DNA of 63,896 bases, the filler included, from Octopus bimaculoides (lineage: Eukaryota), in assembly GCF_001194135.2 (NCBI RefSeq). It is 4 parts of 4 records of this genome, joined end to end, with 100 filler letters (N's around TTAATTAATTAA, not from the genome) between each part and the next. Parts side by side here need not be neighbours in the genome. Positions count along the whole stretch, not along the records: positions 1 to 28,083 come from NC_068992.1; 3 more parts are not named here. One strand, given 5' to 3'. Within the stretch, counting starts at the first letter, position 1; each line of letters starts with the position of its first letter. This document shows positions 1 through 63,896 of the stretch, piece after piece. A model generated the notes under the pieces. That model searched no databases, had not been told where the DNA came from, and was given only the letters and a program-made list of their open reading frames with translations. A program made the translations under genes and the position numbers.

Positions 1-13683: not shown

Positions 13684-14663
13684 NNNNNNNNNNNNNNNNN
13701 NNNNNNNNNNNNNNNNNNNNNNNNNNNNNNNNNNNNNNNNNNNNNNNNNNNNNNNNNNNNNNNNNNNNNNNNNNNNNNNNNNNNNNNNNNNNNNNNNNNN
13801 NNNNNNNNNNNNNNNNNNNNNNNNNNNNNNNNNNNNNNNNNNNNNNNNNNNNNNNNNNNNNNNNNNNNNNNNNNNNNNNNNNNNNNNNNNNNNNNNNNNN
13901 NNNNNNNNNNNNNNNNNNNNNNNNNNNNNNNNNNNNNNNNNNNNNNNNNNNNNNNNNNNNNNNNNNNNNNNNNNNNNNNNNNNNNNNNNNNNNNNNNNNN
14001 NNNNNNNNNNNNNNNNNNNNNNNNNNNNNNNNNNNNNNATATATATATATATATATAGTGTTATATAGAAAATTATATTGTGTTATATAGACCACTTATG
14101 ACCTGAATCACCTCCAACACCATTATTATTCAAATAGTAAATATTTTCTTTTGTTCTTTCTTTTACTTTCAGTTTGTGAAGCACGACGACCAGTGAACCT
14201 TTACCTGGGTGTTGAACACAATAGTCTTCCGAATTTATATAATTTGGGTCTTTTGAAATTTTATAAATCACTGAAATCAGAACTTAAGAGCACCAATGCT
14301 GATAAGATTCACACCCAATTAATCTTCAGTGATTTTTCAAACGAAAAAGAAAATATCAGCGAAGCATTCATCAACATCTTCAGGAAAACAATGAAAGCAG
14401 CAATTAACAATAATAAAGACTCTCAAAAGACTTTGCTGTTGTTTGTCAACTCCACCACTACTTTAACAGCAGAAATGGTCAAAGCAGCTACTATTCTGAA
14501 GGATAAAAAAATTGAGGTTTATGTTGTTGTAGAAGGTAAAAGTGAAACAGACTTTTCAAAGATTGCTAGTAAACCAGCTGAAGATCACCTCTTCATTGTG
14601 CCTTATTTCAAGAAGTTGAGTGGCCACAGGGATACAATATTACAGTCGATTTGTAAAGGTTAG
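5564..14663 (+). CDS. Probably secreted protein with two degenerate VWA domains (matrilin/collagen VI-like VWA), about 444 aa
   Basis: Hand-built join 5564-5608, 6255-6282, 10548-10613, 10842-10895, 11337-11606, 12448-12792, 13407-13442, 14173-14663 = 1335 nt. All internal exons from 10548 onward are symmetric phase 1. VWA hallmarks: C..DVMIYLDVS, VVFYFS, LYILRL, LVSSP..FVFEV; second domain VYVVV..IASKPAEDHLFIVPYFKKL..ILQSIC. The first two exons and 10842-10895 are less certain. Confidence 0.75.
6255..6282 (+). CDS. Tentative VWA gene exon 2 (MFQGSFSAS), end of signal peptide
   Basis: Strong tttcttgtgtag| acceptor and CAG|gtaaga donor; 28 nt, phase 0 to 1. Confidence 0.55.
7680..8520 (-). 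mobile_element. Chain of about four SINE copies (family B)
   Basis: Repeated body CGACCCCAGTG...CTGGTACTTAATTTATCGACCCCGAAAGGATGAAAGGCAAAGTCGACCTCGGCGGAATTTGAACTC, related to 53448-53669. Confidence 0.85.
9770..9970 (+). mobile_element. SINE family B copy with a duplicated head
   Basis: GCCGGCGAGCTGGCAGAATCGTTAGCAACG occurs twice, followed by the family B body. Confidence 0.75.
10244..10278 (+). promoter_or_regulatory. Candidate internal TATA box and Inr
   Basis: TATAAAAG at 10244-10251 with a TCAATT whose A lies 30 nt downstream (10274). Confidence 0.3.
10548..10613 (+). CDS. VWA gene exon (VPYKKAKDFENDSYVTNNPGNS)
   Basis: tttcatttcag| acceptor, CTG|gtgagt donor, 66 nt, phase 1/1. Confidence 0.7.
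10842..10895 (+). CDS. Tentative VWA gene exon (GTKEQRRLFFKTSIRNTD)
   Basis: ttaaatag| acceptor, ACG|gtacaa donor (moderate), 54 nt, phase 1/1, open frame. Confidence 0.45.
11337..11606 (+). CDS. VWA domain 1, N-terminal half
   Basis: tgtctttcag| acceptor, CCA|gtaagt donor, 270 nt; inside ORF 11300..11770. Confidence 0.9.
12448..12792 (+). CDS. VWA domain 1, C-terminal half
   Basis: ctgtttacag| acceptor, ACA|gtaagt donor, 345 nt; in frame with ORF 12522..12806. Confidence 0.9.
12945..13190 (+). mobile_element. SINE family A, 5' part
   Basis: Head GTGTGGTTAATAAGTTCGCTTCCCAACC..., then GCCTTGTGAGTGGATTTGGTAG and a (TG)n tract. Confidence 0.75.
13407..13442 (+). CDS. Inter-domain linker exon (MQVFPGYTIPKP)
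   Basis: ttcttttaatag| acceptor, CAA|gtaagt donor, 36 nt, phase 1/1. Confidence 0.8.
14173..14663 (+). CDS. VWA domain 2 exon, ending ICKG*
   Basis: ttactttcag| acceptor; ORF 14151..14663; AATAAA at 14819-14824. An AAAG|gttagt donor at 14658 overlaps the stop codon. Confidence 0.88.
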
Positions 14664-15903
14664 TATGTTTGTCCTTAGCTATTTTACAAGAAATTACCTT
14701 ATATATTACTGCATCCATACACTGTTGTTTAGGCAATAATTTATATATAAATTATATAAGACAATAATTTGTTTAGCATATAGATAATAATCTATATAAT
14801 GTTATACATACCATGTATAATAAAGTGATATATAAACCATAACCTGTATTGTTGGGGAGGCTTGTTACTGTTTGCCAAGCAAGAGTTTAATGTTTTGGTG
14901 GCTAACGCATTTCTAGGTGGATGAAATAGTGCTGGGTAGATATGACATAACAGGTTAGAATATTTCTGAGGGATTGTGTATTTCTAGATGGATAGTTACT
15001 ACTGTGTTTGTCTGCTCTTGGACTCCAGTGCTGAAATCTTTTCATGACATTTACATGTGCTTCCAGGCAGAACTTCTAATTCTTCTTTATCCCCCATTCA
15101 TCAATAGGAATAGGTCCCAGATTAATGATGATAAAGTTGCCTGAAACATGTTAGTGTTTCATACAGGAGGATATTAATCTTGCATCTGTTTTATAAAACG
15201 ATTAGTGTTATATGTGACAGGCATCTCCAAACAAAGAAAAAAAAACTGTCTTTCTTCTTTTCCCACATGTTTGGCATGATTTTTCACAAAATTTAGGCTT
15301 TTAAATATTGTTGGAACAATCAACTTTGCACATATAGATTATTATCCTACTGCTAACTAATTTTCTAAAGTTGGGGTGGAACTTGTTTATCAGCCAAACA
15401 GATTAAAGTCATCCGTGTCACGTACTTTACTACAAGGAAATAAGATAATGATAATTTAACTAATTACTTTGCCATGGTTAAATGTCCAGTATACTATGAA
15501 GTAAGGTATCATAGAACAGAATATAGAAGAATAAAGGAGGGAGTTAAATTCTTTAGAATGTGACATGTTTTCTTCTGTATTAAATTCTTCTTTTATTAAT
15601 TCCAGGTTGGTGAAATGATTGGCTTCTAGATAAGAATGAGAAAAAAACCTATATAAACACATAACATTCATGTGATTTGAGTTCTTTAATTTAAAAGGAA
15701 AGCTTGGAAATTCCAACTGGCTAAAAAGGGAAACTATATTGTAAGCTACCATCAACCAACCAGCCAAACAATGATGGAAGTGTCAAGTAAAAACAGATTT
15801 GACTGAGAACTACTGATGAAGCTTGATTATTAAGAAATTAATGAACGAACATTTTATTCTGGAGATGACAAGGAAAATTTTCTCTCTTTTTCTTTCTCTC
15901 TCT

Positions 15904-15940
<37 letters not shown>

Positions 15941-17574
15941 TGACAAAATATTTTTATTTAACTTTTGGAGAAATTTCAACATATTTCCTTATAATACTAT
16001 TCAGAGGGTTCCAGATGCTTCCATATAAATTATCTGAAAATATTTCATCAAAAAGTATTATCTTCGTAAATGAATAAAAAATTTTTTTTTTTAAATGAAA
16101 AGGACATGCATTCACACTCGCATATATACATACATATACACACACATCCATATATACTCACATCCATATACACATCCATGTAAAAAAAACAAAAAAACAA
16201 TGACAAACCTCAAACTTCCAGAAAGCCTAAAATCGAATAATTTATAGATTAAAGTCAATGGAAAAACTGAGCTTCAGAGAAGTTTAAGTATGGTGCAATA
16301 TTAAAACAGATAAAATGACAGAAAAAAAACGAATGAAAATGAAGAGAACAGAAATGATCAAATAATGAACATTTGTGGATAAGGAAACAAAATGACAATG
16401 AAATGAAAGCATAAAAAAAAAAAATATATATATATATACAAAACAAAAAAGAAATGACAACTGCATCTGTGATACAGGTTCTTCTCCTGTTCCTCTTCCC
16501 TTTAACCCTTAACCCCTAAATATAAGTCAGATATGTGAAAGCCAAATCAGTTATCTAGTCCCTTCACTACTGATAAGCCAACATGATCCCTCTCATCTCC
16601 TTATTTGCCATTATTTACCATTTAATGTCCCTCTGCTCAGACTTTAGGAGATGATCAAGACCCAAGACTATCAGAGATGCAAATTTGCCCAATTTTTGGA
16701 TTTAAAAAAAAATTTCTTATTGTTTTCATTTTTCTCTCGTCTCAAATTGGAGAATACTAAAAACAACAGCCCACAACTCCAAAGAACCCTTGCTTATTTA
16801 CAAGTTATATTGATGAAGGGTTTATATTTATATACACTAATTGGAACAAAGAACAGCAAAGCATTTTCTAAAATAACTTGTTTGAATTTCAATAAAAATG
16901 TCTACAATTTGCGAAAAAAAAAAAAAAAAAGCTAAAAAAAAAAATACAGGAAGAAAACAATTGGGGGCCCAAATACATGTATATTTATTTATTTATAATT
17001 TTTTTTTTTTTAATTCCTGAAGTCAAATCTGGTTGGCATTTTGCAATCTGAACGATGACTTTAAGCACTAAGCAGCCCCTACCCCACACCATCCCAACCC
17101 CATTCCCCCCCCAAAAACCCAACCCACAGGTTTACACTTGTGGATGATGATGATGGTGATAATGATGATGACATTCTTGTTTGAAGACTNNNNNNNNNNN
17201 NNNNNNNNNNNNNNNNNNNNNNNNNNNNNNNNNNNNNNNNNNNNNNNNNNNNNNNNNNNNNNNNNNNNNNNNNNNNNNNNNNNNNNNNNNNNNNNNNNNN
17301 NNNNNNNNNNNNNNNNNNNNNNNNNTGTTTAAATACTTGTAGGACAAACTGTTTACCGGTGCAAAAAAAAGTCTGATTTTACTTACCATAACCAATATTT
17401 ATTGAAACATTCTCTACATTATAAACCCTTCATTCAGATTTTTTATTTTTTGATGCAAAAATCTTCAAAAATTTCTTGTAAATATTACACTTTGAAATAA
17501 AATCTAAAATCTATTTATGCAATATTTATATTTGACTTCATTCTTTCATCATTCCATTTTTTAAAATTTCTTTT

Positions 17575-18290
17575 TTTTTACTGATTGCTGATGACCTTGT
17601 TCTCATAGTGGAACCACTACCAGAACTAGAGAAGGAATTTCAGGTGTGGAAGCAAGGTTTAGAATAGAAGGGCCTTAGAGTCAATGCTGCAAAAGCCAAA
17701 GTCCTAGTAAGTTGGAAGGCAAACACATCACAAACCCCTTCAGGTAGATGGCCCTGCTCGATCTGTAGAAAAGGTGTAGGTAGAAACTCCATGAGATGCA
17801 CCCAGTGTAAGCTATAGACAAATAAGAAGTGCAGCATCATGAAAGGAAGGTTAACTGGTTTATGTGCAGCAGATGTACAGGGGCAATAAACACCGCAGAT
17901 GCTCCAGAAAACTGATTCCATCACATGCCAGGCGGAGAAACTAGAAGTAGTTGATAGCTTCCACTACCTAGGTGGCCAAGTCTGTAGTGGGGGTGGATGC
18001 TTGGGGAGTATTGCCACTAGAATAAGAATAGCCTGGGCAAAGTTCAGAAAGCTCCTACCTCTACTGGTGAAAAAGGGCATCTCACTCAGAGTGAAAGGCA
18101 TGTGTGTGAACTGCCATGCTAAACAGTAGTGAAACATAAGCTGTGACTGCTGAACATATGCATAGGCTTGAAGCTAGTGTGACTCGCTGGATGTGTGCAC
18201 ACACAACAGAGTGTAAGTGCCCTGAGAGAAATGTTGAACATAAGAAACATCAGATGTGGTGTGCAAGAGAGATGACTGCGCTGGTATGTA
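17575..18290 (+). mobile_element. RTE-clade LINE ORF2 fragment, degenerate
   Basis: Translates as LIADDLVL...FQVWKQGLE*KGLRVN..K.KVLV and EKLEVVDSFHYLG...RIRIAWAKFRKLLPLL; contains stops and frameshifts. Confidence 0.85.
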
Positions 18291-18299
18291 ATTCTTCGC

Positions 18300-18950
18300 C
18301 AACTCCTGGTTTACACTAAATACACTGTTTGGAATTTCTACTTATGCTCTTCCTACACATCAAGCAGGATCACTTACTTGAAAGAAGCAGATTCCTGGTT
18401 ATTTTCTTGCTTTCTAAAACTTTGGTCTTTGCTAAGTTAATTTTAATGATCTTTGAATTCAGATTTTGCTTCCACATCTGAATTTCTTTCCTAATTATAC
18501 TATAAATTTCTCAATAACAATGATGTCGTTGGCATATAATAATTTCCAAGGGCAGCCAGTCCTAAATTCACTTTTATCATTTGCAGGGCGATGATGAAAA
18601 CGAGGGAACTAAGAACAGAGTCCAAGTGTACTCTTACCTTTACTCTAAATTTATCATTATACTAATGGCTAATTTTCACCTTAATGACAGCAATCCTGCA
18701 CACGGTTTGTAAAGCTTTCACAAGTCATTTGTTTTGTTATAGTTTCCTCTGAGACCGCCGGGTCACAAAGCGAGATGCTCTGTCGAAAGCTTTCTCCAGG
18801 TCAAAGAATACCGAATATAATAGTTTACTGTTAGTTAAATTTTTTCCTGCAGCTATCTCATTAAGATGATAACTATAGTACTTTTCCGCGGAACGAAACC
18901 AAATTGTATCTCAATTAAGTCTGATTCCGTTTCGCAGTATTAGAAGTAAG
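18300..18950 (-). mobile_element. RTE-like reverse transcriptase fragment, degenerate
   Basis: Minus strand encodes FFDLEKAFDRASR and PWKLLYANDI (decayed YADD motif). Confidence 0.75.
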
Positions 18951-19059
18951 GGAGATAACTCAGTAGTATAAAGTTGGTAAATTGTGGTTGATTCAGGGGA
19001 TGTAAGTCAGGGATGGACCAGCAGCCTTTTCAACCGGTTTTGTTGAGATTGTGGTCAAC

Positions 19060-19460
19060 TCTTTTTCTTTTTCTTGTTTCAGTCATTTGACTGCGGCCAT
19101 GCTGGAGCACCGCCTTTAGTCGAGCAAATCGACCCCAGGATTTATTCTTTGTAAGCCTAGTACTTATTCTATCGATCTCTTTTGCCAAACCGCTAATGTA
19201 CGGGGACGTAAACACACCAGCATCGGTTGTCAAGCGATGTTGGGAGGGACAAACACAGACAAACATATACACACACATACATACATATATATATACATAT
19301 ATATGACGGGCTTCTTTCAGTTTCCATCTACCAAATCCACTCACAAGGCCTTGGTCAGCCCGAGGCTATAGTAGAAGACACTTGCCCAAGGTGCCACGCA
19401 GTGGGACTGAACCCGGAACCATGTGGTTGGTAAGCAAGCTACTTACCACACAGCCACTCC
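19060..19460 (-). mobile_element. SINE family A, full-length copy
   Basis: Reverse complement of 53788-54194 with high identity. Confidence 0.9.
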
Positions 19461-21146
19461 TATGCAAAACAACAACATGGAGGAACCGACGTAAACTNNN
19501 NNNNNNNNNNNNNNNNNNNNNNNNNNNNNNNNNNNNNNNNNNNNNNNNNNNNNNNNNNNNNNNNNNNNNNNNNNNNNNNNNNNNNNNNNNNNNNNNNNNN
19601 NNNNNNNNNNNNNNNNNNNNNNNNNNNNNNNNNNNNNNNNNNNNNNNNNNNNNNNNNNNNNNNNNNNNNNNNNNNNNNNNNNNNNNNNNNNNNNNNNNNN
19701 NNNNNNNNNNNNNNNNNNNNNNNNNNNNNNNNNNNNNNNNNNNNNNNNNNNNNNNNNNNNNNNNNNNNNNNNNNNNNNNNNNNNNNNNNNNNNNNNNNNN
19801 NNNNNNNNNNNNNNNNNNNNNNNNNNNNNNNNNNNNNNNNNNNNNNNNNNNNNNNNNNNNNNNNNNNNNNNNNNNNNNNNNNNNNNNNNNNNNNNNNNNN
19901 NNNNNNNNNNNNNNNNNNNNNNNNNNNNNNNNNNNNNNNNNNNNNNNNNNNNNNNNNNNNNNNNNNNTTCCGTTTTCCTATATGTTCGTTCTGTTGTCTG
20001 TAGTTTATTGTTCTAACGTCCTGTACCCTGATATGCATGTATATACACATGTAGATGTAAGTATGTACATATATGTGTGTATACATGTATATATATTCTT
20101 TGTATTATATATATATATATATATATATAATGTTAATTCTCTAAATGAAGTATTAACAGTAACTGCACGATAAAGTGTAGTATATTGCCACTTAAGTGTG
20201 GCTGACCCCTAGGGGTGGAGTGTAGGTATAGTATATATATATATATATATATATATATGCAATGAGTTTCTTTCAGTTTCTGTCTATGAAATCCACCCAC
20301 AAGGCTTTGGTAGGTTTGAGGCTATAGTACAGGACACTTGCCCAAGGTGCCACACAGTGGGACAGAACCCAGAACGACGTGGTTGGGAAACAAACCTCTT
20401 GCTGCTTCATTTCTGCTAACTAATTGCGGTTTTATGAATGGGTTCTAATTTAAGCCAAGGCCTGCAATTTTGTGAGAAAAAGCTGCATTGTAGAATGTTC
20501 TCATTGCCACCATTTATAAAAGTAATCCAGGTTTGGTATGCGGCGTCTGGGCTGCATGATGGATAGTTGAGTAAAGTTTTGGAGGAATGAAGGATCATGT
20601 TTTTTGCATAAGGGTGAGTATTGTTGGATGAGGCAGCAAGAAGAAGAACAATTTTAAAACTTTATTGAATTCCAAAACAAACTTAAGACTTTATCATTAA
20701 ATTTTTTCAACATTATCGTCAACATAATCATGAGTAATACATTTATCATTAGCATATTCATAATTTGCATTGTCATCATCAGCATAATTATTAGTCTCAT
20801 AATCATCGTTAGGAATATCCTTATTATTCATATTTATTATCAGTATAATCGTTATTAGTTGTTGTGGTTGGAGAAGTATTAAACAATTGTTTATGTTGTC
20901 TAGTTACATGGGCCATGTTTCCATGTTCAAATCCTAGTAAAGGAAGAATTGGAACATCAATTATTAATTATATTGGACCGGTTCAATTTAGTGAACTGAA
21001 AAACCTCTCTCCATGGACCTGGCAAAGTAAAATATAAAACACTGTCACAATTCTGGTTATTGTTGCTATTGTTGTAGTGACTTCTGAAAATCATTAAATG
21101 CTATCTGAAAGTTAACCAAAATGTTGAAAATCTCTCCAAGCTGAGT

Positions 21147-21296
21147 CTATGGACATTCTGGTGGTATTTGGTTCTTTTGCTCTGAACAATTGCGGGCAAT
21201 ACAATCAGCGACATGTTTCATGTCTTCATCATTTTTCACAGAAGTAAACAACAGGGATCTGTCCATTCGAGTCATTATGACATCACCTTTGAAGTC
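21147..21296 (-). CDS. ureG: UreG-like terminal coding exon 6
   Basis: tttaatgtacag| acceptor, 49 codons plus [12 protein letters not shown] resembles the UreG C-terminal PFxFTxxK segment. AATAAA on the - strand at 20833-20838 and 20661-20666. Confidence 0.88.
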   Translation of the reverse strand, partial: DFKGDVIMTRMDRSLLFTSVKNDEDMKHVADCIARNCSEQKNQIPPECP

Positions 21297-22785
21297 CTGT
21301 ACATTAAAGAAAAAGACAAATAATAATAATAATAATCCTTTCTAATATAGCCACAAGGCCTGAAATAAATTTTTCGTGGGGGTGAGGGCGGGAGGCAAGT
21401 TGATTATATTGACCCCAGTGCGCAACTGGTACTTCTTTCATTGAACCTGAAAGGATGAAAGACAAGGTCAACCTCAGTGGTATTTGAACTCAGAAGGTAA
21501 AGAGGCAAACGAAATGCCACTAAGCCTTTTATCTAACACACTATGATTCTGCCATGCAACCACCTTAATAATGATATGGAGTGGCTGTGTGGTAAGTAGC
21601 TTGCTTACCAACCACATGGTTCCGGGTTCAGTCCCACTGTGTGGTACCTTGGGCAAGTGTCTTCTACTATAGCCTCTGGCCGACCAAAGCCTTGTGATGT
21701 ATGTGTGTGTATATGTTTGTCCCTCCCAACATCGCTTGACAACCGATGCTGGTGTGTTTACGTCCCTGTAACTTAGCAGTTCGGCAAAAAGATGCCGATA
21801 GAATAAGTACTAGGCTTATAAAGAATAAGTCCTGGGGTCGATTTTCTCGACTAAAAGGCGGTGCTCCAGCATGGCCACAGTCAAATGACTGAAACAAGTA
21901 AAAGAGTAAAAGAGTATATACAGACAGGTACGTAGGCAAGCGGATTGATTAACTGGCAGACTGATTTGCTTGGTGACTGAATGGGTGGTTGTTTATAGAT
22001 TACGACAAAATCTCAATGAAAACATCTTAGAGTGATTTAAATAACAGAACTAACTCTTAAAGTTTCATATACCTACCTCCATATCAAAATCCATTGCTTT
22101 TTCCAAATCCATTTTATTGACTACAAGTAACTCGCAGTAATCATTACCTGCTATTCGTTTCTTGATGATGTTTCTGCCACCTAGAAAACAGAAATTATCG
22201 TTATTATTAACATTATTATTGAGTGAGAGAGCAGTGCATGCCAAATATACAAAGCCCAGTCATGACTCACCAGGACTACCTGTGTGATAAGGGTACACCA
22301 GGCACATGCATCACAACCATATGTGCATGACACAATGACCTCAAATCAAGATAAACATCCCATGACCTTGCAGGTGGAGGTCCAGTTAGAATTTTCTTCA
22401 TGTCAAGTAGCCTATCCTGCTCAAAAAGGGTTATTTTAGGATGATGAATGAAACATCCATGTTACCAGTGGTGAATTGTTCAAACCCTATAGAATTGCTC
22501 TCCCACTACTTCTGCTCATGATCAGAGATGCACATATCATCAGCCACCAAGGGACATACTCAACTGGTTAAGATGAAGCAACTGACAAGCAAATCTGTGG
22601 TATTGAACAGAATATTTGCTGTAACCCATCTTTTAGACCAAGACAAAACGTGTACATGATTACACTTCCAATCAGTTAAGATCAAAAGCTTTGAGAGCCA
22701 CTGTCTTGTATTGCATCAGGGCATTATTATTAATTCCCACAAATTCCAGGTCTTGTATCTATAGTAGAAAGGATTATTATTATTA

Positions 22786-22834
<49 letters not shown>

Positions 22835-23851
22835 CATACTTTTTGGTTTTGGTGAGGTGGTATTGCTACATACTTTGATAACCTCTACCACTTTGATCTG
22901 TATTTTCATGCAGATTTATGTCATAAAATTATGGCCAGTCATACATGCTCATATCAGTAATAAGAATTATGATATCTTCATATTAATCATAATGGATACA
23001 AAGATATCTCATGTTTTCAAACATGGATTTAAGGATCAATTGTAATAAATATTTACAACATAAATAAATAATTGATAAAAACTAAAAACAAAAATTGGAC
23101 GAGAATCAAACCTGCAATGTCGATGACTAAAATGGTATAATCCACCAAATCTCTGTTAAAATGTGCTGCAAGACAATCCCCAGCAGATTCTAACAGAATT
23201 ATTTCAGGTTGAAAGAGTTTGGTCAAGTCTTTGATTTCTTTCAGATTTACATCAATATTCTATATATAAGAAAAAAAAAAAAAAAAAAAAAAAANNNNNN
23301 NNNNNNNNNNNNNNNNNNNNNNNNNNNNNNNNNNNNNNNNNNNNNNNNNNNNNNNNNNNNNNNNNNNNNNNNNNNNNNNNNNNNNNNNNNNNNNNNNNNN
23401 NNNNNNNNNNNNNNNNNNNNNNNNNNNNNNNNNNNNNNNNNNNNNNNNNNNNNNNNNNNNNNNNNNNNNNNNNNNNNNNNNNNNNNNNNNNNNNNNNNNN
23501 NNNNNNNTTTGAAAGTATGGGAATGATGATGATGATGGCGGTGGTGGTGGTGGTGGTGGGTAATGGTAGTGGTGATGATGATGATGATGATAACAGCAAT
23601 GAGATATACAATGTAAAAATTCTTTAAACAGATATATTTTATAAAGGAATCATTTACTTAATCATTTACTAATTAATCAAATCCACCCACACAATGAACC
23701 TGGGCCCATATCAGCTCGAAAAATTACTAATCTATATTGCTTTCTTTTAATCTTTTTTACTTGTTTCAGTCATTGGACTGCGGTCATGCTGGAGCACTAC
23801 TTTGAAGGATTTTCGTCAAATGAATCGACACCAATGCTTATTTTTAAGCTT

Positions 23852-23887
<36 letters not shown>

Positions 23888-26800
23888 CAATTTATTTTTG
23901 CCAAGCAGCTAAGTTATAGGGGACATAAACAAACCATCACCAGTTGTCAAACAGTAGTAGGGGATAAACACACACACATATGTACATATATACATATATT
24001 ATATAATACACACATACAAACACACACACATATATATAACTAATTTAGAGACGAACCACCATTCCACAACTCAGTCAATGAAGAACCTGTCCAAAATCAT
24101 GTTGTGAGACATCTACCATACAAAATACTAATCGAAAATTTTAATAATATATAATATTAAACAGTAAAATTATTATAAACATATAATGTATAAGGGCAAA
24201 TATTTTAAAAATCACAGCGAATACCATACAAAGAAACATTCATCATAAAAATATTAATTTAAAAATCAAATAAAATATCAATTAAACAATAAAAATTAAT
24301 ACAATAATATAATGTATAAAAGTACTTAAAGATGGACAAAAAGTACATAAAAGTACATAAAGATGGACAAAACGCTGCTAAGTATTTTGACGCCACCTTA
24401 ATAGTAATATTAATAATAGGATAGAAAAAGAAATACAAGTAAAAAAAAACACAACATTACTTTATTCGTGACTTCCAATGGACAACTTTCTGTTATGACA
24501 GAACGAACTTTCTCTTTTGGGATAGCATTTTGTTCAATCAAGATGTCAGCATCAACACTGAAGAATAAATGTGTATATTTATATAATAATAACAATAATA
24601 ATAATAATGAAATTATTGTGTATAGTGCTCAGGTGCACTGCAACTCATCAACGTATACAATACATAGAATTATGTACAAAAGTCAGGAAAGTGAACTGTG
24701 TATGAGACGTGATATATGTGTGCATGCGTATGAAGGTGGGGATACATCAGGTGTAGTGTTGGCGAATTTCAGGAAGCATGGAGGTTTTAAAGAATGCAAT
24801 GTCTCAGCAACTAACAACTGATGCAGATAGTTTGTTCCATGCTTCAGCAACTCTGAGTGTGGAAAAATGTTTCCGAAAGTCATTGGAGCTGTGCTTTTTT
24901 CTGACTTTGTAGGCATGCCCACATGTGTGTTAGACACATGGAGCTTAAAAAGGTGCTGAAGGTGGTTGTTGGTATGACGGTTAATAATTTTGTAGATGTT
25001 TACCAAGTCAGTTGCCAGGCGTCGGAGCTTCAATGTATCCATGCCCAGGGAAGCAAGGCATTCAGAGTTTGGTAGATGCCTGATGGAAGGTATTTGCTTG
25101 GTTGCACATCTCTGAACAGTTTCCAGGAGGTCAATGTTCTGAGCAAGATAGGGGTTCCAGACTGGTGATACAAATTCCAAGTGTGGCTGCACCATAATCA
25201 TATACAACCTTAAAAAGATAGCTGGAGAGCGGCTGACAAAGGTCTTGCTGAGTGATGCCAAGATACCCTTGGCCTTCTTGATAATTTTAGAGATGTGCTT
25301 CGTCCAGCACACATCGCTACTGACTGTTCACAAGAAGACTTTTTGATATTAGTTTTGTGGAGAGAGTACAGATGACTGTATCACCCTCTACCATCCTTTT
25401 TGTTCCCAGTACCAACATAAAAGTTTCCATTGCCTTGCAAGGGGTAGTTCCACCCAGTTTGAGAAAGTCTGTATTAGAGAATGTCCATAGGCAACCTACA
25501 TCTATTAAAAACACAGACTGCTTTGTTGTATTAATAATTCTAAAGTAATTGCAAAGTTATCTTTCTAAAACACTACTCACGTGCTGTAGAAATCATTGGT
25601 TACAACACAGATATTGCGATCTTTCAGAATCTTACACACAGCAAGGATAATGGAGGTTTTCCCTGAGCCAACTGGACCATGAATGCCCACTGTAAATGCT
25701 CGCTGAAATAGAACATAAGTTATTTTATACAATTTTGCTTTACTTTTTTGTTTGGGGAAAAACAATATCAATTACAGTTACTATGGGTTTCAGGCGGTGG
25801 GGTAGTGAAGAAGACCACAGATTTATAGTTGTCATTGTTTCAGGTGGTGGAATAGTGAGGAGGACCAGTCCACCTTAAGATATAGGGATACTGGCACATC
25901 GTTTGGTAGTCCCTGGCAACTGTTTGGTAGTCCCTGGCAACTGTTTGGTAGTCCCTGGCAACTGTTTGGTAGTCCCACAGATGTAGAGAGCCACTGCTAA
26001 TCTGTATTATGGTTGTATATGAATGAACCCTAAAGGATTGCTTTACCTGGGGGGCTTATAATGCTGTTATGATGGCCCTAGGAGAGACTTATAACTATAT
26101 TTGCTCTCATTTCACTTAGCGCAACAGTGAGGAAAACTACCAACCAAACAATTGTGAGATCAAGCCCTGCAGTTACATTGCAGTTGTTGTTGTTGCTGAG
26201 ATAATTGTTACTAAATCACAAGAATGTATAGATACAATGTTCAGTTTTGGTTTCTATATATCAAGGATATGAGAAGTGCCAATTTCACTGGATGGGCTTA
26301 CAACAAAAAAAAAAAAGGAAAATTAAATAAATTCATTTATTTGGAAATTAAAGTTATTTAAATCTACTTAAAACTCCCTGATGAATTAAAGGTTGTTGAC
26401 TCAGGTCACCACCACCATCAAATGTTTACTAGTATTCTGTATTTTATCTTATTTCACTAATAAATATCTTATCGGTCTGTTGCTGGTAGATTTCTTGTGA
26501 TGTGTGGAATTGAATTCAGAAATGCCAAACATTGAAATACTTGTAGTAAAGATTGTCTGCCAACATAACATGGCAGTCCTGGTTTAGGACTAATGTTGCT
26601 GTAATTTAGCCCCAGGAGACACTAAGTTATGGGGACATAAACACACCAGCACCAGTTGTCAAACAGTAGTGGGGGGCAAACACAAACACAAAGATACACA
26701 CACATATAAACAGACATATATATATGATGAGCTTCTATCAGTTTCCATCTACCAAATCCACTCTCAAGGTTTTGGTCGACCTCGGACTATAGTAGAAGAC

Positions 26801-27036
26801 ACTTGCCCAAGGTGCCTTGCAGTGGGACTGAACCTGGAACCATGTGGGTGGGAAGCAAGCTTCTTACCACACAGCCACACCTTCTCTTCCAGAGGAAAGT
26901 GTGTGAAGAGTGATAAATAGAAATAGAGAAATAGTAATGTAAAAGATATCAAGAACATTTTGAATTGTGTTAGGATCCTTACTTCATTCCAGTTGGTTCG
27001 GTAGAAATTCTGGCCTGGAATTCTTCTGCATGCCAT
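21147..27036 (-). CDS. ureG: UreG-like G3E/SIMIBI P-loop GTPase (divergent urease accessory protein G), spliced, 224 aa
   Basis: Hand-built join(complement) 26983-27036, 25581-25702, 24461-24557, 23112-23259, 22077-22180, 21147-21296 = 675 nt, all GT-AG, phases 0/2/0/1/0. Protein: [224 protein letters not shown]. Motif order matches eukaryotic UreG (RAFTVGIGGPVGxGKT, TND, ESGGDNL, NKxD). Confidence 0.92.
21335..21565 (-). mobile_element. SINE family B copy in UreG-like intron 5
   Basis: GACCCCAGTGCGCAACTGGTAC...GGATGAAAGACAAGGTCAACCTC body preceded by (AAT)n. Confidence 0.8.
21578..21914 (+). mobile_element. SINE family A copy with internal deletion, in UreG-like intron 5
   Basis: GGAGTGGCTGTGTGGTAAGTAGC head through the ACAAGTAAAAGAGTAAAAGAG tail. 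Confidence 0.9.
22077..22180 (-). CDS. ureG: UreG-like coding exon 5 (NKMD, G4 motif)
   Basis: tctgttttctag| acceptor, GAG|gtaggt donor, 104 nt, phase 1 to 0. Confidence 0.92.
22774..22815. repeat. (TTA)n repeat in UreG-like intron 4
   Basis: Direct reading. Confidence 0.95.
23112..23259 (-). CDS. ureG: UreG-like coding exon 4 (ESAGDCL, Walker B region)
   Basis: ttcttatatatag| acceptor, GCAG|gtttga donor, 148 nt, phase 0 to 1; absent from the ORF track. Confidence 0.92.
23745..24040 (-). mobile_element. SINE family A, 3' part, in UreG-like intron 3
   Basis: TTTTACTTGTTTCAGTCATTGGACTGCGGTCATGCTGGAGCAC matches the family tail. Confidence 0.8.
24461..24557 (-). CDS. ureG: UreG-like coding exon 3 (contains ITESCPL)
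   Basis: attcttcag| acceptor, |gtaatg donor, 97 nt, phase 2 to 0; inside ORF 24410..24595. Confidence 0.92.
24590..25560 (-). mobile_element. CR1/L2-type LINE 3' fragment in UreG-like intron 2
   Basis: ORF 24683..25312 [37 protein letters not shown]...L..LKLRRL..DL..IYKII is the typical post-RT C-terminus; (TTA)n tail near 24590. Confidence 0.88.
25581..25702 (-). CDS. ureG: UreG-like coding exon 2 (P-loop [11 protein letters not shown])
   Basis: ctatttcag| acceptor, |gtgagt donor, 122 nt; inside ORF 25577..25771. Confidence 0.95.
25901..25976. repeat. 21-bp minisatellite, 3.6 copies
   Basis: Unit GTTTGGTAGTCCCTGGCAACT at 25901, 25922 and 25943, plus a partial copy at 25964. Confidence 0.95.
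26610..26880 (-). mobile_element. SINE family A, 5' two-thirds, in UreG-like intron 1
   Basis: TCAGTTTCCATCTACCAAATCCACTC...GACACTTGCCCAAGGTGCC...CCACACAGCCAC. Confidence 0.85.
26983..27036 (-). CDS. ureG: UreG-like coding exon 1 ([18 protein letters not shown])
   Basis: ATG in ATAATAATGG context; GAA|gtaagg donor, phase 0; acceptor tttttttag at 27060 gives 23 nt of leader. Aligns with the plant/fungal segment just before RAFTVG. Confidence 0.8.
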
Positions 27037-27086
27037 TATTATATGAATGAATAACAGGTCTAAAAAAAGAGACATAAAATGTCATA

Positions 27087-27147
<61 letters not shown>

Positions 27148-27164
27148 AAGAGAGAGATAATGTC

Positions 27165-27360
27165 AACCCTTTTGCAACCATATTTGTTGAAATACACTAT
27201 TTTTTATTTCAATTAACTTTGAAAATATTGAAGAATTTAGTAAAATAGCTTTGCCATTAATAAGCTGGTGTTTGGAACATAAATTAACAGGAAATTTTGA
27301 TGGACAGTTTTAATTTAGATTATTTTAATACCGGAAATTTGTGTCATAAAACTAAGGGTG
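27165..27360. repeat. AT-rich dispersed repeat, possibly a non-autonomous DNA element
   Basis: Related segments near 6990-7300, 27860-27960, 45020-45190 and 45740-45960 (…AATTGAAACAAAGGCAGTGTATTTCAACAGAAATATGG…AAAAGGGTTAA). Confidence 0.65.
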
Positions 27361-28083
27361 ATCTATAGCACATATCGCAGCTTTGTATCACAAGGATTAA
27401 ACACTAAACTGGCTGCATATCAAGAGTTTTGTTTTACAATGAAAAAGTTTCAAGTTTCATCTCTTGACATGACACATTGGGCACAAACTTAGGTTAAGGC
27501 AAGCCTGGAGTGAAATTAAATTACATGGTCATCATCATCATCATTTTTTCATGATTGTCTTCCATACTGGCATGGGTTGGATGGTTTAACAAGATTCAAT
27601 GAGCCAGAGACTGTTAACCTCCAATGTCTATTTTTTAGGCACAGTTTCTGCACAGGGATCCCCTTCCTAGTGCCATTGAACTTTTACATTTTTTTCTAAG
27701 AAAACATACATTTTTTTTGTTCTCTTAGCATTATAAAACTAGAACCTTTTGGTAGCTTTCTTGATGCCAACCTGCTTCAGAACACACTTGGTTCTATGAT
27801 ACAAATTTCATATGAAAAACTTCCATTAAAATTCCTTTCTAATTTACACTTCAACCTTCGGCTGAAAAACGACAATTCTATTTTACTAAATTCTTCAATA
27901 TTTTTAGAATTGATTGAAACAAAGGCAGGGTATTTCGACAGGAATATGGCACAAAAATAAAAAGTCTAATATATTATTGTATTTGCATATTCGTTCCGCT
28001 TATTCACGGTACCCAAGTCTATTTTTGTATTTTTCCGGATTTTAACCTTCATTAGCAATCTCGCAGTTATAAGTTACGTATGA

Positions 28084-28183
28084 NNNNNNNNNNNNNNNNN
28101 NNNNNNNNNNNNNNNNNNNNNNNNNNNTTAATTAATTAANNNNNNNNNNNNNNNNNNNNNNNNNNNNNNNNNNNNNNNNNNNN
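28084..28183. other. Artificial assembly join: 44 N + TTAATTAATTAA + 44 N
   Basis: The same 12-mer, with stops in all six frames, sits inside N runs at 28128-28139, 55789-55800 and 62446-62457. Confidence 0.9.
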
Positions 28184-28194
28184 ATGTATAAATT

Positions 28195-28425
28195 TATGTG
28201 TGTGTCTTTGTGCCTGTGTTTCTCCCCCCACCATCATTTGGCAACCGATGTTGGTGTATTTATGTCCCCTGTCCCCGTAGCTTAACAGTTCAGCAAAAGA
28301 GACCGATAGGATAAGTACTAGGCTTACAAAGAATAAGTCCTGGGGTTGATTTCTTTGACTAAAACCCTTTAAGGTGGTGCTCCAGCATGGCCACACTCAA
28401 ATAACTGAAACAAGTAAAAGAGTAC
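28195..28425 (+). mobile_element. SINE family A, 3' half
   Basis: GATAGGATAAGTACTAGGCTTACAAAGAATAAGTCCTGGGG...ACAAGTAAAAGAG. Confidence 0.85.
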
Positions 28426-28999
28426 ATACACACACACACACACACACACACATGATAGGCTTCCGGAGACTTTCTATCTATCAAATCCACTCACGAGACA
28501 TTGAAATCAGCCTGGGGCTAAACTAGAACCTGACTGAACCTGGAACCATGGGGTTGGAATTCAAATATCTTAATCACATAGCTACACCTGCACCTATAAG
28601 TGTGGGAAAGGGGGGGCTACATGGACGAATGTTCAAGAAGTCCAGTTCACAATCCCAAGATCCCTGGTTCAATTCCATCACATGTCATCTTGCGGAAAAT
28701 GTCATTTGTCATAGCCACAGGTCAACAGAATGATTACATTTGAAACTGGGGTAGCTGGATATCTGGGTAGAAGGGAAACCCTTTTGACACCTGTCAGATG
28801 CTTGTACCTGTAATTTCAGTGGGTTGATATCATGACATTTTGTGTCAGACTGATCCTGAGAGCTTTTTCTTTCTGAAGTTACACAATATGTCTGTGGAGT
28901 ATTCAGCCACTTATCATCTTGATTTAATGAGATTGGTAATTAATTGGATCAAGCAACTGAGTAATTATCGGTGAAACTGGTGGAAATTCAATTAAGGTG

Positions 29000-30070
29000 T
29001 GTGGTAATTAGTATTGCACACATATACACATGTACACACACATGCACAGTATGAAGCAAACATACACACATACATGCACAAACACACACAGTGTGTTAAG
29101 TACATGTACACATATACACACACAGCATTAAGCACACATGTGTGTATATATTCACACACATAGAACTGCAGAAACACACACATATAGGCACACACATGCA
29201 TGCACACTCACACACACACACACACATAAGCATACACAGATTGTTAAGTACATGTACACACACAGACACACACACATATGCAAACACATGCAGAAACACA
29301 CACACTAATAACACACATACAAATGTACAGAAAGTATTAAGTACATGTATGCCCACATACACACAGAGTATTAAGTATACACATACACACACATAAGCAT
29401 AAACACACATATACATACGATAAACTGACACACACATAAACTTACACACTGAGTATTAAGTACATATACACACACACACTCACACACATACAAGCAAAAT
29501 ACACACACATGAGCACAAGTATAACATACACACATACATGTAAATATAAAATACACACACACACACAAGTACAACACACACACACACAAGTAAGTATAAT
29601 ACATACACTAATTCACTCACGCACACACAAAGGACCACACATATACACACACACACTCACAAAAACACACATACTACTATGTACATATACGCACACATAA
29701 ACATACACACACACACACACATATATACACACACACACAAAAAGATCCACACACACACATAAACATGTGGAAACATTTTGAATTATGTCCACACACACAC
29801 ACAAATATACATACACATGCAAAAATACACACACACATACATATATGTACACATATACACACACACACACGTACATACAATATGCACACACAGTATTAAG
29901 CATACATACATACATACATACATACACATACAGATATACACAGACACACACAAACATATGTATATAATATGCACACAGGGTATTAAGCATACACACATAT
30001 GCATACACATACATACAAACACACTCATGCAAAGTATTAATTACAAGCATGCTCACACACACACACAACA
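29000..30070. repeat. Degenerate CA-rich array with a recurring GTATTAAG motif
   Basis: About 1 kb of (CA)/(CATA) repeats punctuated roughly ten times by GTATTAAG or close variants. Confidence 0.85.
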
Positions 30071-30168
30071 AGGAATTAAAAATGGGTCACATAAATAAGA
30101 ACCAGATTAAGAAGCCAAATTACTGATAGGATTAAATATATGGTGCATGCGTGTGTATGTGTACATAC

Positions 30169-30229
<61 letters not shown>

Positions 30230-31211
30230 NNNNNNNNNNNNNNNNNNNNNNNNNNNNNNNNNNNNNNNNNNNNNNNNNNNNNNNNNNNNNNNNNNNNNNN
30301 NNNNNNNNNNNNNNNNNNNNNNNNNNNNNNNNNNNNNNNNNNNNNNNNNNNNNNNNNNNNNNNNNNNNNNNNNNNNNNNNNNNNNNNNNNNNNNNNNNNN
30401 NNNNNNNNNNNNNNNNNNNNNNNNNNNNNNNNNNNNNNNNNNNNNNNNNNNNNNNNNNNNNNNNNNNNNNNNNNNNNNNNNNNNNNNNNNNNNNNNNNNN
30501 NNNNNNNNNNNNNNNNNNNNNNNNNNNNNNNNNNNNNNNNNNNNNNNNNNNNNNNNNNNNNNNNNNNNNNNNNNNNNNNNNNNNNNNNNNNNNNNNNNNN
30601 NNNNNNNNNNNNNNNNNNNNNNNNNNNNNNNNNNNNNNNNNNNNNNNNNNNNNNNNNNNNNNNNNNNNNNNNNNNNNNNNNNNNNNNNNNNNNNNNNNNN
30701 NNNNNNNNNNNNNNNNNNNNNNNNNNNNNNNNNNNNNNNNNNNNNNNNNNNNNNNNNNNNNNNNNNNNNNNNNNNNNNNNNNNNNNNNNNNNNNNNNNNN
30801 NNNNNNNNNNNNNNNNNNNNNNNNNNNNNNNNNNNNNNNNNNNNNNNNNNNNNNNNNNNNNNNNNNNNNNNNNNNNNNNNNNNNNNNNNNNNNNNNNNNN
30901 NNNNNNNNNNNNNNNNNNNNNNNNNNNNNNNNNNNNNNNNNNNNNNNNNNNNNNNNNNNNNNNNNNNNNNNNNNNNNNNNNNNNNNNNNNNNNNNNNNNN
31001 NNNNNNNNNNNNNNNNNNNNNNNNNNNNNNNNNNNNNNNNNNNNNNNNNNNNNNNNNNNNNNNNNNNNNNNNNNNNNNNNNNNNNNNNNNNNNNNNNNNN
31101 NNNNNNNNNNNNNNNNNNNNNNNNNNNNNNNNNNNNNNNNNNNNNNNNNNNNNNNNNNNNNNNNNNNNNNNNNNNNNNNNNNNNNNNNNNNNNNNNNNNN
31201 NNNNNNNNNNN

Positions 31212-31266
<55 letters not shown>

Positions 31267-33031
31267 CACAAAAACAGGTGAATGGGTTATCTCATATTGC
31301 TGCTATTGTTCCTGAAAGAGACATACAACAAAGGCAGAACGAGCATGTTAAGTCATTTAGAAAATTTAATTCAGCTTACCCTAATTAAATTATTCTAAAT
31401 GACTCGAGATACTCGTTCTGCCATCGTTTTGATTTTTCCTCTAATATAATATATACCGGCTAGAACAAAACTCTAATACAGATCCCTAGATCAGCCTTAG
31501 TTGTGATCTTGGAACCTAATAGTCGACCAACTATAGCACTTACCCAGCGTACCTATTTGTTTAGATCACAAACGAATTAAACCCCTAATATTCTTTATAT
31601 ATCATCATTATCGTTTAATGTTTGCTTTCCATACTGGGGTTGATTTGCTCGACTAAAGGCGGTGCTCCAGTATGGCCACAGTCAAAAGACTGAAACAAGT
31701 AAAAGAGTAAAAGAGTATCAAAGTCAAAATGCAATAAAAACTCATTGTTCCCCACAACCTGCAGCAAATATATTTAAACTGTGTCACCAGTGTGCACAAG
31801 TTTATATTTTATCAGATTATATGTGACTTTAAATATTATCGCTTTTAATTAGTGAATATTTTAATTATAGCATTTAAATGAAAATGTGACATTGTGTTTT
31901 TGTTTGTGATTTTGTTTCCTCCAGCAAATTCCCCCCCACCTCACCCTGAACCTTTTATTTCCGTTTATACGTACATACACGCAGACACATATAAACATAT
32001 ATTTATTTCTTTATTGCCCACAGGGGACAAACAAGGACAGACAAAGAGTTTAAGTCGATTACATCGACCACAGTGCGTAACTGGTACTTATTTAATCGAC
32101 CCCCCCTCCCCCCGAAAGGATGAAAGGCAGAGTGGCTACTCATCNNNNNNNNNNNNNNNNNNNNNNNNNNNNNNNNNNNNNNNNNNNNNNNNNNNNNNNN
32201 NNNNNNNNNNNNNNNNNNNNNNNNNNNNNNNNNNNNNNNNNNNNNNNNNNNNNNNNNNNNNNNNNNNNNNNNNNNNNNNNNNNNNNNNNNNNNNNNNNNN
32301 NNNNNNNNNNNNNNNNNNNNNNNNNNNNNNNNNNNNNNNNNNNNNNNNNNNNNNNNNNNNNNNNNNNNNNNNNNNNNNNNNNNNNNNNNNNNNNNNNNNN
32401 NNNNNNNNNNNNNNNNNNNNNNNNNNNNNNNNNNNNNNNNNNNNNNNNNNNNNNNNNNNNNNNNNNNNNNNNNNNNNNNNNNNNNNNNNNNNNNNNNNNN
32501 NNNNNNNNNNNNNNNNNNNNNNNNNNNNNNNNNNNNNNNNNNNNNNNNNNNNNNNNNNNNNNNNNNNNNNNNNNNNNNNNNNNNNNNNNNNNNNNNNNNN
32601 NNNNNNNNNNNNNNNNNNNNNNNNNNNNNNNNNNNNNNNNNNNNNNNNNNNNNNNNNNNNNNNNNNNNNNNNNNNNNNNNNNNNNNNNNNNNNNNNNNNN
32701 NNNNNNNNNNNNNNNNNNNNNNNNNNNNNNNNNNNNNNNNNNNNNNNNNNNNNNNNNNNNNNNNNNNNNNNNNNNNNNNNNNNNNNNNNNNNNNNNNNNN
32801 NNNNNNNNNNNNNNNNNNNNNNNNNNNNNNNNNNNNNNNNNNNNNNNNNNNNNNNNNNNNNNNNNNNNNNNNNNNNNNNNNNNNNNNNNNNNNNNNNNNN
32901 NNNNNNNNNNNNNNNNNNNNNNNNTATATATATATATATATATATATATTTTTTCTTTTTTTTTTTTTCTTTTCAAAGTTTCAGCTCAGAGCTGCGGCCA
33001 TGCTGATGCACCACCGTATATATACACACAC

Positions 33032-33063
<32 letters not shown>

Positions 33064-33479
33064 GTATGCATACATACATTCACATCATCTGTAACTTCTA
33101 TTAGTCATTGTGGCCATGCTGGGGCACAACACCGTTGTCAAACGGTAATTCAGGACAAACGCAGACACAAAGACACACCTGTATGTGTGTGTGCTGATGT
33201 TTGTCTCCACAACCGCTTGACAACGGTGTTGGTTTGTTTATGTTCTCTTACATTAGCGGTTCTGCAAAAGGAACCAACAGAATAAGTACCAGATTTAAAT
33301 ACACCCAAGTACGGCTGTCAGGTGCTCCAGCAAGGCTGCATTCCATATTATGGCGGTTAGAAAGCCACGAAGGACCATGTTATCGTTTGTATGACACAAT
33401 CACATACAAACACACATATACATACACATATATGTGCATGCACACGCATGTGTGGCACTCCGCCGTTCACGACGACGAG

Positions 33480-33770
33480 GGTTCCAGTTGATCCGAGAGA
33501 AAGTTGTGATGAAAGAGTACAACAGGCTACGCTACTCCCTGCGGAACCTCGTGGGGCATTAGGTGTTTTCGTTCAATAAACACTCACAACGCCTTGTCCG
33601 AGAATCGAAACCGCAGAAGAGTTCAACAGGGGTCACCACCACCCACTGCCGGAGCCTCGTGAACCTTTTAAGTGTTTTCGCTCAATAAACACACATAATG
33701 CCCGGTTTGAGAATCGAAACCGCGATCCTCCGACCGCTAGTCCGCTGCCCTAACCACTTACCCATTGCAT
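33480..33770 (-). mobile_element. tRNA-derived SINE (family D), two partial tandem copies
   Basis: Minus strand GTGGTTAGGGCAGCGGACTAGCGGTCGGAGGATCGCGGTTTCGATTCTC matches the head at 42225-42320. Confidence 0.75.
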
Positions 33771-35195
33771 ACATACACATACATGTAAGATATACACACA
33801 CGCTTATATATACATATTTTAGCACACTTTGACACACCTAACACACACATATACACATATATACTTTAATAGACTAACACAGGTAAACAAACACACACAC
33901 ACACGTTTATATATATATATATTAGTCGCATGTAAACGTATTGAGTGACATTTATATATATATACACATATATGTCTCGCCTCTAAATATACAGAGAAAG
34001 AAGAGAGAAAGAGAGATGACAGAGAGAGAGAAAGAGAGAGGGAGATGCGTGCGCGCGTCTGTATGTGTTCGCGCGCGCTGCTCTTCGTTTGTGTGTATGC
34101 GTGTGTGCACACATATTTATATAAATATTATACATATATTTACATACTTACACATACACACACACACACACACACACGCAGATCAGCAGCAGGCACACAC
34201 ACGTTCTTAGCAGTAGCTGCAGGCGCGCGCACACACTAGACAAACACACGCTTACACATAAACACTAACAGACGAACACACACAAAAAGAAAACTAAACG
34301 CACACACACATTTATATAGTGACACATACATACATTCATTCAGTGACACACACACACACAAACGCACATATATATTTATATACACATGCAGCAGCATTAG
34401 CGCACGTGCACATAGCTACACACATACAGAGACAACAGCTGTAGCACATACATACGCAAACAGAGCGTATAAACACATACATATTTATAATAGTGACATA
34501 CACTCACAGCTGTACAGTGACACAAATACATACAGCGAACAGGAGCAGCAGCTACACACACACACACAGCTATATAATCACATTTACACATTCATATCTA
34601 TATCTATCTATCTTTTTATCTATCTGAATAAAATATATATATATATATATATCTCTGTTATAGCTCTATATGTATGTATGTATATATATATAATATATCC
34701 CTGCTGGCTGTTTCATTTCAGTTACATTCTGACGGAGAGAGAGAGAGAGAGAGAGAGTTTTGAGTTTAGATAAAAAGTTTTATTAACAGGAAAAACAGAC
34801 AAATTGGAGTTACATAGGATTATAAGGCTGGCGGTAAGTTATACTGGGTATACGAATATATATGTGTATTAGACGGTGTATATATATATATTTTAGAGGG
34901 TATATATATGTATATATACATATTGGAGAGAATATACTTGTGTGTACATATATATGTATTTATATATTTATATATTATTTATATTATTATATGTATATAT
35001 ATTTAAAATGGGGAAGGCCGGTTTGTGGGATTATCTTTCATTTCCAGTTCATAAAGGGTTTAGCTTTATGACATATCGTCAGATCCCCAAAACCTGTTGA
35101 CCCATGATCTCTTGGAATGGTTTTTGTATACGATACGATACGATATTCTGGTGCCTACACATAAGTACCATATTCAATCTTGAATCTAAATCTAA

Positions 35196-35234
<39 letters not shown>

Positions 35235-35487
35235 AGAGGGTGTGTTTGTATATACAATTATATATTAGAAGGTACATATAAAGTGAGTTGTGTGTGTATA
35301 TATATAATATATAGAGGCTGTGTATACATATATGAGAGTTTGTGTGTGTATATATATATATATATGCATATATTTATTAGAGGATATGTCTCTATAGTAG
35401 GTATATATATATATATATAAGTATGGATATGTATATACATGTTTTTTATATTTAGTGTGTGTAGTTACATGTCTATTTGTTCTTGTG

Positions 35488-35519
<32 letters not shown>

Positions 35520-36090
35520 ATATANNNNNNNNNNNNNNNNNNNNNNNNNNNNNNNNNNNNNNNNNNNNNNNNNNNNNNNNNNNNNNNNNNNNNNNNNNNN
35601 NNNNNNNNNNNNNNNNNNNNNNNNNNNNNNNNNNNNNNNNNNNNNNNNNNNNNNNNNNNNNNNNNNNNNNNNNNNNNNNNNNNNNNNNNNNNNNNNNNNN
35701 NNNNNNNNNNNNNNNNNNNNNNNNNNNNNNNNNNNNNNNNNNNNNNNNNNNNNNNNNNNNNNNNNNNNNNNNNNNNNNNNNNNNNNNNNNNNNNNNNNNN
35801 NNNNNNNNNNNNNNNNNNNNNNNNNNNNNNNNNNNNNNNNNNNNNNNNNNNNNNNNNNNNNNNNNNNNNNNNNNNNNNNNNNNNNNNNNNNNNNNNNNNN
35901 NNNNNNNNNNNNNNNNNNNNNNNNNNNNNNNNNNNNNNNNNNNNNNNNNNNNNNNNNNNNNNNNNNNNNNNNNNNNNNNNNNNNNNNNNNNNNNNNNNNN
36001 NNNNNNNNNNNNNNNNNNNNNNNNNNNNNNNNNNNNNNNNNNNNNNNNNNNNNNNNNNNNNNNNNNNNNNNNNNNNNNNNNNNNNNNNNN

Positions 36091-36153
<63 letters not shown>

Positions 36154-36536
36154 TCATAAATACACATGTATAGGTATATATACATACATGCCTATTTATG
36201 TCCTCATATATGTAGGTATTGTACGGGTGTGTACATAAGGATTGATATGTAATGTAAGTATATAGTTTCGTGTGACGACGCCTTCTTAGTTCATATATAT
36301 ATATACGCACAGTTATATTGTATATTAGCGAGTATAGAAACTTCGTGTATTTAAGTTTGCGTGTGTGTAGCTGGATGTGTAAACATGTGTTTACCTACAT
36401 ATGTGTGTATGTTAGTATATGTCTACAAGTGTCTACGGTTGATGTAAACATTAACCAGTGTATACACGTGTGTATATTACTGTATATACGTGTATATGTA
36501 TATAGCTGTGTATATGCGTATCTATAAGAGTATGTA

Positions 36537-36583
<47 letters not shown>

Positions 36584-36632
36584 GTTTACACTTATAGACA
36601 TATATATATATGTCTACAAGTGTATACGTTTA

Positions 36633-36667
<35 letters not shown>

Positions 36668-36688
36668 GTCTACAAGTGTATACGTTTA

Positions 36689-36759
<71 letters not shown>

Positions 36760-37559
36760 ATGCTTATGTCTATGAGAGTGTGTTTGAGTTTATACATTAT
36801 ATATATATATATGGACGCAGGTATAGTCGCATGTTTAAAAAGTTGTCTTCGCAGTCTTAAAATCCTTGGTTCGATCTCACCGTGCAGTACCTTTCATGGT
36901 TTAGTATGAGGTCCAACCATTCAATGTAGAGGGAGGGTCCCCATTTACCCTAGTTCTCCTTTGTTTATTTAATAGCTGGGGAGCTAGGTTGGGTGATCAA
37001 ATAGCCCATTGATCATCGTCGTAACTGAAGCAGATCCCTCTTACGTTTTTGTATTGTGTATTGATGTCTTACTCCCTTCTCTCATGTGTGTGTGCATGTA
37101 AGAATGAATGTGTGTATGAATGTAGATACATGTGTTTGTGCGTGTATGTATACATGTAATGTGCGTATGTCTATGCATATATAGATGTGTATTTGTGCGC
37201 ATGCATGTATATACACGTGTGCACGAGCGCGTGTACGTATACGCGTGTGCGCGAGCATATGTATACGCGTACGTATACCTGATAGTGTATGTATGCGGCG
37301 TATGTGTACGCGGTCGTGTGTACTTATGCGTGTATGTGTACGCGGTCGTGTGTACTTATGCGTGTATGTATATGTTTGTGTGTGTGTGTGATAGATCGCT
37401 AACCACTACAAACATTTTTTTCTTAACTTGTTTCTTCCTGTGTTCTTTTCTGTGGAAGAGCGTAGGCTCGAAACGTTAAAGGCTTTTTCAATTCCCGAGC
37501 GTTATACTAATACTTCTGTTTGTTTTCTACACTGCCTGTCTTCGTCTGTTGTTTTTTTT

Positions 37560-38450
37560 TTGGGGTTGGACGATTTGACTGGGGACTGGTGAACCAGGTG
37601 GCTACACCAGACTCCAATCTGATTTGGCAGAGTTTCTACAGCTGGATGCCCTTCCTAACGCCAACCACTCTGAGAGTGTAGTGGGTGCTTTTACGTGCCA
37701 CTGGCACGAAGGCCAGTCAGGCGCTACTGGCAACGGCCACTCTCGAAATGGTGTATTTTACATGCCACCTGCACAGGAGCCAGTCCAGCAGCATTGGCAA
37801 CGATCTCGATTCGAATGTCTTTTCACGTGCCACCAGCACAAGTGACGATCACGCTCAAATGGTGCTATTTATGTGCCACTGGCACGGAAGCCAGACAGCT
37901 GCTCTGGCAACGATCACGCTCGGACGGTGCTCTTAGTGCTCCACTGGTACAGGTGCCGTCATGATTTCGCTTTCACTTGCCCCAACAGGTCTTCGCAAGC
38001 CGAGCATATTGTTCACTGTAAGAGACGTTGGCATGGGTGCCAGTCGTCAAATTTAGTTCGATTTTGATTCCGATTTCACTTGCCTCAAAAGGTCTTTGCA
38101 AGCGGAGTTTAGTGTCCAATGAAGGAATGGTACGCATATGTGGGCTGTCTGCATCCCTGGCAGGGGCCTTGGATTTTGGTCTCACTTGGCTTGCCGGGTT
38201 TTCTCATGCACAGCATATTTCCAAAGGTCTCGGTCACAAGTCATTGCTTCGGTGAGGCCTAATGTTCGGAGGTCGTGCTTCACCACCTCATCCCAGGTCT
38301 TCCTGGGCCTGCCTCTTCCACAGGTTCCCTCAACCGCTAGGGTGTGGCACTTTTTCACACAGCTTTCCTCATCCATTCTCGCCACATGACCATACCAGCG
38401 CAGTTGTTTCTCTTGCACACCACCTCTGATGCTTCTTGTGTCCAACTTTC
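37560..38450 (-). mobile_element. RTE-clade LINE 3' end (ORF2 C-terminus plus 3' UTR with about 65-bp internal repeats)
   Basis: ORF 38182..38487 QLRWYGHVARMDEESCVKK...RGRPRKTWDEVVKHDL; four GTGCCACTGGCAC...CTGGCAACGATCACGCTC units at 37690-37960. Confidence 0.9.
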
Positions 38451-39039
38451 CTCTCTTTATATATATATATATATATATAAACCACATGTGGTTGTACGAT
38501 CCAAGGATCTAAGTGTGGGAAGTTTGTAAGCTTTGAACACTCAGTGGTAGCTATAAAAAACAATATTCAGGAATAATAATAATTTATTGTGATGAAAGTT
38601 GTAGGCTTTTCCCATATCAAAGTTTGATAATCTGAAAAAATTTATGTGCACCTCACAGTCAGCAACTACAGTTGCTATGAACACGAGTAAAAATCCAAAC
38701 TAAGAGAGTGAAACCGGTAAAATTCAGGTGACATAGAATTCCTCGTTAGCAGATTCTCTGATGTAATAATTACTCAAAAAGGGGTACTTGTCTAGTTAAT
38801 TGTCTGGCTGAAAATACCTTAATTATACCTTCATATAATTATAACCTTCACACAGTTAGGCTGTGGGTAAGAAGCTTGCTTCCCAACCACATGGTTCCGG
38901 GTTCGATCCCACTGTGTGGCACCTTGGGCAAGTGTCTTCTACTATAACCTTGGTCTGACCAAAGCCTTGTGAGTGGATTTGGTAGATGGAAACTGAAAGA
39001 AGCCCATTGTATATATATATATATACATATACATACATA

Positions 39040-39224
39040 TCTGTAAAAATATGTGACACTTATTCAGTAGCCATGGTAAAACTCCGAGTTTCAGATGCCA
39101 GGGTGGGAGCCCACACCAACATCTCTTCAGCTATCCGGCCATTGAAAATTCCTGTGAAAAATGACCATTAAAAACAAAGAAGTTTTATCATGGCTACTGA
39201 ATAAGTGTCATATATTTTTACAGA
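39040..39224. mobile_element. 185-bp MITE with about 44-bp TIRs and TA target-site duplication, nested in a SINE A copy
   Basis: TCTGTAAAAATATGTGACACTTATTCAGTAGCCATGGTAAAACT (39040-39083) against 39181-39224, 2 mismatches; TA at 39038-39 and 39225-26. Confidence 0.8.
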
Positions 39225-39283
39225 TAAATTCCTCTATTTACATAATATTGAGGTCTCCTTCTTTCTTTTGTTGTCCTTCCTGT

Positions 39284-39331
<48 letters not shown>

Positions 39332-39619
39332 TACATATATATATATATATAACACAACCCCACCATTTACTGACTTATATATATATATATATACTTCTGT
39401 GTGTCTTTGTGTCTGTGTTTGTCTCCCCACCATTGCTTGCCAACCAATGTTGGTGTGCTTACATGTGTTTACTTAGCAGTTCAGCTAAAGAAACCGACAG
39501 AATAAGTCAAACGATTGAACCAGGTAAAAAAAAAAAATACACATACACGCATAAAGGGATGTTGAAAAGTTCCTGGCTTTGGCTAAAAGAAAATACAGGA
39601 AGATCAGTTGATTATCATG

Positions 39620-40815
39620 GGTTCAACATGGAGTAGGACCGCCTTTGGCACTAATTACAGCTTGAATTCTACAAGGTATAGACTCGTGCAAAGTTTGAAT
39701 TGTTTCCAAAGGAATTTTTGTCCATTCTTCAGCTAAAACAGTCTCCAGTTCTTGTAGTGATGATGGTGGAGGATATCGACTCCTTACTTGTTTTTCTAAA
39801 ATGCAACATAAATGTTCAATAATATTGAGATGTGGGGACTGTGGTGGCCAGATAAGATGTTCAACTTTACTAGAAATGTTCTTCGTGCCATTCAGTAACA
39901 ACTTTAGCTGTGTGAATTGGTGCATTATCATCCTGAAAGATTGCGTTTCCCTCCAGAAACAGTTCTGCAACCATAGGATGTATTTGATCAGATAAAATGC
40001 TTAAATAGACTTAAATATTAATTCTGCCTTGAAGGGAAACCATTGGGTCAGCAGATTTCCAAGATAAACCCCCCCAGATAATCACAGATCCTCCTCCATG
40101 TTTAACAGTTGGAAGAAGGCAGTCTGTGTCAAATGCTTCTTTTGGCTGTCGCCACACATATACTCGGCTGGTGGTTGGAAATAGGGTAAAGGATGACTCG
40201 TCTGAGAAAATAACGTTCTTCCACTGCTCTAGGGACCAATTCTGTAGGTTTTTACTCCACTCTAAATGCTTTGCAACATTTGTTTTTGAAAGTAGTGGTT
40301 TTCTGATTGCAGCCCTCCTGTGAAATCCAGCTTTGTGCAGCTCCCATTGAACAGTTTTTGTGGAAACTGGGTTCTCGAGGTGGTCATTAAGCTCTGCAAT
40401 AATTTTGGGAACTGTACTTTGTGATCCTTTCTAACATTTCGTGTAAAAGTCCGACAGTCCCTATCTAAAAGTTTTGGTTTTCTTCCAGAGTTTTGTTTCA
40501 ATGAGGAGGTTTTTCCCCCTTTCTCAAAGGCTGTCATTACTTTCAAGGCAGTACTCCTTGATACATCAAACATTTCAGCTGTTTTCATTACGCTAGCACC
40601 TGCCATATGAACACCAACAATTTGACCTCTTTGAAAGTCCAATAGATCTGTCATTTTAATGAATTTTAATTACCTTTTTCTGATGGTATCTGAAAAGAAA
40701 CAGCAATTTTAGCAAAACATATTAAGCAACACTAATAATAAATCAGAAAACATAATAATAAACAAGCTTTTGATGGTTTTATAGGTATTTCAAAATTATG
40801 ATGCTATAATGCTAG
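39620..40815 (-). mobile_element. Tc1-family DNA transposon with frameshifted transposase
   Basis: ORF 40262..40654 (DFQRGQIVG...SRST..KV...GRKPKL, paired HTH) and ORF 39623..39970 (WPPQSPHLNIIEHL...I.AKGG.T; the SPDLNxIE Asp is replaced by His). Confidence 0.9.
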
Positions 40816-40914
40816 GTATGTGTGTGTGTGTGTGTGTGTGTAATACAATGTATATACATATATATATATATACACAAATATATACATACACACACACACA
40901 CATGTATATATATT

Positions 40915-41420
<506 letters not shown>

Positions 41421-41450
41421 TATATATACACATATATACACCTATACGCC

Positions 41451-41494
<44 letters not shown>

Positions 41495-42214
41495 TGTATA
41501 TACATATCTATATATATGCATATANNNNNNNNNNCACTTACACACACACACAGACATATTTATTTATTTATTTATTTATTTATTTATGTGTTTCAGCCAA
41601 GTGGCTGCGGTCATGCTGGTGCACCACCATATTAATAAATATTAAATAATTGATAAATATTAAAAATATGAAAGTATAGTGCCTGAAAGAAAATTTCATG
41701 TAAATATGTATGACCTAGTATTATACACATGTATATACACCCATTGGAGCAGACAATCCATCTGTGGCCATCCCACTTTAAAAAAATCATACATCAAGGA
41801 CTATATTATCTTGGGTGTCCTTCCATCAGTGTTGCCGAGAGATTTGGCTGCTACTTTTAGCATGTCTCTGAGGAGTATGTAACGAGATTTTGACACAAGG
41901 TAGTTATGTAGGACACAATGTTGATGATCTAATTAATGTTATGTTAACGAGCTTGCTGTGAGGGATATTGTCATTCACATGTCATGGTTGGTGTGTATAC
42001 ATACGCACACATGTTGTTGTGTCGGTTGTCATCTCATGTGAACTCAGATTCTGCTGTCCATTGATTAAAACAAGTAAAAGAAAAAGGATATACATTAAGT
42101 GTATGACATTAATTACGATTTCAAATTTTGGCACAGGGCCAGCAATTTCAAGGAAGGGAACAGGTCCCCTTGCTTTTACCAACATCCTTAAAGGGTATTG
42201 TATTAGTTATACAG

Positions 42215-42490
42215 GAGGCACAATGGCCCAGTGGTTAGGGCAGCGGACTCGCAGTTGGAGGATCGCAGTTTCGATTCCCAGACCGGGCGTTGTGAGTGTT
42301 TATTGAGCGAAAATACCTAAAGCTCCATGAGGATCCATGAGGATCCAGGTTGTACTCTTTCGCCCCAACTTTCTCTCACTCTTTCTTCCTGTTTCTTGAG
42401 TAACGCTGTGATGGATGGCGTCCCGTCCAGCTGGGGAGAAACACATATGCCATAGAAACTGGGAAACCGGGCCCATGAGCCTGGGTAGGC
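42215..42490 (+). mobile_element. tRNA-derived SINE (family D)
   Basis: GGAGGCACAATGGCCCAGTGGTTAGGGCAGCGGACTCGCAG...GTTTCGATTCCC head with A/B-box-like segments. Confidence 0.75.
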
Positions 42491-43851
42491 TTTAGTAGAA
42501 GACACTTGCCCAAGGTGCCACACAGTGGGACTGAACCCGGAACCATGTGGTTGGTAAGCAAGCTACTTACCACACAGCCACTCCTGCGCCTATAAATTAG
42601 GGTTCGCTAACTTATTTACGTATGAAAAATATATAAACACATATATATGAAATGATGCCCATGATTGCACATTCAATATACTAGTAGAAATTAAAAAGTA
42701 AAATACAAAAGCACTCATTATGCTCCATGACAGCTTTGGCATGGTTTCTGTGACTGGATGCATTTCTTAACACCAACCATTTTACAGAGTGCACTGGGTG
42801 TTGTTTTTTTGTGCCATCAACCCCAGTGAAATCACTATATAGCTTGGAAGACTGCAGACCTCAAGTGGGAAGTGGGGACTTCATGCAAGGGGATTAAAGA
42901 ATAGAGAGGGGTAACTTTATGCTAGGAGAATGAGTTGAGTGGGGGGAAATTTATAGTATGAGAATAAGAAGAGGGGTAGAGTATGAGAGAAAAGGGCTGA
43001 TGTAAGCAGGTTTCTTGTTGACTGCACATGTGTTTAGAAGGGCTGGTGAAGGGGGCGGGGAGCTAGAAGTGTCAGGGTGGACCCTCAAGCTACAAGGTGG
43101 GTAGGAAAGAGTAGGGTAGGGGGTGCCAGATGTGAGTGGGAGGAGTGAGGGATGTCTGGTGTAGGGTGGCAGGTTAGAGCTGATGGTACAGTAGACAGGT
43201 GGATGAAAGAGAGCTGACAAGCTGTTGAGTAGGTTGCGGCGGGGGGGGGGNNNNNNNNNNGATGGGGAAGAGAGAGAGAGGTGGGTGGCGAGAGACACAG
43301 ACAGATAGGGAGGGAGATAGAGAGAGGTAGGTAGGAAGGTGCAGTGTATGATGAAGGTAGGATGTATGGCACAAAATGGGGAAAAGAATATATTTATAGA
43401 ATTGTGTCACAGGTGCAACCATCTTGGCTTACATTCAGTCATAGTGTATCTAGGACTACACTAGACAGTGTATAGTGTAGTAGTAGTTAGTGACTACAGT
43501 TGTTACTTAGCCCCAGGTCAGCCTGATTTAGCAGACCTCTGATCAGAGATGTCCCAGCTCTGACCATCCCAATTTTTATTTAGACATAATGTATAGTATA
43601 GCCAGTCCTCAGTCAAATCGTCCAACCCATGCTAGAATGGAAAGCAGGCGTTAAACGACGATGATGATGATGAGCGCTTGTATGAGAAGCTGGATCTGGT
43701 AGTTTGAAATAAAACGAGTAGAATATAAGTCAGATATGGCTGGTTAAACTGTTTAGCCGTCAGATTAGTCTCGTAAATGTAATGCTTATTTACATTGCTT
43801 TAGATTAATCATGGCTTATCTTGTAGCTTTGAGATTTCAATGTTATGACTC

Positions 43852-44166
43852 TTTTACTCTTTTACTTGTTTCAGTCATTTGACTGCGGCCATGCTGGAGC
43901 ACCGCCTTTAGTCGAATCAAATCAACCCCAGGACTTATTCTTTGTAAGCCTAGTACTTATTCTATCGGGTCACTTTTTGCCGAACCGCTAAGTTACGGGG
44001 ACATGATCACACCAGCATCGGTTGTCAAGCGATGCTGGGTGGGCGGGACAAACACAGACACACAAACACATACATATATATACATATATACGACGGACTT
44101 CTTCCAGTTTCCATCTACCAAATCCACTCACAAGGCTTTGGTCGGCCCGAGGCTATAGTAGAAGAC
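43852..44166 (-). mobile_element. SINE family A, 5' end lost in a gap
   Basis: High identity to 53788-54194. Confidence 0.9.
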
Positions 44167-44539
44167 NNNNNNNNNNNNNNNNNNNNNNNNNNNNNNNNNN
44201 NNNNNNNNNNNNNNNNNNNNNNNNNNNNNNNNNNNNNNNNNNNNNNNNNNNNNNNNNNNNNNNNNNNNNNNNNNNNNNNNNNNNNNNNNNNNNNNNNNNN
44301 NNNNNNNNNNNNNNNNNNNNNNNNNNNNNNNNNNNNNNNNNNNNNNNNNNNNNNNNNNNNNNNNNNNNNNNNNNNNNNNNNNNNNNNNNNNNNNNNNNNN
44401 NNNNNNNNNNNNNNNNNNNNNNNNNNNNNNNNNNNNNNNNNNNNNNNNNNNNNNNNNNNNNNNNNNNNNNNNNNNNNNNNNNNNNNNNNNNNNNNNNNNN
44501 NNNNNNNNNNNNNNNNNNNNNNNNNNNNNNNNNNNNNNN

Positions 44540-44895
44540 GCACTGGGGTCGATGTAATCGACTTAATCCGTTCGTCTGTTCTTGTTTGTTCCCTCTATGT
44601 TTAGCCCCTTGTGGGCAATAACGAAATAGGTATTTTGTCTGCTGTTACGTTCTGAGTTCAAATTCCGCCGAGGTTGACTTTGCCTTTTATCCTTTCGGGA
44701 TCGATAAATTAAGTACCAGTTACGCACTGGGGTCAATGTAATCGACTTAATCCCTTTGTCTGTCCTTGTTTGTCCCCTCTGTATGTAGCCCCTTGTGGGC
44801 AATAAAGAAATAGGAAATGTTATCACGCTGGGTGAAATGCTTAGTGGTGTTTTGTCTGTCTTTACATTCTGAGTTCAAATTCTGCCGAGGTCTAA
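44540..44895 (+). mobile_element. SINE family B, tandem copies
   Basis: Two GCACTGGGGTCGATGTAATCGACTTAATCC...GCCCCTTGTGGGCAATAA tails and a third partial head. Confidence 0.85.
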
Positions 44896-45194
44896 TGTAA
44901 TATAGGGGCCATACAGTTTGTGTGACACAACATGTGTAGAATATAGCTTCCTTGAGAACTCTTTTGATAGACTTTTGGTAGATTTGAGTGAGTTTGGTTT
45001 ATGTTGGTCGATAGCTTCTTTAATCCTTTTAATATCAACCTCTGTGAGACTGTCCTAGTTCTATGGGTACAAAATTACTGTTTTAAAATGATCTAAATTA
45101 AAACCTATCAAATTTCATGTTAATTTTTCTTCCAAACACCAGCTTAATAATGACAAAATTATTTTACTGAATCTTTCATGATTTTCATAATTAA

Positions 45195-45463
45195 CCCATA
45201 AACTGCAGGGATTTTGCTGTATGTAACACGAACTGCTGAGCCTATTTTGGGTAAAGGTCAACTTCGATCTTTCACTCGAAAAAAATACTCAGTGTTTAAC
45301 ACCTTCTGTGATTGACTACCCTGTTTCTGGGGTGAAAGGGTATCGTGTGCATACATTATATGTCATCAAAATTAGGTCAGATCATGCCCTACTTCCGTGG
45401 CCACGCACGTAGCCTGTCGCACTGTCGCGTTGGCCACTGAGGTAGCCTATCACAGTTTATGGG
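45195..45463. mobile_element. 269-bp piggyBac-type MITE
   Basis: TTAA|CCCATAAACTG ... CAGTTTATGGG|TTAA: perfect 11-bp TIRs starting CCC, with TTAA at 45191-94 and 45464-67. Confidence 0.8.
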
Positions 45464-45475
45464 TTAACTGAAATA

Positions 45476-45693
45476 GCATATTCTGTTGTGTCTGGGGAGA
45501 GTCGTTTTCTTGTCGTGCCTTAAAATTTAACACACTCACCGTTAAAATTTCCACTTATTATTTTTAATTTCCTAAAATTATTTTCCTAAAATTTTAGGAA
45601 AATAAAAATAAAAAGTGGAAATTTTAACGGTGAGTGTGTTAAATTTTAAGGCACGACAAGAAAACGACTCTCCCCAGACACAACAGAATATGC
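45476..45693. repeat. 218-bp foldback with 81-bp perfect inverted arms
   Basis: 45476-45556 is the exact reverse complement of 45613-45693; the AT-rich centre is also nearly palindromic. Confidence 0.95.
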
Positions 45694-46789
45694 TTCAACA
45701 CACAAACTCACATAAAAAATCTTGCAAACCAAACCCAAAAACGAAAAATGAAATGGTATATTTCAACAGAAATGTGGTAACTAAAGGGTTAAAGCGATCT
45801 GAATTAAAAGCCTTCCATCAAAATTTCATGTTAATTTATGTTCCAAACATCAGCTTCATAACGACAAAGTTATTTTACTTAATCCTTTGCTATTTTCAGA
45901 GTTAATTGAAACAAAGGCAATGTACTTCAACAGAAATATAGTAACAAAAGGATTAAACTTTGCCTTCTGTCAACAATTGCTTCGAGTTCTTTGGTTGCCT
46001 ATCAGTTTGAATGAGTGTACAGTCATTTATTAAATACTCTTGTCTTATGATAGGTAAGTTTGTTTTGGCAGTGTTAAAAATATTCTGTTGACAATGGGCT
46101 GTGTGTCACTATAAAAGTACATTGTAGTACTTACTAACAGCAGCGACAGTCTTACTGTTTTATAGATACGTAGACATTCCGGGCCACATTACTTGCATAT
46201 TTGGGACAGCATTATATACAGACGCACAGATGACATGGGCCTCATAAACACTGCTGCTTATATATCCAGAAAAGTCCTGCTGTTAAACACAGCCATCAGA
46301 ATAGTCCTGCTGTTACAAATAATCATCTGCAGGAGTAACACTTTCTCTTTCGAGCCAGGAGATATTTGAGTGCCTCTTCAAAAGTTCAAGTAAGGAGATC
46401 TGTCCAGAAACACAGTTCCCCACATAATCTGAGAGACTGTGCTGCTTCTACGCCCTCGAAACAGGTTTGCAATAAATTCTTCGTGAGTCACAATTACATT
46501 TTCAAAAATACATCAACTGTAATTACGGTGCCCAGCTGATAACATTGTTTGCAAATTCGTCATGCCAAATGCATCACCATCATCGTCGTCATCACAGTAT
46601 GTCCATTTTCCATGTTCACATAGAACGGACTGTTTGATAGGAATGAACAGGTCTGAGGATTGCCTCATGCTCCAGTGTCTGCTTTGGTATGGTTTCTGTA
46701 GCTCAGTGGTTCACAATCATTTTGCTGTTTTTAAACCCCTTTCATTCCTATTTTGCACTACTGGGCTTCCATAGCCATCTTCTATTTTT

Positions 46790-47185
46790 TTAAATCTTTT
46801 ACTTGTTTGTCATTTTGACTGTGGCCATACTGGGGCACTGTCCTGAAGGTCTTTTTTGATCAAATGAATCAATCTCCAGGACTTTTTTCTTAAGCCTAAT
46901 ACTTATTCTATCAGTTTCTTTTGCTGAACCAGTAAGTTACAGTGATGTAAACACATCAACATTGGTTGTCAAGCAATGGTGGGTGGACAAAACACACACA
47001 CATACACACACACACACACACGACAGGCTTCTTTCAGTTTCCATCTACCAAATCCTCTCACAAGGTGTTGGTTGGCTCAAAGCTATAGTAAAAGACACTT
47101 GCCCAGGATTCCATGCAGTAGGACTGAACCCAGAACCATGGAGTTGGAAAGCAAGCATCTTATTACACAGTCACACTTGCACCTA
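46790..47185 (-). mobile_element. SINE family A, diverged copy
   Basis: Tail and head motifs as in the other copies. Confidence 0.8.
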
Positions 47186-47224
47186 TGTATACATATATAA
47201 ATTTTACTGTACATTATTTACATT

Positions 47225-47800
47225 TGACAGATATTTATCCCCATCTTGTTTGTTGTTAACACAACATTTCGGCTGATATACCCTCCAGCCTTCATCAGGT
47301 GTCTTGGGGAAATTTCGAACCTGGTTTCTCATTCCTAAGGTATTATTATTATTTTTAATATTCAGGTCACTGCCTGGAATCGAATTCGGAATCATGAGGT
47401 TAGTAGCCTGCACTCTTANNNNNNNNNNNNNNNNNNNNNNNNNNNNNNNNNNNNNNNNNNNNNNNNNNNNNNNNNNNNNNNNNNNNNNNNNNNNNNNNNN
47501 NNNNNNNNNNNNNNNNNNNNNNNNNNNNNNNNNNNNNNNNNNNNNNNNNNNNNNNNNNNNNNNNNNNNNNNNNNNNNNNNNNNNNGAGAACCCAGGTTCG
47601 AAATTTCCCCCAGATTTCTTCAGGTGTCTTGGGGAAATTTCGAACCTGGGTTCTCATTCCTAAGGTATTTTTCGACATTATTATTATTATTATTGTTGTT
47701 GTTATTATTCAGGTCACTGCTTGGAATCGAACTCGGAATCAAATGTAAATAATGTACATAATTCCTCATCTCTTAAATGTAGAACTGTATTATCAAATCT
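47225..47800 (-). mobile_element. Penelope-like element terminal repeat region with a hammerhead-like core and a 25-bp inverted repeat
   Basis: Minus strand CTGATGA-A-GGCTG-(10 nt)-CAGCC-GAAA at 47298-47267; partial repeat after the gap; perfect 25-bp arms at 47586-47610 and 47631-47655. Confidence 0.55.
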
Positions 47801-48559
47801 TATTGTATCTTTATAAATAACTAGAAAAGCACTCGGAGAGTGCAAACCTCTGCCAAGCAGCTCATTTTAAGATAGATACGCGAGTAAGGTTACTAATAGA
47901 GAAACAAAAATAAACTTTGGAAACAGCAATGCCACCATAGGTTACGTGGAAACGATGAATGTGTTTTCAAGAGAGATAATCAAAGAACGTAACATTGTAA
48001 TACTTCATGTAAAGTAAATGTAACGGATCTTTTTTAAAACGGGGGCCACATTTTTCATTAACGAAACACTTTGAAACTTGGAACACTGGTAGAATGTGTC
48101 ATATAAAACATCTTTTTCTCTTAGTCTTCTTAAAAAAAAAAAGAAATCCCTAAGTTATTCCATGTTAAAGTTGTCGTATTTCTGTAATTTCAACCAATCA
48201 GGACTAACCTGGGGTTAAACAACTATAGCCACTAATACTAGCTACTATACTATACATCAGATAATGTAGTCTTAGAGATCATTGATCATAGGTCTTTGAC
48301 CCGGGGTTAAACAACAACCTATGCAGGGTGTTACCCTGGTGATTGCTCATTTTTATGTATCTATGCTATTTATATATTATCATTCATATCAGGTGATTAG
48401 AGAGGTGTGTGTGTATGTGTGTGTGTGTGTGTGTGTGTATGTGTGTGTGTGTGTGTGTGTGTATGTGTGTGTTTGTGTGTATGTTCCTCTCAGTCTGTCT
48501 ATCTGTCTGCCTAGCTATCCATCTATCTGTACATAGCTGGCTATTAAGTTTATGTATTT

Positions 48560-48976
48560 GTGTGTGTGTGTGTAAATCTATAACTGTATATGTATAGATG
48601 TATACATGTATGTATATATATATATGTATAGATGTGTATATATATAACATCATCATAGTTTAACGTCCGCTTTATATATATATATATAGATGTATGTATA
48701 TATATATGTATAGATGTATGTATATATATATGTATAGATGTATTTATATATATATGAATAGATGTATGCATATATGTATGTATAGATGTATGTATATATA
48801 TGAATAGATGTATGTGTATATATGTATAGATGTATGTGTATATATGTATAGATGTATGTATATATATGTATAGATGTATGTATATATATGTATAGATGTA
48901 TGTATATATATGTATAGATGTATTTATATATATGAATAGATGTATGTATATATATGTATAGATGTATGTATATATA
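48560..48976. repeat. About 20-22-bp AT-rich minisatellite (TATGTATATATATGTATAGATG)
   Basis: TAGATG anchor recurs at regular intervals up to the gap. Confidence 0.9.

Positions 48977-63896: not shown

What the first reader, a model, noticed from the sequence alone, without database searches (positions are those of the whole stretch)
21147..27059. Complete, intron-containing UreG-like gene in an animal (octopus-like) genome
Seen: six coding exons with GT-AG introns join in frame into 224 aa, in UreG motif order ([16 protein letters not shown], TND, CP, ESxGD, NKxD). The introns carry host SINEs and a CR1/L2 LINE, so this is a nuclear gene rather than contamination. Known: UreG is the GTPase that, with UreF and UreD/H, loads nickel into urease. 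The system is typical of bacteria, plants, fungi and algae, patchy in invertebrates and absent from vertebrates. The NxxE-RAFTVG start resembles plant/fungal UreG rather than bacterial UreG. Inference: an inherited eukaryotic-type gene, pointing either to a urease/nickel pathway in this animal or to a relic of one. Only two of the six exons appear in the ORF track.
Basis: partly seen in the sequence, partly recalled or inferred. Interest (0 to 1): 0.9.

Follow-up and report, generated by a model that had tools for sequence, protein, structure and literature searches.

The report
Octopus UreG-derived GTPase, nickel site lost
The six-exon gene is real and already annotated as "UreG" in Octopus bimaculoides, but in octopuses, cuttlefish and squid-like relatives this inherited animal gene has lost the nickel-binding histidine that defines UreG, so it probably no longer loads nickel into urease in the usual way.

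Summary
Six minus-strand exons with GT-AG introns join into 224 aa, identical to RefSeq XP_014773062.1 ("urease accessory protein UreG", O. bimaculoides). The assembly gap lies in intron 3 and hides no exon.

The gene descends vertically from the animal UreG. All five intron positions and phases match those of a coral UreG gene, and it groups with animal sequences.

It is not a canonical UreG:
- It scores 138.7 bits on TIGR00101, below the 204.2 cut-off.
- It is 36-48% identical to any UreG, while canonical UreGs from animals, fungi, algae and bacteria share 56-78%.
- They also lack the His-rich N-terminus and the PRKGGPGIT loop.

The P-loop, ExxG, NKxD and the UreG fold are kept. dN/dS is 0.1-0.2 in deep comparisons and 0.4-0.6 between two Octopus species.

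Canonical animal UreG genes lie next to the urease gene. No urease lies within 10 kb of three cephalopod loci. An animal-urease probe listed 22 gastropod and bivalve species and no cephalopod.

Best reading: a repurposed UreG-derived GTPase. Whether cephalopods lack urease genome-wide remains untested.

The parts
26983..27036 (-). Exon 1. It encodes [18 protein letters not shown] (aa 1-18); the ATG is at 27034-27036 and the donor is GTAAGG. An alternative in-frame ATG 39 nt upstream (27075) gives the 237-aa UniProt model A0A0L8HEB2.
   Evidence: The orthologues start at the equivalent Met. The His-rich N-terminal region of canonical animal UreGs is absent.
25581..25702 (-). Exon 2. It carries the [17 protein letters not shown]-loop (G1) through TNDFYS, aa 19-59, and ends in phase 2.
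   Evidence: The intron positions on both sides are shared with the coral UreG gene; the scallop has both and the crinoid the upstream one.
24461..24557 (-). Exon 3. It carries the remnant of the metal motif, Cys84-Pro85-Leu86; canonical UreG has Cys-Pro-His here.
23295..23507 (.). Assembly gap inside intron 3, 35 nt upstream of exon 4. It corresponds to about 21 nt of polypyrimidine tract in O. sinensis.
23112..23259 (-). Exon 4. It carries switch II E115-S-A-G-D-C120-L (canonical ESGGDNL) through VIDIAG, and ends in phase 1.
22077..22180 (-). Exon 5. It carries [13 protein letters not shown], which replaces the canonical GDKIPRKGGPGIT, and the G4 motif N162-K-M-D165.
21147..21296 (-). Exon 6. 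It encodes the C-terminal helix region and the cephalopod-conserved tail IPPECP. The stop codon TAG is at 21147-21149.
21573..21900 (+). SINE-like interspersed repeat in intron 5, with a B-box-like GGTTCAGTCCCAC at 21625.
26560..26886 (-). A copy of the same SINE-like repeat in intron 1, inverted relative to the intron 5 copy.
24683..25312 (-). A 209-aa ORF in intron 2, probably the tail of a retrotransposon ORF. Its class was not verified.
   Evidence: the ORF; no Pfam hit.

Best explanation
This is the intact nuclear gene of Octopus bimaculoides that RefSeq calls UreG. It descends vertically from the ancestral animal UreG. In the cephalopods sampled (octopods and decapods) it has been remodelled into a UreG-derived G3E GTPase that has lost the defining nickel site. 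It is probably no longer a classical urease-maturation factor.

Shown here:
- The gene model, the orthologues, and the shared intron positions.
- Retention of the nucleotide-binding machinery: P-loop GPVGSGKT, Mg-binding E115xxG118, guanine-specific NKMD, and the UreG fold.
- Replacement in every cephalopod sequence of the CPH histidine (H to L/A/M) and of its switch II hydrogen-bond partner (N to C).
- Loss of the His-rich N-terminus and of the PRKGGPGIT loop.
- Fixation of 11 new residues across cephalopods at positions invariant in other UreGs.
- dN/dS below 1.
- Spliced transcripts in decapods.
- No linkage to urease, which canonical animal UreGs have.

Inferred mechanism:
- The protein still binds and hydrolyses GTP and cycles between monomer and dimer, as SIMIBI/G3E GTPases do.
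- The Cys2His2 square-planar nickel site at the dimer interface cannot form.
- The retained Cys84 and the newly fixed Cys120, which sits where Asn103 contacts the CPH motif in H. pylori UreG, may form an all-cysteine interface site. Such a site would suit a thiophilic metal or a different client.
- The client is unknown. Cephalopods may have lost urease.
For: Gene model and identity.

Family and fold:
- Pfam cobW at 2e-19.
- TIGR00101 ureG is the best family at 138.7 bits, below its 204.2 cut-off; HypB scores 44.8.
- The best PDB sequence matches are UreG 4hi0_E and 5xkt_A.
- The AF2 model has pLDDT 82. Its best structural matches are 5xkt_A (TM 0.87) and 4hi0_E (TM 0.85).

Vertical descent:
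- Downstream exon sizes are 122/97/148/104 nt in octopus and 125/97/148/104 nt in coral, with the same phases. Scallop and crinoid share subsets of these introns.
- The NJ tree places non-animal sequences apart from animals plus cephalopods with 94% support. Cephalopods are monophyletic at 100%.

Divergence:
- Identity to any canonical UreG is 36-48%, against 56-78% among canonical UreGs across kingdoms.
- In an exhaustive search of 1.84 billion representatives, the cephalopod cluster scores 385 bits and the next hit 153 bits at 40% identity.
- Of 92 columns invariant in 17 canonical UreGs, 25 are changed in all six cephalopods. Eleven of these are fixed to one new residue, including G82E, G117A, N120C, P146I, G149R and G150I.

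Functional meaning of the lost residues (PMC3792862):
- The CPH motif is invariant.
- C66A or H68A abolishes nickel-dependent dimerisation, and the equivalent substitutions abolish urease maturation.
- ESGGDNL is described as 'totally invariant'.
- Asn103 hydrogen-bonds the CPH His.

Constraint and expression:
- dN/dS is 0.13 for Octopus-Argonauta, 0.18-0.22 for Sepia against another decapod, and 0.21 within Sepia.
- Intronless transcript contigs carry the exact decapod proteins: at least 24 contigs from separate Logan assemblies (25 index blocks) for P0003, and 6 for P0002.

Urease context:
- The urease gene is adjacent to UreG in scallop, crinoid and coral; in coral UreD is adjacent too.
- No urease similarity was found within 10 kb upstream or downstream in O. 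sinensis, Sepia pharaonis or Argonauta, nor anywhere in the window. Positive controls scored 1e-12 to 1e-38.
- An animal-urease probe returned 22 named gastropod and bivalve species and no cephalopod. Five cephalopod proteomes are in that database.
Against: - Absence of urease, UreD, UreF or a second canonical UreG in cephalopod genomes was not tested genome-wide. The urease list was cut at 748 bits, where plant ureases already mix with molluscs. A fast-evolving cephalopod urease would therefore be missed.
- Two unnamed urease transcripts, P0430 and P0450, could not be assigned to a taxon.
- 10 kb of flank is short for cephalopod genomes, and the window itself shows only 1 kb upstream of exon 1.
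- dN/dS between O. bimaculoides and O. sinensis is 0.42-0.61, from 22 amino-acid and 38 nucleotide differences. Constraint within Octopus may therefore be weak.
- No transcript assembly carrying the exact Octopus protein was found. Expression in this species rests on the RefSeq model only.
- Cys84 is retained, so some metal binding, even of nickel, cannot be excluded.
- No coordinates of the model were available, so the Cys84-Cys120 proximity is inferred from the H. pylori structure description and was not measured.
Confidence: 0.62

Rival explanations
1. It is still a working urease accessory GTPase. Cephalopods keep a urease, possibly divergent or unannotated, and this protein delivers nickel to it through a modified site.
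For: - UreG is clearly the closest family and fold.
- Cys84-Pro85, the P-loop, ExxG and NKxD are retained.
- The gene is under purifying selection.
- Urease is widespread in other molluscs.
- The urease search could have missed a divergent or unannotated cephalopod urease, because the list was cut at 748 bits. Two unnamed urease transcripts remain unassigned.
Against: - The nickel-ligand His is absent in all six cephalopod sequences. H68A alone abolishes nickel-dependent dimerisation in H. pylori UreG.
- Switch II, the PRKGGPGIT loop and the His-rich tail are also changed.
- The score is below the equivalog cut-off.
- No urease lies next to the gene, unlike in scallop, crinoid and coral.
- None of five cephalopod proteomes gave a urease among the 120 best hits.
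Confidence: 0.22
2. It is a divergent paralogue. A canonical UreG, paired with urease, still exists elsewhere in cephalopod genomes, and this copy was freed to diverge.
For: - The gene is not next to urease, as a relocated duplicate would not be.
- The homologue search with the divergent query listed only 9 animal canonical UreGs. It was therefore far from exhaustive and could have missed a cephalopod one.
Against: - No cephalopod urease was seen, and no cephalopod canonical UreG was seen.
- The intron-exon structure is that of the ancestral gene, so it is not a retrocopy.
Confidence: 0.08
3. It is a decaying relic: an open frame kept by chance, or a transcribed pseudogene, left after loss of the urease pathway.
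For: - Key catalytic-site residues are lost.
- dN/dS is 0.42-0.61 between two Octopus species.
- No transcript assembly carrying the exact Octopus protein was retrieved.
Against: - The frame is intact and the splice sites are conserved in six sequences spanning octopods and decapods.
- Eleven lineage-specific replacements are fixed identically across the clade.
- Deep dN/dS is 0.10-0.22.
- Even the Octopus pair has fewer non-synonymous changes than my hand estimate for neutrality: 22 amino-acid differences among 38 nucleotide differences, where I assumed roughly three quarters would be non-synonymous (counts; the expectation is not a tool result).
- Transcripts are abundant in decapods.
Confidence: 0.05
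4. It is bacterial contamination or a recent horizontal transfer.
For: UreG is mostly a bacterial gene, and many top hits are Planctomycetota at about 40% identity.
Against: - It has five spliceosomal introns at positions shared with cnidarian, mollusc and echinoderm UreG genes.
- Host SINE copies lie in its introns.
- It lies on a 68-Mb chromosome.
- Orthologues exist in four other cephalopod genomes.
- It falls on the animal side of the tree.
Confidence: 0.01

Closest known systems
Canonical UreG: H. pylori 4HI0, K. pneumoniae 5XKT, and animal UreGs such as that of Pecten maximus
   Same: - Same G3E/SIMIBI GTPase fold (TM 0.85-0.87).
- Same order of G1, switch II (ExxG) and NKxD motifs.
- Cys-Pro of the metal motif is retained.
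- Same intron positions as animal UreG genes.
- It is the best-scoring family in NCBIfam and the PDB.

   Different: - The His of CPH is replaced by Leu, Ala or Met.
- ESGGDNL has become ESAGDCL.
- GDKIPRKGGPGIT has become G[RKHN][NK][ILV]I[KRH]KRI[AEK]GN[DN].
- ETGG has become [IV][TV]E[SG].
- There is no His-rich N-terminus.
- There is a new conserved C-terminal PP[EQ]CP in five of six sequences.
- Identity is 36-48%, against 56-78% among canonical UreGs.
- The score is below the TIGR00101 cut-off.
- The gene is not adjacent to urease.

HypB (hydrogenase nickel GTPase; e.g. M. jannaschii 2HF8, H. pylori 4LPS)
   Same: - It belongs to the same G3E family and gives the second-best structural matches.
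- From my own knowledge, not tested here: HypB builds its interface metal site from a Cys/His motif plus a cysteine in the switch II region. That resembles the Cys84 plus Cys120 arrangement proposed here.
   Different: - It scores only 44.8 bits against a 121.2 cut-off.
- The switch II Cys is at a different offset: +5 from the Glu here, which I recall as +7 in HypB.
- Animals have no [NiFe]-hydrogenase client.
COG0523 / CobW-like GTPases (animal ZNG1/CBWD zinc metallochaperones) and MeaB/MMAA
   Same: They are G3E GTPases that act as GTP-dependent metallochaperones or cofactor gatekeepers in animals. They show that such GTPases can serve clients other than nickel enzymes.
   Different: - Sequence similarity is negligible: CobW E = 0.02, ZigA E = 0.021, MeaB E = 0.18-0.25.
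- There is no CxCC motif and no C-terminal CobW domain.

Membership tests
UreG (NCBIfam TIGR00101 equivalog) | The whole-protein score reaches the curated equivalog cut-off of 204.2 bits. | tested here: not met
   The score is 138.7 bits at E = 2e-40. UreG is still the best family by far.
UreG | G3E/SIMIBI P-loop GTPase fold with G1 GxxGxGK[ST], switch II ExxG and G4 NKxD. | tested here: met
   GPVGSGKT 27-34, E115-S-A-G118 and N162-K-M-D165 are present, and these residues are invariant in alignment A1. Pfam PF02492 matches at 2e-19. The AF2 model has pLDDT 82 and matches 5xkt_A and 4hi0_E with TM 0.87 and 0.85.
UreG | [quoted passage not shown] Both Cys and His are required for nickel-dependent dimerisation and urease maturation. 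| tested here: not met
   The octopus has Cys84-Pro85-Leu86. The six cephalopod sequences have L, L, A, M, M, M at the His position. The requirement for the His comes from PMC3792862.
UreG | A 'totally invariant' switch II motif ESGGDNL, in which Asn103 hydrogen-bonds the CPH His. | tested here: not met
   All six cephalopods have ESAGDCL, that is G117A and N120C. The motif is described in PMC3792862. The ExxG core itself is kept.
UreG | Genomic or functional partnership with urease, UreD/H and UreF. | tested here: inconclusive
   - Canonical animal UreGs are adjacent to urease, and in coral to UreD as well.
- No urease similarity was found within 10 kb of the O. sinensis, S. pharaonis and A. 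hians loci, or in the window.
- No cephalopod appeared among the 120 best urease hits, which included 22 other mollusc species.
- Whole genomes could not be searched. UreD and UreF were not probed.
UreG | GTP- and nickel-dependent dimerisation, and activation of apo-urease. | not testable with these tools
   This is biochemistry. See the decisive next steps.
Eukaryote-type UreG (animal, plant, fungal) | A His-rich N-terminal extension before the RAFTVG core. | tested here: not met
   Seven of the eight animal UreGs in the alignment, and the alga, carry H-rich stretches such as HGHTHEH. The tardigrade isoform X2 (P0004) does not. The cephalopod proteins have only 16-21 residues before RAFTVG, and none of the six has a His-rich stretch.
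HypB (TIGR00073) | The score reaches the 121.2-bit cut-off, and the HypB metal motifs are present. | tested here: not met
   The score is 44.8 bits. Structural similarity is lower than to UreG.
COG0523 / CobW / ZNG1 | A CxCC metal motif and a C-terminal CobW domain. | tested here: not met
   There is no CxCC in the 224-aa sequence. CobW scores E = 0.02 and ZigA E = 0.021, far below their cut-offs.

The most novel reading that the evidence does not exclude
Coleoid cephalopods lost urease but kept the ancestral UreG gene for hundreds of millions of years (the timescale is from my own knowledge). They rebuilt its dimer-interface Cys2His2 nickel site into an all-cysteine site (Cys84 plus Cys120 from each protomer), so that the GTPase now serves a different metal or client. 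This would be a natural example of a dedicated metallochaperone being retargeted after its enzyme disappeared.
Probability: 0.35. Interest if true: 0.65.

Novelty: new variant of a known kind. Interest (0 to 1): 0.45.

Why it matters
UreG is considered a single-purpose chaperone. Its Cys-Pro-His and ESGGDNL motifs are described as invariant, and it co-occurs with urease.

A clade in which the gene survives under selection, but with the nickel histidine and its switch II partner replaced together, is a natural experiment. It bears on how G3E metallochaperones change metal or client specificity.

It also shows that the database name "urease accessory protein UreG" for cephalopod proteins should not be read as evidence of nickel or urea metabolism in these animals.

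The gene itself is already annotated, so the new content is the divergence and its context, not the gene's existence.

Tried and rejected
1. A 271-aa N-terminal urease probe was uninformative. All listed hits were 471 aa or shorter, and even the crinoid's own 852-aa urease was missing. I infer that the tool drops targets longer than about 1.75 times the query. A 580-aa chimeric probe then worked.
2. Brute-force reconstruction of the coral UreD coding sequence, intended as a UreD probe, was ambiguous (77 exon chains).
3. Six literature searches found nothing on a cephalopod UreG or urease. The single 'urease' mention in an Octopus ocellatus paper is generic.
4. Pfam on the intron 2 ORF and on a second retroelement-like ORF gave no support for a LINE class.
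5. ARAGORN found no tRNA in the SINE-like repeats.
6. The GC content of the unassigned urease transcript P0430 did not settle its taxon.
7. The apparent multi-copy family in O. vulgaris, nine 'members' of the 90% cluster, is a clustering artefact. It arises from one chimeric gene model, CAI9731205.1, that joins a transposon-like ORF, EGF-like repeats and the UreG-like gene.
8. Contamination or HGT, and the pseudogene reading, were rejected (see the rival explanations).
9. A jack bean urease sequence recalled from memory was used only as a tBLASTn probe. It was validated by strong hits on the scallop, crinoid and coral urease exons.
Full report
**1. Observation**

The gene lies on the minus strand. 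Reading the sequence and translating each candidate exon gave six exons:
- exon 1: 26983-27036
- exon 2: 25581-25702
- exon 3: 24461-24557
- exon 4: 23112-23259
- exon 5: 22077-22180
- exon 6: 21147-21296

Every intron starts with GT and ends with AG. The intron phases are 0, 2, 0, 1, 0. The joined CDS is 675 nt and encodes 224 aa.

An exact look-up shows this protein is XP_014773062.1, "urease accessory protein UreG [Octopus bimaculoides]", also present in EukProt. The locus is GCA_001194135.2, chromosome CM046612.1, at about 49.5 Mb. So the gene model is correct and already annotated.

**2. The assembly gap**

The N run 23295-23507 lies in intron 3, 35 nt upstream of the exon 4 acceptor. A BLASTN comparison of the O. 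bimaculoides gene with the gap-free O. sinensis orthologue (L015) shows the two flanks are colinear. Only 21 nt, part of a polypyrimidine tract, lie between them in O. sinensis.

O. sinensis and Sepia pharaonis have the same exon 3/exon 4 junction. In Argonauta hians, exons 3 and 4 are one continuous open frame: the intron is lost, with a 9-nt deletion. The protein also aligns without a break to solved UreG structures across this junction. No exon is hidden in the gap.

**3. Family**

- Pfam gives only the general CobW/HypB/UreG domain, at 2e-19.
- NCBIfam puts UreG (TIGR00101) first at 138.7 bits, and HypB far behind at 44.8. The UreG score is well below the curated cut-off of 204.2.
- The best PDB sequence matches are H. 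pylori and K. pneumoniae UreG.
- An AlphaFold2 model has mean pLDDT 82.1 and pTM 0.83. It superposes best on 5xkt_A and 4hi0_E (TM 0.87 and 0.85 by target length), then on HypB and MeaB/MMAA.

**4. Relatives**

The closest proteins are cephalopod only:
- O. sinensis: 90% identity
- Argonauta hians: 77-78%
- Sepia pharaonis and a Sepia transcript cluster: 63%
- another decapod transcript: 63%

Canonical UreGs of tardigrades, a scorpion, a spider, a scallop, a snail, a coral and a crinoid are only 40-49% identical to the octopus protein.

An exhaustive HMMER scan of 1.84 billion cluster representatives shows a cliff. The cephalopod cluster scores 385 bits. The next protein scores 153 bits at 40% identity.

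In a common alignment, canonical UreGs from animals, a fungus, an alga and bacteria are 56-78% identical to one another. Every cephalopod sequence is 36-48% identical to every canonical one.

**5. Vertical descent**

I derived exact exon structures for six other UreG genes. The five octopus introns are at CDS positions 54, 176, 273, 421 and 525, with phases 0, 2, 0, 1, 0. They coincide with introns of the coral Pocillopora gene at 216, 341, 438, 586 and 690, which have the same phases. The intervening exon sizes are 125/97/148/104 nt in coral and 122/97/148/104 nt in octopus.

Scallop and crinoid share subsets of these introns. Sepia and O. sinensis share all five.

Animal-specific residues are present in the octopus protein, such as the Cys in ICVVTND and the block KDLTKxFQPEI.

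A neighbour-joining tree with 200 bootstraps gives these results:
- Cephalopods are monophyletic at 100%, with octopods and decapods as sister groups.
- The split between fungus, alga and bacteria on one side and animals plus cephalopods on the other has 94% support.

Contamination and horizontal transfer are excluded. Planctomycetota and other bacteria have it too.

**6. What changed**

Of 92 alignment columns invariant in 17 canonical UreGs:
- 44 are kept in all six cephalopod sequences
- 25 are changed in all six
- 23 are changed in some

Eleven of the all-changed columns are fixed to one new residue across the clade. Ten are substitutions (L36I, G82E, G117A, N120C, Y135L, P146I, G149R, G150I, I153N, M184T), the last is G188R, and a twelfth column in the script's list is a gap rather than a residue.

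Motif by motif:

| Canonical UreG | Cephalopods |
|---|---|
| [11 protein letters not shown] | GI[HQF]GP[VP]GSGKT |
| ETGGCPH | [IV][TV]E[SG]CP[LAM] |
| ESGGDNL | ESAGDCL |
| GDK[IV]PRKGGPGIT | G[RKHN][NK][ILV]I[KRH]KRI[AEK]GN[DN] |
| His-rich N-terminal tail | absent |
| (none) | new C-terminal PP[EQ]CP, in five of six sequences |

The G1 P-loop, the Mg-binding ExxG, the NKxD guanine motif and Cys-Pro of the metal motif are invariant.

The structural paper on H. pylori UreG (PMC3792862) states the following:
- Cys66-Pro67-His68 is invariant and sits at the dimer interface.
- C66A or H68A abolishes nickel- and GTP-dependent dimerisation. The equivalent substitutions abolish urease maturation.
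- 98-ESGGDNL-104 is "totally invariant".
- The motif's histidine hydrogen-bonds Asn103.

In cephalopods both partners of that hydrogen bond are replaced: His to Leu/Ala/Met, and Asn to Cys.

**7. Is it a live gene?**

dN/dS estimates:

| Comparison | dN/dS | Note |
|---|---|---|
| O. bimaculoides vs Argonauta | 0.13 | dS about 1.1 |
| Octopus vs decapods | 0.10-0.12 | dS saturated |
| Sepia vs the other decapod | 0.18-0.22 | |
| Two Sepia sequences | 0.21 | |
| O. bimaculoides vs O. sinensis | 0.42-0.61 | 22 amino-acid and 38 nucleotide differences |

By my own hand estimate, which assumes roughly three quarters of changes would be non-synonymous under neutrality, the Octopus pair is still below that expectation. 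That estimate is not a tool result. Even so, the values suggest weaker constraint within Octopus.

Intronless contigs from Logan run assemblies encode the exact decapod proteins. There are at least 24 contigs from separate runs for one protein, and 6 for the representative of the other. This shows splicing and expression in decapods.

No such contig carries the exact Octopus protein. Expression in this species was therefore not shown here.

**8. Urease context**

Fetching the genomic surroundings of canonical animal UreGs gave an unexpected result.
- In the scallop Pecten maximus, UreG lies head-to-head with the single-chain urease gene, about 5.5 kb away.
- In the crinoid Anneissia japonica the same arrangement holds, about 2.4 kb away.
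- In the coral Pocillopora damicornis the order is urease, Tctex-1, UreG, UreD, all within 18 kb.

The cephalopod loci look different.
- Argonauta has a 522-aa neighbour with no Pfam hit.
- O. sinensis has no called neighbour within 10 kb.
- Sepia has an SPRTN-like gene downstream.
- tBLASTn with four urease probes found nothing better than E = 0.19 in these three loci or in the window. The scallop and crinoid controls gave 1e-12 to 1e-38.

A 580-aa probe assembled from crinoid and coral urease exons was searched against the protein collection. The leading hits, down to about 765 bits, were almost all animal ureases. They included 22 named gastropod and bivalve species. None came from the five cephalopod species whose proteins are in the same collection.

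Fourteen unnamed hits were examined. Twelve resolved to corals, mussels, clams, an ark clam, an urchin and a sea cucumber. Two remain unassigned: P0430 and P0450.

This argues that annotated cephalopod proteomes lack a canonical urease. The evidence has limits:
- The list was cut at 748 bits, where plant sequences already intermix with molluscs.
- Genomes themselves could not be searched.
- UreD and UreF were not probed.

**9. Interpretation**

The most likely reading (about 0.6) is a UreG-derived G3E GTPase that has been repurposed. It probably keeps the GTP-driven monomer-dimer switch. It can no longer build the Cys2His2 nickel site.

The Asn-to-Cys change sits exactly where switch II touches the metal motif. 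It is fixed in all cephalopods. This suggests a remodelled, cysteine-only interface site made of Cys84 and Cys120 from each protomer. That is an inference from the H. pylori structure description. It was not measured on coordinates, and the client is unknown.

The rivals are:
- a still-functional urease chaperone with an undetected urease (about 0.2)
- a divergent paralogue alongside a canonical copy (about 0.08)
- a decaying relic (about 0.05)
- contamination or HGT (about 0.01)

**10. Novelty**

The gene is already in RefSeq and UniProt under the name UreG. In the searchable literature I found nothing on cephalopod UreG or urease.

A 2009 survey noted urease in Aplysia and sea urchin and regarded nickel use as rare in animals (PMC2667541).

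The existence of the gene is known. Three things appear to be undescribed: its status as a strongly derived variant lacking the defining nickel ligand, the loss of linkage to urease, and the conserved urease-UreG linkage in other animals.

Noticed in passing
L013:1-23904 (Pecten maximus); L014:1-19270 (Anneissia japonica); L017:1-17676 (Pocillopora damicornis): Canonical animal UreG genes are physically linked to the single-chain urease gene. They lie head-to-head in scallop (about 5.5 kb apart) and crinoid (about 2.4 kb). In coral the order is urease, Tctex-1, UreG, UreD. This looks like a conserved urease-pathway gene cluster across Cnidaria, Mollusca and Echinodermata. I found no description of it in the searchable literature.
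   Followed up: partly
L017:1-6987: The coral urease gene model (989 aa) carries a UreD Pfam hit in front of the urease gamma, beta and alpha domains. A separate UreD gene lies downstream of UreG. This is either a UreD-urease fusion, two UreD copies, or a merged annotation.
   Followed up: no
L012:11737-11972 (Argonauta hians): Argonauta has lost intron 3 of the UreG-like gene. Exons 3 and 4 are fused, with a 9-nt (3-aa) deletion at the junction. The other four introns are kept at identical positions.
   Followed up: yes
Protein P0130 (O. vulgaris CAI9731205.1, 1261 aa): This is a chimeric gene model that joins a transposon-like ORF, repeated EGF/cysteine-rich modules and the UreG-like protein. 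It drags eight unrelated 274-301-aa 'hypothetical proteins' into the same 90% cluster. As a result the Octopus UreG-like proteins are hidden behind an unrelated cluster representative in homology searches.
   Followed up: yes
window 11300-14663 (+): Three ORF-sized exons have von Willebrand factor A domain similarity (Pfam VWA, best E = 3e-6). They belong to a neighbouring gene that converges on the 3' end of the UreG-like gene.
   Followed up: partly
window 12999, 19399, 20355, 21625, 26820: There are five copies of one SINE-like repeat with a B-box-like GGTTCAGTCCCAC, against 0.36 expected by chance. ARAGORN calls no tRNA in them.
   Followed up: partly
window 24683-25312 (-) and 17899-18129 (+): These are retroelement-like ORFs with LxxVQxxAxR and YLG-type motifs typical of non-LTR element tails.
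   Followed up: partly
L018 (Logan SRR32924703), protein P0430; also P0450: Two full-length animal-type urease transcripts could not be assigned to a taxon. P0430 is 73% identical to the Lingula urease. P0450 is 70.5% identical to the horseshoe-crab urease. P0430 occurs in a single run. Cephalopod origin, for example Nautilus, cannot be excluded.
   Followed up: partly
window 27085-27150; 22775-22835; 23535-23590; many (CA)n/(TA)n tracts in 150-4000: Microsatellites are dense: (GA)n just upstream of exon 1, (ATT)n in intron 4, and (GGT/GAT)n next to the gap. Six further assembly gaps lie in the piece.
   Followed up: no
Tool behaviour: the search for homologous proteins listed no target longer than about 1.75 times the query: at most 380 aa for a 224-aa query, and at most 471 aa for a 271-aa query. 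Partial queries therefore cannot retrieve full-length multidomain homologues.
   Followed up: yes

What the first reader, a model, noticed from the sequence alone, without database searches (positions are those of the whole stretch)
22077..25702. The UreG-like protein keeps its GTP-binding motifs but has lost the nickel-switch motifs
Seen: G1 [11 protein letters not shown] and G4 NKMD are intact. ETGGCPH reads ITESCPL (metal-ligand His replaced by Leu), TxEDA reads STVDA, ESGGDNL reads ESAGDCL, and GDKIPRKGGPG reads [11 protein letters not shown]. The frame is open across all exons with no stops or frameshifts. Known: the Cys and His of CPH from two protomers bind Ni in the GTP-dependent UreG dimer, and these motifs are near-invariant in UreG. 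Inference: a maintained GTPase that cannot use the canonical Ni site. It may be neofunctionalised, for example with a different metal or client or after loss of urease. It has 9 Cys, including a new one in GDC, which could supply alternative ligands.
Basis: partly seen in the sequence, partly recalled or inferred. Interest (0 to 1): 0.85.

Follow-up and report, generated by a model that had tools for sequence, protein, structure and literature searches.

The report
Cephalopod UreG lacking its nickel site
Octopuses, cuttlefish and squid keep an intact, conserved descendant of UreG, the GTPase that loads nickel into urease, but it has lost the histidine and other parts needed to carry nickel the usual way, so it probably now does a different, still unknown job.

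Summary
The window is Octopus bimaculoides. On the minus strand sits a six-exon gene (27036..21147) with GT-AG introns and a 224-aa open frame identical to RefSeq XP_014773062.1, which RefSeq names 'UreG'. The assembly gap lies inside intron 3. The flanking exons (97 and 148 nt) and all five intron positions and phases match canonical UreG genes of scallop, chiton, limpet and an annelid, so no exon is missing and the gene is a vertical UreG orthologue.

The P-loop, TND, ExxGD and NKxD motifs are intact. The His of CPH, which is 100% conserved in 207 canonical UreGs, is Leu in Octopus, Ala in Argonauta and Met in cuttlefish and squid. The His-rich N-terminus is gone, and 26 of 91 near-invariant positions are changed in all six coleoid sequences. 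Twelve of these are fixed to one new residue, including a new Cys in switch II. pN/pS is 0.2-0.3 over deep comparisons. Decapod mRNAs exist. No canonical copy was seen in any named cephalopod.

The best reading is a UreG-derived GTPase released from canonical nickel delivery and maintained for another role. Whether coleoids still have urease could not be tested. The gene is a new variant of a known kind, of moderate interest.

The parts
26983..27036 (-). Coding exon 1: [18 protein letters not shown], followed by a gtaagg donor. It is short and has no His-rich segment.
   Evidence: It aligns to the '...PLYRTDWNE' segment of canonical UreG. The His-rich region encoded further 5' in the other molluscs' genes is absent.
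25581..25702 (-). Coding exon 2. Carries the G1 P-loop GPVGSGKT (25655-25678) and TND (25592-25600) and ends in phase 2.
   Evidence: The P-loop and TND are kept in all six coleoid sequences.
24461..24557 (-). Coding exon 3: VDADIL...[15 protein letters not shown] (24476-24484) replaces the invariant CPH.
   Evidence: The 97-nt exon length is the same as in canonical UreG genes.
23295..23507 (.). Assembly gap (N), lying wholly inside intron 3 (23260-24460).
23112..23259 (-). Coding exon 4. Carries G3/switch II ESAGDCL (23170-23190). The new Cys120 replaces the near-invariant Asn103 (H. pylori numbering).
22077..22180 (-). Coding exon 5. Carries the remodelled loop [11 protein letters not shown] (22146-22178) and G4 NKMD (22107-22118).
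21147..21296 (-). Coding exon 6: [22 protein letters not shown]...NQIPPECP plus stop. Cys223 (21153-21155) is conserved in all six coleoid sequences.

Best explanation
This is the vertically inherited animal UreG gene of coleoid cephalopods.

On the stem lineage it evolved far faster than canonical UreG. It lost the parts that make UreG a nickel chaperone for urease:
- the His of the Cys-Pro-His motif;
- the His-rich N-terminal exon;
- Glu62, Gly64 and the 'AAIRED' segment around the metal loop;
- the GDKxPRKGGPG loop that contacts UreF and the partner protomer.

It kept the G3E GTPase core: P-loop, TND, Asp43, ExxGD and NKxD. It also kept Cys66.

Since then it has been held under purifying selection in a new conserved state. 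This state includes a new Cys in switch II, a C-terminal Cys and the fixed changes G64E, G132R and G133I.

Most likely it still binds GTP and cycles between nucleotide states, probably as a dimer. It no longer forms the square-planar Cys2His2 nickel site and no longer serves as a canonical urease maturation factor. It acts on a different, unidentified client or metal.

Shown: gene structure, orthology, motif states, conservation, selection, and expression in decapods. Inferred: retained GTPase activity, loss of urease function, and a new role.
For: - Gene model. The six exons have GT-AG introns, and the 224-aa ORF equals XP_014773062.1.
- Orthology. All five intron positions and phases (0, 2, 0, 1, 0) and the internal exon lengths match canonical UreG genes of Pecten, Liolophura, Lottia and Capitella.
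- Family. TIGR00101 ureG is the best hit (1e-40 to 1e-45), ahead of hypB. PDB sequence hits are 4hi0 and 5xkt. The AF2 model (pLDDT 86) superposes on 5xkt and 4hi0 with target-normalised TM 0.92 and 0.90.
- Motif loss. In 207 canonical UreGs C66, P67 and H68 are 100% conserved. Of 91 positions that are >=95% conserved, 42 are kept in all six coleoid sequences and include every GTPase motif. Twenty-six are changed in all six, twelve of them to a single new residue.
- Function of the lost residues. H68A abolishes Ni binding and dimerisation. E62, G64, D74, S76, E111, R130, K131 and R138 contact UreF. Y39, G65, H68 and D74 contact UreE or Ni.
- Selection. pN/pS is 0.21-0.28 with p < 1e-9 in deep pairs.
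- Rate. dN is 0.15-0.17 between phyla for canonical UreG, against 0.50-0.58 for coleoid versus canonical.
- Expression. Intronless mRNA contigs were found for both decapod proteins (24 read for P0002, six for P0003), one with a poly(A) tail, and with upstream in-frame stops.
- No second copy. No named cephalopod appears among the 120 best relatives of scallop UreG, a list that reaches down to fungi at 65% identity.
- Synteny. Urease lies head-to-head 5.5-9 kb upstream of UreG in scallop, chiton and Capitella. No urease exon 1 was found in the 10 kb upstream of the Argonauta, O. sinensis or Sepia genes.
Against: - No functional data exist for this protein.
- I could not test whether coleoid genomes still encode urease, UreD or UreF. 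The protein search was swamped by bacterial hits, and 10 kb is short for cephalopod intergenic distances. Lottia also lacks the synteny.
- Cys66 is retained, and HypB shows that an all-Cys site can bind Ni, so some nickel role is not excluded.
- Glu42, needed for GTP-dependent dimerisation in H. pylori UreG (D37A/E42A), is Val or Ile in octopods and in the unnamed decapod sequence P0002. Dimerisation is therefore uncertain.
- Constraint within Octopus is weaker. pN/pS is 0.43, with p = 0.019 by path counting and p = 0.16 by a cruder count. The O. bimaculoides branch has 10 nonsynonymous and 1 synonymous codon change.
- No exact-match transcripts for the Octopus protein were on record.
Confidence: 0.6

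Rival explanations
1. It is still a urease maturation factor. Its metal site has been rebuilt as a cysteine-only, HypB-like nickel site (Cys84 plus Cys120 from each protomer). It has co-evolved with a divergent coleoid urease/UreD/UreF set.
For: - Cys66 and Pro67 are kept in all six coleoid sequences, and the new switch II Cys is fixed.
- H. pylori HypB binds Ni(II) with four Cys (C106 and C142) bridging the dimer. C106 aligns with coleoid C84, and C142 aligns two residues after C120.
- The basic pair at positions 130/131 is largely kept.
- RefSeq names the protein UreG.
Against: - The His-rich N-terminus, which eukaryotic UreGs carry, is lost.
- UreF-contact residues are changed: E62 and G64 in all six sequences, D74 only in the three octopods.
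- The residue replacing His varies (L, A, M).
- The coleoid proteins score 138-154 bits against the TIGR00101 equivalog cut-off of 204.2, whereas canonical lophotrochozoan UreGs score 260-265.
- No urease exon was found at the ancestral head-to-head position.
Confidence: 0.2
2. It is a slowly decaying relic. After urease loss the gene is under relaxed constraint and heading toward pseudogenisation, at least in Octopus. The apparent conservation reflects residual constraint or insufficient time.
For: - The protein evolves several-fold faster than canonical UreG.
- pN/pS within Octopus is 0.43-0.6 and only borderline different from 1.
- The O. bimaculoides branch has 10 nonsynonymous and 1 synonymous change.
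- No Octopus transcripts were on record.
Against: - ORFs and all splice sites are intact in Octopus (three species), Argonauta, Sepia and another decapod. By my own knowledge of published datings, this is roughly 270 My of crown divergence.
- Deep pN/pS is 0.21-0.28 (p < 1e-9).
- Twelve of the replaced near-invariant positions are fixed to one new residue.
- Decapod mRNAs were found in assemblies of many sequencing runs.
Confidence: 0.15
3. It is an artefact: an assembly error at CPH, a mis-joined gene model across the N gap, or contamination.
For: An N gap lies within the gene (23295-23507).
Against: - The gap is intronic, and the flanking exons have the ancestral lengths and phases.
- Independent assemblies of O. 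sinensis and O. vulgaris read CPL.
- The animal-type intron positions exclude bacterial contamination.
Confidence: 0.02

Closest known systems
UreG (urease accessory GTPase; TIGR00101; PDB 4HI0, 5XKT)
   Same: - It is the direct ancestor, with the same intron positions as animal UreG genes.
- It has the same fold (target-normalised TM 0.90-0.92).
- It has the same G1, G2 (TND), G3 (ExxGD) and G4 (NKxD) motifs.
- The Cys-Pro of the metal loop is retained.
   Different: - His68 is replaced by L, A or M.
- There is no His-rich N-terminus.
- E62, G64, A70, I71, E73, G100, N103, D126, P129, G132-P134 and T137 are all changed.
- It scores below the equivalog cut-off (138-154 vs 204.2 bits).
- It is about 41-45% identical to canonical mollusc and annelid UreGs, which are about 80% identical to each other across phyla.
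HypB ([NiFe]-hydrogenase nickel GTPase; PDB 4LPS, 2HF8)
   Same: - It is a sister G3E GTPase and the second-best match by sequence and fold.
- HypB's bridging metal site uses the Cys equivalent to coleoid Cys84 plus a Cys just after the G3 motif. The coleoid protein now also has a Cys just after G3.
   Different: - The coleoid Cys120 sits two residues before the HypB Cys142/Cys127 position.
- There is no CH dipeptide.
- Sequence identity is only 18-24%.
- The coleoid protein descends from UreG, not from HypB.
Animal G3E GTPases MMAA (MeaB) and the CobW/COG0523 zinc chaperones
   Same: P-loop G3E GTPases that act as nucleotide-dependent chaperones or gatekeepers for metallocofactor enzymes. They are precedents for non-nickel clients within the superfamily.
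   Different: They are only distantly related (MMAA 2www E = 0.0085, MeaB Pfam E = 0.2). They have a different domain architecture, and their CxCC or other signature motifs are absent here.
CPH-less or otherwise divergent UreG-like proteins of chytrid fungi (Entophlyctis, Chytriomyces, Synchytrium)
   Same: UreG-derived PF02492 proteins in eukaryotes with altered metal loops, for example TTGMWGR or TTGIWSR instead of ETGGCPH. They are uncharacterised.
   Different: They are independent lineages. Two of the three (697 and 433 aa) carry long N-terminal extensions. They have different replacement residues and no GDC cysteine. Synchytrium keeps CPH.

Membership tests
G3E P-loop GTPases (PF02492 CobW/HypB/UreG domain) | P-loop GxxGxGKT, Glu-type Walker B (ExxG), an NKxD guanine-specificity motif and the SIMIBI fold | tested here: met
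   PF02492 E = 4e-19. [12 protein letters not shown] and NKMD are read directly. The AF2 model matches UreG, HypB and MeaB structures.
UreG | Closest to UreG among G3E subfamilies, and passes the curated equivalog threshold (TIGR00101, 204.2 bits) | tested here: not met
   UreG is the best family hit (138.7 bits, against hypB 44.8), but the score is below the cut-off. All four coleoid proteins tested score 138-154 bits. Pecten, chiton and Capitella UreGs score 260-265.
UreG | Invariant Cys-Pro-His nickel-binding motif at the dimer interface | tested here: not met
   CPH is 100% conserved in 207 canonical sequences. The coleoid sequences read CPL, CPL, CPA, CPM, CPM and CPM.
UreG | Common descent from the animal UreG gene (orthology) | tested here: met
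   All five intron positions and phases, and the 97-, 148- and 104-nt exons, are identical to canonical lophotrochozoan UreG genes.
UreG (eukaryotic type) | His-rich N-terminal metal-binding extension | tested here: not met
   It is absent from all six coleoid proteins. mRNA contigs have in-frame stops upstream of the ATG.
UreG | Functional partnership with urease, UreD and UreF in the same genome | tested here: inconclusive
   Urease is the head-to-head neighbour in Pecten, chiton and Capitella. No urease exon was found within 10 kb upstream in three coleoids. A genome-wide search was not possible (one search was uninformative).
UreG | GTP-dependent nickel binding and urease activation | not testable with these tools
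   This needs biochemistry or genetics.
HypB | Cys-His dipeptide plus a switch II Cys (ENVGNLxC) forming the G-domain metal site | tested here: not met
   The coleoid protein reads C-P-L and ESAGDCLA. The Cys is two positions upstream of the HypB Cys. hypB TIGR00073 scores 45-58 bits against a cut-off of 121.

The most novel reading that the evidence does not exclude
Coleoid cephalopods have converted UreG into a new kind of G3E metallochaperone. Its nucleotide-switched, dimer-bridging site would be built only from thiolates: Cys84 of the old CPH loop, the new switch II Cys120, and perhaps the conserved C-terminal Cys223, with Met86 as well in decapods. Such a site suits a soft metal or cluster (Zn, Cu(I), or Fe-S as in NifH-type SIMIBI proteins). 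It would serve a client other than urease. This may date from the stem lineage in which the shell was internalised.
Probability: 0.2. Interest if true: 0.8.

Novelty: new variant of a known kind. Interest (0 to 1): 0.55.

Why it matters
UreG is one of the most conserved metallochaperones known. Scallop and fungal UreGs are about 65-70% identical, and the CPH motif is invariant. A lineage-wide orthologue that has shed the nickel ligands yet stayed intact and selected since the octopus-squid split is therefore a natural experiment. It shows how a G3E GTPase can be retargeted.

It also shows that the RefSeq name 'urease accessory protein UreG' over-transfers function for cephalopods.

If urease proves to be absent from coleoids, this would be an 'orphan' accessory protein with a new job. 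If urease is present, it would show that urease can be matured without the Cys2His2 site. Either outcome is directly testable with recombinant protein and genome searches.

Tried and rejected
1. Urease search. I searched for a cephalopod urease with a 127-aa N-terminal peptide assembled from Capitella urease exons. The 120 listed hits were almost all bacterial or unnamed gamma/beta-subunit sequences, and even Capitella's own urease was not listed. The search was uninformative and used the last protein search.
2. Literature. Searches for urease or UreG in cephalopods, molluscs and metazoa found nothing relevant. Two mentions were generic or used urease as an assay reagent.
3. Lottia. Its UreG locus has no urease within 10 kb, so the synteny is not universal in molluscs.
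4. Argonauta. The upstream '522-aa gene' consists of low-complexity ORFs and shows nothing recognisable.
5. O. vulgaris cluster. The 90% cluster of the window protein contains eight O. vulgaris 'hypothetical proteins' of 274-301 aa. These are unrelated (14-17% identity). They were probably linked through a 1261-aa fused gene model and are not paralogues.
6. First AF2 run. The run on the 158-aa partial protein gave pLDDT 73. It was superseded by the full-length run.
7. Geometry. The tools return no coordinates and model no dimers, so the Cys84-Cys120 distance could not be measured.
8. Residue-level literature. A look-up of residue-level contacts for Asn103 or Asp126 in the UreDFG tunnel paper found nothing.
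9. tRNA scan. The window has no tRNA genes.
Full report
**What is there**

The window is AT-rich, repeat-rich animal DNA with several N gaps. Using the closest database relative as a guide added a first and a last coding exon.

The complete model has six coding exons on the minus strand: 27036-26983, 25702-25581, 24557-24461, 23259-23112, 22180-22077 and 21296-21147. Every intron begins with GT and ends with AG behind a pyrimidine tract. The 675-nt CDS translates to 224 aa plus a stop, with 9 Cys. An exact-sequence look-up shows this is XP_014773062.1, 'urease accessory protein UreG [Octopus bimaculoides]'. The gene is therefore already annotated, by homology only.

**The gap**

N 23295-23507 lies inside intron 3 (23260-24460). 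Exon 4 begins 36 nt beyond the gap, behind a poly-T tract and 'tatatag'. Exon 3 ends, and exon 4 starts, in phase 0. The O. sinensis orthologue has exactly the same six exon lengths (54, 122, 97, 148, 104, 150). Sepia pharaonis has 48, 125, 97, 148, 104, 150. Canonical UreG genes of Pecten, the chiton Liolophura, Lottia and Capitella have the same 97- and 148-nt exons. Nothing coding is missing in the gap.

**The observation**

Every motif reading is correct:
- [11 protein letters not shown] and NKMD are intact.
- ITESCPL stands in place of ETGGCPH.
- STVDA stands in place of TxEDA.
- ESAGDCL stands in place of ESGGDNL.
- [11 protein letters not shown] stands in place of GDKIPRKGGPG.

O. sinensis and O. 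vulgaris, from independent assemblies, also read CPL, so this is not an assembly error.

**Family and descent**

- Pfam places the protein in PF02492.
- NCBIfam's best model is ureG TIGR00101, at 138.7 bits against 44.8 for hypB.
- The best PDB sequences are H. pylori and Klebsiella UreG.
- A full-length AlphaFold2 model (pLDDT 86, pTM 0.87) superposes on 5XKT and 4HI0 with target-normalised TM 0.92 and 0.90 and rmsd 1.5-1.9 Å. HypB comes next.
- All five introns sit at the same positions and phases (0, 2, 0, 1, 0) as in canonical lophotrochozoan UreG genes.

The intron match shows the gene is the vertically inherited animal UreG. It is not a horizontal acquisition or a contaminant.

**How different it is**

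Homologue searches found the same divergent form in several coleoid cephalopods:
- Argonauta hians: 78% identical over the full protein, CPA.
- Sepia (Acanthosepion) pharaonis and closely related transcripts: 63%, CPM.
- A further decapodiform transcript family (P0002): 63%, CPM.
- O. sinensis and O. vulgaris: 90%, CPL.

I aligned 207 canonical UreGs from bacteria, fungi and animals. In these, C66, P67 and H68 are each 100% conserved. Of the 91 positions that are at least 95% conserved:
- 42 are kept in all six coleoid sequences. They include the whole P-loop, T35-N36-D37, D43, C66, P67, E98, S99, G101, D102, N145, K146 and D148.
- 26 are changed in all six.
- 23 are mixed.

The changes cluster in four places:
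- around the metal loop (E62, G64, H68, A70, I71, E73);
- in switch II (G100A, N103C);
- in the 126-137 loop (D126, P129I, G132R, G133I, P134, T137);
- in the C-terminal third.

Twelve of the 26 are fixed to one new residue in all six sequences.

The His-rich N-terminal segment that canonical animal UreGs carry (HSHGHEHGHTHE...) is absent. Decapod mRNA contigs have in-frame stops upstream of the ATG, so the short N-terminus is real.

On the curated ureG equivalog model the four coleoid proteins score 138-154 bits, against a cut-off of 204.2. Scallop, chiton and annelid UreGs score 260-265. In a scan of 1.84 billion cluster representatives the coleoid family is a single isolated cluster at 434 bits, and the next hit scores 197 bits.

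**What the lost residues do (literature)**

- In H. pylori UreG, Cys66 and His68 of two protomers bind one Ni at the GTP-dependent dimer interface. C66A and H68A each abolish dimerisation and most nickel binding (PMC3792862).
- E62, G64, D74, S76, N109, E111, R130, K131 and R138 make the hydrogen bonds and salt bridges to UreF (Table S2 of that paper).
- Y39, G65, H68 and D74 engage UreE and its nickel. D37, E42 and D43 form GTP-dependent salt bridges with R130 and K131 of the other protomer (bioRxiv 10.64898/2025.12.08.692910).

In the coleoid proteins:
- H68, E62 and G64 are gone in all six sequences. G65 and D74 are changed only in some (G65 in O. bimaculoides and P0002, D74 in the three octopods).
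- E42 is Val or Ile in octopods and in P0002.
- D37, D43 and a basic pair at positions 130/131 remain.

The nickel hand-over apparatus is therefore dismantled, while the nucleotide-binding core and part of the dimer contacts persist.

**Is it maintained?**

| Pair | pN/pS | p (binomial) | Source |
|---|---|---|---|
| Octopus-Argonauta | 0.21-0.22 | about 1e-19 to 1e-21 | |
| Sepia-P0002 | 0.28 | 1e-10 | |
| Sepia-P0003 | 0.22 | 0.014 | |

NG86 dN/dS for these pairs is 0.12-0.22.

Within Octopus the signal is weaker. pN/pS is 0.43, with p = 0.019 by path counting and p = 0.16 by a cruder count. The O. bimaculoides branch has 10 nonsynonymous and 1 synonymous codon change, mostly conservative.

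Expression is documented for decapods. P0002 occurs as an uninterrupted CDS on about 1.7-kb contigs in at least 24 RNA-seq assemblies. P0003 occurs in six assemblies, and closely related proteins of its cluster in dozens more contigs. One contig ends in poly(A). No exact-match transcripts for the Octopus protein were on record.

**Rates**

- dN between bivalve, chiton, gastropod and annelid canonical UreGs is 0.15-0.17.
- dN between octopus and cuttlefish is 0.28.
- dN between any coleoid and any canonical sequence is 0.48-0.58.

By my own knowledge of published datings, the coleoid crown is about 270 My old and cephalopods split from other molluscs more than 520 My ago. On these dates the coleoid protein evolves roughly threefold faster than canonical UreG. 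The stem branch was faster still. This is the pattern expected from a release of the ancestral constraint followed by a new one.

**Context**

A search with scallop UreG returned canonical UreGs from bivalves, gastropods, a chiton, brachiopod, annelids, echinoderms, hemichordates, amphioxus, cnidarians, chelicerates and tardigrades, and from fungi down to 65% identity. It returned none from a named cephalopod. A second, canonical copy in coleoids is therefore unlikely.

The urease structural gene lies head-to-head 5.5-9 kb upstream of UreG in Pecten, Liolophura and Capitella. It does not in Lottia. No urease exon 1 is detectable in the 10 kb upstream of the Argonauta, O. sinensis or Sepia genes, nor anywhere in the window. 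This hints at, but does not prove, loss of urease. A database search for a cephalopod urease failed for technical reasons, and the literature searches were empty.

**Mechanism**

The most likely reading (about 0.6) is a UreG-derived GTPase that still binds and probably hydrolyses GTP but cannot build the Cys2His2 nickel site or dock to UreF and UreE in the canonical way. It would be conserved for a different client.

The retained Cys84, the new invariant Cys120 in switch II and the invariant C-terminal Cys223 are the obvious candidates for a new, thiolate-only site. The sister family offers a precedent. H. pylori HypB binds Ni(II) with four Cys (C106 and C142 from each protomer). M. jannaschii HypB binds Zn with Cys95, Cys127 and His96 (PMC7055735). 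C106 and C95 align with coleoid C84. C142 and C127 align two residues after C120. A remodelled nickel role (about 0.2) therefore cannot be excluded. Slow decay (about 0.15) is disfavoured by the deep purifying selection and the fixed replacement residues. An artefact is excluded.

**Comparison and novelty**

The protein works most like, and descends from, UreG. It fails three defining tests for UreG membership in the functional sense: the CPH motif, the equivalog score and the His-rich N-terminus. The urease partnership is untested.

I found no description of this divergence in the searchable literature. Other CPH-less UreG-like proteins exist in chytrid fungi, so the phenomenon is rare but not unique. 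I rate it a new variant of a known kind, with moderate interest (0.55).

Noticed in passing
L017:1-4514, L018:1-4217, L020:1-743 (all minus strand), relative to UreG starting at position 10001 of each locus: The urease structural gene (857 aa in Pecten, 837 aa in Capitella; exon 1 reads MKLSPRE...) is transcribed divergently, head-to-head with UreG. It lies 5.5-9 kb upstream in a scallop, a chiton and an annelid. This is a conserved bidirectional gene pair across Lophotrochozoa. It is absent in Lottia within 10 kb.
   Followed up: partly
L013:11736-11972: In Argonauta hians, exons 3 and 4 are one continuous 236-nt exon (97 + 148 - 9). Intron 3, the one holding the N gap in O. bimaculoides, has been lost together with a 3-codon deletion just after the CPx motif.
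   Followed up: partly
window 24683-25312 (minus strand), inside intron 2: A 209-aa ORF (...[32 protein letters not shown]...) resembles, from memory, the C-terminal region of non-LTR retrotransposon ORF2 proteins. It has no Pfam hit and is probably a LINE fragment in the same orientation as the gene.
   Followed up: partly
window 12522-12806 and 14151-14663 (plus strand); possibly also 11300-11770: ORFs with von Willebrand factor type A (VWA) domain matches (E = 7e-4 and 3e-6). These are probably exons of a neighbouring gene convergent with the UreG-like gene.
   Followed up: partly
window 21578-21915; further copies at 19058-19460, 26622-26881, 20298-20393, 23743-23987 and 3606-3662: A roughly 340-bp interspersed repeat, probably SINE-like (ARAGORN found no tRNA). 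It occurs downstream of the gene and in introns 1 and 3. There are more than 15 copies in the 31-kb O. sinensis locus (L014).
   Followed up: partly
P0403, P0435, P0352 (Entophlyctis, Chytriomyces, Synchytrium): Chytrid fungi encode divergent UreG-like PF02492 proteins. Two lack CPH altogether (TTGMWGR, TTGIWSR). One keeps CPH but has EACGDNM in switch II. Two carry long N-terminal extensions. These are independent cases of UreG remodelling.
   Followed up: partly
P0130 and P0122-P0129 (O. vulgaris): The O. vulgaris orthologue is annotated as the last 215 residues of a 1261-aa fused gene model. Probably through that model, eight unrelated repeat-encoded 'hypothetical proteins' on different chromosomes share the 90% cluster with the octopus UreG-like protein. 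This is an annotation and clustering artefact.
   Followed up: yes
window 27088-27157, 25901-25976, 22773-22834: A (GA)35 microsatellite lies about 50 nt upstream of the start-codon exon. A perfect 21-bp tandem repeat (GTTTGGTAGTCCCTGGCAACT x3.6) lies in intron 1. An (ATT)20 repeat lies in intron 4.
   Followed up: no
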